Below, one piece after another: positions 1-64,000 of a stretch of 64,000 nt of DNA. Position 1 is the first letter of the stretch. Each line of letters opens with the position of its first letter. The notes under the pieces are model-generated. The model searched no databases, had not been told where the DNA came from, and worked only from the letters and a program-made list of their open reading frames with translations. This DNA comes from Octopus vulgaris (taxonomy: Eukaryota): NCBI GenBank assembly GCA_951406725.2, contig OX597829.1, positions 4,340,001-4,404,000 on the forward strand, read 5' to 3'. Both the position numbers and the translations under genes were made by a program.

Positions 1-239
1 TTCACTTTAACAATAAAAATAATAATAACAATTGAATTATATGTAGTAAGTAATATTTAAAATCAAACTAAAGTATAATATAATCGTAACATTAAAAAAA
101 GTAAAAATAGCATTTGGTATAAAATTGCATCAATGACTTGAACTTGAATAAGTGGTTTCACATGAATGGGAATAAATTGAAAATAAAATTAGCGGGCAGA
201 AATGGAATAGCCCAGATGGATAATAAAAAATTAAATCAA

Positions 240-606
240 AAGACTATTGTCTATAAAGTATACAATGTAGAGAAAAAAGAAGATTTGAACACATGGAGGA
301 AAGCACCTTCGAAAAGTGTCTTGGTGCGACTATGAAAGGTATCTAATCAGAGTCGGTAAATTCGCCACAATAGAAGCAATGTTCGAGTCAACGGAGCGTG
401 CAAGGGAGTACTCGACTCGAACTTGCAAAGTGGAAATATTTTATTTTTACCTTTGTATCTGGGACGTAGGACGTCCCGGAAAAAATTAAAATGCCCCCCA
501 CCCCAGAAGTAGAGGTAGGCTGGATTGTAGCCACACTTCTATACAAGAGGGAGGACAAGATACAATTGATCGAAATTACAAGAGACGGGCTAACAATTCC
601 AGTCTG
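240..606 (+). pseudogene. Decayed Tx1-like LINE ORF1 fragment (duplicate at ~1650-2017)
   Basis: The translation LFLPLYLGRRTSRKKLKMPPTPEVEVGWIVATLLYKREDKIQLIEIT aligns by eye with VLLSTYMGRRTARVRINDVPPEIEAGEGVSALLYNRTDKITFLQIT in ORF1 at 28115. TIVYKVY also resembles TLVYKTY. Confidence 0.75.
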
Positions 607-776
607 TTATATATTTTGAGTATAGTTATCACTAGCGATATCAAGATATAACTTTGTATTTTGTATTTTATGTGTAGATGTATATATATAGATGTACATG
701 TAATATGTACACATATATATACACATATATACATGTACTAGCACTATGACCCGGCAACGACGGGTCTTTAATGCTA

Positions 777-815
<39 letters not shown>

Positions 816-1046
816 GGATTCGGTGTGTGGTAAGTAGCTTGCTTACCAACCACATGGTACTGGGTTCAGTCCCACTGCGTGGCACCTTTGGCAAGTGTCT
901 TCTGCTATAGCCTCGGGCCGACCAAAGCCTTGTGAGTGGATTTGGTAGACGGAAACTCCGAAAGACGCCCGTCTTATATATATATATAATTTACAAGTAA
1001 GGGCAGAAGAAAAATTTAATGTCGCCGAAACAAAAAATGTCTAACC

Positions 1047-1350
1047 TGTCTGTCTGTGTGTTTCCCTAAAACTTGAGAACTACACAACCAATTTCATTCA
1101 AATTTTACACATGCCTTACTTAGGGTCCGGGGAGTGTCATCGGCAAAAAAATTTTGAACTTTTTGCCTAGGGCGAGCCCATAGCAATATCATATCTTCTC
1201 CACTACGATTCCCTAAAACTTGAGAACTACACAACCAATTCCATTCAAATTTTACACATGCCTTACTTAGGGTCCATGTAGTTTTATGGGCAAAAAAATG
1301 TTCAACTTCTGCCTAGAGTGAGCCCATAGCAATATCATATCTTCTCCACT
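1047..1350 (+). repeat. Unclassified repeat fragment (possibly a Helitron-like 5' part) with an internal ~145 bp tandem duplication
   Basis: ttccctaaaacttgagaactacacaaccaatt...gcaatatcatatcttctccacta occurs at ~1062-1205 and ~1209-1350. Confidence 0.5.
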
Positions 1351-2187
1351 ATTTCAGTATTACGTGATAAAAGTTAAACAAAAACATTTCTCTATTTTAT
1401 GTCAGATGCTTTCACTTTAACAATAAAAATAATAATAACAATTGAATTATATGTAGTAAGTAATATTTAAAATCAAACTAAAGTATAATATAATCGTAAC
1501 ATTAAAAAAAGTAAAAATAGCATTTGGTATAAAATTGCATCAATGACTTGAACTTGAATAAGTGGTTTCACATGAATGGGAATAAATTGAAAATAAAATT
1601 AGCGGGCAGAAATGGAATAGCCCAGATGGATAATAAAAAATTAAATCAAAAGACTATTGTCTATAAAGTATACAATGTAGAGAAAAAAGAAGATTTGAAC
1701 ACATGGAGGAAAGCACCTTCGAAAAGTGTCTTGGTGCGACTATGAAAGGTATCTAATCAGAGTCGGTAAATTCGCCACAATAGAAGCAATGTTCGAGTCA
1801 ACGGAGCGTGCAAGGGAGTACTCGACTCGAACTTGCAAAGTGGAAATATTTTATTTTTACCTTTGTATCTGGGACGTAGGACGTCCCGGAAAAAATTAAA
1901 AATGCCCCCCACCCCAGAAGTAGAGGTAGGCTGGATTGTAGCCACACTTCTATACAAGAGGGAGGACAAGATACAATTGATCGAAATTACAAGAGACGGG
2001 CTAACAATTCCAGTCTGTTATATATTTTGAGTATAGTTATCACTAGCGATATCAAGATATAACTTTGTATTTTGTATTTTATGTGTAGATGTATATATAT
2101 AGATGTACATGTAATATGTACACATATATATACACATATATACATGTACTAGCACTATGACCCGGCAACGACGGGTCTTTAATGCTA

Positions 2188-2232
<45 letters not shown>

Positions 2233-2400
2233 GGATTCGGTGTGTGGTAAGTAGCTTGCTTACCAACCACATGGTACTGGGTTCAGTCCCACTGCGTGGC
2301 ACCTTTGGCAAGTGTCTTCTGCAATAGCCTCGGGCCGACCAAAGCCTTGTGAGTGGATTTGGTAGACGGAAACTGAAAGACGCCCGTCTTATATATATAT

Positions 2401-2894
2401 ATAATTTACAAGATAAGGGCAGAAGAAAAATTCTAATGCCAGATACGCCGAAACAAAAAATTGTCGATAACCATTAAATTTATGCGTCTCGAAACAAACC
2501 GATAGAAATCTCTAAAAAATTCGTTATTACCGGGACTGCTCGGGACTTGGTGCTTGCTTCTTCCATGGGTATGAATAAGTATTTCATTTATATCTCGCGT
2601 ATGTGCCGCTGAAGAGGGGAAATTTCTTGTGAATTAACCCCGAAATTGGACCAATACGGTAATAACGAATTTTTTAGAGATTTCTATCGGTTTGTTTCGA
2701 GACGCATAAATTTAATCGACAATTTAATCGACGCATAAATTTAATCGACAATTTTTTGTTTCGGCGTATCTGGCATTAGAATTTTTCTTCTGCCCTTATC
2801 TTGTAAATTATGTATAAATTTTACCTTTAAAGGCATTTTTTGATATGCTGGCCGTTGATAAAATTTTTTTCCGAAAAAATTTTTATCCTATATC

Positions 2895-2897
<3 letters not shown>
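2401..2897 (+). mobile_element. Penelope-like pLTR remnant with ~130 bp inverted repeat arms (2401-2532 / 2657-2811) and a hammerhead
   Basis: The arms are reverse complements of each other. A hammerhead lies in the loop and the element is bounded by (TA)n. A related minus-strand copy is at ~25447-25797. Confidence 0.6.
2604..2661 (+). ncRNA. Type I hammerhead ribozyme, canonical core
   Basis: TGCCG-CTGAAGA-GGGG(18 nt loop)CCCC-GAAA-TTGG a CCAA-TA-CGGTA. Stems I, II and III all pair, and the CUGANGA, GAAA and UH core elements are intact. Confidence 0.8.
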
Positions 2898-2987
<90 letters not shown>

Positions 2988-3273
2988 CATGTATGTATAT
3001 ATGTATATGTGTGTATGTTTGTGTGTCTGTGTTTGTCCGCCCAACATCGTCAATTAGCCCTTCGGCAAGAGATATCGATGAAATAAGTACTAGGCTTACA
3101 AAGAATAAGTCCTGGGGTCGATTTGCTCGGCCAATGTCGGTGCTCCAGCATGGCCGCAGTGAAATGACTGAAATAAATAGAGGAAAAAAGAAAGAAACTA
3201 TATGTATTTATATTATATATATATTATATATATATTAAATACTAAATAGGAAATATACATAGTAGATATCATA

Positions 3274-3692
3274 CCTATTTTTTATTGCCCACAAGGGGCT
3301 AAACATAGAGAGGACAAACAAGGAGAGACAAACGGATTAAATCGATTACATCGATCCCGGTGCGTAACTAGTACTTATTTAATTGACCCCCCGAAAGGAT
3401 GAAAGGCAAAGTCGACCTCGGCGGAATTTGAACTCACAACGTAGCGGCAGACGAAATACCTATTTCTTTACTACCCACAGGGGCTAAACACAAGAGAGGA
3501 CAAACGAGGACAGACAAAGGAATTAAGTGGATTACATCGACGCCAGTGCGTAACTGGTACTTAAGTTATCTACCCCGAAAGGATGAAAGGCAAAGTCGAC
3601 CTCGGTGGAATTTGAACTCAGAACGTAACGGCAGACGAAATACGGCTACACATTTCGCCCGGCGTGCTAACGTTTCTGCCAGCTCACTGCCT
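3274..3692 (-). mobile_element. SINE family B (tRNA-like head, Meta/MESC-like central domain), head plus two tandem bodies
   Basis: The minus strand reads gagctggcagaaacgttagcacgccggg...ggtcgactttgcctttcatcctttcgggg...aagtaccag...agccccttgtgggcaataaa. The same family recurs at 3935, 53282, 53466 and 61586. Confidence 0.8.
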
Positions 3693-3934
3693 TATATACA
3701 TAGTAGATATCATACCTTCATACCTAAAGTTTACACGGGTAGAGTAGAATAGTTTGTGGGCTGTTATGTAGATAGATGTATGTATGAGTATGTGTGGGGG
3801 GAGGGGGTTGGTCTAAGATCTATTTAAAATGTGAAGGAGAAATGTTTTGATGGAAAGGCAAATACTAATAGCTAGCACCCTTGTTCACATTTGCCTGTCT
3901 ACTGAGATTTTTCCCTTCCATGGATCGTCTCTCT

Positions 3935-4102
3935 TTACGTTCTGAGTTCAAATTCCGCCTAGGTCGACTTTGCCTTTCATCGTTTCGGGGTCGATAAATT
4001 AAGTACCAGTTACGCACTGGGGTCGATATAATCGACTTAATCCCTTTGTTTGTCCTTGTTTGTCCCTTCTATGTTTACCCCTATGTGGGCAATAAAGAAA
4101 TA
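3935..4102 (+). mobile_element. SINE family B, 5'-truncated
   Basis: ttacgttctgagttcaaattccgcc...gggcaataaagaaata. Confidence 0.8.
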
Positions 4103-4106
4103 AGCA

Positions 4107-4757
4107 TTGGGTTGTCCGTTGAGTCCATAAAATAGAATTTGACTACACCTCAATTTAGAGCACAGTTTAAGCTATCTTTTCGTGGAAGAAGGTTTATGTT
4201 CCTATTACCTGTGTTAATTCTGTAACCCTTTAAAATGGAAGATAAGAAAGCTCATATTCAGCACTTGATTCTTTGGGAACTAGACAAAAATTGGTGCAGC
4301 TCGACTGGGATGTGTTACCCCACCCTCCACATTCACCAGATATTGCTCCTTCGGATTTCTACTTATTCAGGTCTCTGCAGAATAGTCTTAATGGTTAAAA
4401 TTTAAATTCCTTGGATGACATAAAAAGATACCTTGATTAATTCTTTGCCATAAAACCACCTCAATTCTGAGAAGAGGGTATTTTCAAGTTAAAGGAAAGA
4501 TGGAACGCATTGTGCAAGAAAATGGTTCATATTTGGTTGATTAAAACTGTAATGGCAAGTATTTATTTACCTTGATGAATTCTTTGCCATGAAACCACCT
4601 CAATTCTGAGAAGAGGGTATTTTCAAGTTAAAGGAAAGATGGAGACGCATTGTGCAAGAAAATAGTTCGTGTTTGGTTGATTAAAACTGTAATGGCAAGT
4701 ATTTATTGACCTTTTTCTTTCCTTTAAAAATCGGCACGAACCTTCCAGATAACCCAA
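4107..4757 (+). mobile_element. Internally deleted non-autonomous mariner (Tc1/mariner) element
   Basis: TIR-like ends ttgggttgtccg ... cagataacccaa+TA. Residual transposase N-terminus MEDKKAHIQHLILWE is fused to WDVLPHPPHSPDIAPSDFYLFRSLQNSL, which carries the mariner YSPDLAPSD motif. Confidence 0.9.
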
Positions 4758-5696
4758 TATCTTCCGCGACTTTGAATGACCCGGTTATCAAACTGAAGAA
4801 CAAACGTACGAAAATGGATGCGAAAACCTATAACATTGGAAACTTCCGGTTTGCTACGTGGGGGAAATCTAGAAAAATGCAAATAAACCTGTTTGTTCTG
4901 CTTTAATTATTCATTTTATTCTTCGTTTTACAACCGTTTCATCTCCCGTTTAAAATTGAATTTCCTTCAGTGGTGTCCAAATAAAAACACAAACGTGTTT
5001 ATAACGAGGCCTTTGATAAGAAAACAAGCAAGGCGAGACAAAATTAAAGAAATGAATATAAATTTTATTATCCTCGGTAACGATTTTGCGGCAAATATCA
5101 AATGAAACAGAATAAATATGTTATAAAGAACGTTCTTGGTGATAATTAAATTGTGATTATTGTGAATTGAGTTAATGATATATATTAAAAATTGTTTAAT
5201 GAGTGAAATTTCTCCGTACCAGATAAACTTAGTTAATTATTCTCTCATTAGAAGGGTGTCTGATAATGTATATATTCCGATGAGGGGTCGACGGTATTAA
5301 AATTTAACCGGAGACTTGAATCTGTGCGGAAATATATAAATGTATGGTGCAGGCGTGGTTGTGTAGTATGACGATGGCTTCCCAACCACATGGTTCCGGA
5401 TTCAGTCCCACTGCGTGGTAATTTGGACAAATGGTTTCTACTATAGCATCGGCCCGACTAAAGCCTTGTGAGTGGATTTGGTAGTCGGAAACTGAAAGAA
5501 GCCCGCAGCCGAAATTGCGAGGATGATCCGGTTCTTGATTGAAGATTGAAGGCTTCGAATGTCCCGTCAGTGTTTTTTTGTATCGTCTTCTAAATGTTTT
5601 GCGTTCTTGTCCCAGTTTGTATTTTGTATATATATATACGACGGTCTTTCAGAAGAAGTAGAAGAAGAAGAAGAAGAAGAAGAAGAAGAAGAAGAA

Positions 5697-5742
<46 letters not shown>

Positions 5743-6327
5743 GAGGAGGATGATCAGGAGGAGGAGGAGGAGAAGTAGAAAAAGAAGAAGAAGAAGAATA
5801 AGAAGAAGAAGAAAAAGAAGAAGAAGGAAGGGGATGAGGATGAGGAGAAGAAGAAGAAGAAGAAGAAGAAGAAGGAGGGGGATGAGGATGAGGAGAAGAA
5901 GAAGAAGAATATGTACCCTCAATGTGAAGTAGGGGTCTATAGATGAAACGGTAAAAGGGCAGACGACCCTTTTGTTTTTTAGAGTGTAATTTTGGTGTTT
6001 TGTTTTGTGCGACGCGCCGGTTACACATGTTAAAACGATTTGTGACAGGCCATTTATTTTATACCTTCTAATGAAACGAACAGGATCAGATTGGGTTCAG
6101 TTGGTGATGTCACGGGTGGAGAGGGGGAAGTGGACGCTGGTGGTGGAGGTTACACGCATGGCTGGTTGCGGCGTTTGACGGTAGTCTAGAAAATGTCACG
6201 ACCACTTAGCACTCTTTAACACACAAACTTCGTCCCTTTTTCTCTCACTCACACAAATAGATAGATAGATAGCTAAGTAGATAGATAGATAGACAGATAG
6301 ATAGATAGATGGATAGATAGATAGATA

Positions 6328-6880
6328 TGTTTCTTTATTAGCCACACAGGGCTGCACACAGATAGAACAAATTACAAGGTAGAGCTTTTCTTTTGAAGGG
6401 TTAGAAAAAAAAAAAAAAAAAAAAGGAAGGGGGAGTTTCGATCAAAAGGGATCGTAAAAGGAGAGAAAGAGGACAAAAAAGGGGGTTAAAAAAAAAGGGG
6501 GAGGAAAAAAAATTGATCAATAGGGATCGTTATCACAGAAATGTCAATATGAAGTGTAAAAGGGAGGACAGGTGAGGTTTACCCGTGGAAAGAAAAGCCT
6601 ACGGAAAAGACCACGGTAACCTCGGTCAATGAAGTCACATTTTATATTTCTTTTTTTTTTTTTTTTTTTTGCAAATAAGCAACTCTCTGTTTTCGATTTC
6701 TGGGTTCATAGGACTATGCTCAAGGTGGCTTCGTCATTCATACGTGCCATTCTTGCTACATTCACCCATCTTTTTAAAACATTCGCTAGACAAAACTTGC
6801 CTCTCTACTCTCACTTTCCTTTTCAAGTGGTACTTGAAGAAGTTGATGAGAGATTGACCAGAGAGGAAAGTGTTTGTCTC
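6328..6880 (-). mobile_element. 5'-truncated Tx1-like LINE (ORF2 C-terminus + 3'UTR) inside (GATA)n
   Basis: The minus strand encodes ...[36 protein letters not shown]..., and the 3' end is cagccctgtgtggctaataaagaaaca. GATA repeats flank both sides. Confidence 0.85.
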
Positions 6881-6958
<78 letters not shown>

Positions 6959-7150
6959 CAGATAGATAGATAGATGGATAGATAGACAAACAGATAGATA
7001 AACAGATAGGTAAACAGATAGATAGATAGATTGGTAGGTAGGCAGATAGCTAGCTAGCTAGCTAGATAGCTAGGTAGGTGGATAGATAGATAGATAGATA
7101 GGTAGGTAGGTAGGTAGGTAGGTAGGTAGGTAGGTAGGTAGGTAGGTAGG

Positions 7151-7233
<83 letters not shown>

Positions 7234-7308
7234 ATGGGTTGGTAGATTGATTGGCAGAGCGGTAGGTGGGTAGATAGATAGGCAGATAGGTAGGTAGGTA
7301 GATAGATA

Positions 7309-7828
7309 TGTTTCTTTATTAGCCACACAGGGCTACACACAGACGGGACAGATTACAAAGTAGAGCTTTTCTTTTTGGAGGAGAGAAAAAAAAAGTTGGG
7401 TTAGGTTTTCGATCAAAAGGGATCGTAAAAGGGAAAGAAAAAAAACGATCAATAGGGATCGTGTATCACAGAAATGTCATGATGTAAAGTGTAAAGGGGG
7501 AAGCAGATAAGGTTTATCCGTGGAAAGAAAACGCTACGGAAAAGAGCACGGTAACCTCGGTCAATAATTTTATGTTACCACATTTGTTTTCAAGTAGGTA
7601 ACCCTCTGTTTTAAATTTTTCCGGGTTCATAGGATCATGTTCAAAGTGGCTTCGTCATTCATACGTGCCATTCTTGTCACATTCACCCATCTTTTTTTGA
7701 AACATTCGCTAGACAAAAGTTGCCTCTCTACTCTCACTTTCCTTTTCAAGTGATACTTGAAGAAGTTGATGAGAGATTGACCAGAGAGGAAAATGTTTGT
7801 CTCCAATCCTTTCAGACGCGTCCAGGTT
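7309..7828 (-). mobile_element. 5'-truncated Tx1-like LINE inside (GATA)n
   Basis: ORF 7627-8061 contains [34 protein letters not shown]. The 3'UTR matches the 6328 copy, and GATA repeats flank both sides. Confidence 0.85.
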
Positions 7829-7962
<134 letters not shown>

Positions 7963-8540
7963 CAGATAGCTAGATAGATGGATTGATTGATAGGTAGACA
8001 GATAAATAGGTAGATAAATATAAATAGAGATAGATAAATAGAAACAGATAGATAATTTCAAATTAATAATAAAAGAGTAAAATTAATCAATTATTTAGGC
8101 ATTCTTTCGATATATAGGCGTAGGAGTGGCTGTGTGGTAAGTAGCTTGCTTACCAACCACATGATTCCAGGTTCAGTCCCACTGCGTGGCACCTTGGGCA
8201 AGTGTCTTCTACTATAGCCTCGGGCCGACCAAAGCCTTGTGAGTGGATTTGGTAGACGGAAACTGAAAGAAGCCCGCCGTATACATGTATATATATATAT
8301 ATGTGACAGTAGGGGGTTACACCACCACTAGGAAGCATCGACGCTTCCTGATGGCTTTGACGTCACGTTCACGTTAGATTGACAGTATACAACCATTCTA
8401 TCGCCCCACCACCATCTCTATGAGTGATTTAGAAATTTAATATTTCTGATTTTGGTAATCAGTGAATAAGCTTCACTGAAAATTAGATATATACATTTGC
8501 GGATCGGGACAGATATTCGCGGCTGACGGGCGTCGGCTAC

Positions 8541-8587
8541 TCTAGACCGATGAAGGACAATGATCCTGAAACATGCGTGTCTCTAGA
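8541..8587 (+). ncRNA. Type I hammerhead-like motif with a U4C core
   Basis: TCTAGA-CCGATGA-AGGA caatga TCCT-GAAA-CAT gc GTG-TC-TCTAGA. It lies within a unit carrying inverted (8303-8361/8656-8724) and direct (8362-8399/8720-8757) repeats. Confidence 0.7.
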
Positions 8588-8944
8588 TGCAGGCCTGGCT
8601 GCTGGGGGTGTTTGTCTCCCCTTCGTAAATGTATAGAAGGACACAGGAATAATGTGTCAAAGCCATCAGGAAGCGTCGATGCTTCCTATGGCTAAACAGC
8701 GGTGGTGTAACCCCCTACTGTCACGTTCACGTTAGATTGACAGTATACAACCATTCTTTATGTATATATTTATATAAATCAATAGGTTTAAGCAACAAGT
8801 TGCTTACCCACATACCGAAAATTTAGAAATAGCAGTCAAAGAGCGCTTATTCCTATTTACTACGGATATAGCTCCACATATAACATTACTTGTAACTCAT
8901 ATATGCAAAGAGAAGGGGAAAAAACGAAAACAGTCTTCGGTCAG

Positions 8945-9001
8945 TTGTTGACGCATTTCTGGATTAGAATTATAAAGAACTCATTTCCGTCCTCAGCACA
9001 A
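8945..9001 (-). ncRNA. Hammerhead-like motif, slightly degenerate
   Basis: The minus strand reads ttgtg-CTGAGGA-cGGA...TCCa-GAAA-tgcg-TC-aacaa, between ~37 bp inverted repeats at 8786-8823 and 8999-9037. Confidence 0.5.
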
Positions 9002-9155
9002 TTTTCAGTATGTGGCTAAGCAACTTGTTGCTTAACCCTATATATATATATATATAAAATATATATTAGAGATGAAACCACTATTATGCAACTCAATATT
9101 TATTATATATATTATATATATATATATATTATATATTATGTGAATATTATGTATA

Positions 9156-9228
<73 letters not shown>

Positions 9229-9325
9229 ATCCAAATATGAAAACACAAAGAGAAAACACAACAACGCGGGGACGTGGGACAAGTATAGTATTATTGGACG
9301 CTCAAGAAAGAAGGAAAGAAGGAGG

Positions 9326-9360
9326 GCTTAACGTTTCGAGCGGAGCTCTTCGTCAGAAAC
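9326..9360 (-). ncRNA. Minimal hammerhead, family H1 (also 12931-12965 and 18860-18894, minus strand)
   Basis: The minus strand reads GTTT-CTGACGA-a-GAGC tcc GCTC-GAAA-CG-TT-AA(G/A)C. Stem III is reduced to the palindrome ACGT. The motif sits in a ~200 bp repeat that ends at (TA)n. Confidence 0.75.
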
Positions 9361-9570
9361 ATAGGAAAAGGAAAGATCCAAAGAAGGGAAGACGGAGGGA
9401 AAAAATCGCCAACGCTACAGACGCGGTAAATATATATAAAAATACGTAAATTTTCAATAGAAAATCGAACAAAATCCAACAATATATCTTAAAATAAAAA
9501 CACGAAATATCTTATAAAATATATTCTGTTAACTAAATCTTTAAACTAAATACGTTGGATTTATTGTTTA

Positions 9571-9963
9571 CTAGCAGTATCGCCCGGCGTTGCTCGGGTT
9601 TGTTTCAACACTTTCGAATTGGAATTTTTGAAAAATAAAAATTGGCATTATGTAACTTGTTATTCTCTTTAAGTGAACATTTTTCTGGTTGAAATACACC
9701 AAAAAATGGCGACACAGCTGTCAAAACATCGTAAAAAATAGGGATTTTCATAGAAAAAAAGCCCCTTTTTGATGTAAATAATTTTTGGTGTTAACTTGGT
9801 CCGATTTGAACTTTTTCTTCTACGGAAGGAAGAGCAGGCCTTCATCTATCATGCTTTCAAGTTTGGTCAACTTGCGCCGCAGGGTCTCGTAGGAGATAGT
9901 GTTAGTTGACGGCTACAAAACTTGCCATATACAGACAACTTCAGGTTCATATACATACAGAGA
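9571..9963 (-). mobile_element. Non-autonomous Helitron-like element
   Basis: The minus-strand 3' end is cccgagcaacgccgggcgatactgCTAG-t (subterminal hairpin plus CTAG), with a TC/TA-rich 5' end. Other copies are at 18422, 21869 and 22929. Confidence 0.7.
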
Positions 9964-10262
9964 TATATATTACTCTTCTCTCTTTTAGTTGTTTCAGTCA
10001 TTTGACTGCGGCCATGCTGGAGCACCGCCTTTAGTCGAGCAAATCGACCCCGGGACTTATTCTTTGTAAGCCTAGTACTTATTTTGTTGGTCTCTTTTGC
10101 CGAACCGCTAAGTGACGGGGACGTAAACACATCGGCATCGGTTGTCAAGCGATGATGGGGCGGGGAGAACACATAGTAGAAGGTGCGATGCAGTGGGAAT
10201 GATCCCGGAACCAAGTGGTTGGTAGGCAAGCTATTTACCACACAGCCACTCCCACGCCTATA

Positions 10263-10297
<35 letters not shown>

Positions 10298-10390
10298 GTG
10301 GGGAGAGTTTACGAAAAAATCAAAAGACGAAGACAGGTGGTGTACAAAACAAACAGATGTATTAGTATAACGCTCAGGAAGTGAAAAAGT

Positions 10391-10426
10391 CTTTTACGTT
10401 TCGAGCCTACGCTCTTCTACAGAAAG
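10391..10426 (-). ncRNA. Minimal hammerhead, family H2 with an A6U core (also 19359-19394 -, 21021-21056 +, 45379-45416 -, 47765-47802 +)
   Basis: CTTT-CTGTAGA-a-GAGC gtag GCTC-GAAA-CG-TA-AAAG. All stems pair. Confidence 0.7.
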
Positions 10427-11530
10427 GGACACAGAAAAAACCAGGAGAAAAAAAATGTGTGTAGTGGCTAACGATCTATCATGGCGACTAGTGCCGGACA
10501 GAAGGGTCAAACACAGGAAGGAAAGTAGGGGAGATAACAAGGTAAAGATGACCCCCAATACAAAGGTGCGTGTGTGTATAAGAGAGTTTGTATGTGCGTG
10601 TGAAAGTGGGCTGGTGGTCTGGGCGTGGGCGTGTATATATGTGTAGGTGTGAATATGTGGGGATGGGTGTGTGGGTGGTGTGTTGTGATGTGATGTATAA
10701 TGTTGTATGGTGTAGTGTGGTGTGGTGTGATGTTGTTGGGAGGTGGGGAGGCGAGAGTGGGGAAAGCACGGGTTTGGCTGGGGGTTGGGGTAGAGTTGGG
10801 GTTTGTTGGTAGGCAGAGGGTGGGGGTAGAGATTGGGTATGTGGGGGGAATGTGGGTATGTGAGGAGAGAGAGGAGGAGAGAAGAGAGAAAGAGAGTAAG
10901 AGAGACGAGAGAAAGAGAGGGTGAAAGAGTAGGAGAGAAGATATATATATAGTCTTTTAGTCTTTAACTGGTTTGAGTCATTTGAGCAAATCGACTGCAG
11001 GACTTACACTTTGTAAGCCTAGTACTTATTCTATCGGTGTCCTTTGCCGAACTGCTAGGCCGAGACGATAGAGAAAGTATTACGAACGCTATGTGTGTAA
11101 GTATGTACGCATGCATGTATGTGTTCGTAAACACCTAAAAACATTTAATCTTAATACGCACGAATTTCTCTCCACTTCCAAGCCTTAACAATTGCTACCA
11201 CCAAAACCAGCGTTCCCGCCACGACCACCATCATCATCTCTATCCTCAGCAGCAGTCACACAATGGAGATTAATCTCTGTTTGATTTCGTTTGCTTTGTA
11301 CACGTTATTCACTCTGCGCGGGAAAGTCCCTCCGGGTATTTCACACCATCGTCTTCGCTTTGTCAGATTATGCCTAGGTTTTTTGACATACGACTTCCAA
11401 GTATATATACGCTTAAACTATAGGCATAGACACGCAAAAATATATGTATGCATTTATATGTATATATATACGTATATATATGTATATGTATAGTATATAT
11501 ATATATATATACATAGAGAGAGAGAGAGAG

Positions 11531-11700
11531 AGAAGAAGAAGAAGAAGAAGAAGAAGAAGAAGAAGAAGAAGAAGAAGAAGAAGAAGAAGAAGAAGAAGAA
11601 GAAGAAGAAGAAGAAGAAGAAGAAGAAGAAGAAGAAGAAGAAGAAGAAGAAGAAGAAGAAGAAGAAGAAGAAGAAGAAGAAGAAGAAGAAGAAGAAGAAA
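11531..11700 (+). repeat. (GAA)n microsatellite (others at ~5650-5910 and ~51915-52095)
   Basis: Read directly from the sequence. Confidence 0.98.
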
Positions 11701-11853
11701 AGATGGCACTCTGACGCGTGCCGCCTCGTGTACTGCGCCTGCTTAAGATAAACCGTTTACGTCTCAACCTAATTTCACTTTTGTCTTTCTTTCGCCGTGT
11801 CTTGTCTTAGCCGCCATTTTCTTTTTTGATGCTTCCTTTGTGTGTATACATAC

Positions 11854-11957
<104 letters not shown>

Positions 11958-11963
11958 TGTATG

Positions 11964-12029
<66 letters not shown>

Positions 12030-12371
12030 CAGGCGTAGGAGTGGCTGTGTGGTAAGTAACTTGTTTACCAGCCACATGTTTCCGGGTTCAGTCCCACTGC
12101 GTGGCACCTTGGACAAGTATCTTCTACTATTGCCTCGGGCCGACCGAACCCTTATGAGTGGATTTGGTAGACGGAAACTAAAAGAAGTCCGTCGTATATA
12201 TGTATATATGTATGTATGTGTTTGTGTATATGTTGTGTATACGCTTGACAAACGATGCTGGTGTGTTTAAGTCCCCGTAACATATAAGTACTAGGCTTAC
12301 AAAGAATAAGTGCATGGCCGCAGTCAACTGACTGAGAAAATTAAAAGAGTAATAGAGTAAACGAGTATATT

Positions 12372-12588
12372 ACTCTTTTACTCTTTTCTCTTTTACTTGT
12401 TTTACTTATTTGACTGCGGCCATGCTGGAGCACCGCCTTTAGTCGAGCAAATCGCCCCCGAGACTTATTCTTAGTAAGCCCAGTACTTATTCTATGGGTC
12501 TCTTTTGCCGAACCGCTAAGTGACGGGGACGTAAACACACCAGCATCGGTTGTCAGGCAATGCTAGGGGGACAAACACAGACACACAA

Positions 12589-12625
<37 letters not shown>

Positions 12626-12788
12626 CGACAGGCTTCTTTCAGTTTCCGTCTACCAAATCCACTCACAAGGCATTGGTCGGCCCGGGGCTATAGCAGAAGA
12701 CACTTGCCCAAGATGCCACGCAGTGGGACTGAACCCGGAACCATGTGGTTGGTTAGCAAGCTACTTACTACACAGCCACTCCTGCGCC

Positions 12789-12789
<1 letters not shown>
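12372..12789 (-). mobile_element. SINE family A, full length (tRNA-derived head, CORE-like segment, internal TA/CA microsatellite, aaagagt tail)
   Basis: ggcgcaggagtggctgtgtagtaagtagcttgc...ggttccgggttcagtcccactgcgtggcatcttgggcaagtgtcttc...gactaaaggcggtgctccagcatggccgcag. A- and B-box-like motifs are present. About 40 copies or fragments occur in the window, e.g. 818, 2237, 5347, 8117, 9971, 12031, 14226, 14578, 17155, 23667, 26345, 26920, 38910, 43605, 46797, 52462, 52880, 54276, 56007. Confidence 0.9.
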
Positions 12790-12838
<49 letters not shown>

Positions 12839-13669
12839 ATCCAAACAAGAAAACACAAAAACACAACAACGCGAGGACGTGGAACAAATAAAGTATTATT
12901 GGACGCTCAGGAAACAAGGGAAGAAGGAGGGTTTAACGTTTCGAGCGGAGCTCTTCGTCGGAAACATAGGGGAGGGAAAGATCCCGAGAAGGGAAGACAG
13001 AGGAAAATCGCCAACGGTACACACGAGGTCACATTCTATATATATATATAGATATATTGCCGTATGGCCAATAAGCCATTTTTCAAGATGGCGAAATTAT
13101 CAGGTTATGTTGTCTTCTGTATTTGTTATTATAGCAAATTAGCAAATTGTCCTGGATTCCACCTTATTTAGCGCACCCCGCTTCAGCATATTATTGCTGT
13201 CACCTCTACCCGCTTAAATAACCTGTTTCTTTTCAAATTTGGGGTCGACTACCTTAAGGTTTTTCCCACGCTCCAATTCCACACATCACCCACACCCACC
13301 CACACACACACGCACACACACACACACATATATACATACAAATGCACACATATATATATGCATACATCTGTATATACATGTACATATATAAGTATATGTG
13401 TGTATATATATATGTATATATATATATATACATATATATGTGTGTGTGTGTATATATGTATATATACATATATATGTTTGTATGTATATATATATTTATA
13501 TATATATATATATATACATACATATATTGATGTATGGAGATATATATATATATATATACATATATATGTATGCATATATATATTTTTATAAATATGCTTA
13601 TACATACATATATATGTATATATATATATATTTATAAATATGTATATATACATAGATATATAGATGTAT

Positions 13670-13723
<54 letters not shown>

Positions 13724-14162
13724 TTACATGCATACATATATATGCAAGTTTATATATACATGTCTTTACATATATATATATATATATATATTCATACATA
13801 CATACATATATACATACATACTCATATATATAAATATACATATATATATACATACACACATATACATATTTACCCCACTGCAATCGAAAGCCGGTAACAC
13901 CCGCCACCAAATATATCCCTAACTTATCTAACAAAACCACCCGTATTACAACCGACAACAACCCTTACAAACGCTATTTACTTAGACATTATTCCCAACA
14001 AAGAGCTGTTTGGCCAACGCCATGATCTTTTTATTTACGGCTTTCCCGCCTTTCAGATATCAATGGCGGCTGCTGAAATCTGCGCTTGTGGCCCTGATTA
14101 TTTTTCCTTATTTCATTTTGAATTCGTTAGGTCCTTGTATTGTAAAGGAGAATGTATGTATG

Positions 14163-14193
<31 letters not shown>

Positions 14194-15150
14194 GTATGTA
14201 TGTATGTATATATATATATATATATAGGCGCAGGAGTGGCTGTGTGGTAAGTAGCTTGCTTCCCAACCACATGGTTCCGGGCTCAGTCCCAGTGCGTGAC
14301 ACCTTGGGCAAGTGTCTCTTACTATAGCCTTGGGTCGACCATTGCCTTGTGAGTGGATTTGGTAGACGGAAGCTGAAAGAAGCCCATCGTATATATGTAT
14401 ATATATATATATGCGCAGGAGTGGCTGTGTGGTAAGTAGCCTGCTTACCAACCACATGGTTCCGGGTTCAGTCCACTGCGTGGCACCTTGGGCCGACCAA
14501 TGCCTTGTGAGTATATATGGTAGACAGAAAGTGAAAGGAGCCCATCATATATAAGTATTTACTTAATTCGGTTATTTTGACTGCGGCCAGGCTGGAGCAC
14601 CACAAATCGACCCCAGAACTTATTCTTTGCAATCCTAGTACTTATTCTATCGGCCTCTTTGGCCGAAGCGCTAATTTACGGCGACATAAACACACCAGCA
14701 TCTGTTATCAAGCGATGTTGTGGGGACAAACACAGACACACAAACTCACACACACACATATATACATATATACGACGAGCTTCTTTCAGTTTCCGTCTAC
14801 CAATCCACTCAAAAGGGTTTGGTCGGTTCGAGGCTACAGTAGAAGACACTTGCCCAAGGTACGACGCATTGGGACTGAACTCGGAACCATGTGGTTGGTA
14901 AGCAAGCTCCTTCCTACACAGCCACTCCTGCGCCTACACACACACACACACATACACACACACACACACACATATACATATACGATATACGACGGGCTTC
15001 TTTCAGTTTCCGTCTACCAAGTATACCCACTAGGCTTTGGTCGGCCCGAGGCTATAGTAAACGACACCTAAGTGAGTTGTCATGCAGTGGGCCTGAACTC
15101 GGAACTATGTGGTTGGTAAGCAAGATACTTACCAGACAGCCACCCCTGCG

Positions 15151-15183
<33 letters not shown>

Positions 15184-15323
15184 GGGAGGCTTCTTTCAGT
15201 TTCCGTCTACCAAATCCACTCACAAGGCTTTGGTCGGCCCGTGGCTATAGAAGAAATCTCTAGCCCAAGGAGCCACGCAGTGGGACTGAACCTGGAACCA
15301 TGTGGTTCGTAAGCAAGCTACTT

Positions 15324-15600
15324 TATTTCACTATATTTGCCATAAAGGCAGTACATAGAGTAAAGTAGCTTTGCGTGTTGGACACGGACTTTAGTGAAAT
15401 GTAAGATAACGAAACGAGGATGATAAGGATGGGGGAAGACAAAAAGTGCCCGCCCTCTTCTGCTTTCCTTAAACATTGTCCCTCTTACAGTTTTTACAAT
15501 TTCTTCAATTTTTTGGACTTCGTAGTCCATTACTAATAATAACATAGTTCACAAAACTCAACCATCCTCCTCTCCGACCAGGCTGTATGCTACCCTAAGG
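15324..15600 (-). mobile_element. 3' end of a Tx1-like LINE joined to a SINE A head at AAGTAGCTTGCTTA
   Basis: The minus strand reads ...tgcctttatggcaaatatagtgaaata|aagtagcttgcttacgaaccacatgg. The terminal motif is shared with the 3' end at 33960. Confidence 0.6.
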
Positions 15601-16268
15601 CTCTGCTTGGATCCCGGTCAGAGCCACAGAATTCAAATCTGAACATGTCCATCGAGAAGGCGCCCATCACCCTGAACATAACGACATCCGATATGACCTT
15701 CGTAGTCACCTGCGAAGGCCAATCCTCGTTCTCTGTCCAGGGCATGGGCTCCTCTCTCTGCTTATCCGGCTTCTCTACGAAGTTCTGTATTGCCCCTCGC
15801 TTCTGGAAGAAGATGACAAAAACTTTAACATGAAATAACTTCTAAAAGACAAAATTTTATCAGAATCATTAAAGGAAAAAGACGTTTTATATGACACATT
15901 TTACCAGTGTCCGAAGATTGAAAGCGTTTAGTTAAAAAAAATTATTTTTAAAATCTGTCGGTCAAAAGGTAAAGATCCGATATTTATATAATTTTAAAAG
16001 TGCAACAGAGAGCTTACTAAACACTGAGCCCCGTGACACATCTAGCCCGTCACAGGGGCGCAGACATCCTTAAATACATTTCGACGCACCGATAGCTTAT
16101 CGCTTCACATTTCATATCAAAACTGGGATACAAAGAAATTAGGGGATCTAATTTTTATAAGAGTGCATTTCAGAAAAAAAACAAAAAACAAAAAAAACAT
16201 GGTTAATTATATAATTTATTAATTATGCATTTCACAGCATATATATCGGGTAATCTAAAATAAAGAGA

Positions 16269-16342
<74 letters not shown>

Positions 16343-16493
16343 TTATGTATATATATATATATGTGTGTATGTGTATATATATATATATATGTACATATAT
16401 ATATATATATATATTTTATATTTATATATATATATATATACATACAAATATATATGTATATATGTTATATTTATATAAATATATATACATATA

Positions 16494-16544
<51 letters not shown>

Positions 16545-16698
16545 TTTATGTGTATAGATGTATGTATATATATATATGTACATATCTATATATGTATATA
16601 TATATATGTGCTTTGATGTACGTATATATATACATATCTTTTTATATATATTTTTTTCCCTGCAAGTTTGGATTAATATTCCCCCAAATAATTATTAT

Positions 16699-16729
<31 letters not shown>

Positions 16730-16865
16730 GTAGATATGTGTATATATATATTTATATATATATATATATATACATACATCTATATATATATATTCATATA
16801 TATATATATATGTATGTATATAGATGAATGTGTGTGTGGGTGTGTTTATATATGTATATGTATAT

Positions 16866-16920
<55 letters not shown>

Positions 16921-16988
16921 GAAGTAATTAAGATTCAGCAGGATTAGAGACGTAAGTTGCAGCACTGGGTCAGTCTGGTAATGATAAT

Positions 16989-17065
<77 letters not shown>

Positions 17066-17814
17066 TGATAATAATATTAATAATAACAATAATACCACTT
17101 GAAACGGTCTTATTGCGTTACTATTTGAAATTCTGTGGCTTATTCTAATATGTGTCTGTGTGATAAGTAACTTGCTTACCAACCACTTGGTTCCGGGTTC
17201 AGTCCCACTGCGTGGCATCTTGGGCAAGTGTCTTCTACTATAGCCTCGGGTTGACCAAAGCCTTGTGAGTGGAATTGGTAGACGGAAACTAAAAGAAGCC
17301 CGTCATATATATGTATATATGTATATATGTATATATGTGTTTGTGTATGTATTTGTGTGTTTTTGTCCCCACCCCACCCAACGTCGCTTGAGAACCGATG
17401 CTAATGTGTTTACGTTCGCGTAATTTAGCGGTTCGGCATAAGAGACCGATAGAATATGTACTAGGCTTACAAAGAATAAGTCCTGGGGTCGATTTTCTCG
17501 ACCAGCATCGGATGTCAAGCGATGCTGGGGGGACAAACATATACACACACCTACATACATAAATATATATATGTGTGTGTGTATACGCATATATACAATG
17601 GACTCCTTCAGTTTCCGGCTACCAAATTCACTCACAAGGCTTTGGTCGGCCCGAGGCTATAGTAGAAGACACTTGCCCAAGGTGCCACGCAGTAGGACTG
17701 AACCCGTAACCATGTGGTTGGTAAGCAAGCTACTTACCACACAACCAATATATATACACACACACACACACACACATACACATATTTATATATATATATA
17801 TAAATATATGTATG

Positions 17815-17845
<31 letters not shown>

Positions 17846-17890
17846 TTGTGTGTGTATCGGCGTACGTACACTGTGTTCTCTTATATGTAA

Positions 17891-17950
<60 letters not shown>

Positions 17951-18379
17951 TATATACACACACACACACATATATATATATATGCTCCTTATGGCAAGTT
18001 TATATACAATGAATTTAGCTTCGAAAGCCCAGTGACGGCTTGATACATTAATTCTTAAATAAATATCAACCGATTTACCAATACACACTCTTATTTATCA
18101 ATATAATCTCTAAACAGTCTTTCAAAAACTTAATGACGACATCAAGACTTTAAAATCTACGTTAGATGTATATATAAATTCGTTTTTCTGTAGATAAATA
18201 GAGACGAAAATATTGTAAAAACTGGGTCAGAGATATCTTTGCTGATATAAAAGTTCGGGTCTGTGTCTCGTTAGTCCCTAAACAAATGGTTTCCTTTCAC
18301 TTCTTAATTCCTGTCGACCGGTAAAATATCTCGTCCTACAAATGAAGTACGGACACAGTTAATCCGCCATTTTCGTTTG

Positions 18380-18419
<40 letters not shown>

Positions 18420-18421
18420 GA

Positions 18422-18765
18422 GTAGCAGTATCGCCTGGCGTTGCTCGGGTTTGTTTCGTCCCTTTAGAATTGGAATTTTTGAAGAGTAAAAATTTTGCAT
18501 TATGTAGCTTGTTATTCTCTTTAAGTGAACATTTTTTCTGGTTGAAATACACCGAAAAATGGCGACACATCAGTCAAAAAAGCGTAAAAAAATCCTGGTG
18601 TTAACTTGGTCCGATTTGAATTTTTTTCTTCTACGGAAGGAAGAGCAAGCCTTCTTCTATCATACTCTCAATTTTGGTCAATTTGCGGCGCAGGGTCTCG
18701 GAGGAGATAATATTAGTTGAAGGCTACCAAACCTGCCATACACAGACAACTTCAGCTTCATATAT
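18422..18765 (-). mobile_element. Helitron-like element copy
   Basis: Same family as 9571, with a CTAC terminus. Confidence 0.65.
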
Positions 18766-19073
18766 ATAAAGTTAATCCAAACATGAAAACACAACAACGC
18801 GAGGACATGGATCAAGTATAGTGTTACTGGACGCTTAGGAAAGGAAAGAAAGAAGGGGGATTTAACGTTTCGCGCGGAGCTCTTCGTCAGGAACGTAGCA
18901 AAAGGAAAGTACCAAGGAAGGGAAGACGGAGGAAGAAAATCGCCAACGACACACACACACATATATATAAGTGCGTGCGTGTGTGTCTTTGTGTAGATAG
19001 ATGAATACATAGATAGATTGAGAGAGTGACAGATAGATAGATAGTTAGATAGATAGTTAGAAAGATAGATGGG

Positions 19074-19153
<80 letters not shown>

Positions 19154-19462
19154 AAGATAGATGGGTAGATAGATTGATAGATAGATAGTTAGATAGATAG
19201 ATTGATAGATAGATAGATAGAAAGATAGATGGGTAGATAGATAGATGGGTAGATAGATAGATAGGTGGAGAATTTACAAAAAATAAAACAAAAGACGAAG
19301 ACAGGTGGTATACAAAACAAGCAGATGTATTAGTATAACGCTCGGGAATTGAAAAAGTCATTAACGTTTCGAGCCTATGCTCTTATACAGAAAGGAAGAG
19401 AGAAAGAAACAAGGAAAGAAGCAAGGAGAGAAAAAATCTGTGTAGTGGCTTGCGATCTATCA

Positions 19463-19810
19463 TTGGATGACATAAAAAGATACCTTGTTGAATTCTTTGC
19501 AATGAAACCACCTCAATTCTGGGAAGAGGGTATTTTCAAGTTAAAGGAAAGATGGAGACGCATTGTGCAACAAAATGATTCATATTTGGTTAATTAAAAA
19601 TGTAATGGCAAGTATTTATTGACCTTGATGAATTCTTTGCCATGAAACCACCTCAATTCTGGGAAGAGGGTATTTTCAAGTTAAAGGAAAGATGGAGACG
19701 CATTGTGCAATAAAATGGTTCATATTTGGTTGATTAAAAATATAATGGCAAGTATTTATTGACCATTTTCTTTCCTTCAAAAATCGGCACGAACTTTCCG
19801 GACAACCCAA
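19463..19810 (+). mobile_element. Mariner 3' fragment with right TIR
   Basis: Encodes LDDIKRYLVEFFAMKPPQFWEEGIFKLKERWRRIVQQNDSY and ends cggacaacccaa+TA. Matches 4410-4757. Confidence 0.85.
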
Positions 19811-20236
19811 TACAAACAAGAATATAACCACAGGTGTCTTTCGAATGAGGGCGAATTGAAATTGAGTTGGCGTGTACGGTGTTTTGCATTTCGGTTTCTC
19901 ACCTAAATGTACCTGACATCGCTTAGGATCAGTTGACCAACTTCCGGCTGGTGATACCGAGCATCACGTGATCACTTTCCGGTTACATGACCCCATGTGT
20001 CATCCGGTTAATTCAATACGAATACACAACTGCGAGTTTAGTTTCGAATTTCAAGCAGCCATTGTTGCGTTAAGAGTCGAACAATTTCGCTAGTTGAAAA
20101 TTTCACGAAATTGGGTTAATTCACAAGCAAAAATAAAGAAAATAATTAAGGTTTATAAGTAAATACAAGCGCAGAAGTGACTGTGGGTATGTAACTCGCT
20201 TACCAACCGCATGGTTCCAGTGTGGTACCTTTGGCA

Positions 20237-20284
<48 letters not shown>

Positions 20285-20292
20285 GTGTATAA

Positions 20293-20962
20293 ATCCATTC
20301 TGTCTGTCTGTTTGTGTGTCTTCTAGGATCCTGGGTATCCTCCATCCGATTGCGCTCAAATTTGATATGTAGATACCGACGGTATCAGGGCGTGTATAAT
20401 GCTTGAGAAAATTACAAAAATTGATTGCAGGTGAGAATACGATCGATAAAGCCGTGGGCGTGCATTTGTACGCGCAAGTACATCAGCTGTTGCGATCACT
20501 ACTACGCGTACGCGAGAAAAATGCACGTGCAGTTTGCGCAATAAAAGCCAGCTGGCTTGAAATAATGCCACAAAATGCAGTATATTCAAGAGACCAAAAA
20601 CGTAAGATGCAAAAGAGATATTGAAGAAAGGAAAGACTATTTGGTTTCTCAAGAAGTTGTTTTACTTGGTTTAACAAAACCAAATATTTTATTGAAATAT
20701 AGGCGTGCTTAATTATTGTTTAATGAAAAGAAAACACTGATTACTTTTTATTCAGCAAATATGATTCAGCACCGTCCATTGGACGGGGGCGTTTTGCTCG
20801 TATATATATATATATATATATATATATGTAGAGCTGATGTACTTGCGCGTACAAATGCACGTTCCCACGGCTTTATCGATCGCATTCTCACCTGGAATCG
20901 ATTTTTGTAATTTTTTCGAAACTTATACACGCCCAGATACCGTTGGTATCTACATATCAAAT
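20293..20962 (+). mobile_element. Second Helitron-like repeat (20293-20800) followed by an inverted partial copy (20831-20962)
   Basis: Has a ctgtctgtctg 5' region and a 3' hairpin ccgtccattggacgg followed by ...gctcgt. 20831-20962 is the reverse complement of ~20359-20489. Confidence 0.5.
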
Positions 20963-21169
20963 GATAGATCGTTAGCCACTACACCCATTTTTTCTTCTCT
21001 CCTTGTTTTTTTCTGTGTCCCTTTCTGTAGAAGAGCATAGGCTCGAAACGTAAAAGACTTTTTCTATTCCTGAGCGTTATACTAATAAATATGTTTGTTT
21101 TGTACACTACCTGTGTTCATCTTTTGTTTTTTTTTGTGAACTTTCCCTATATATATATGTATATATATG

Positions 21170-21504
21170 GTGACCCCCTTCGGTCAGACACTGACCATGG
21201 GTTTGCACCTAGAGAGTTACCCTCTTAGGCACAAGTCTGGGCAAGGTTGTTTTATGGAAGACCAGCAGTCGCCCATGCATACCGGCCTCCCCTCTCCACG
21301 CACCGATGTTGTCCAAGGGAAAGGCAAGGGCCGATACAGCTTGGCACCTATGACGTCGCAACTCATTTCTACAGCTGAGTGAACTGGAGCAACGTGAAAT
21401 AAAGTGTCTTGCTCAAGAACACAACATGCAGCCCGGTCCGGGATTCGAGCTCACAACCTCACGATCATAAGCTCGACGCTCTAACCACTGAGCCACGCGC
21501 CTTC
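21170..21504 (-). mobile_element. SINE family C: tRNA head + CORE-like domain + RTE-derived body and tail
   Basis: The minus strand reads gaaggcgcgtggctcagtggttagagcg (A box)...gctcgaatcccgg (B box)...gtgttcttgagcaagacactt (CORE-like). Its 3' half resembles the 5'UTR of the RTE at ~60010-60125. Confidence 0.8.
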
Positions 21505-21510
21505 ATGCGC

Positions 21511-21560
<50 letters not shown>

Positions 21561-21868
21561 TTGTATATATGTATGTATGTATGCATGTATGTATGTATGT
21601 ATGTATGTATGTATACAGGCACAGGAGTGTATCTATGTTCATAGAAGGGAACGGACAGGTACACACAAACATGCTAAGGTGGTAACAGAAAAACAGGCCT
21701 TCCTCTACCCGCCAAGGGAAGGAGGCGGCACAATCTCAATGATGGACTCAGCCGATGGCTGTACTCTTCAGGAACAAAGCTACTTACCACACAGCCAGTT
21801 TTGCGGCTGTGTATGTATGTATTCAAAGTTTTGCAGTAGCTATAAAACGAACAAACACTGCAAATCTC

Positions 21869-22240
21869 TCTATATAAAGCTGAAGTTGCCTGTTTTTGGC
21901 AGGTTTGGTAGCCTTCAGCTAACACTATCTCCTACGAGATAGTTGACCGAAATTGAGAATACGATAGAAGAAGGCTTGCTCTTCCTTCCGTAGAAGAAAA
22001 AATTCAAATCGGACCATGTTAACACCAAAAATTATTTACATCAAAAAGGTGTTTTTTTTCTATGAAAATCCCTATTTTTACGATGTTTTGACTGCTGTGT
22101 CGCCATTTTTTGTTGTATTTCAACCAGAAAAATGTTCACTTAAAGAGAATAACAAGCTACATAAATGCAAAATTTTAACTTTTCAAAAATTCCAATTCTA
22201 AAGGGTCGATATAAACCCGAGCAACGCCGGGCGATACTGC

Positions 22241-22243
<3 letters not shown>
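21869..22243 (+). mobile_element. Helitron-like element copy
   Basis: Starts TCtatataaagctgaagttg and ends cccgagcaacgccgggcgatactgCTAC. Confidence 0.7.
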
Positions 22244-22302
<59 letters not shown>

Positions 22303-22369
22303 CAATAAATAAATATACGTACATTATCTTATAAGAATATATATATATATACATATATACATATATACA

Positions 22370-22762
22370 AGAGTGGCTGTGTGGTAAGTAGCTTGCTAAC
22401 CAACCACATGGTTCCAGGTTCAGTCCCACTGCGTGGCATCTTGGGCAAGTGTCTTCTACTATAGCCCCGGGCCGACCAATGCCTTGTGGGTGGATTTGGT
22501 AGACGGAAACTGAAAGAAGCCTGTCGTATATATGTATATATATATATAAGTGTGTGTGTATATGTTTGTGTGTCTGTGTTTGTCCCCCTAGCATTGCTGG
22601 TGTGTTTACGTCCCCGTCACTTAGCGGTTCGGCAAAAGAGACCGATAGAATAAGTACTGGGCTTAACAAAGAATAAGTCCCGGGGCCGATTTGCTCGACT
22701 AAAGGCGGTGCTCCAGCATGGCCGCAGTCAAATGACTGAAACAAGTAAAAGAGAGTAAAAGA

Positions 22763-22764
<2 letters not shown>
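22370..22764 (+). mobile_element. SINE family A, near full length
   Basis: gagtggctgtgtggtaagtagc...aaacaagtaaaagagagtaaaagag. Confidence 0.9.
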
Positions 22765-22802
<38 letters not shown>

Positions 22803-22928
22803 CGTAAATTTTCAATAGAAAATCGAACAAAATCCAACAATATATCTTAAAATAAAAACACGAAATATCTTATAAAATATATTCTGTTAACTAAATCTTT
22901 AAACTAAATACGTTGGACTTATTGTTTA

Positions 22929-23347
22929 CTAGCAGTATCGCCCGGCGTTGCTCGGGTTTGTTTCGACACTTTAGTATTCGAATTTTTAAAAAGTAAAAAT
23001 TTTGCATTATGTAGCTTGTTATTTTCTTTAAGTGAACATTTTTCTGGTTGAAATACACCAAAAAATGGCGACACATCAGTCAAAACATCGTAAAAAATAG
23101 GGATTTTCATTGGAAAAAAAAAGCACTTTTTTGATGTGAATAATTTTTGGTGTTAACATGGTCCGATTTGAACTTTTTTTTCTACGGAAGGAAGAGCAAT
23201 CCTACTTCTATCATGCTTTCAAGTTTGGTCAACTTGCGCCGCAGGGTCTCGGAGGAGGTAGTGTTAGCTGAAGGCTACCAAACCTGCCAAACATTCCAAT
23301 TCTAAAGGGTCGAAACAAACCCGAACAACGCCGGGCGATACTGCTAG
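22929..23347 (-). mobile_element. Helitron-like copy capped by an inverted second 3' end
   Basis: A minus-strand copy spans 22929-23292. 23294-23347 is a plus-strand 3' terminus with hairpin and CTAG. Confidence 0.65.
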
Positions 23348-23739
23348 TAATAAATAAAAACGGAGAACGAAAGGGAAAAAATGTCTAGATCTTAAAATCT
23401 AGGAAAGAAAAGGGTTTTATCTTTCACCTCTTGACCTTGGTTGTAAAGATTGTCGGCTTTTTCTGAAGAAATTTATCCACTCGTGAGCAAGTGGGCCACA
23501 AAGGTGCTATGGTTTGCGGGTGAGTTATTTAGCTACTGAATTGTGCTATTAAACGAGCATCGCTTAGCGTTTGGTACATTTGTTGGTGTTCGTTCGACCG
23601 TGACGAGAGAGGATTGACGCTTTTAATAAACTTGCGAACACGCTTGTTATTCATACACACACACATCAGTTGTCAGGCGATGTTGGGGGAAGACACGCAA
23701 GCACACACACACACATACATGCATACATACATACATACT

Positions 23740-23840
<101 letters not shown>

Positions 23841-23996
23841 GACGGGCTTCTTTCAGTTTCCGTCTACCACATCCACTCACAAGACTTTGGTCGGCCCGAA
23901 GCTATAGTAGAAGAAACTTACCCAAGGTGCGACGCAGCGGGACTGAACCAGAACCGTGTAGTTCGTAAGCAAGCTACTTACCACGGAGCGAGTCCA

Positions 23997-24064
<68 letters not shown>

Positions 24065-24240
24065 CTAGATAGACAGACAGACAGATAGATAGATAGGTAG
24101 ATAAACAGACAGATACATGCATACATACATACATATATACATAGATACATACATACATACATGCATACATACATACATACATAGACGGCTAGACAGACAG
24201 ACAGATTGATTGATTGATAGATAGATAGATAGATAGATAT

Positions 24241-24297
<57 letters not shown>

Positions 24298-25373
24298 CAG
24301 TGAAACAGATAGGGGAGAGACAAACAGATGAAGATGTGGGGTGTAGAATGCCACAGAAGGAGCCTGGCAGACTCCGGATGAAAATCAGATTCAGGGATGG
24401 TCATTAAGTGACCGTCGCTGTTGATGTTATCTTAAGGCCACTTTTTATCGGGATGACCCGAGGTCAAATAGCCTTTTTCATACAGCTGTGACCACCCCCA
24501 ACGAGTCTATAAAAGGAAATGCAATCCCATGGGTAAAAGGATTTTGTTGCTATCAAAATTTAGAACACCGACGCGTACATATCTGCACATACATACATAC
24601 ATACATACATATATACATACACATACACATACACATACACATACATACATTCATACATACACATATACATACATACAAGCATACATACATACACACATAC
24701 ATACACATATACATATATACATAGATACACATATACATACATACACATAAACAAATATACATACATATAAACATACATACATATATTCACATATACATAC
24801 ATACACATATATATACATACATACACATATACATACATACAAACATATATAAATACATACAGACGCATATACATACATGCAAACATACATACATACAAGC
24901 ATACATACATGCACACACATATATACATACATACATACATACGTACATACATATATACATACATAATACATACATATATAAATACATACATGCATACATG
25001 CATACATACATACATACATATATACATATATACATACACACACGCATACATACATACATACATACATACATACATACATACATACATACATACATACATA
25101 CATACAGGCATATGAGTGGCAGTGTGGTAAGTAGCTTCTTTACCAATCACATGGTTCCAGGTTCATTCCCACTGCGTGGCACCTTGGGCAAGTGTCTTCT
25201 ACTATAGCCTCGAGTTGACCAAAGCCCGTCGTGTATATATATATATTTGAAAACCCCACTAGAATGGGAGAAAGCGCTAATGATCTAAGTAATATGATAT
25301 ATATATAAAAAATGTAATATACAAATAAATATCTGTAAATATAAACCATCCGATTTTCTGAGTACCTCATTTC

Positions 25374-25447
<74 letters not shown>

Positions 25448-26151
25448 ATTAACATCTAATGTAGGATAAAATTTTTCGAAAAAAATTCTATGAATGGCCA
25501 GCATATTAAAAAGTACCTTTAAAGGTTAAATTTATAAACAACTTATAAGTAAGGGCAAAAGAAAAAATTTCTAATATAAAAATATGCCGAAAATAGACAC
25601 AACGTCAATAACCATGTAATTTATCACTACAAGCACGGGTTTGGAAGAAAGCCGACGGAAATTTATAAAAAATCCCATTATTACAATGTCGGACTCGATT
25701 TCAGAGTTAGTTCATAAGAACCTTCCCTTCATCAGTGATAAATGTGGCAAAGAAATAAGTGAAATACTTACTTATACCCACGGAAGAAGTGAAAACTAAG
25801 TCATGAATAAAGATGGTGCTCCAGCATGGCCGCAGTCAAATGAAACAAGTAAAAGTGTAAAAAAGACAGAGTATACATACATACACACACGCCTACACAC
25901 ATACACAGACATGAGCATACATACGCATACACACATACATAATGGATACATACATACATAATACATACACCCACTTACATACACACACACAGACGCACAA
26001 ACATATACACACACACACATCCATATATGTATACATATATATATAAATATATGTATACATATATATATATATATATATATATGTAGGTCCCGGGTTGATT
26101 CGGGGTTAACCACAGTAAATAAGGTACTCAATACATAGCAGAGTAAAATTA

Positions 26152-26272
26152 ATTTATTATATAGAAGGAGCTTCTACAGGACTAGAACTGTTTCATTCAA
26201 GAGAAATCTTCAGGAACTGAAGATTTCTCTTGAATGAAACAGTTCTGGTCCTGTAGAAGCTCCTTCTATATA

Positions 26273-26278
<6 letters not shown>
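26152..26278. repeat. Near-perfect palindrome (62 bp arms, 3 nt loop) with a CTGAAGA...GAAAC hammerhead-like core in each arm
   Basis: atttattatatagaaggagcttctacagg...tcttcag GAA ctgaaga...cctgtagaagctccttctatataataaat, with one mismatch. Confidence 0.9.
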
Positions 26279-26339
<61 letters not shown>

Positions 26340-26497
26340 TATACAACGGGCATCTTTCTGTTTCCGACTACCAAATAAACTCACACGGCTTTGGTCGGCC
26401 CGAGGTTATAGTAGAAGATACCTGTCCAAGGTGCCACGCAGTGGGACTGAATCCGGAACCATATGGTTGGTAAGCAAGCTACTTACCACACAGCCAA

Positions 26498-26560
<63 letters not shown>

Positions 26561-27243
26561 CATACATACATACATACATACATACATACATACATACATA
26601 CATACATACATACATGCATACATACATATATTGTCACACAGATAGACAAAGAAGGATATATATATATATATAAAGAGAATGTTAACAGACACACAATAAT
26701 TACATATTAATTAAACATTTAATTAATCAGATGTTTAAATAACGAATCCACAGTTTATCCTTTCATCCTGTTTGCTCTTCAGCAGATATGCTCCAGGTTG
26801 GCCACACTTAAATTACGGAAATGAACAAAGGAGCGAAAGATTTAGAGAATTTAATCCCATGGGTTCACACGGATGTTTGTGCGTGTCACCCACAATCTCT
26901 ATCTTGTTTCAGTCTTGTCGAATCGCTAGCTAACGGAGACGAAAACACACCAGCATCGGTTGTGAAGCAATGGTGGTGGTGGTGGGAGGGACAAACACAG
27001 ACACAAACATATATACACACATACATATATACACGCATACATATATACACACATACATATATACACATATATAAGACGAGCTTCTTTCAGTTTCCGGCTA
27101 CCAAATCCACTCACAAGGCCCGAGGCCATAGTAGAAGACACTTGCCGAAGGTGCCACGCAGTGGAACTGAACCCGGAACCATGTGGTTGGTAAGCAAGCT
27201 ACCTACCACACAGCCACTCCTGTGCCTCTGTCTCTCTCTCTAC

Positions 27244-27329
<86 letters not shown>

Positions 27330-27490
27330 GATGTGCGTTTTTCAGTTTCCATCTACCAAATCCACTCACAAGGCTTTGGTCGGCCCGAGGCTATAGTAGA
27401 AGACACTTGCTGAAGGTGCCACGCAGTGGGACTGAACCCGGAACCATGCGGTTGGTAAGCAAGCTACTTACCACACAGCCACTCCTACGC

Positions 27491-27568
<78 letters not shown>

Positions 27569-28114
27569 GGCAGACATTTTCAATTTCTGCGCCAACCCAA
27601 TCCGCGTACTACGAATTAGTGAGCCCGAGGCTATAGTAGCAGAAACTTGCCCAAGGTACCACGGAGTGAGATTGAGCCCGGAACCATGTGGCTGCGATGC
27701 AAACTTCTTATCACACAGCCGAAAATATCATTCACATATTCAGAAAGGCGCAGGAGTGGCTGTGTGGTAAGTAGCTTGCTTACGTTTGTCATAGACGGAC
27801 GTCTTTTTTGGTGGTGAGTCAAACGTATTGTTGCACGTGGATAATTTTTCTACTGTTGAATATTTTCGTGAACTTTGAAAATTTTTGTGCTTTTTCCCGG
27901 TGACGGGAGAAAGTAATTGTTGAAATATTGAAATTATTAATATTGAACTTATTAATATTGCTAGCGTGGACGAGATTTGAACTGTTGTCCTCGTTGTGAG
28001 GAAAAAATATTATAGGTTTCCCGTTTTTTTTGGATTCTATATTATATTATTGCGTGAAAAAAAAATTAGAACGTTGTAGGCTTTGTTGCTACGTCTCACC
28101 CCACCCCAGCAGGG

Positions 28115-29636
28115 GTGGGATTTGAACTGTTGTCCTCGTTAAGAGTAAAAAGAAAGCAACAAATTATAGGTTTCCCTTTTTCTGGAATTAAACTGTTTCA
28201 TTTATTTCGAACGAATATATCGGTCGGAATAATTCAAGAAAAGAACCAGCTGCATGAGCCAGCAGAAAAGTTTGCAGCAGTAGCCGCTGTGTTTTCAAAA
28301 GGTATTACAATTGAAACGGAGAAGCTCTCCGAGCTTTTTGAGAGAATGAAAGAGGAGGGTCGGGATATAAAGATCTTACCCTCCCCTAGTTTTGAAAATC
28401 TGAAGAGAAGGACACTCGTTTACAAAACGTACTGTCCTTCATCGAAGAAATTCAAGCACTTCGAAAAGTGCGAAGTAGAAAAATTCTTGGCCCCTATATG
28501 GAAAGATATAAAATACATAGCGAGGAGCCGGGCATATGGAACAATTGAGGTCAGATTCGAGACGGCCGAAAAAGCCCAAGAGCACTCAGTGAGTCCTTTA
28601 AAAACGAAGGAGATGGTACTGCTTTCAACGTACATGGGAAGGAGAACAGCACGCGTCCGAATAAACGACGTACCACCAGAAATTGAGGCAGGCGAGGGGG
28701 TGTCCGCCCTGTTGTATAACAGGACGGACAAAATCACCTTCCTCCAAATTACATGCACTGCCCCACAAAATTGGCAAGGGCAGAGCATCTCTACGATTAT
28801 TCAAGGAACGCAACAAGACATCGAGATGTTGCCAGAAAAATGCTCTTGGGGGAAGATATTGCCCTCAAGATTCAAGTAGAGGGCAAAAAGCCCACGTGTT
28901 TCGAATGTGGCAAAAAAGGCCTCATTCGTGTAGACTATGAAATATGGAAAAAAAAAAAATAAGTGTGCAGACATCAGGCCCTTCAACTACAGAAAAAGAC
29001 CCCAAACCCGCACACAAATTAGCTCCCACAGAAACAAATACTCCCACCCCACTATCTGTGGCACCCACTCCCAAACAAAGCACCCAAAACCCCCAGGCCA
29101 TGCACACACCGGTCCCGACAGAAACAAATACACCCACCCCCTCTGAAGCAGCAACTCCTCTGGAGGACACCATGGAGGGGACCGAAGGGGAGTTCAAGAC
29201 ACCTAGAAAAAAGTGAACACTTGCATCTTCTCCATCCATATCCCCCACAAAGAAAAAAGAAAAAAACAGCACACCACAGATAAAAAAAGATCCCGCTCCA
29301 CTGTCCCAGATAAAAAAATTAAAAAGAAAAAAGAACAAAGACTGAACAAAAACACTGGTAAAATTTGATACCAGGGAAAAATATATTACGGACATTTTAA
29401 AAAAGTACCACACCGCGGAGCTGTTGCAGCAGCCCGAAGGCACGGAAGAGAGATGTGAGTGGATATCGGAAAAACTGTATAAAGAAATGAAGGGTAGGCA
29501 TCCGAGGACCATCACGAACATCCCGGACGTTCCGCGGTATTTGAAGGAGCTTTTGAAGGAGCATGAGGAAAGGACTGCCTCACGTGTGGTGAGGTCAGCC
29601 CCAGCATCACCAACAAAAGAAAAAGTCAAAGGGTAA
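28115..29636 (+). pseudogene. LINE ORF1 (frameshifted), with a degenerate zinc knuckle and a Pro/Thr/Lys-rich C-terminal part
   Basis: 254-aa ORF continued in other frames. CFECGKKGLIRVDY is a decayed CX2CX4HX4C. It lies directly upstream of ORF2. Confidence 0.8.
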
Positions 29637-29665
29637 GTAGAACCCTTGCTTTGCTTTTGTTTTAA

Positions 29666-32600
29666 ATGACTGCACTTAACCTTGGGTGTTTGAATGTGCG
29701 TGGTCTGAACTCGAAGTGGAAGCAAGCTTGTTTCCTCGACGACCTCCGATCACACGATATGCATGTGATGGTTGCTACAGAGACCAAGCTGAACAGTCTT
29801 CAGGCCTTCTCGCCCCTCCTGAATGACTATGAGAAAATCATGTCTCCTAGCCGGACCGGAGGGCGAGGGGTGTAGTAGTACTGGTTCGAAAAGGCTTAGC
29901 TCTGCAGACAAGTATAGTCTATGTAGACCCAGAAGGTGGGCTGGTCGTCCTTGATGTTACATACAGCAGTAAGGCCTTCAGGTTGATCGGAATCTATGCA
30001 CCTTGTGCTAGAGGATTTCAAACTGATTTTTATCGGTGCCTAGAGAACTTTCTCGTGACGTCGAAGACATTAGTAGTGACGTCGAAGACATTAGTAGTTG
30101 AAGGGCCTGATGTCTGCACACTTCTGATGTCTGCAGACTTCCTGTCTGGCGGCCCGCGTCTCTCGGCACGGGAAGCTGAGTGCTGTAAAGGACCAATCAC
30201 GGCCGAGGAGTTAATCGAGGTACTGGGCGAATACCCCGGGGAGAAGTCGCCGGGTCTCGATAGTCTGCCTTATGAATTCTACAAAACTATGCCAGACTTG
30301 TTCGGGCACCTGCTGGCCATCGTCTATGCCAATTGGCAGCAGAATGGGAGAATTCCCAAGTCTGAAAATCGAGGGGTGGGGTGACGTTGATCAAGAAGGA
30401 CTCGAGCAAGGGGGACGAGATAGGGAACTTCAGGCCCATAACTCTGCTGAACACAGATTTTGGCAAGGTGCTAGCGAAAAGGTAGGCGCGGGTCGTGGAC
30501 AAACTTGTCGAGGAAGCGCAAACGTGCCTATCTCGGGCAGGACCATTCACGACAATCTCCACCTCATTAGAAAGGGTGGGGAAGATTTCTGGTTCGGGGG
30601 GGAGGGGTCACTGGTACATTTAGACCAGTCTAAGGCATTCGATAGGGTCGACCATCGGTACTTGGCAGTGGTCCTCGAGAAGGCTCGTCTGGGCCCGACC
30701 TTCCGCGGTTGGGTTGCTGCGTTGTACAGCGACATCGAGTAGTGTTAGGTGACTATAACGCTATTGTTGATGCACGCATCGATAGCGTTGACTCGATCTA
30801 TAGGAAAGTAAACTCACGTCTCGTGGATCTACTCAAGCGGTTTCAGCTGGCAGATCGTTACAGACTTGACCATCCAAACGTCCCAGAGTGGACCTGGATG
30901 AGTGGCGACGGAAGGTTCAAGTCCTATTTAGATAGGATAGTGATAAGAATTGGAGATAAGTCTAGTTTTAGCTGTCCACAGCTTGTCCAGGTAGTATACA
31001 CTGACCACAGAATGGTTAAGTGTAGACTGGACATAGATAGTACAGTTAAGAGAGGATCCGGCTACTGGAAGCTGAACAAGTCTATTTTGACTTGCGAGGC
31101 ATACCGTAGCCGGATTGAGGAATTAGTACAGAGGGCGTTAACCGGCGTGGTGGTTAATAACCGATGGTGGATCGCCCTGAAGAGTGCCATTCGTTTTGAT
31201 TCTATTAGGTTTAGCCGACAGCTAAGACTAGATAAGGCCAGAATAGAAGGGCAACTAGTTAAGGACCTAGAGGAGGCGCTGAGGTTGAGCTCTGCATCTC
31301 ACATTTCGTCAGCGAGTACGGCCTTGGACCGTCACCTCAAAGCCAAACATGAGGAGTGCAGAGTTCGGGCTAAAGTGCGCGCATTGGGCCGTGAGGGGAT
31401 TAATGTTGCCGGATGGGCCCGTACGGTAGAAACCCAGCATGACAATAATGCCACAATTAGGTCTCCCGTGGATGACAATGGGAGTTCGGTCGATGGACGG
31501 GACGAGATGTGTGAGGCAATTCACAAGCACTTTGTCGAGTTGTTTGGGAGTGGCGGGGCGCTGGATCATGGCGAGGCCCTTAGGGACTTCCTGTCTGGCG
31601 GCCCGCGTCTCTCGGCACGAGAAGCTGAGTGCTGTAAAGGACCAATCACGGCCGAGGAGTTAATCGAGGTACAGGGCGAATACCCCGGGGAGAAGTTGTC
31701 GGGTCTCGATAGTCTGCCTTATGAATTCTACAAAACTATGCCAGACTTGTTCGAGCACCTGCTGGCCAGCGTCTACGCCAATTGGCAGCAGAATGGGAGA
31801 ATTCCCAAGTCTGAAAATCGAGGGGTGGGGTGACGTTGATCAAGAAGGACTCGAGCAAGGGGGTCGAGATAGGGAACTTCAGGCCCATAACTCTGCTGAA
31901 CACAGATTTTGGCCAAGATGCTAGCGAAAAGGTAGGCGCGGGTCGTGGACAAACTTGTCGAGGAAGCGCAAACGTGCCTATCTCGGGCAGGACCATTCAC
32001 GACAATCTCCACCTCATTAGAAAGGGTGGGGAAGATTTCTGGTTCGGGGGGGGGGGAGGGGTCACTGGTACATTTAGACCAATCTAAGGCATTCGATAGG
32101 GTCGACCATCGGTACTTGGCGGTGGTCCTCGAGAAGGCTCGTGTGGGCCCGACCTTCCGCGGTTGGGTTGCTGCGTTGTACAGCGACATCGAGTCCGTCG
32201 TAACAGTAAATGGTTTCCTTTCAAAGCCAATCAGGATCGAACGTTCAGTGCGTCAGGGGTGTCCCCTGTCCTCGCTTTTGTATGTACTGGCTCTCGAGCC
32301 ATTATTGCAGATGTTGGAGACGCCAGGGGGCGCACCGCATGATCTATGGTGTGGAAGAGGAGCTACAGCGTACGCGGATGACATCTCCATCGTGGCGGAT
32401 GAGGGCCAGCTTCCAGTGGTGGAAGAGGCTATCAAAGTTACGAGGCGGTGGCAGGAGCAAAGGTTAACAAGGACAAGTCAATTGCTTTGCAGCTCGAAAC
32501 CTGGAGGGGCAAGCCGATTGTGTCCAATAACGTCGTGGGGCGTTGGACGGAAGGTCCTGTTAAGGTGCTCGGAGTCTGGTTCGGGCCAGACTTCCAGACT

Positions 32601-33714
32601 AAAAAAAATTAGAATGAAGTGGCCAGCAAGGTGACTGCCCTAATCCAGACCTGGTCTGGGCGGGCGTTATCCTTGCTAGGAAAGACAGAGGTGGTGCAGA
32701 TGTTTATAGCATCGGTTATCACCTACCGTCTGACCGTGGTGCCTTGCCCCGATTTGTGACTGAACAAGTTGGAGAGAATCCTTTTCCACTTTTTGTGGAA
32801 GGGAGGAAAGCCACTCGTGAAGCATTCTGTCTGCTGTCAGAAACCGCTAAAGGGTGGGCTAGGGATGCCTTGGCTGAGGATGCGAAAATTCGCGTTAGGG
32901 TTGAGGCACCTCTTGGCTTTATTGGATGGAGAGCAGGTGTGGTCACCGCACGTTCGGTTCTACCTTCCGCAATTAACGTCCTTAACGGACATTGGTAACT
33001 GGATCAAGCAGAGACCTAGGCTGGGGGACGGGCAATTTGAGTGCCGCCAGGCACTTCAGCTACTCTCTCGGTCGGGCAATGCCGGCGACAAGAGTTCCAC
33101 CGCGGATTTCTATAGTGGGTTAGTGGAGGTTAAGTCCGAAGACGCCTTGGGGAAACCCTGGGCTACGATGAAAATCAGTTAATCAACCTGTTCCGGAGAA
33201 CTTTTGGGCCGGGATATCTGGACAATTACCAGAAATCTCTGGCTTGGCATTGCTTCCGTGCGGCGTTACCTATTCGTGATAAACTGTCAAGGCACGGAAT
33301 TGCCGTCTCGTCGACATGTCCGAGGTGCGGGCAGGACAGAGAAACCGTCTTGCACGCATTTGTGGAGTGTCTGGAATTAACGGGACTGATAGTTTTCGCA
33401 GAGCAACTGTTATCGATGGGAAGAGTACAGCTATCAGCTGAATCTATCATCGAGATTGTGCCGCCTCCTTCCCTTAACAGGGAAAGGAAGGCTTGCTTTT
33501 TCTGCGTAGTAGCCATACTGAAAGAAACAGTATGGAAGACGCGTGTGAGAGGCATATGACGGGTACTTTTGTATCCGGCCAGGGGTTGGTTAACTTTTTT
33601 AGTTACCACCTCAGTAATAAGATCAGACTGGAGTAAAGATACCTGTCACGAGACAGATTCATGAGAAGATAGAAGCCTGTGGCGAGGAAGCTGGGAGTGT
33701 TTGGAACCAGGTAA
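29666..33714 (+). pseudogene. LINE ORF2: APE endonuclease, reverse transcriptase, C-terminal CCHC (frameshifted, internally duplicated)
   Basis: Endonuclease motifs: GCLNVRGLN, ATETKL, LGDYNA, SYLDRI, TDH. RT motifs: GYWKLN, NFRPITLLN, LDQSKAFDRVDH, RQGCPLS and YADD at 32371. Zinc finger: CPRCGQDRETVLHAFVEC. Confidence 0.93.
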
Positions 33715-34646
33715 GTGGAAGCCAAAACAGGAAAGAAAAAGCAAGGGGTTTACCCTGGTGGTCGGATGCCTATCCTTCAGAGAAGCCATTGCAAATTTCA
33801 TTTCTAACGAGCAAGTCAAAAGTTATAAACATATCTATTAAATTATTGTAAATGTTAAATTGTAAATATTTAATCGCTACAGCTGCTTCACCCTTTTATG
33901 TTTGTCTGTTCTTGTTCGTCCCCTCTTTGTAATGCCTTCATGGCAAATATTTATGAAATAAAGTAGCTTGCTTAACAACCATATGGTTCCAGGTTCAGTC
34001 CCACTGCGTGGCACTTTGGGCAAGTGTCTTCTAATATAGCCTCGGGCCGACCAAAGCCCTGTGAATGGATTTGGCATACGGAAACAGAAAGAAGTCCGTC
34101 GTATATGTGTATATATATGTATATATATACACAAGAAAAAAGCAACAAGAATGGATTAGTTGTTCAGTACAATTCTTTCATACGAAGAACAGATTTATTA
34201 AAAGCTGCAAATATTGCAGCAAATACAAGTGTCCCGTATTCATCAGCCAAAACACATATGAGTTTTCCAAACATCCTAGGGAGTGAGGCTACACTCATGA
34301 AGTATCGAAGAGAGTTCTATGAAAAGCAAAGTTAGATTGTAAGCAGATTTAAAATGTTTTCTAATGATGCACAGTTTTATTATATATATATAATTTTAAA
34401 TTAAAAATAATATATATATATATATAGATATAGATATATGTGTGTGTGTTTGTCCCCAAAAAACATTGCTTGTCAACCGATGATGGTGTGTTTGCGTCCC
34501 CGTAACTTAGCGGTTCGGCAAAAGAGACCGATAGAATCAGCACCGGGCTTCTAAAAAATAAGTCCCGGGGACGATTTGCTTTAGTAAAGGCGGTGCTCCA
34601 GCAAGGCCACTGTCAAATGACCGAAACAAGTAAAAGAGTAAAAGAG

Positions 34647-34737
<91 letters not shown>

Positions 34738-35001
34738 GTATAATTCAAAATGAGAAAATGGAGAAATATATCTAAATCATTCATCAACTATCAGATAATA
34801 CCGAATCAATACTTTATTAAAACACTACACAATAGCAATGATATTATACATTAATATAGTACAATAATTACAATCAATATGGTGAAATATAACTAAATAA
34901 ATATAACAAGACATAGAAATACATTTACATGTACTTCTCTAGCAGTATATTGGATATATGTTATCCCATGGAGGGTTGAATTTACAACCCCTATCTCATT
35001 T

Positions 35002-35033
<32 letters not shown>

Positions 35034-35058
35034 CACACACATATATATATATATTCAC

Positions 35059-35239
<181 letters not shown>

Positions 35240-35477
35240 TATATATATGTACATACATACATATATATATATAAATGTATACGTGTGTATCTGTGCGTGT
35301 GTGCGTGCGTGTGTGTGTATGTTGTGTGTTGTGTTTCTGTGTGTGTGTGTGTGTGTAACATTTAGATGTAATGTCAGGCTGGAGACGAGAAAATACCACC
35401 AGAGTCAACCGCATCTTTACATCACACCCGACGCCTGTTTCGGGTGACGTTCTTTCGGCACGAGGGTGGCGCCGGCG

Positions 35478-35800
35478 ACGATGATGTTGGTGATGATGAT
35501 GATGATGATGATGATGGTGATGATAATGCTCAAGATGGTGATGATGATAATAATAGCGATGATGATGATGTTGATGGTGATTATAATGATGGTGATGATA
35601 ATGATGATGATAATATTGATGACGATGATGGCGATGGTGATGATGATGAGGAGGCAGAGGACGGGGGTGGTGAGGACGGTGATAAAAGCGGAGGACGAGC
35701 GGGTGGTGGAGGCGTGAGGAGGCGACGGCAAGCGTGATGGCGGTGATGATGATGATGCTGATGATAATGTTGATGATGATGGCGATGATGATGATGATCG
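35478..35800 (+). repeat. (GAT)n-rich low-complexity tract (a complementary (CAT)n tract is at ~52290-52460)
   Basis: Read directly from the sequence. Confidence 0.9.
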
Positions 35801-35914
35801 TTTTGCATGTCCCAGACTTTCGTTCTCGGTCTAAAAACCTTTGCTGTACGTTCCAGACTCTTTCTTTTCAATCTCTCTCTATCTCTCGCTCTCTCCCTAT
35901 CTATCTATCTATCT

Positions 35915-37187
<1,273 letters not shown>

Positions 37188-37925
37188 CCTCTGTCTGTCT
37201 GTCTCTCTATCACTCTCACTCTCTATCTATCTATCTCTGTCTGCCTGTCTGTATATCTATGTAAGATGGAGAGAGAAAGAAAGGAGAGAGATAGAGAGAA
37301 AGGAGGAGAGAAGGTGATAGGGAGAGAGAGAGAAGGAGAGAGAGAAAGAAGGAGAGAGAGAGAAAGAAGGAGAGAGAGAGAAAGAGAGAAAGGAGGGGAG
37401 AGAGAGAAGGAGAGAGAGAAAGAAGGAAAGAGAGAGAAAGAAGGACAGAGAGAGAAAAGAGAGAGAAAGAGAAAGGAGAGAGAGAAAGAAGGAGAGAGAG
37501 AGAAAGAGAGAAGAAAGAGAGAGAAAGAAAAAGAAAGAGACAGACAGACAGACGGAGATAGAAAGAACGTGAGAGGGAGGGAGAGCAAGACAGGGACAGA
37601 GGGAGGGGGAGAAAGAACGTGAGTGGGAGGGAGAGGAAGATAGAGACAGAGGGAAGGGAGAAAGAAAGTGAGTGGGAGAGATGGATGCCCTCAGCTGACT
37701 CTCAAGCGCAGCCAGCCGTGACGTTCTCGTCGAGCAAAGCTGCAGTAATTGCTGTCGAAGTGGTCATTGCCAAAACATGCGTGACCGGCGCGATTGGAGT
37801 GTAGAGTTTCCCACGGTCTCAGCGCGATTGTGTGCTTATAAGGGTAAATGTGCTTATAAGGTAAATGTGTGCGTAGACATATATATATATATACATACAT
37901 GTATGTATGTATATGTATATATGTA

Positions 37926-37988
<63 letters not shown>

Positions 37989-38172
37989 GTACACATATAT
38001 ATATATATACATTATATATGCATTCATGCATATATACATATATATATATATATATATAATACATACACACACACATATATATATATATATATACTTTATT
38101 TAAAAGCAGCAGAAATTCAACAAAACCTGTTACTCTGAGTTTCACGTTCCCGTTCGTCGGTTGTTAACAAAA

Positions 38173-38210
38173 CTGTCCGACGAACGGGAACGTGAAACTC
38201 AGAGTCACAG
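38173..38210 (+). ncRNA. Type I hammerhead-like motif (U4C core) in a 67-bp-arm inverted repeat (38094-38243)
   Basis: CTGT-CCGACGA-ACG ggaa CGT-GAAA-CTC a GAG-TC-ACAG. Confidence 0.72.
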
Positions 38211-38312
38211 GTTTTGTTGAATTTCTGCTGCTTTTAAATAAAGCATATTACTCTACCACTGGTATTTGAGTACTCTTTTTACCACCTTGTTTCACATTTA
38301 TGTGTTTACTCC

Positions 38313-38390
<78 letters not shown>

Positions 38391-38683
38391 CATATATATA
38401 TATATATATATACATACATACAAATATATATATACATACATATAAACATATATAAATGCACATATATATACATGCATATATATGCATATATATGTACATA
38501 CATATATATATATATACTTACATATGTATATATATATAAATATATATATATATATGTATGTATAACATGTATATGTATATACATATATATGTATGTGCGT
38601 ATATATATATATATGCATATATATACATATATATATGAATGCATATACATATATACATATATATATATGTATATACATATACG

Positions 38684-38750
<67 letters not shown>

Positions 38751-38781
38751 AATTATTATGTTATTATTATTTCACCCTTTG

Positions 38782-38818
<37 letters not shown>

Positions 38819-39627
38819 TGTACATACACATATAAGTGTACACATATATATATATGTATATATATACACGCATATATATACATACACACACGCACACACA
38901 TATATATCTTATTGTCTTTTCAGTCATTTGAATGTGGCCATGCTGGACCACAGCCTTTAGTCGAGCAAACCGACCCCAGGGCTTATTCTTTGTAAGCCTA
39001 GTACTTATTCCATCGGGCCCTTTTGCCTAAACCGCTAAGTTAAGGGGACATAAATGCACCAACATCGATTGTCAATCGATGTTGGGGGAAAAACACAGAC
39101 ACGCAAACATACGTATATATGTGCGCGAGCGCGCGTGTATGTATGTGCCTGTGTATGAGAACGTGTGTATGTATGATTAAATCCCCTTCGATGTGTGTGT
39201 GTGTGTGTATGTGATTAAATCGCCTTCGTTGTGTGTCTGTGTCTGTGCGCTCGTGTGTGTGTGTGATTATATCGCCTTCGATATGTGTGTGTGAGCGTGT
39301 GTGTGCGTGTGACCGTGTTTGTGTGTGCGTGAGTCATTATATCACCTTAGATGTGTGTGTGTGTGTGCGCGCGTGTGTGTATGTGTGTATGTGTATGTGT
39401 GTGCTTGTATGAAATTCGCTTGTGCGTATGTTCGTCATTTTCGTACGTGCGGAATGCCTTTAGGAAGACCCGCGCACGTGTTCGGGGTGCGATCGCGGGT
39501 GCGTGAGACGGTACACAGAAGGCAATGGGAAAAATGTATATTTTACAAGGGCTGGCGAAGGGACTTCTCAAGGGGTCAGGGGGAGGGTGGGGTCGGGTTA
39601 AACTCTGAGCATCACAAGCCCGATTTG

Positions 39628-40340
39628 GTTGGGGTTAGGGTTAGGGTGTTGGTTAAGATTAACCCCCTGGAAAACACACCATGATCTCCGCGCTGCCCCC
39701 TACGCCTTGAAGGACTATGCGTAAGGTGCCGTTGAAGGGAGGTGGGTTTGCTGAGGAGTTAGGGGTGTGTGTAAGGGTGGGGTTGTTGAGAGAGGATCAT
39801 GGTGTGAGGGGAAAATATAGGATTAGGGTTAGGATTAGAGTTAGGATTGGGGTTAGGGTTAGGGTTAGAGTTAGGGTTAGGGTTGAGGTTAGGGTTAGGG
39901 TTAGGGTTAGCGTTGGTGTTAGGGTTAGCGTTGGTGTTAGGGTTAGGGTTAGGGTTAGGGTTGGGGTTAGGGTTAGCGTTAGGAGTTAGGGTTGGGGTCA
40001 GTGTTAGGGTTAACCTCCTGGAAAACACACCATGATTCCCCCGCTGCCCCTACGCCAGGAAGGACTACGTGTAAGGTGCCGTTCAAGGGAGGCGGGTTTG
40101 CTGAGGAGTTAGAGGTGTGTGTAAGGGTGGGGTTGTTGAGAGGGAAATGGTGTGAGGGGGAAATATAGGGTTAGGGTTAACCCACTGGAAAACACACCAT
40201 GACCCCCGCGCTGCCCCTACGCCATCAAGGACTATGCGTAAGGTGCCGTTTAAGGGAGGAGGGTTTGCTGAGGAGTTAGCAGTGTGTGTAAGGGTGGGGT
40301 TGATGAGAGAGGGTCATAGTGTTGGGGAAAATATAGGGTG
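39628..40340 (+). repeat. Interstitial telomeric (TTAGGG)n interleaved with three copies of a ~160 bp unit
   Basis: The unit ttaacccc.ctggaaaacacaccatga...ggggaaaatatagg occurs at ~39659, ~40010 and ~40177. Degenerate TTAGGG runs lie at 39628-39650, 39820-40010 and 40167-40179. Confidence 0.9.
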
Positions 40341-40489
40341 GCGAGGGAGGAGATTAAGAAGAGGGGGAAGGGGAGAAAAAGGCGACAGCGGAAGTGAAGA
40401 AAGTGGGTGGGAAGTGAAAAGGGAGCGAGTGAGAGGAAGGAAAAAGAGGAACAGATAGGTGAAGAAGACGGAAAAATTAAGGATAAAAA

Positions 40490-40620
40490 GCCAAGCAGGT
40501 ATATGTATATATGTATGTATATATATATGATTATATATGAGTGTGTGCTTGTGTGGAGATATTTAAATATGTTTGTATATCTATATATATATTATATATT
40601 ATATATATGTATGTATATAT

Positions 40621-40708
<88 letters not shown>

Positions 40709-41136
40709 CATACAAGGCGCAGGAGCGGCTGTGTGGTAAGTAGCTTGCTAACCAACCACATGGTTCCTGGTTCAGTCCCACTGCGTGGCATCTTGGGCAA
40801 GTGTCTTCTGCTATAGCCCCGGGCCGACCAATGCCTTGTGAGTGGATTTGGTAGACGGAAACTGAAAGAAGCCTGTCGTATATATGTATATATATAAGTG
40901 TGTGTGTATATGTTTGCGCGTCTGTGTTTGACCCCCTAGCATTGCTTGACAACAGATGCTGGTGTGTTTACGTCCCCGTCACATAGCGGTTCGGCAAAAG
41001 AGACCGATAGAATAAATACTGGGCTTACAAAGAATAAGTCCCGGGGTCGATTTGCTCGACTAAAGGCGGTGCTCCAGCATGGCCGCAGTCAAATGACTGA
41101 AACAAGTAAAAGAGTAAAGAGTATATATATGTATAA

Positions 41137-41167
<31 letters not shown>

Positions 41168-41383
41168 CGCAGGAATATGTATATATATGTTTGTGTGTGT
41201 GCGTGTGTGGAGATATATATGTGTATCTATATATATGTGTGTGTGTGTGGAGATATTTAAATATATATGTGTCTGTATATATATATGTAGATATATGTAT
41301 ATGTATATATATATATATGTATATATACGCAGGTATATGTATATGTATATATATATATATGTGTGTGTGTATTCGGAGATATT

Positions 41384-41425
<42 letters not shown>

Positions 41426-41474
41426 CCTGCGTATATATATATATATATATATATATATTTAAATATCTCCGAAT

Positions 41475-41507
<33 letters not shown>

Positions 41508-41718
41508 CATATACCTGCGTATATATACATATATATACATATATATATATACATATACATATATCTACATATATATATACAGACACATATATATTTAAAT
41601 ATCTCCACACACATATATATATATATGGTGGTGCTATTAAGTTAGACATGGCCTGGGCCAATAATGGCCGAAACCTATCAAAGTATCAAAGTATCAAAGT
41701 ATATATATATATATATAT

Positions 41719-41753
<35 letters not shown>

Positions 41754-41817
41754 TGTGTGTGCGCGGAGTTATTTTGATATATATGTGCATCTGTATATAT
41801 ATATATGTATATTTATG

Positions 41818-41849
<32 letters not shown>

Positions 41850-41986
41850 CGCAGGTATATGTATATACATATATGTGTGTGTGTGTGGAGATATTTAAAT
41901 ATATGTGTGTGTATGTATATATTTGTATATATATATATATGTATATATATTTGGATATATATACATGTATATGTGAATACATATAT

Positions 41987-42021
<35 letters not shown>

Positions 42022-42135
42022 GAGATATTTAAATATATATGTGTGTGTGTGTGTATGCATTTATTTGTATATATATATGCATATATATTTGGATATATAT
42101 ACATGTATATGTGAATACATATATATAATGTGTGT
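40490..42135. repeat. Degenerate TA/TG minisatellite (motifs GTGGAGATATTTAAATAT and ACGCAGGTATATG) with a local inversion, interrupted by a SINE A
   Basis: The motifs recur at 40553, 41248, 41373, 41885 and 42019, and in reverse orientation at 41455-41475 and 41590-41612. Confidence 0.8.
40715..41121 (+). mobile_element. SINE family A, full length
   Basis: aggcgcaggagcggctgtgtgg...aacaagtaaaagagtaaagag. Confidence 0.92.
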
Positions 42136-42365
42136 GTGTGTGCGTGTGTGTATTTAGATGTGTACATATATGTGTATCTATATATACAAAGGTGGTGCCC
42201 CAGCATGGCCACAGCTTCCGGGCTGAAACAATTTAAGCATTTAAGGATATATATATATATATGTGTGTGTGCATGTGTGTATATATGTATATATGTGTAT
42301 ATATGTATATTTGCATATATGTATGTGTGAATATATATATATATGTATATATATATATACATGTG

Positions 42366-42409
<44 letters not shown>

Positions 42410-42813
42410 CATAGAATGGGTGACAGGCAAACAGAGGGTTACACAGAGTAAGAGACAGACAGACAGACGGAGGGTGTGCAGAAAGAGTCCTGTTTTCATA
42501 CGAGATTTACACCCCGAACTCTAAACCCCACACGCCTCATCCGACCCACCCCCGAAAAAAAAACCACCGCTTTACCGCTTTCCCTTCATTCCGCTACACA
42601 CGCTCCCGCCCCCACACCCCACACCACCCCCACTCGTCTCCCATCGCACCCTAACCCTAACCCTAACCTCACCCCCTTCCCGGGTCCCTTCCACACCCGC
42701 CTCCCTCTCCATCGTCTGTTCGTCTGCCTGCTTGTTTTCCAAGCAGCAACAGTCCCCGTCAGAGCCTACCGTGGGAACTTCTTTCGTGCGACCCACGCGC
42801 TCAACCCCTAACA

Positions 42814-42960
<147 letters not shown>

Positions 42961-42978
42961 CACATACATATATATATG

Positions 42979-43047
<69 letters not shown>

Positions 43048-43205
43048 GTATGTATATGTACATATGTATATATATATATATATATACCTATATATATATA
43101 TATATATATATAGATAGATAGATATACGTATATGTATGTATATATATATATATATATATATACATATGTATATATACACACATATATATGTGTATATACA
43201 CATAC

Positions 43206-43243
<38 letters not shown>

Positions 43244-43257
43244 GCGTGTGTGTGTGT

Positions 43258-43295
<38 letters not shown>

Positions 43296-43499
43296 ATATA
43301 GTTATTTAGTTCCCATCCGCACCCCTTTCCGTTTCTCCTATTTTCTGTTTTTTTTAATGTTTTTCTACTTTTCTTTTTTGTTCATGCGTCCTTCCTGCTT
43401 TCTTTTCTTTTACTTTCCCTTTCTACATTTTCAACGATTTTACATCCCTTTCATCATCCCCATATAGGTGTATGCATGCATGTATATATATGCATATAT

Positions 43500-43600
<101 letters not shown>

Positions 43601-43982
43601 TTAGGTCTCTTTTTACTCATTTACTTGTTTCAGTCATTTGACTGCGGCCATGCTGCAGCACCACCTTTACTCGAGCAAGTCGACCCCAGGACTTATTCTT
43701 TGTAAGCCTAGTACTTATTCTATCGGTCTCTTATACCCAAACCGCTAAGTTACGGGGACGTAAACACACCAGCATCTGTTGTCAAGCGATGTTAGGGGGC
43801 ATAAACACGGGCACACAAACATATACACACACACGCATACATACATATATATATATACGACGGGCTTCTTTCAGTTTCCATCTACCAAATCCACTCAAGG
43901 CTTCTATATTAGAAGACACTTGCCCAAGGTGCCACGCAGTGGGACTGAACCCGGAACCATGTGGCTGTTAAGCAAGCTACTT

Positions 43983-44128
43983 AATTCATATGTATTTGCC
44001 ATGAAGGCATTACAAAGAGGGGACGAACAAGAACAGACAAATATAAAAGGGGGAAGCAGCTGTAGCGATTAAATATTTTCAATTTAACATTTACAATAAT
44101 TTAATAGATATGTTTATAACTTTTGACC
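43983..44128 (-). mobile_element. 3'UTR fragment of the same Tx1 family as 27783-33960, joined to SINE A at the same site
   Basis: The reverse complement closely matches 33814-33960 and continues into aagtagcttgcttaacagccacatgg. Confidence 0.88.
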
Positions 44129-44159
44129 TATATATATACATATACAACTATATATATAC

Positions 44160-44295
<136 letters not shown>

Positions 44296-44478
44296 ATAAA
44301 TATTAGGGAATAAATCCAAATTTACAGGGAAAAATCAGATTTAGGATTGAATCCAATTTTATAGTAAAATATTATATAATATTAATTAGAGACAAAACCA
44401 CTATTATGCAAATCAAACAAAGAAAGACTTAATCCAATACATAAAAAATTTTATATAAATTAAATAAAATTAAGTTAT

Positions 44479-44524
44479 CCACTACAATTGTTTCTTGTCA
44501 CTTCTAAGGACATTCATCAGGTGG
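44479..44524 (-). ncRNA. Type I hammerhead ribozyme, canonical core, in a ~130-bp-arm inverted repeat (44382-44511 / 44559-44688)
   Basis: The minus strand reads CCAC-CTGATGA-aTGTC cttagaagt GACAa-GAAA-CAATTG-TA-GTGG, with a palindromic stem III. Confidence 0.8.
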
Positions 44525-44684
44525 TTTTCAGACCTTCTATTCAATTTTAAATTATGAAGTCCTTAGAAGTGACAAGAAACAATTGTAGTGGATAACTTAA
44601 TTTTATTTAATTTATATAAAATTTTTTATGTATTGGATTAAGTCTTTCTTTGTTTGATTTGCATAATAGTGGTTTTGTCTCTAA

Positions 44685-44728
<44 letters not shown>

Positions 44729-44887
44729 ATGTGTGTGTGTGTGTATATATATATGTATATATAATAATTATAATAAAGGGTTAAATACCGACAAATATGG
44801 TCTTTTCCATACCGACAAATCTACTAGGTAAAATTGATTGATTTTATTAAATTAATTATATTCCACCCTTTATTGAATATATGTATG

Positions 44888-44941
<54 letters not shown>

Positions 44942-45515
44942 CGGCGGGCTTCTTTCAGTTTCCCTCTACGAAATCCACTCACAAGTCTTTGGTTGGCCCG
45001 AGGCTATAGTAGAAGACACTTGCCCAAGGTGCCATGCATTCGGCTTTTCTTCTTCGCCTCAGCTTCTTGTTACAGCGCTTCAACTATCGTGTATCTCGAC
45101 TACGAACTGGTATTTATCATCCTTGTGTCTGAACATTGTTCTAGCGTCCTATTATAGACTTTTTCAATGCTCTGTACTTAATGGAAACACATACACATTA
45201 TGTATATATGACTGCCTGTCTATTATTATTGAGTGAGAGAGTAGTGCATGCCATCAAAGTAACACTGGGGTAAAATATACAAAGGGAAGGTTTACGAAAA
45301 TAAACAAAAGACGCAGGCAGGTAGAGTACAAACAAACAAATGTATTAGTATGGCGCTCAGGAATAGAAATAAAACAAGTCTTTTACGTTTCGAGCCTACG
45401 CTCTTCAACAGAAAGATACACAGAAAAGAAACACGGAGAGAAACACGGAGAGAAACAAGGAGAGAAAACAATTGCGTGTAGGGGTTAAACAACTAACATG
45501 GCGTTAGCCCACATT

Positions 45516-45987
45516 GCCCATCATGACTACCCGTTTGATAAGGGTACATCAGGCACATGCATTACAACCATATGTACGCGACATGGTGATCTCATATCAA
45601 GATAAACAGCACATGACCTTGCAGGTGGGGCCCAGTAGAATTTTCTTCAGGTTGAGTAGCCCATCCCGCTCAAACGGTCCCTGAATAAGGGTTGCTTAAG
45701 GATGTTGAAAGAACCACCCATGTTTCCAGAGGTGAACTATTCAAACCCCTAAGAATCCCTCTCAACACATGGTTATGATGCTCCCCCACTACTTCTGCTC
45801 GTGATCAGAGATGCACGTATCGTCAGCCACTAAGAAACATGCTCAACTGGTTAAGGTCAAACAACTGACAAGCAAATCTGTGGTATTGAGCAGAATATTT
45901 GCTGTAGCCCATCTTTTATACCAAGACAAAACAATGTACATGTTAACACTTCCAATCAGTTAAGATCAGAAGCCATGAGAGCCACTA
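45516..45987 (+). repeat. Unclassified interspersed repeat, probably a retroposon 3' part (minus-strand copy at 55163-55266 ending in a (TAA)n tail)
   Basis: 45903-45987 is the reverse complement of 55183-55266. Confidence 0.55.
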
Positions 45988-45988
45988 C

Positions 45989-46173
<185 letters not shown>

Positions 46174-46336
46174 ATTGATTGATTCTAGTTTCAGCTCACG
46201 AGCTGTGGCCATGGTGGGGCACCGCCATATATAAAACGGGTTTCTTTCAGTTTCCGTCTACCAAATCCACACACATATATATATACAAATGTAGACAGAC
46301 GGATATATAGATAGATAGACAGACAGACACACAGAC

Positions 46337-46390
<54 letters not shown>

Positions 46391-46672
46391 ATAGATAGAA
46401 ATTCAAAACGAATATTATAGAATCAAAGCGTGGCGTGTGGAGAACATAGATGGAAGACGGTGGGAAATTTAACACGCGGGTAGGTGGATCGGAGGTGGGT
46501 GCTAACCAGTAAGTAGTCTTAGCCAAAGTGTGCGAACTGACAGTTAGCAACAAGGAAGAAACGGGGGTGTTGGTAGGGAAGGTTTTTAAAGATGGCGGGC
46601 AGGCGGCCGTGTGGCCGACATTCTTGGGACTAACGGCGCAGTTTGTTAGTGACAGGTCCCTGTTGAAAAATC

Positions 46673-46722
<50 letters not shown>

Positions 46723-47339
46723 CGGAAGGAGGGAGGGAAATAGGCTGACGAGCATTTTGTGAGGGTCACACACGCACACACATATTTACATACTCTCTCT
46801 CTTTTACTCTTTTACTTGTTTCAGTCATTTGACTGCGGCCATGCTGGAGCACCGCCTTTTTTTAATCGAGCAAATCAACTCCGGGACTTATTCTTTGTAA
46901 GCCCAGTCTATTTTGCCGAACCGCTAGGTGACGGGGACGTAAACACACCAGCATCGGTTGTCAAGCAATGCTAAGGGGACAAACACACACACACACATAT
47001 ATAGGTATATATATATACATACATATATACGACAGTCTTCTTTCAGTTTCCGTCTACCAAATCCACTTACAAGGCATTGGTCGGCCCAGGGCTATAGCAG
47101 AAGACACTTGCCCAAGGTGCCACGCAGTGGGACTGAACCCGGAACCATGTGGTTGGTTAGCAAGTTACTTACCACACAGTCACTCCTGAGCCCTTCAATT
47201 TGAAAACTCCACCAGAATGGACGAAAGCGCTTATATATATGATATATGATGTATAAAAACATGTAATATACAAATGAATATCTGTAAATATATAAAACCA
47301 TCCGAATTTCTGAGTACCTCATTTCTTCTAATATAAAAT

Positions 47340-47898
47340 ACCTGTACATCATCTCCAAACCTTCAAATATACATACGTACATATATCCCCCCCACTTCTC
47401 ACCTTTCCTCTTCTCCCTCCTCCCTCCTCTCTCCTTCTCTCCCCTCTTCCCCTCTCCCCCTCCCTCATCTCTCCTCCCCTCTCCCGCTCATCTCCCCTCT
47501 CTACACTACACCATACGACATTACACATCACATCATACATACATACACACGTCCAGACCTTTCATACGCACCACATACTCTCTCATACACACACACACCC
47601 TTATGTTGGGGGCGAAGTCATTTGACCCTGTTATCTCCCCTTTTTTCGCTCTTGCGTCTCACGTTTGGTCTCTGACTTCTGGACAGAATCGCCATGTTGA
47701 ATCGCTAGCTTCTGCACGCATTTTTTTTCTCTCCTTGTTTATCTCCGTGTTTCTTTTCTGTGTATCTTTCTGTTGAAGAGCGTAGGCTCGAAACGTAAAA
47801 GACTTCTTTTACTTATATTCCTGAGCGCCATATTAATACAATTGTTTGTTTGTACTCCACCTGCCTTCGTCTTTTGTTTATTTTCATAAAGCTTCCCG

Positions 47899-47900
<2 letters not shown>
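47340..47900 (+). mobile_element. Non-coding hammerhead-bearing repeat (H2 family), longer copy; a minus-strand relative is at ~10298-10920
   Basis: Shared order: CT/CA-rich stretch, ttgggggg...gttatctccc, tcgccatg, hammerhead, cctgagcg, ccacctg.cttcgtctttt, then (TA)n. Confidence 0.65.
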
Positions 47901-47933
<33 letters not shown>

Positions 47934-47984
47934 TATATATATATAAATGTGTACTTACATATAAGAGAGAGGGTATGTACGCCG

Positions 47985-48067
<83 letters not shown>

Positions 48068-48749
48068 CAAACTGGGACAAGAACGCAAAACATTTAGAAG
48101 ACGATACAAAAAACACGGACGGGCCATTCGAAGCCTTCAATCTTCAGTCAAGAACCGGATCATCCTCGCAATTTCGGCTGATTAATCTTAAGATTGCTCC
48201 AATCTGGCCAGCCCCAAGGAAAAACTAAGCTAAGCGCATTAGATTCCTTGGAAGAAAGCTTCGAATGTATACAAAACAAGGACGGAAAATCGGACGATGT
48301 TACACGAATATGAATACAAAATAATACGTAAAAACAACAACAACAACAACAACAATAATAATAATAATCATAATAATAATAATAACAACAACAATAATAA
48401 CAGGACATCACAAACAGGCGTCTTTCGACTAGGACGAATTAAACTCAGTTGGCGTGTTCCTTGGGACAGAGAAAAAAAATGTTGATGTTACCACGACCGC
48501 TGCCAGATCCAAAAGACCAATAGTCGGTCATATACTCTTTACTCTTTACTCTTTTCCTTGTTTCAGTCATTTGAATGCGGCCATGTTGGAGCAACGCCTT
48601 TAATCGAGCAACTCGACCCCGGGACTTATTCTTTGTAAGCCCAGTACTTATTCTATCGGTCTCTTTTGCCGAACCGCTAAGTAACGGGGACATAAACACA
48701 CCAGCATCGATTGTCAAGCAATGCTAGGGGGACAAACACAGACACACAA

Positions 48750-48780
<31 letters not shown>

Positions 48781-48861
48781 CATATATACGACGTGCTTCT
48801 TTCAGTTTCCGTCTACCAAATCCACTCACAAGGCTTTGGTCGGCCCGAGGCTTATAGCAGA

Positions 48862-48994
<133 letters not shown>

Positions 48995-49108
48995 TTAATC
49001 CAAACGGGAAAACAGAAAAAACAACAACACGTGGAACAATTACAGTATTATTATTATTAGGCGCTCAGAGAGAGAGAGAGAGAGAGAGGGGAGAGATATA
49101 TATAATAA

Positions 49109-49149
<41 letters not shown>

Positions 49150-49220
49150 CAGACCGACAGATAGATAGACAGACAGGCAGATAAATAGATAGATAGATAG
49201 ATAGATTAGATAGATGATAA

Positions 49221-49281
<61 letters not shown>

Positions 49282-49326
49282 CAGACAGATAGATAGATCG
49301 ATAGACAGACAGACAGATAGATAGAT

Positions 49327-51193
49327 ATTTTTTATTATGGCCACGCAGGGCTAAACACAGAAAAGAGACGAAATACAACGTAGAGTTTTTCTTTTCGAGG
49401 TGGGATCGGTGGGACACACAAAGAAAAAGTTCAATCAATAGGGATCGTTGGGCTGTGTGATGTACAAAAAAAAAAGAAATATATAAAGTCCCCCCCCCCC
49501 AAAAAAAAAGAGGGGGAATCGATATTGTTCACAGTTTAGGTGTAGCCTTGGAAAGAAAAACCTACAAAAATGACCAAGGTCATCTCGGGCAGTTCAAAAT
49601 GTACGTAAGAGTAAGTACCTTTCCTCTCGTTTTCTCGTTTTATTATAGATTTATGCTTAAAATGGTGTCGTCTTTCATACTGACCATTCTTGCTACATTT
49701 ACCCATTTTTTATTGAAACTTTCATTCGACAACACTTTCCTTTCTATTCTCATCCTCCTTTTCAAGTGGTACTTAAAAAAAGTTGACGAGAGATTGACCA
49801 GAGAGGAAAGTGTTTGTTTGTAAACCTTTCAAACGCGTCTACCACACGCACACGCATTCTTTCGCCATAGCTATCAGTGTTACCAAAACTTCCCGTTTAA
49901 AGGAAGATAAGCGGGCCCGTCCTACACGCGACAACAGCTGTTCGACGAAGGTCCACAGCTCTGAAATATCGGACACTGCACGAGTGCGTGCAGAACGGTT
50001 TCATCGTTCTGACCGCATCTCGGGCAGGTCGGTCCGGTGGTGGGTTTCGAATCGTGCCTGTAGCTCTTCTCTCGAACAGGTAGTGCGTCTCGATAGCATT
50101 GCCAAGCCAGGGATCTCTGGAAGTTATCCATAGGTCCCGGCCCGAACGTCGTCCTGAAAAGGCGGGTTAGGAATTTCTCGTCGACGCCCAAGAGTTTCGT
50201 CGGACCTCCCCTCCACTTGTCCTCTATAGAACGCTTTGGTCGTTTGGAAGTTGCACAAGTTTTATCCCGGGCGGCAGAGCTGCTGTAGAGCTTGGCGACA
50301 CTCTCGGTGCCAATCGCCCAGTTTCGGTCTCTTTTTGATCCATATTTGCAGTTCGGTCAGTGAGACGAGCTGCGGGAAGGCGCGCCTCACAAACGGCGCC
50401 CACACCTGTTCATCGTCGTCGATGAAGTTTCAGAGATGTCGCAGTCTCAGCGCATGCCTGCGCATAATCAACCACGGCATGCCCAGCCCTCCATTTAACG
50501 GATGTTAACAGCAAATGGATCGCCTCACCATCGGAACGCCACCCTTCCACAGAAAGCGGAAGAGTATGCGTTCCAGTTTCGTGATGGTAGCATCGGAACA
50601 AGGCACGACGGTCAGGCGGTAATCGATGATTGATGTAATATACGCATCAGCCACCTCCGCCCGACCTTTTATAGATAGCTTTCTCTCGGCCCATGTTTGG
50701 CTGAGAGCGACCACTCTACTCATGATCTCGTCCCAGTTCTTATCCATTTGGAGATCCGGACTGAACCAGACCCCAAGCAGTTTAACCGGTCCATCCGTCC
50801 AGCGTCCCACTACTGAGTCGCTGTTGTACGGTATGGGCTTGCTTCTCCAGGTGCCGAGTAGCAAACCCACTGACTTTTCCGGGTTAATTTTTGCTCCCGT
50901 CACCGTTTCGTATTCTTTTAGTGTCTCGCCTAGCATCTCGATGTGCTTTCCGCTGGACACTATGACGATGACGTCCGCATATGCCGACACGCTCGTCCCG
51001 CAACCCAGTTCCCGTGGGATGCTCCTCAGTGTCGCCAGCTTCCGCAGTAGCGGCTCGAGAGTCAATACATACAGAAGCGCCGACAGGGGACATCCCTGAG
51101 GGACCGAACGCGTGTTGTCAAACGGTTTTGATAGGTGACCGTTCACCCGAATTGCCGATCGGATGCCACTATACAAGGCAGCGATCCAACCGC
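49327..51193 (-). mobile_element. 5'-truncated Tx1-like LINE (RT C-terminal half, zinc finger, 3'UTR) ending in (GATA)n
   Basis: Encodes GWIAALYS...QGCPLSALLYVLTLEPLL...SAYADV...GAKINPEKS...CPRCGQNDETVLHAL. Confidence 0.9.
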
Positions 51194-51922
51194 GGACTGA
51201 ACCCGGAACCTTATGGTTGGTAAGCGAGCTATTTACCACACAGCCACTCATTCATACCAATCACATGGGTCCGGGTTCAGTCCCACTGCGTGGCACCTTG
51301 GGCAAGTGTCTTCTACTATAGCCTCGGGCCGACAAAACCCTTGTGAGTGGATTTGGTAGACGGAAACTGAAAGAAACCCGTTGTATATATATGCGTCTGT
51401 GTTTACGTCCCCGTAACGTAGCGGTTCGGCAAAAGGGAAAACGATAGAATAAGTACTAGACTTAGAACGATTAAGTCCTGGCGTCGATTTCTTCGACTAA
51501 AGGTGGTGATCCAGCAAGGCCACAGTCAAACGACTGACACAAATAAAAGAATGTTTTGTGTGTGTTTGTGTCTACGAAGACAGACATATTTGCGCATGCG
51601 TGCATGTGCCTTTAGTGAAGCATTTCCGGAAGTTCTAATCACTGCGTCCCAACACCGATATCACGTGGATAGCAATGGGTTCCTTTGGGTCCCAATCGCG
51701 TGGAACCAGTAATTATTTAGCTGTTGACTCATGAGGCTACCTCATCCACCCTGTTACCCGGTCCTGCGGTTTCGTTCACGTGTTTAGTTCCCCCGGCGGA
51801 TTGGGGAGGGGGATTTAAACAAGACGTGACTTCAGCGGTTGTCAGGTATTATAATAAGCGAATTGCTGAGGCGTGGCCGTTGCTTCGCTAAGATAGGTTT
51901 TTCTGGTGTCGTAGGAGAAGAA

Positions 51923-51957
<35 letters not shown>

Positions 51958-52243
51958 AGAAGAAGAAGAAGAAGAAGAAGAAGAAGAAGAAAAATAATAA
52001 TAAGAAGAAGAAGAAGAAAAATAATAATAATAATAATGATAATAAGAATAATGATAAGAAGAAGAAGAAGAAGAAGAAGAAGAAAAAATGAAGAAGAAAA
52101 ACATGAAGGGTGGAGATATATTCTAATTTTGTTGTTGTTATTCATCTTTTTTTTTAGGGGGAGGAAAGAAAAATTCAGGGGTGAAAAGTTCGGTCGATGT
52201 CGCCATTGACTTCACTTCGTTATTGAAAGGGACAGTGTGTCCC

Positions 52244-52282
<39 letters not shown>

Positions 52283-52337
52283 CGTCTTCATATTCATCAT
52301 AAACATCTTCCGCATCATCATGATCATGAACATGATC

Positions 52338-52369
<32 letters not shown>

Positions 52370-52382
52370 CATCATCATAATC

Positions 52383-52414
<32 letters not shown>

Positions 52415-53281
52415 CATCATAATCATCATCATCATCATCATCACCACCGCCACCATCACCATCTTTTACTCTTTTACTTGTTTCAGTCATTTGACTGTGG
52501 CCATGCTGGAGCACCGCCTTTGGTCGAGCGAATCGACCCCAAGACTTCTTTTTCGTAAGCCTAGTACTTATTCTATCGGCTTCTCTTTTGCCGAACCGCT
52601 AAGTTACGAGGACCTAAACACACCAGCATCGGTTGTCGAGCGATGTTGGGGGGGAAAATTACAGACACACAAACATATACACACACATATATATATACAA
52701 ATATACATATGCATATATACGACACGCTTCTTTCAGTTTCCGTCTACCAAATCCACTCACAAGGCTTTGGTCGGCCCGAGGCTATTGTAGAAGACACTTG
52801 CCCAAGGTGCCACGCAGTGGGACTGAACTCGGAACCATGTGGTTGGTAAGCAAGCTACTTACCACACAGCCACACACTTACTTTGACTCTTTTACTTGTT
52901 TCAGTCATTGGACTGTGGCCATGCTGGAGCACCACCTTTACTCGAGCAAATAGAACCCAGGACTTACTCTTTGTAAACCTAGTACTAATTCTATCGGTCT
53001 CTCTTTTGTCGAACCGCTAAGTTACGGGGACGTAAACACACCAGCATCGGTTGTCAAGCGATGTTGGGGAGACAAACACAGACACACAAATACATATATA
53101 TATATACATATATACGACGAGCTTCTTTCAGTTTCCGTCTACCGAATCCACACGCAAGGCTTTGGTCAACACGAGGCTATAGTAGAAGACACTTGCCCAA
53201 GATGCTACGCAGTGGGACTAAACCCGGAACCATGTGGTTTGCAAGCAAACTACTTACCACACAGCCACTCCTACGCCTAAC

Positions 53282-54030
53282 GTTTCTTATTTTGCCCACA
53301 AGGGGCTAAACACAGGGGACAAACAAGGACAGACAAACGGATTAAGTCGATTACATCGACCCCAGTGTGTAACTGGGTCTTAATTTATCGACCCCGAAAG
53401 AATGAAAGGCAAGATCGGCCTCGGCGGATTTGAACTCAGAACGTTCGTAATTGATAACAATAACAAAGCGGCGAGCTGGCAGAATCGTTAACACGCCTGG
53501 CGAAATGCTTAGTGGTATTTCACCTGTCGCAACGCTGTGATTTCAAATTCCTCCAAGGTCGACTTTGCTTTTCATCCTTTCGGGGTCGATAAATAAAGTA
53601 CCAGTTAAAAACTGGGGTCGATATAATCGACTTAATCCGTTTGTCTATCCTTTTTTGTCCTCTCTGTGTTTAGAACCTTGTGGATAGTAAAGAAATAGTA
53701 ATTTTGTCTGGCGTTACGTTCTGAGTTCAAATTCCGCCCTGGTCGACTTTGCCTTTCATCCTTTCGGGGTCAATTAAATAAGTACCAGTTACGCACTGGG
53801 GTCGATATAATGGACTTAATCCGTTTGTCCGTCCGTGTTTGTCCTCTCTGTGTTTAGCCGCTTGCTGGTAGTAAAGAAATAGGTATTTCGTCTGCCGCTA
53901 CGTTCAGGGTTCAAATTCCGCGCAGGTCGACTTTGACTTTCATCCTTTCGGGGTCGATAAATTAAATACCAGTTAAACAATGCAGTTGATGTAATCGACG
54001 TTATCGCCTCCTCAAGCTGATATTGTGGCA
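53282..54030. mobile_element. SINE B cluster: minus copy 53282-53445, then a plus-strand head with three tandem bodies at 53466-54030
   Basis: ttcaaattcc...gtcgactttgc.tttcatcctttcggggtc is repeated at ~53540, 53725 and 53910. Confidence 0.85.
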
Positions 54031-54226
54031 AAAATTTGGAATCATTATTAGGAGTCCTTATGAGGCGTAGGAGTGAGTGTTAAGTAGCTTGCTTACCAAC
54101 CACATGGTTTCGGGTTCACTCCCACTGCGTGGCAACTTGGGCAAGTGTTTTCAACTATAGCCTCGGGCCGACCAAAGCTTTATTAGTGGATTTGGTAAAT
54201 GGAAACTGAAAGAAGCCCATCGTATT

Positions 54227-54278
<52 letters not shown>

Positions 54279-54999
54279 TGTAGGAGTGGCTGTCTGGTAA
54301 GTAGCTTGCTTACCAACCACATGGTTTCGGGTTCAGTCTCACAGCGTGGCAACTTGGGCAAGTGTCTTTTACTATAGCCCCGAGCGACCAAAGCCTTATG
54401 AGTGGATTTGGTAGACGGAAACTGAAAGAAGCCCGTCGTATATGTGTCTGTGTTTGTCCCCCCCAACATCGCTTGAGAACCGATGCTAGTGTGTTTACAT
54501 CCCCGTAACTAGCAGTTCGGCAAAAGAGACCGATTGAATAAGTACTAGGCTTACAAAGAATATGCCCTGGGGTCGGTTTGCTCGACTAAAAGCCAGTGTT
54601 CCACATGGCCGCAGTCAAATGACTGAAACCTGTAAAAGAGTTAAAGATTATACTGCCTCTGTATGTACGTGTGTGTGTGTGTGTGTGTGTTTGTGTGTGA
54701 GGTTGAGAGAAAGAGAGAAAGAGAGAAAGAAGATGTGAAGAAGAGGGTCAAAAAGAAAAAGGAGTGGCGCAGCGGGTACCAAGAACCCTATTCATCGAAT
54801 GACACGAAAGATCAAATTTAAATAATACGCTTGTCACTCTTAAGGGACCGAGAATCCGAATACAGTTGACTTTTGACCTTTCGACCTCTCTTGGCTATTG
54901 ACACGGTAGCAAGGACTATACGACCTTCAGGACTATATGACCCGTTCACACACACACGAGCGCACAATACGCACCCAGAGGTGTGTATATAATTATCAG

Positions 55000-55162
<163 letters not shown>

Positions 55163-55271
55163 GCCGTGATGAAGTACCAGGCAGTGGCTCTCGTGGCTTG
55201 TGATCTTAACTGATTGGAAGTGTTATCATGTACATTGTTTTGTCTTAGTATAAAAGATGGGTTACATCCAA

Positions 55272-55365
<94 letters not shown>

Positions 55366-55470
55366 CATATATATATATATATCATATATTGTTTATTTTC
55401 GTAAACCTTCCCGTTATATATATATATGGGTATGTGTGATTGTGTGTCTACTCATATATAAACACACATA

Positions 55471-55523
<53 letters not shown>

Positions 55524-56368
55524 TACACATATGTGGGTATATATTTGTGTGTGTGAGTTCACTGGAATCGCTTGACTACCGATGTTGCTGTGTTTGTGTC
55601 CCCGCAACATAGCAGATCAGCAAAGGGACACGGATTTAACATGTACTAGGCTTACAAAGAATAAATCTCTTGGGACGGTTTATTCAACTACAGAGGGGGA
55701 AAAATGCCTTTCAGGCTGTATGGTAAGTAGCTTGCTTACTATAGACTCGGGTCGACCAAAGCCTTGTGAGTGGATTTGGTAGACGGAAACTGAAAGAAGT
55801 CCATCGTATATATATATATATATATATATAGGCGTAGGTGTGGCTGTGTGGTAAGTAGCTTGCTTACCAACTACATGGTTTCGGGTTCAGTCCCTCTGCG
55901 CAGCACCTTCGTCAAGTGTCTTCTACTATAGCCTCAGGCTAACCAAATCCTTGTAAGTGGATTTGGTAGACAGAAACTGAAAGAAGCCCGTCGTATATAT
56001 GTTTATAGGCGTAGGAGTGGCTGTGTGGTAATTAGCTTGCAAGTGTCTTCTACTATAGCCTCGGGTCGATCAAAGACTTGTGAGTGGATTTGATAAACGG
56101 AAACTGAAAGAAGCCCGCCGTATATATGTATATAAATATATATGTTTGCGTGTATATGTTTGTGTGTCTGTGTTTGTCTCCCCCAAACATCGCTTGACAA
56201 CTGATGCTGGTGTGTTTACGTCCCCGTAACGTAGCGGCTCGGCAAAGAGACCGACAGAATAAGTACTAAGCTTACAAAGAATAAGTCCTGGGGTCGATTT
56301 GCTCGACTAAAGGCAGTGCTCCAGCATGGCCACAGTCAAATGACTGAAACAAATAAAAGAGTAAAAGA

Positions 56369-56435
<67 letters not shown>

Positions 56436-59400
56436 GTTGTTGACATCCTTTTTATCTTGGGAGACAATGGAGTTGCACATAAAATAATCTAGTCTGGCTT
56501 TTACATTTCATGTCCTAATACATTTCCTGCTGTGGCTGTGTAGTCCTATCCTGGACAAACACTCCCTCTGGCAGGTGCCACAAATGTAGCGAAGACTTTT
56601 CCTGGCTGGTTGTAATGCCATAGTTTCTTGTTGACGTCTTTTCTTGTCTTTCCATTTCTCCTCTCTCTCTCTCTCTCTCTTCCTCTCTCACTCACTCCTT
56701 TGTGTTCCCTCTTTTACGGTACGTCACCAACCTCCACGGTTGCTGGCAACTGCTTCCCAGTTGCTAATATTGATGTTGCAGACCTTCATGTCCCTTTTGC
56801 AAACATCCTCGTATCGTAAGAACGGTCTTCCCACAGACCTAGTGCTCCTAGCAAGCTCTCTGTAGAGTATGTCCTTGGGGATTCTGCCATCTTCCATATG
56901 GCTAAGAGTCCAAGCCATCTCATACGTCTTTGTGTGAGGAGTGCAAACATGCTTGGTATTCCTGCTTACTTGAGGACATCTTTGTTGGGGACATGATTCT
57001 GCCATTTAATGCCAAGGATTTTCCGGAGGCAGCGCAGGTGAAAGATAATTAGGCGACGCTCTTGGCATGTGTATGGCGTCCAAGTCTCACTTCCATACAG
57101 TAGAGTGCTAAGTACACATGCCTGGTAAATCTTCATTTTTGTGGTCTTGGTCAGCTTATTGTTGTCCCATGCCCGTTTGGAGAGTTGGGCCATCACAGCA
57201 GCTGCCTTGCCAATGCGTATATTGAGCTCAGCATCAAGGGATAGGTTGTAGGTGATGGTAGAGCCAAGATAGGTAAACTTCTCCACCTCCTGTAATCTGT
57301 GGTCTCCAATATGTATGTTTGGGATGTCCGATGTAGCCTGACCCATGATGTTGGTCTTCTTGAGGCTGATAACTAAGCCAAAGTCATACATGCTTGCTCA
57401 AAACAGTTGATGAGCCTTTGTAGGGCTTCTTCTGTGTGTGATACCAGAGCAGCATCATCAGCAAATAGCATCTCCTTGATCAGGACGCTTCTGATTTTGG
57501 TCTTGACATGCAGGCGCGAGAGATTGAACAGTTTCCCGTCACTTCTACTGTGCAGAAACACTCCATCATCTGATGTCTGAAAGGTATGTGAGAGTAAGAG
57601 CGAGAAGAAGATGCCAAATAATGAAGGAGCAAGGACACAAACAACCTTGCTTTACCCCGTTTTTTATTTGGAAGGCGGCTGATGTCGAACCATTGTGTTC
57701 TATGGTGCCTTGCATATCATCATGGAAAGATTTGATGATCCTCAGCAGCTTTGGTGGACATCCGATTTTTGGAGCAGGATGAAGAGGCCTTTTCTACTTA
57801 CCAAGTCAAAGGCCTTTGTCAGATCAATGAAGGCCATATATAATGGCATTTTCTGCTCTCTGGACTTCTCTTGAAGTTGGCGTATGGAGAATATCATGTC
57901 AATAGTTGATCTGCTTCTTCTAAAGCCACACTGCGATTCTGGATAAATTTGAGAAGCAAGCTGTTGTAGCCTGGACTGGGAACGCGAGTGAAGGTCTTTC
58001 CAACAGTGCTTAGAAGAGATATTCCACGGTAATTGTTACAATCACCACGGTCACCTTTCTTTTTGTAAAGCGTAATGATGTTAGCATCCCGCATATCCTG
58101 AGGGACTGTACCCTCTTCCCAGCACTGACACAGAAGCTCATGAAGGTGCCGAGGCAGGATGGTGTTTTTGCCGGCTATGATGATCTCTGAGGGGACGCCG
58201 TCTTTTCCCGGAGCCTTGCTACTTGCTAAAGAGTCAATAGCCTTGGTGAGCTCTGCTATAGATGGCGGACTGTCAAGTTCGCACATGACTGGCAAGATCT
58301 TGATATCCTCGATTGCAGCCTCAGCTACCGTGGTCTCTTGTGAGTAGAGATCCTGATAGTACTCCACCCAACTATGCATTTGCTTGCTTTGGTCTTTGAT
58401 GGGATCTCCAGTATTTGATTTCAGAGGAGCTGACTTGGTTGCGGATGGACCGAGGGCCTTCTTCAAACCGGCATACATCCCACGGGTGTCGCCACTGTCA
58501 GCAGCTGACTGGATACTCTGACAGATTTCCTGCCAATACCTATTTGCACCGCGTCTGGCTGTCAGTTGAGTTTTATTTCTTGCCTTTCTGAGTTCTTCGA
58601 GTGATTTTGTAGAAGAATCACTCTTGTATTGCATCAGAGCTGCACGCTTTGCTTCGATAACTGGCTCCAGTGCTGAGATCCCAGCACTGCACCAATCTGG
58701 GGTTTGCCTTTCTCTCATGCCGAAAGTATCTATTGATGTGGTATACAAAGCTTCACTGATATAATTCCACCTACTTTCAGCAGAGGAGGTTGGGTAGCTA
58801 CTGAGGGCAACCTTAATAGAAACAGCAAAGCATTTTCGCAGTGTAGGGTCCGAGGTTCTGGCAGTGTTAATGCGTGGTCGGCCCATTTTCTTGGAGTGAT
58901 GGACTTTTTTAGGCAGAATCCTCACCCTGCTTCTAATTAGTTAGTGATCTGTGTCACAATCCGCGCTGTGGTAACTACGGGTCTTGTTGAACAGAATTCA
59001 GAAAGGATCTTCGTGTAATGATGGGATCCAGCTGATGCCAGTGGTGAGATCTTGGATGTCTCCAAGATGCCTTGTGGGATGGCTTGTTGGCAAAGAATGT
59101 GTTGGTGATGCACAGGTAATGGTATGTGCAAAATTCAAGTAGTCTCTAACCATTGTCGTTCATGTTGCCAATACCAAAGTGTCCAACACAAATGGGCCAC
59201 GAATCATGGTCAGATCCCACGTGAGCGTTAAAATCTCCTAGAAGGTAGATGTTTTCATTGGTTGGTATATTTTTAATGACACAGTTGAGATCTTTGTAGA
59301 ACTGGTCCTTGGTCTCCTCTGAGCTGTAGAGAGTGGGAGCATAGATGCTCAGTAGATGTACTGAACCAGAAGTCGAGAAGCGCAGTGAGAGGATACGCTC

Positions 59401-60335
59401 AGTGCCTCCTGATGGTGGTTCTATTGAGGAAAGTAATGAGTTTCTCACTGCAAAGCCAACACCATGCTGACGAGGTTCTTCTGGATCGCTTCCCTGCCAA
59501 AAGAAGGTGAAATCCTGTTCTTTGAGTTTGCCGTTTGAGGGAAGTTTTGTCTCCTGCAGCCCAGCAATGTCTAAGTTAAGCCTCTTTAGTTCACGGTCAA
59601 TGATGGCCGTCTTTCTTGTGTCTTCAATACTATATAAATCATCAGATATGCCAGGGCACATGGTCCTAACATTCCAGCTTGCTAATCGCAGGACTGGTGG
59701 TTTCTTGTCTTTTAGTTGTTTGCCTGGTGCAGAGGTTGCAGGCCGTTTTTCAAATCAAACTCTTAGCTCCAAGCACCAAATGAAGCAGGTGGCCTGTGGT
59801 GGGTCAGCACCTTATTAACTGGGGGCTGCCCAGCTTGAGGTGGGCAGTAGCTAACCAATAGGACATGGAGGTCCATCCCACCGTCAGAGGTAACCCGTAG
59901 CGCCCATATTTTATGCCAATCTGAATGGACTTATCACTCGTGACTGTTACCTCCCGTGTTGTTTCTGCCGCTTTTTACAGCAGCACTGAAGTGTCCTCTC
60001 CAGTTTTGCGCAGGCTTGGGCTAGAAATAAGAAAATCCTGGGTAACCCAATCGTCATGATTCCTCTCTCGACCTTGCTGACGTAGCCCAAAGGAGTGCAG
60101 AGTATTACGTTTGGCACCAGCTTGGTTGCAGGAGCTGCCGGAAGAGTGTCGAGTCGAGCACTAAACCGCCTTCGGGGCTCCACACCGGATTTCTTTGAAG
60201 GTTGTCTCCTTTCCGTAACCCTGGATAGGGGCCCATGCCGGGTAGTGTCAGCCGGAGCCAGCTGAGCTCGTGACTCGTGTCAGGCAGAGTCGTCACTCCC
60301 TGAAGTAGTGAAGAAGTTCGCTACCCACTACCCAA
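56436..60335 (-). mobile_element. Near full-length, decayed RTE-clade LINE (single APE-RT ORF, frameshifted) inserted in (TA)n
   Basis: Endonuclease motifs: LASWNVRTM, RKTAIIDRELKRLNLDIAGLQETK, GVGFAV, LLGDFNAHVG. RT motifs: NYRGISLLS, LFADDAAL, FTYLGS, STLLYGSETW. The C-terminus is CGTCQRECLSRIGLHSHSRKC and the 3' end is ccattgtctccc...ggatgtcaacaac. Confidence 0.93.
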
Positions 60336-60410
60336 CATATATATGTACATATATATACATATATATATACATATATATACATATATATGTACATATATTT
60401 ATATATATAT

Positions 60411-60491
<81 letters not shown>

Positions 60492-60814
60492 TAATGTATG
60501 CAGGTATGCATGTAACTGCAAACCGGAAAACTAAAAATCCGGACATAAGTATATATCTATGTTTATAAATATTTAGCAGAAGTAACGGAGTAACTGAAAG
60601 ACCACGAGTTCGTGCACAGGTACTTATGAGAGAAGTCAGCGGTCGAAAGGGCGTGAGTATGTGCATTTAGCTGTTGGGTAGACGGGGAATACTTTTCGAC
60701 ACTTATAGAAATAACTATATGAAGTCACTTGTTTGTTAAGTGCCAGCGCACGAAATTCTCAGAGCATTGAGTCACTCAAAGATGAATGGTAGGACAAACA
60801 GACAGGCAGTCGAA

Positions 60815-60845
<31 letters not shown>

Positions 60846-60849
<4 letters not shown>

Positions 60850-60925
60850 ATCAAAATAAGCAACAAGAATGACTCCGGTAATTTCCAAATTACCGGAGTC
60901 ATTCTTGTTGCTTATTTTGATTATA
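60846..60925. repeat. Perfect hairpin, 39 bp arms, 2 nt loop
   Basis: tataatcaaaataagcaacaagaatgactccggtaattt CC aaattaccggagtcattcttgttgcttattttgattata. Confidence 0.9.
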
Positions 60926-61018
60926 ATCACCCCACGGATTTTTATGGATAACACCATACAAAATTCTGGTGCATCTAAATTTAGTACCATATTCATTCGA
61001 ATCTAAATTTTTGCTGAA

Positions 61019-61069
<51 letters not shown>

Positions 61070-61093
61070 GATAGATAGATAGATAGATAGATA

Positions 61094-61274
61094 TGTTTCT
61101 TTATTAGTCACACAGGGCTGCACACAGAAGGGACAGATTACAAAGTAGAGCTTTTCGTTTTGGGGAGAAAAAAAAAGTGGGGTAGGTTTTCGATCAAAAG
61201 GGATCGTAAAAGGGAAAAAAACCATCAATAGGGATCGTGTATCAGAAAAATGTCATGATGTAAAGTGTAAAGGG
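61094..61274 (-). mobile_element. Tx1-like 3'UTR fragment abutting (GATA)n
   Basis: Matches 7309-7500. Confidence 0.85.
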
Positions 61275-61585
61275 TATTCATATACAGTCATCTATACGCA
61301 CCTGCATAGATTTATCTCGTAAACAAAGATATCTAATGGGACCCACGTCTGTAGACGCACAATCACATTGTCGGAATTCGATGCTCTACCGCTTCTCTCT
61401 GTGTCTCACTCTCTGTCTGTTTGTCTGTCTGTCTCTCGGTCTCCCTGTCTTCTCTCTTTCGCTCTCTGTCTCTCCCAGGCTTGCCCACGGTACCACGCAG
61501 TGGGACTGAACGTGGAGTCATGTTGTTGGGAAGCAGGCTTCTTACAACACAGACACTTCTGCGTCTACATATATATGTATAGAAA

Positions 61586-61816
61586 AGGCGGTGAGCTGGC
61601 AGAAACGTTAGCGCGCCGGGTGAATTGATTAGCGGTATTTCGTCTGTCGTTACGTTCTGAGTTCAAATTCAGCCGAGGTCGACTTTGCCTTTCATCCTTT
61701 CGGGGTCGATAAATAAAGTACCAGTTTCGCACTGGGGTTGATGTAACCGACTTAATCCCTTTGTCTGTCCTTGTTTGTCCTCTCTATGCTTAGCCCCCTG
61801 TGGGTAGTAAAGAAAT
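61586..61816 (+). mobile_element. SINE family B, full-length monomer
   Basis: aggcggtgagctggcagaaacgttagc...agccccctgtgggtagtaaagaaata. Confidence 0.88.
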
Positions 61817-61828
61817 ATATATATGTAT

Positions 61829-61864
<36 letters not shown>

Positions 61865-61892
61865 GCAGAGAGAGGGACAGACAGACAGAGAG

Positions 61893-61941
<49 letters not shown>

Positions 61942-61989
61942 AGCAGATAGATGGAGACACGGACGGAAACACGAAGAGATGGAGCGAAA

Positions 61990-62370
61990 CAAAAGTCAGA
62001 CACACAGACAAACATTCTCTCTCTTCCGGGCCATGTCTCTCTTTTCGCTGCTCTATCTTCTGCTCTCTCTGTCTTTCTCTCTTTCTGTCGTTCCATTCCC
62101 CTCCTCCTTCTCTCTTTCTCAAAAAATATTCGCTCTCTTTCGCTTCATTTCTCTTTTTGCTGCTCTCCCTGTCTCTCTCTCTCCTCGCTCCTTGTCTTCT
62201 CTCTTTCTCTCTGTCGCTCCAAGTCTCTATCAGTCTCTCTCTCCCCGAAACAATAGTCAGACGCACAGACAAATATTCTCTCTCTTCCGGGCCATGTCTC
62301 TCTTTTTGCTGCTCTATCTTCCTCTCTCTCTGTCTCTGTCTCTCTGTCATTCCATCCCCATCCTCCCGCT

Positions 62371-62410
<40 letters not shown>

Positions 62411-63825
62411 CAAGTCTCTCTGCCCTCCTCTTTTAACGTCTCTCTCCAGGAAAAAGACAGCCTCACACAAAATATCCTCTCTCTTTCGCTCCATTACTCT
62501 TTCGCACTGTCTCTCTCTTTCACTCTGTCTCTGTCTACGCTCCGTCTCGTTCTTTCGATCTGTCTCTCTTTCGCTTTGTCGTTCTCTTCCGCTCTGTCTC
62601 TCTCTTTCACTTTGTCGCTCTCTATCGCTCTGTTTCTCTCATTCGCTCTGTCTCTCACTTTCACTTCATCTCTCTCTTTCGCACTATCTCACTCATTCGC
62701 TGCGTCTCTCTCTTTCGCCCCGTCTCACTCTTTCACTTTGTCTCTCTCTTTCGCTCCGTCAGTCTCTTTCGCTCTGTCTCTCTCTTTCGCTCCGTCTCTC
62801 TCGCTCGCTCCGACTCTCTCTTTCGTTTTGTCGCTCTCTTTTGCTCTGTCTCTCTCTTTCGCTCTGACTCTCTCTTTCACTTTGTCGTACTCTTTCGCTT
62901 TGTCGTACTCTTTCGCTCTGTCTCTCTCTTTCGCTCCGTCTCTCTCTTTCGTTCCGTCTCTCTCTTTCACTCCGTCTCTCTCGTTCGCTCTGTTTCACCC
63001 TTTCACTCCGTCTCTCTCTTTCGCTCCGGCTCTCTTGTCATTACTCTTTTTGCTGCTCCATCTTTCTCTCCTTATCTCTTTCCTTCCAGGTCTCTTTGCC
63101 CTTCTCTTTCAACGTCTCTCTCCAGAAAAAAGACACTCTCACACACAATATCTGCTCAGTTTCGCTTCATTGCTCTTTTCGCTGCTCTATCTTTTTCTCT
63201 CTCTCTCTTACCTTCCAGGTCTCTCTGTCCTCTTCTTTCAACGTCTCTCTTCAAGAAAAAGACAGTCTCACACAAAGTATCCTCTCTCTTTCGCTCCCTC
63301 TATCTCTCTCATTCCATCCAGTTCTCTCTGTCCTCCTCTTTCAACGTCTCTCTTCAAGAAAAAGACAGTCTCACACAAAGTATCCGCTCTCTTTCATTCC
63401 ATTACTCTTTTCGCCGTTCCATCTTTCTCTCTCTCTCTTCCCTTCCAGGACTCTCTGCCTCTAATTCTCACTCTTTCCTTTGTTCTTTCTTTTTCATTCT
63501 TTCTTTTTTGCTTTTTTCCTTTCTTTCTACATTTCTCTCTTTCTTTCTTCCATTTTTTCTTTCTTGCCTTCGTTCCTTCTTGCTTTCTTTCTTTATTCCT
63601 CTCTTTCTTTCTTTCTTTCCTCCTTGCTTTCTTTTTTCTTCCTTCCTTTCTTTCTCCCTTTCTTTCTTTCTTTCTTTCTTCCTTTCTTTCCTCCTTTCTC
63701 CCTTTCTTTCTTTCTTTCTTTCTTTCTTCGTTTCTTTCTTTCTTTCTTTCTTCATTACTTTCTTTCTTCCTTCCTTTCTTTCTTTTTTCTTCCATTCTTT
63801 CTCTCTTTCCCTCCAATTCTCACTC

Positions 63826-63866
<41 letters not shown>

Positions 63867-63878
63867 CTTCTTTTCTTC

Positions 63879-63910
<32 letters not shown>

Positions 63911-64000
63911 TTTTCTTCCTTCCTCTCTTTCTTTCTTCCTTCCTTTCTTCGTTCTGTCATCCTTTCTTTATCTGCTATTTCATATATCCCTTCTCTCTCT
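61990..64000 (+). repeat. Pyrimidine-rich compound satellite: an 18-bp unit (ctctctttcgctccgtct-like, ~62480-63030), longer repeated blocks and a (CTTT)n tract
   Basis: Read directly from the sequence. Blocks 61995-62100 and 62255-62360 are duplicated, and ttcaacgtctctct.cagaaaaaagaca recurs four times. Confidence 0.85.

Follow-up and report, generated by a model that had tools for sequence, protein, structure and literature searches.

The window analysed here, a stretch of 64,000 nucleotides (64 kb) of Octopus vulgaris contig OX597829.1, contains a long interspersed element (LINE) of ~6.2 kb, designated family A, that splits a short interspersed element, SINE A, between its A and B boxes. 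The components of this locus, and of the other sites in the window at which family-A-type sequence meets SINE A, are as follows.

27746..27783, + strand: SINE A head, nucleotides (nt) 1-38, the upstream half of the split SINE, with an A-box-like motif at 27757-27767
27769..27782, + strand: left copy of the target-site duplication (TSD), 14 bp, or 15 if 27783, which matches SINE nt 38, is included
27784..33960, + strand: Tx1-type LINE of family A, full-length but decayed, each boundary uncertain by 1-2 nt
28254..29636, + strand: ORF1, with frameshifts and stops and a putative, degenerate CCHC-like knuckle near 28895-28935
29666..33714, + strand: ORF2, broken, comprising an APE-type endonuclease, a tether, a reverse transcriptase (RVT_1) and a C-terminal zinc knuckle
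30056..30740, + strand: rearrangement in the endonuclease region (short tandem duplication, inverted copy and 605-bp copy)
~33233-33373, + strand: zf-RVT zinc knuckle within ORF2 (Pfam)
33715..33960, + strand: 3' UTR, with a terminal hairpin at 33933-33945 and an AATAAA that overlaps the TSD
33961..33974, + strand: right copy of the TSD
33961..34110, + strand: SINE A body, beginning at nt 24; it has a B-box-like motif at 33992-34001 and bears two private variants, at nt 38 and 97
34442..34645, + strand: SINE A tail behind an internal microsatellite, assigned by position to the split copy
43984..44127, - strand: family-A 3' end, 5'-truncated, with a (TA)n 5' flank and no SINE head
43605..43983, - strand: body plus tail of the SINE A that follows the preceding copy, starting at nt 23/24
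21777..21797, - strand: SINE A head, nt 12-32, followed after 7 nt by a 5'-truncated piece of family-A type
21640..21769, - strand: that family-A-type fragment, an ORF2 piece and a 3'-UTR-like piece, its 3' end lost at an inversion
21617-21629, + strand: SINE nt 1-13, inverted, near the 21777 locus
15324..15361, - strand: family-A-type terminus of 38 nt, the upstream part to ~15830 being without a match
15194..15323, - strand: the SINE A body that follows this terminus, beginning at nt 24 and free of both private variants

At the full-length element SINE nt 1-38 occupy 27746-27783 and the SINE resumes at nt 24 from 33961. The direct repeat AAGTAGCTTGCTTA at 27769-27782 and 33961-33974 is identical at 14/14 positions, with no exact extension on either side, and its exact 14 bp agree with the TSD length of L1/Tx1 elements. 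The clean 14-bp TSD within SINE A described in the initial annotation was thus recovered, with the qualification that the left junction continues through SINE nt 38 (C) at 27783; counting this base, the TSD would span 15 bp with one mismatch. The 3' boundary of the LINE is ambiguous by one or two A's because the AATAAA at 33957-33962 extends into the first bases of the TSD. The target region of the SINE, nt 20-40, is a near-palindrome, and the microsatellite preceding the 34442 tail contains an unrelated insert of ~270 bp.

The coding content is that of a decayed LINE. ORF1, ~1.4 kb long and broken, includes a degenerate motif resembling a CCHC knuckle and returned no match in a Pfam search. 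ORF2 carries RVT_1 and zf-RVT and is colinear with L1 ORF2p. The window's own endonuclease pieces gave no Pfam match at 0.001, and family A is 81% identical, over the aligned part, to the O. bimaculoides protein XP_014775867.1, which contains Exo_endo_phos. A 145-residue piece of the reverse transcriptase scored 70-84 bits against seven fish proteins, four of them named TX1 by automatic annotation, compared with 32-34 bits against human L1 ORF2p and 36-54 bits against R2; by these scores the enzyme is closer to Tx1 than to L1. The endonuclease-tether piece does not separate the two (-1 to 53 versus 54-55 bits). In a reverse transcriptase tree of 34 rows (two that were too short having been dropped), built without an outgroup or named reference families, family A and its sister family B are loosely placed, nearest to Argonauta and other relatives, and the fish group stands on a branch of 1.21. 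The rearrangement in the endonuclease region includes 30 bp copied from ORF1 (28961-28990) in inverted orientation and a second, 605-bp version of 31585-32194 that differs by 12 substitutions. The reading-frame defects are common to both copies of the 605-bp segment, and the duplication was therefore not accepted for dating the insertion.

SINE A, the presumed target, has 43 matches in the window and carries an A-box-like motif at nt 12-22 and a B-box-like motif at nt 55-64, the box pair of a SINE2 element. A tRNA origin of this head is suggested by these motifs; the region 27300-27800 gave 21 Rfam matches at E up to 10, none of them to tRNA, indicating that the head has drifted from its tRNA ancestor. 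A missing tRNA fold is common among SINE heads. ARAGORN found no tRNA gene in the window. Named octopus SINE families include OK, OR1 and OR2. SINEs make up ~11.6% of the O. vulgaris genome (PMC13282606), and SINE A is part of an expansion specific to octopuses.

All three family-A-type 3' ends in the 64 kb adjoin SINE A at nt 23/24. As originally noted, the ends at 43983 and 15323/15324, both on the minus strand, meet the SINE at this same step and in the matching relative orientation. Nine SINE pieces begin internally (nt 20 or later), and the three that start at nt 23-24 are exactly the family-A-type junctions. If insertion were random, the ~36 such sites among 128,000 strand-positions would give p ~2.8e-4 per event and 8e-8 for two further independent insertions at the same base and on the same strand. 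The abundance of SINE A in this region could make coincidence appear plausible, but these values, and the behaviour of family B, render it extremely improbable. Family B has ~65% DNA identity to family A, and its five 3' ends all lie in (TATC)n and none in SINE A, indicating that SINE abundance alone does not yield the family A pattern.

Counting the rearranged locus at 21777, each of the four family-A-type pieces adjoins SINE A at one end or both, although this is a tiny sample from one window; Kojima (2015) takes a single repeat type at >20% of flanks as the criterion of target specificity (PMC4494074). The ORF2 piece at 21686-21769 is 86% identical to 33420-33504 and is accompanied by the 3'-UTR-like piece at 21640-21681. 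On the 5' side a SINE head is present in two of the four, at 27783 and, truncated and 14% diverged, at 21777, where the junction stops at SINE nt 32-36 rather than 37/38 in a scrambled locus. Neither head nor TSD was detected in the ~770 bp that precede the 44127 copy or in the 1.7 kb that precede the 15324 terminus. The initial annotation had regarded copies that are followed by SINE sequence but lack the 5' head and TSD as a sign of 3' transduction; the head and TSD are found at 27783, and two of the three copies with a 3' junction are of the deficient kind. Target-specific Utopia copies are sometimes without 5' target sequence (PMC4640811), and in the crocodilian Tx1 study hitchhiking was tested with truncated copies (PMC4494074).

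At the 15324 terminus only the last 38 nt are common with family A (84% identity, a score reached by 0/300 shuffles). The sequence upstream, compared as DNA and as protein, matched neither the family A element, nor the window, nor 256 proteins, and the longest frame gave four weak protein matches, all to repeat proteins. Its status as a LINE at all, and the proposal that it represents an independent LINE family, are thus unproven.

The 33960 and 43983 junctions were suspected from the outset to be related, as both are followed by a C>A variant at SINE nt 38. This variant was indeed found in 2/29 near-complete bodies, precisely these two, together with a second private C>A change at nt 97; the pair occurs in 0/27 other bodies, and its sharing has a simulated p of 0.008. 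Such a pattern could arise if LINE-end-plus-SINE units, derived from one or a few insertions, had been copied into (TA)n-type repeats by the machinery of the SINE's partner, in which case the junctions would be inherited and not independent. Consistent with this scenario, the 44127 copy combines a complete SINE tail with a (TA)n 5' flank and a missing head, and microsatellites of this type precede 14/20 of the SINE A copies whose start is intact. The LINE parts of the two units (43984-44127 versus 33815-33960) differ at only 5/144 aligned sites, whereas their SINE tails differ at 27/167 (Fisher p 0.0003), as much as random pairs do (rank 76 of 105), making the copying of whole composites unlikely. 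Furthermore, the 15324 unit has different upstream sequence and SINE variants, and neither the upstream head at 21777 nor a tandem joint in a related organism, described below, would be made by copying from a SINE tail. We therefore judge co-mobilization improbable.

The distribution of differences along these two SINEs raises another scenario. From nt 24 to nt 97 they differ at 4/74 sites and beyond at 33/207, the largest contrast among 55 pairs (p 0.026, for a breakpoint chosen post hoc), and the right copy at the full-length element has A at nt 38 while the left junction at 27783 and the joint in the related organism have C. It could be argued that family-A read-through RNA, extending to about nt 100, anneals to the SINE at the nick and overwrites the proximal target with donor variants, such that the site is fixed partly by inherited RNA-DNA pairing and not by the endonuclease alone. 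Precedents are R1Bm, whose RNA needs downstream target sequence, and the 3' transduction of R1Bm and R7Ag (PMC7265360), read-through target sequence in the RNA helping priming in these elements (PMC7265360, PMC6007223). Both are sequence-specific APE LINEs like family A, but they are of the R1 clade with rDNA targets, and the cited passages do not describe overwriting of the downstream flank. It should be emphasized, however, that the scenario is built on two variants in two copies, that a rare SINE subfamily would give an identical pattern, and that proximal divergence is below distal over all SINE pairs (0.089 versus 0.126). The 15324 copy has neither variant, and the duplicated SINE stretch left by ordinary transduction is not seen. 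This form of homology-guided insertion thus appears unlikely.

A further possibility is that family A has a wider or more ancient target than SINE A, such as a tRNA gene family or a short motif, with SINE A an abundant look-alike. The insertion point falls between the A and B boxes, in a region that keeps tRNA-like sequence, and non-LTR elements that target tRNA genes are known (PMC4640811). SINE C, whose tail matches the family A end at 36/48 nt, lands at several A(A/G)G(T/C)A-like starts, including a fixed base of its own head, while none of its seven visible 3' junctions is at the SINE A nt 23/24 site. Treating every A(A/G)GTA motif in the window (262) as an equal target, however, gives p 0.019 for two insertions and 0.0026 for three, and the window's lack of tRNA genes and the SINE head's lack of an Rfam tRNA match likewise disfavour the idea, which we consider doubtful.

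Further material comes from a contig of a related organism (set X2, depth 67.8) in which a LINE end is followed by the 14-bp site, 12 other letters and LINE sequence from 33871, as would be expected of tandem re-insertion, with a truncated copy placed directly behind the duplicated site. Contig sets X2 and X6 gave 4132 and 3461 matching records, considered through the best 12 of 897 loose ends and 15 of 85 joints. The last two bins have a high contig depth, for which SINE A and the tail of SINE C can account, and depth was left out of the argument. In raw-read sets X22 and X23, 0 and 1 of 12.9 million reads each matched, too few to serve as a test. The 3'-end pattern had nine matches in JGI metagenomes, none followed by SINE A, which we read as chance; viral and GTDB contigs contained no SINE pattern, viral contigs no protein relatives of the element, and the ESM Atlas only generic reverse transcriptase or endonuclease clusters.

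The explanation we favour, at a probability of roughly 0.63, is that family A is a Tx1-clade LINE whose predicted APE-type endonuclease prefers one site in the SINE A head. The evidence for the preference comprises four pieces in one window and one contig. The proposal that the lineage targets the SINE head gains from the 21777-21797 junction, the X2 joint, family B and the divergent tails, and is weakened by the two of three copies without a 5' head, by the private variants common to the 33960 and 43983 SINEs, by the atypical end point of the 21777 junction, by the doubtful nature of the 15324 element and by SINE C, whose tail resembles the family A end although none of its visible 3' junctions uses this site. 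The junction positions, their orientation, the TSD and the domain content are direct observations. In mechanistic terms, the endonuclease would nick the bottom strand opposite SINE nt 23/24, where there is a TT/A step, the A-rich RNA end would pair with the exposed T's and prime reverse transcription, and a second nick, on the top strand and 14-15 nt beyond, would generate the TSD. As the site is a near-palindrome, one enzyme could recognize similar sequence for both nicks. In some truncated copies the upstream head may be lost when the 5' join forms, and the reformed downstream site would remain open to a second insertion. The SINE would provide a plentiful and dispensable landing site, and since insertion parts the A box from the B box the split copy is probably silenced.

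Family A is probably genuinely target-specific, its target being of a new class. Keno, Kibi, Koshi, Dewa and Mutsu share its clade and strategy, with host RNA genes or simple repeats as targets. Dewa inserts into the tRNA-array spacer and Mutsu into 5S rRNA. Keno targets U2 snRNA, and Kibi and Koshi, which family B resembles in its use of (TATC)n, target microsatellites (PMC4494074, PMC4640811). Repeats are frequent targets of Tx1 families, whose insertions can stand in tandem about a TSD, and Tx1-Mar, Tx1-8_Crp, Tx1-4_AMi and Tx1-9_AMi are, like family A, Tx1-clade elements at fixed places inside an abundant transposon, the group's targets being Mariner-N4, LTR retrotransposons and Harbinger (Kojima 2015, PMC4494074). 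Family A differs from the crocodilian elements in its target, the promoter of a tRNA-type SINE, in its cephalopod host, in a reverse transcriptase far from fish Tx1 in the tree and in a preference known from one window. Tx1L of Xenopus laevis is likewise an APE-endonuclease LINE at a specific site of a non-autonomous element, but that element is a DNA transposon (the piggyBac-type Tx1D) and the specificity is biochemical, whereas that of family A is read from sequence (PMC4494074). NeSL-1_TV, LIN15_SM and LIN25_SM also target tRNA-type sequence, although with a restriction-like endonuclease, in real tRNA genes and in another clade (PMC4640811). A literature search found no published Tx1 family with a SINE target. 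Site-specific insertion of a Tx1-type lineage into the SINE head, as first proposed, is the best reading, while the associated idea of a retrotransposon parasitizing a retroposon is less new than claimed because the crocodilian Tx1-8_Crp and Tx1-4_AMi prefer LTR retrotransposons (PMC4494074).

It is conceivable, though improbable, that octopus Tx1 lineages divide their targets, A taking the SINE A promoter, B (TATC)n and the SINE C partner the SINE C head, with A guided by read-through SINE RNA and overwriting ~75 nt downstream with donor variants. If true, the SINE would be both landing pad and guide, and the LINE would disable each SINE promoter it struck and convert SINE sequence while spreading. 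What is new here is probably the Tx1-type landing site inside a SINE promoter; the principle of a LINE hiding in another repeat is already known. Junctions of this kind also matter for repeat annotation, where they fuse LINE and SINE consensus sequences. The endonuclease hairpin loops of families A and B differ, and sister families with different targets and different loops in one genome make the basis of specificity testable by loop swaps. Since the expansion that includes SINE A is confined to octopuses, any target within this SINE is young, and an endonuclease that has settled on SINE A would show how fast APE-type LINEs can gain new specificities.

An exact 14-bp repeat lies on both sides of the family A element, a decayed full-length Tx1-type LINE (27769-27782 and 33961-33974), with nucleotides 1-38 of the octopus SINE termed SINE A at the left and nucleotide 24 onward at the right. 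This bears out the initial annotation, in which a full-length LINE was held to split SINE A with a 14-bp target site duplication, and the ends at 43983 (-) and 15324 (-) likewise join SINE A at nucleotides 23/24 in the same orientation, as had also been proposed. Given ~36 such sites in 128,000 strand-positions, the chance of two further independent family-A-type ends at the same site is p ~8e-8; a looser five-letter motif null gives p 0.019 for two ends and 0.0026 for three. The remainder of the split copy is displaced by a single-copy insert of ~270 bp within its internal microsatellite (34130-34400), whose inverted ends are TA repeats only.

34442-34645, downstream of the family A element, SINE A tail of the split copy

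SINE A, which has 43 matches in the 64-kb window, carries an A-box-like motif at nucleotides 12-22 and a B-box-like motif at 55-64; it also has a microsatellite in its interior, a ~200-bp tail and a near-palindrome spanning nucleotides 20-40. From the two boxes we infer a tRNA origin, which Rfam and ARAGORN did not detect. Four copies (12637-12789, 22371-22515, 40715-40867 and 47041-47192) form a young subfamily with 4-5 common variants and 1-7 differences per 130 nt, and none of these four loci holds a family A insertion. The copies at 815-988 and 2232-2403, with 1 difference per 130 nt and similar flanks, are probably a local duplication. An RTE-like LINE with endonuclease and reverse transcriptase (RT) at 56900-59754 (-) is a candidate partner of SINE A.

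The family A element comprises a 5' UTR, a broken ORF1, a broken ORF2 and a 246-bp 3' UTR whose terminal part contains a small hairpin and then an AATAAA that runs into the duplication. ORF2, although its reading frame is broken, encodes an APE endonuclease, an RT and a zinc knuckle. The endonuclease region is 81% identical to an Octopus bimaculoides protein across 27% of the query, and the nearest named relative of the RT is from Argonauta. When compared with seven fish proteins, of which four carry the name TX1 in their source, the RT core scored 70-84 bits, versus 32-34 bits for human L1; Tx1 membership is thus likely on these comparisons with fish proteins and human L1. An RT tree (34 rows, two dropped) lacking named reference families or an outgroup gave no finer placement. 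At 30056-30740 the endonuclease region is interrupted by a templated rearrangement, in which a short tandem duplication, a 30-bp inverted ORF1 piece and a 605-bp copy of the RT region meet at microhomologies. The hairpin loop is a specificity determinant of APE endonucleases, and family A shares with the O. bimaculoides protein an Arg-Phe-Lys motif in this loop that is absent from the 20 other loops extracted (three more proteins gave no pattern match).

Family B, a sister Tx1-type family with ~65% DNA identity to family A, is present in five copies, two of them arranged in tandem.

7311-7826 (-), family B copy
6330-6882 (-), family B copy
49328-51196 (-), family B copy
61096-61276 (-), family B copy
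35916-37046 (+), family B copy

None of the five 3' ends joins SINE A, and one 5' end adjoins SINE A nucleotide 64. All five 3' ends and three of the five 5' ends lie in (TATC)n, arrays of which make up 1.7% of the window. This difference from family A speaks in favour of SINE A targeting by the latter. Family B is likely a microsatellite-specific, Kibi/Koshi-like family, although the (TATC)n may instead be a tail encoded by the element itself.

A second SINE, SINE C, has a 3' tail that matches the family A 3' end at 36 of 48 nt (0/500 shuffles).

3275-3693 (-), SINE C copy
53288-53430 (-), SINE C copy
3937-4100 (+), SINE C copy
53470-54005 (+), SINE C copy
61586-61812 (+), SINE C copy

Its target site duplications are 24 and 17 bp, and its central part resembles a CORE domain. 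All three tandem junctions restart at one base of SINE C's own head, which gives the appearance of self-insertion at a fixed position. None of seven visible 3' junctions lies at the SINE A site, a result that weighs against the targeting model. As the PMC13282606 supplement gives 80 L1-Tx1 families in O. vulgaris, the partner of SINE C may be another family. A short hairpin of the GCC...GGC type, with differing loops and an AATAAA-like motif after it, ends families A and B and SINE C, and is, together with that motif, probably an RNA signal read by the RT.

The initial annotation had regarded the lack of a 5' SINE head and duplication as a sign against targeting. Both are present at the full-length element (27769-27782), but neither was found within ~770 bp 5' of the truncated copy at 44127-43984 (-), which is flanked there by (TA)n, or within 1.7 kb 5' of the 15324 terminus. 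Truncated copies of the U2-specific Utopia are likewise reported without 5' target (PMC4640811). The 15324 end had been read as a LINE end from an independent family or event; its terminus is of the family A type over 38 bases only, and the remainder has no match in DNA or protein comparisons. It may be a non-autonomous passenger.

It could be argued that the junctions at 33960 and 43983 are related through co-copying or read-through. The SINE variant at nucleotide 38 that had raised this concern is indeed common to both bodies, and we add a second at nucleotide 97; neither occurs in any of 27 other bodies (simulated p 0.008). The two bodies differ at 4 of 74 positions in nucleotides 24-97 versus 33 of 207 beyond, a breakpoint picked post hoc in a repeat whose proximal sites are generally more conserved. 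Partial co-conversion via read-through RNA could account for the sharing, as could a rare SINE subfamily or chance. Between the two loci, 5 of 144 positions are mismatched in the LINE parts, against 27 of 167 in the SINE tails behind them (p 0.0003 for the contrast; the tails rank 76 of 105 pairs), and the tails look like two distinct old copies. At 21777-21797 (-), SINE A nucleotides 12-32 are followed, after a 7 nt gap, by a 5'-truncated ORF2 piece with 86% identity to family A (score 119 against A, 57 against B). The first 13 bases of SINE A are inverted at 21617-21629, indicating that the locus was scrambled by a later inversion (21617-21797) with breaks at SINE head nucleotides 12/13 and in the LINE 3' UTR. 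A SINE head upstream of a truncated copy is not explicable by 3' read-through. One contig from a related organism (run X2), among the best 15 of 85 joints, runs to the duplication end at 33974, through 12 other letters and back to 33871, which is how a second truncated copy inserted in the reformed site would look.

These features fit a model of target-primed reverse transcription, of which junction positions, duplication, orientation and domain content are directly observed. The bottom strand would be nicked opposite SINE nucleotides 23/24, at a TT/A step resembling the L1 consensus quoted in PMC6007223, and the exposed T's would pair with the A-rich end of the RNA. The top strand would be nicked after nucleotide 37 or 38; nucleotide 38 is C at both readable left junctions (27783 and the X2 contig), and left junctions reaching this base hint at a 15-nt stagger. 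Because of the near-palindrome, the two nicks may have similar sequence around them. As the insertion comes to lie between the A and B boxes, the split SINE is probably not transcribable from its own promoter, and thus the full-length LINE with head and duplication would have arisen by primary insertion or by copying of such an insertion at the DNA level. We put the probability that family A is a target-specific Tx1 family whose site is the SINE promoter at roughly 0.63, from few events counted in the 64-kb window plus one related-organism contig; targeting of this promoter by family A in the broader sense, RNA-guided variant included, is appreciably more probable still.

Tx1 targets in the accessible text of Kojima 2015 (PMC4494074) include piggyBac-type Tx1D, U2, U5, 5S, satellites and microsatellites, as well as Mariner-N4, Harbinger and LTR retrotransposons. 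Thus, a mobile element, even a retroelement, is already known as a Tx1 target. We found no SINE-targeting Tx1 family in the literature searched, although Repbase, Dfam, subscription journals or Figure 3 of PMC4494074 may record one, and the available portions of the mollusc repeat papers PMC13282606, PMC8967140 and PMC4758252 mention none. In contrast with the Tx1 families in that text of Kojima 2015, which target DNA transposons, LTR retrotransposons, RNA genes and repeats, family A would have a SINE promoter as its target.
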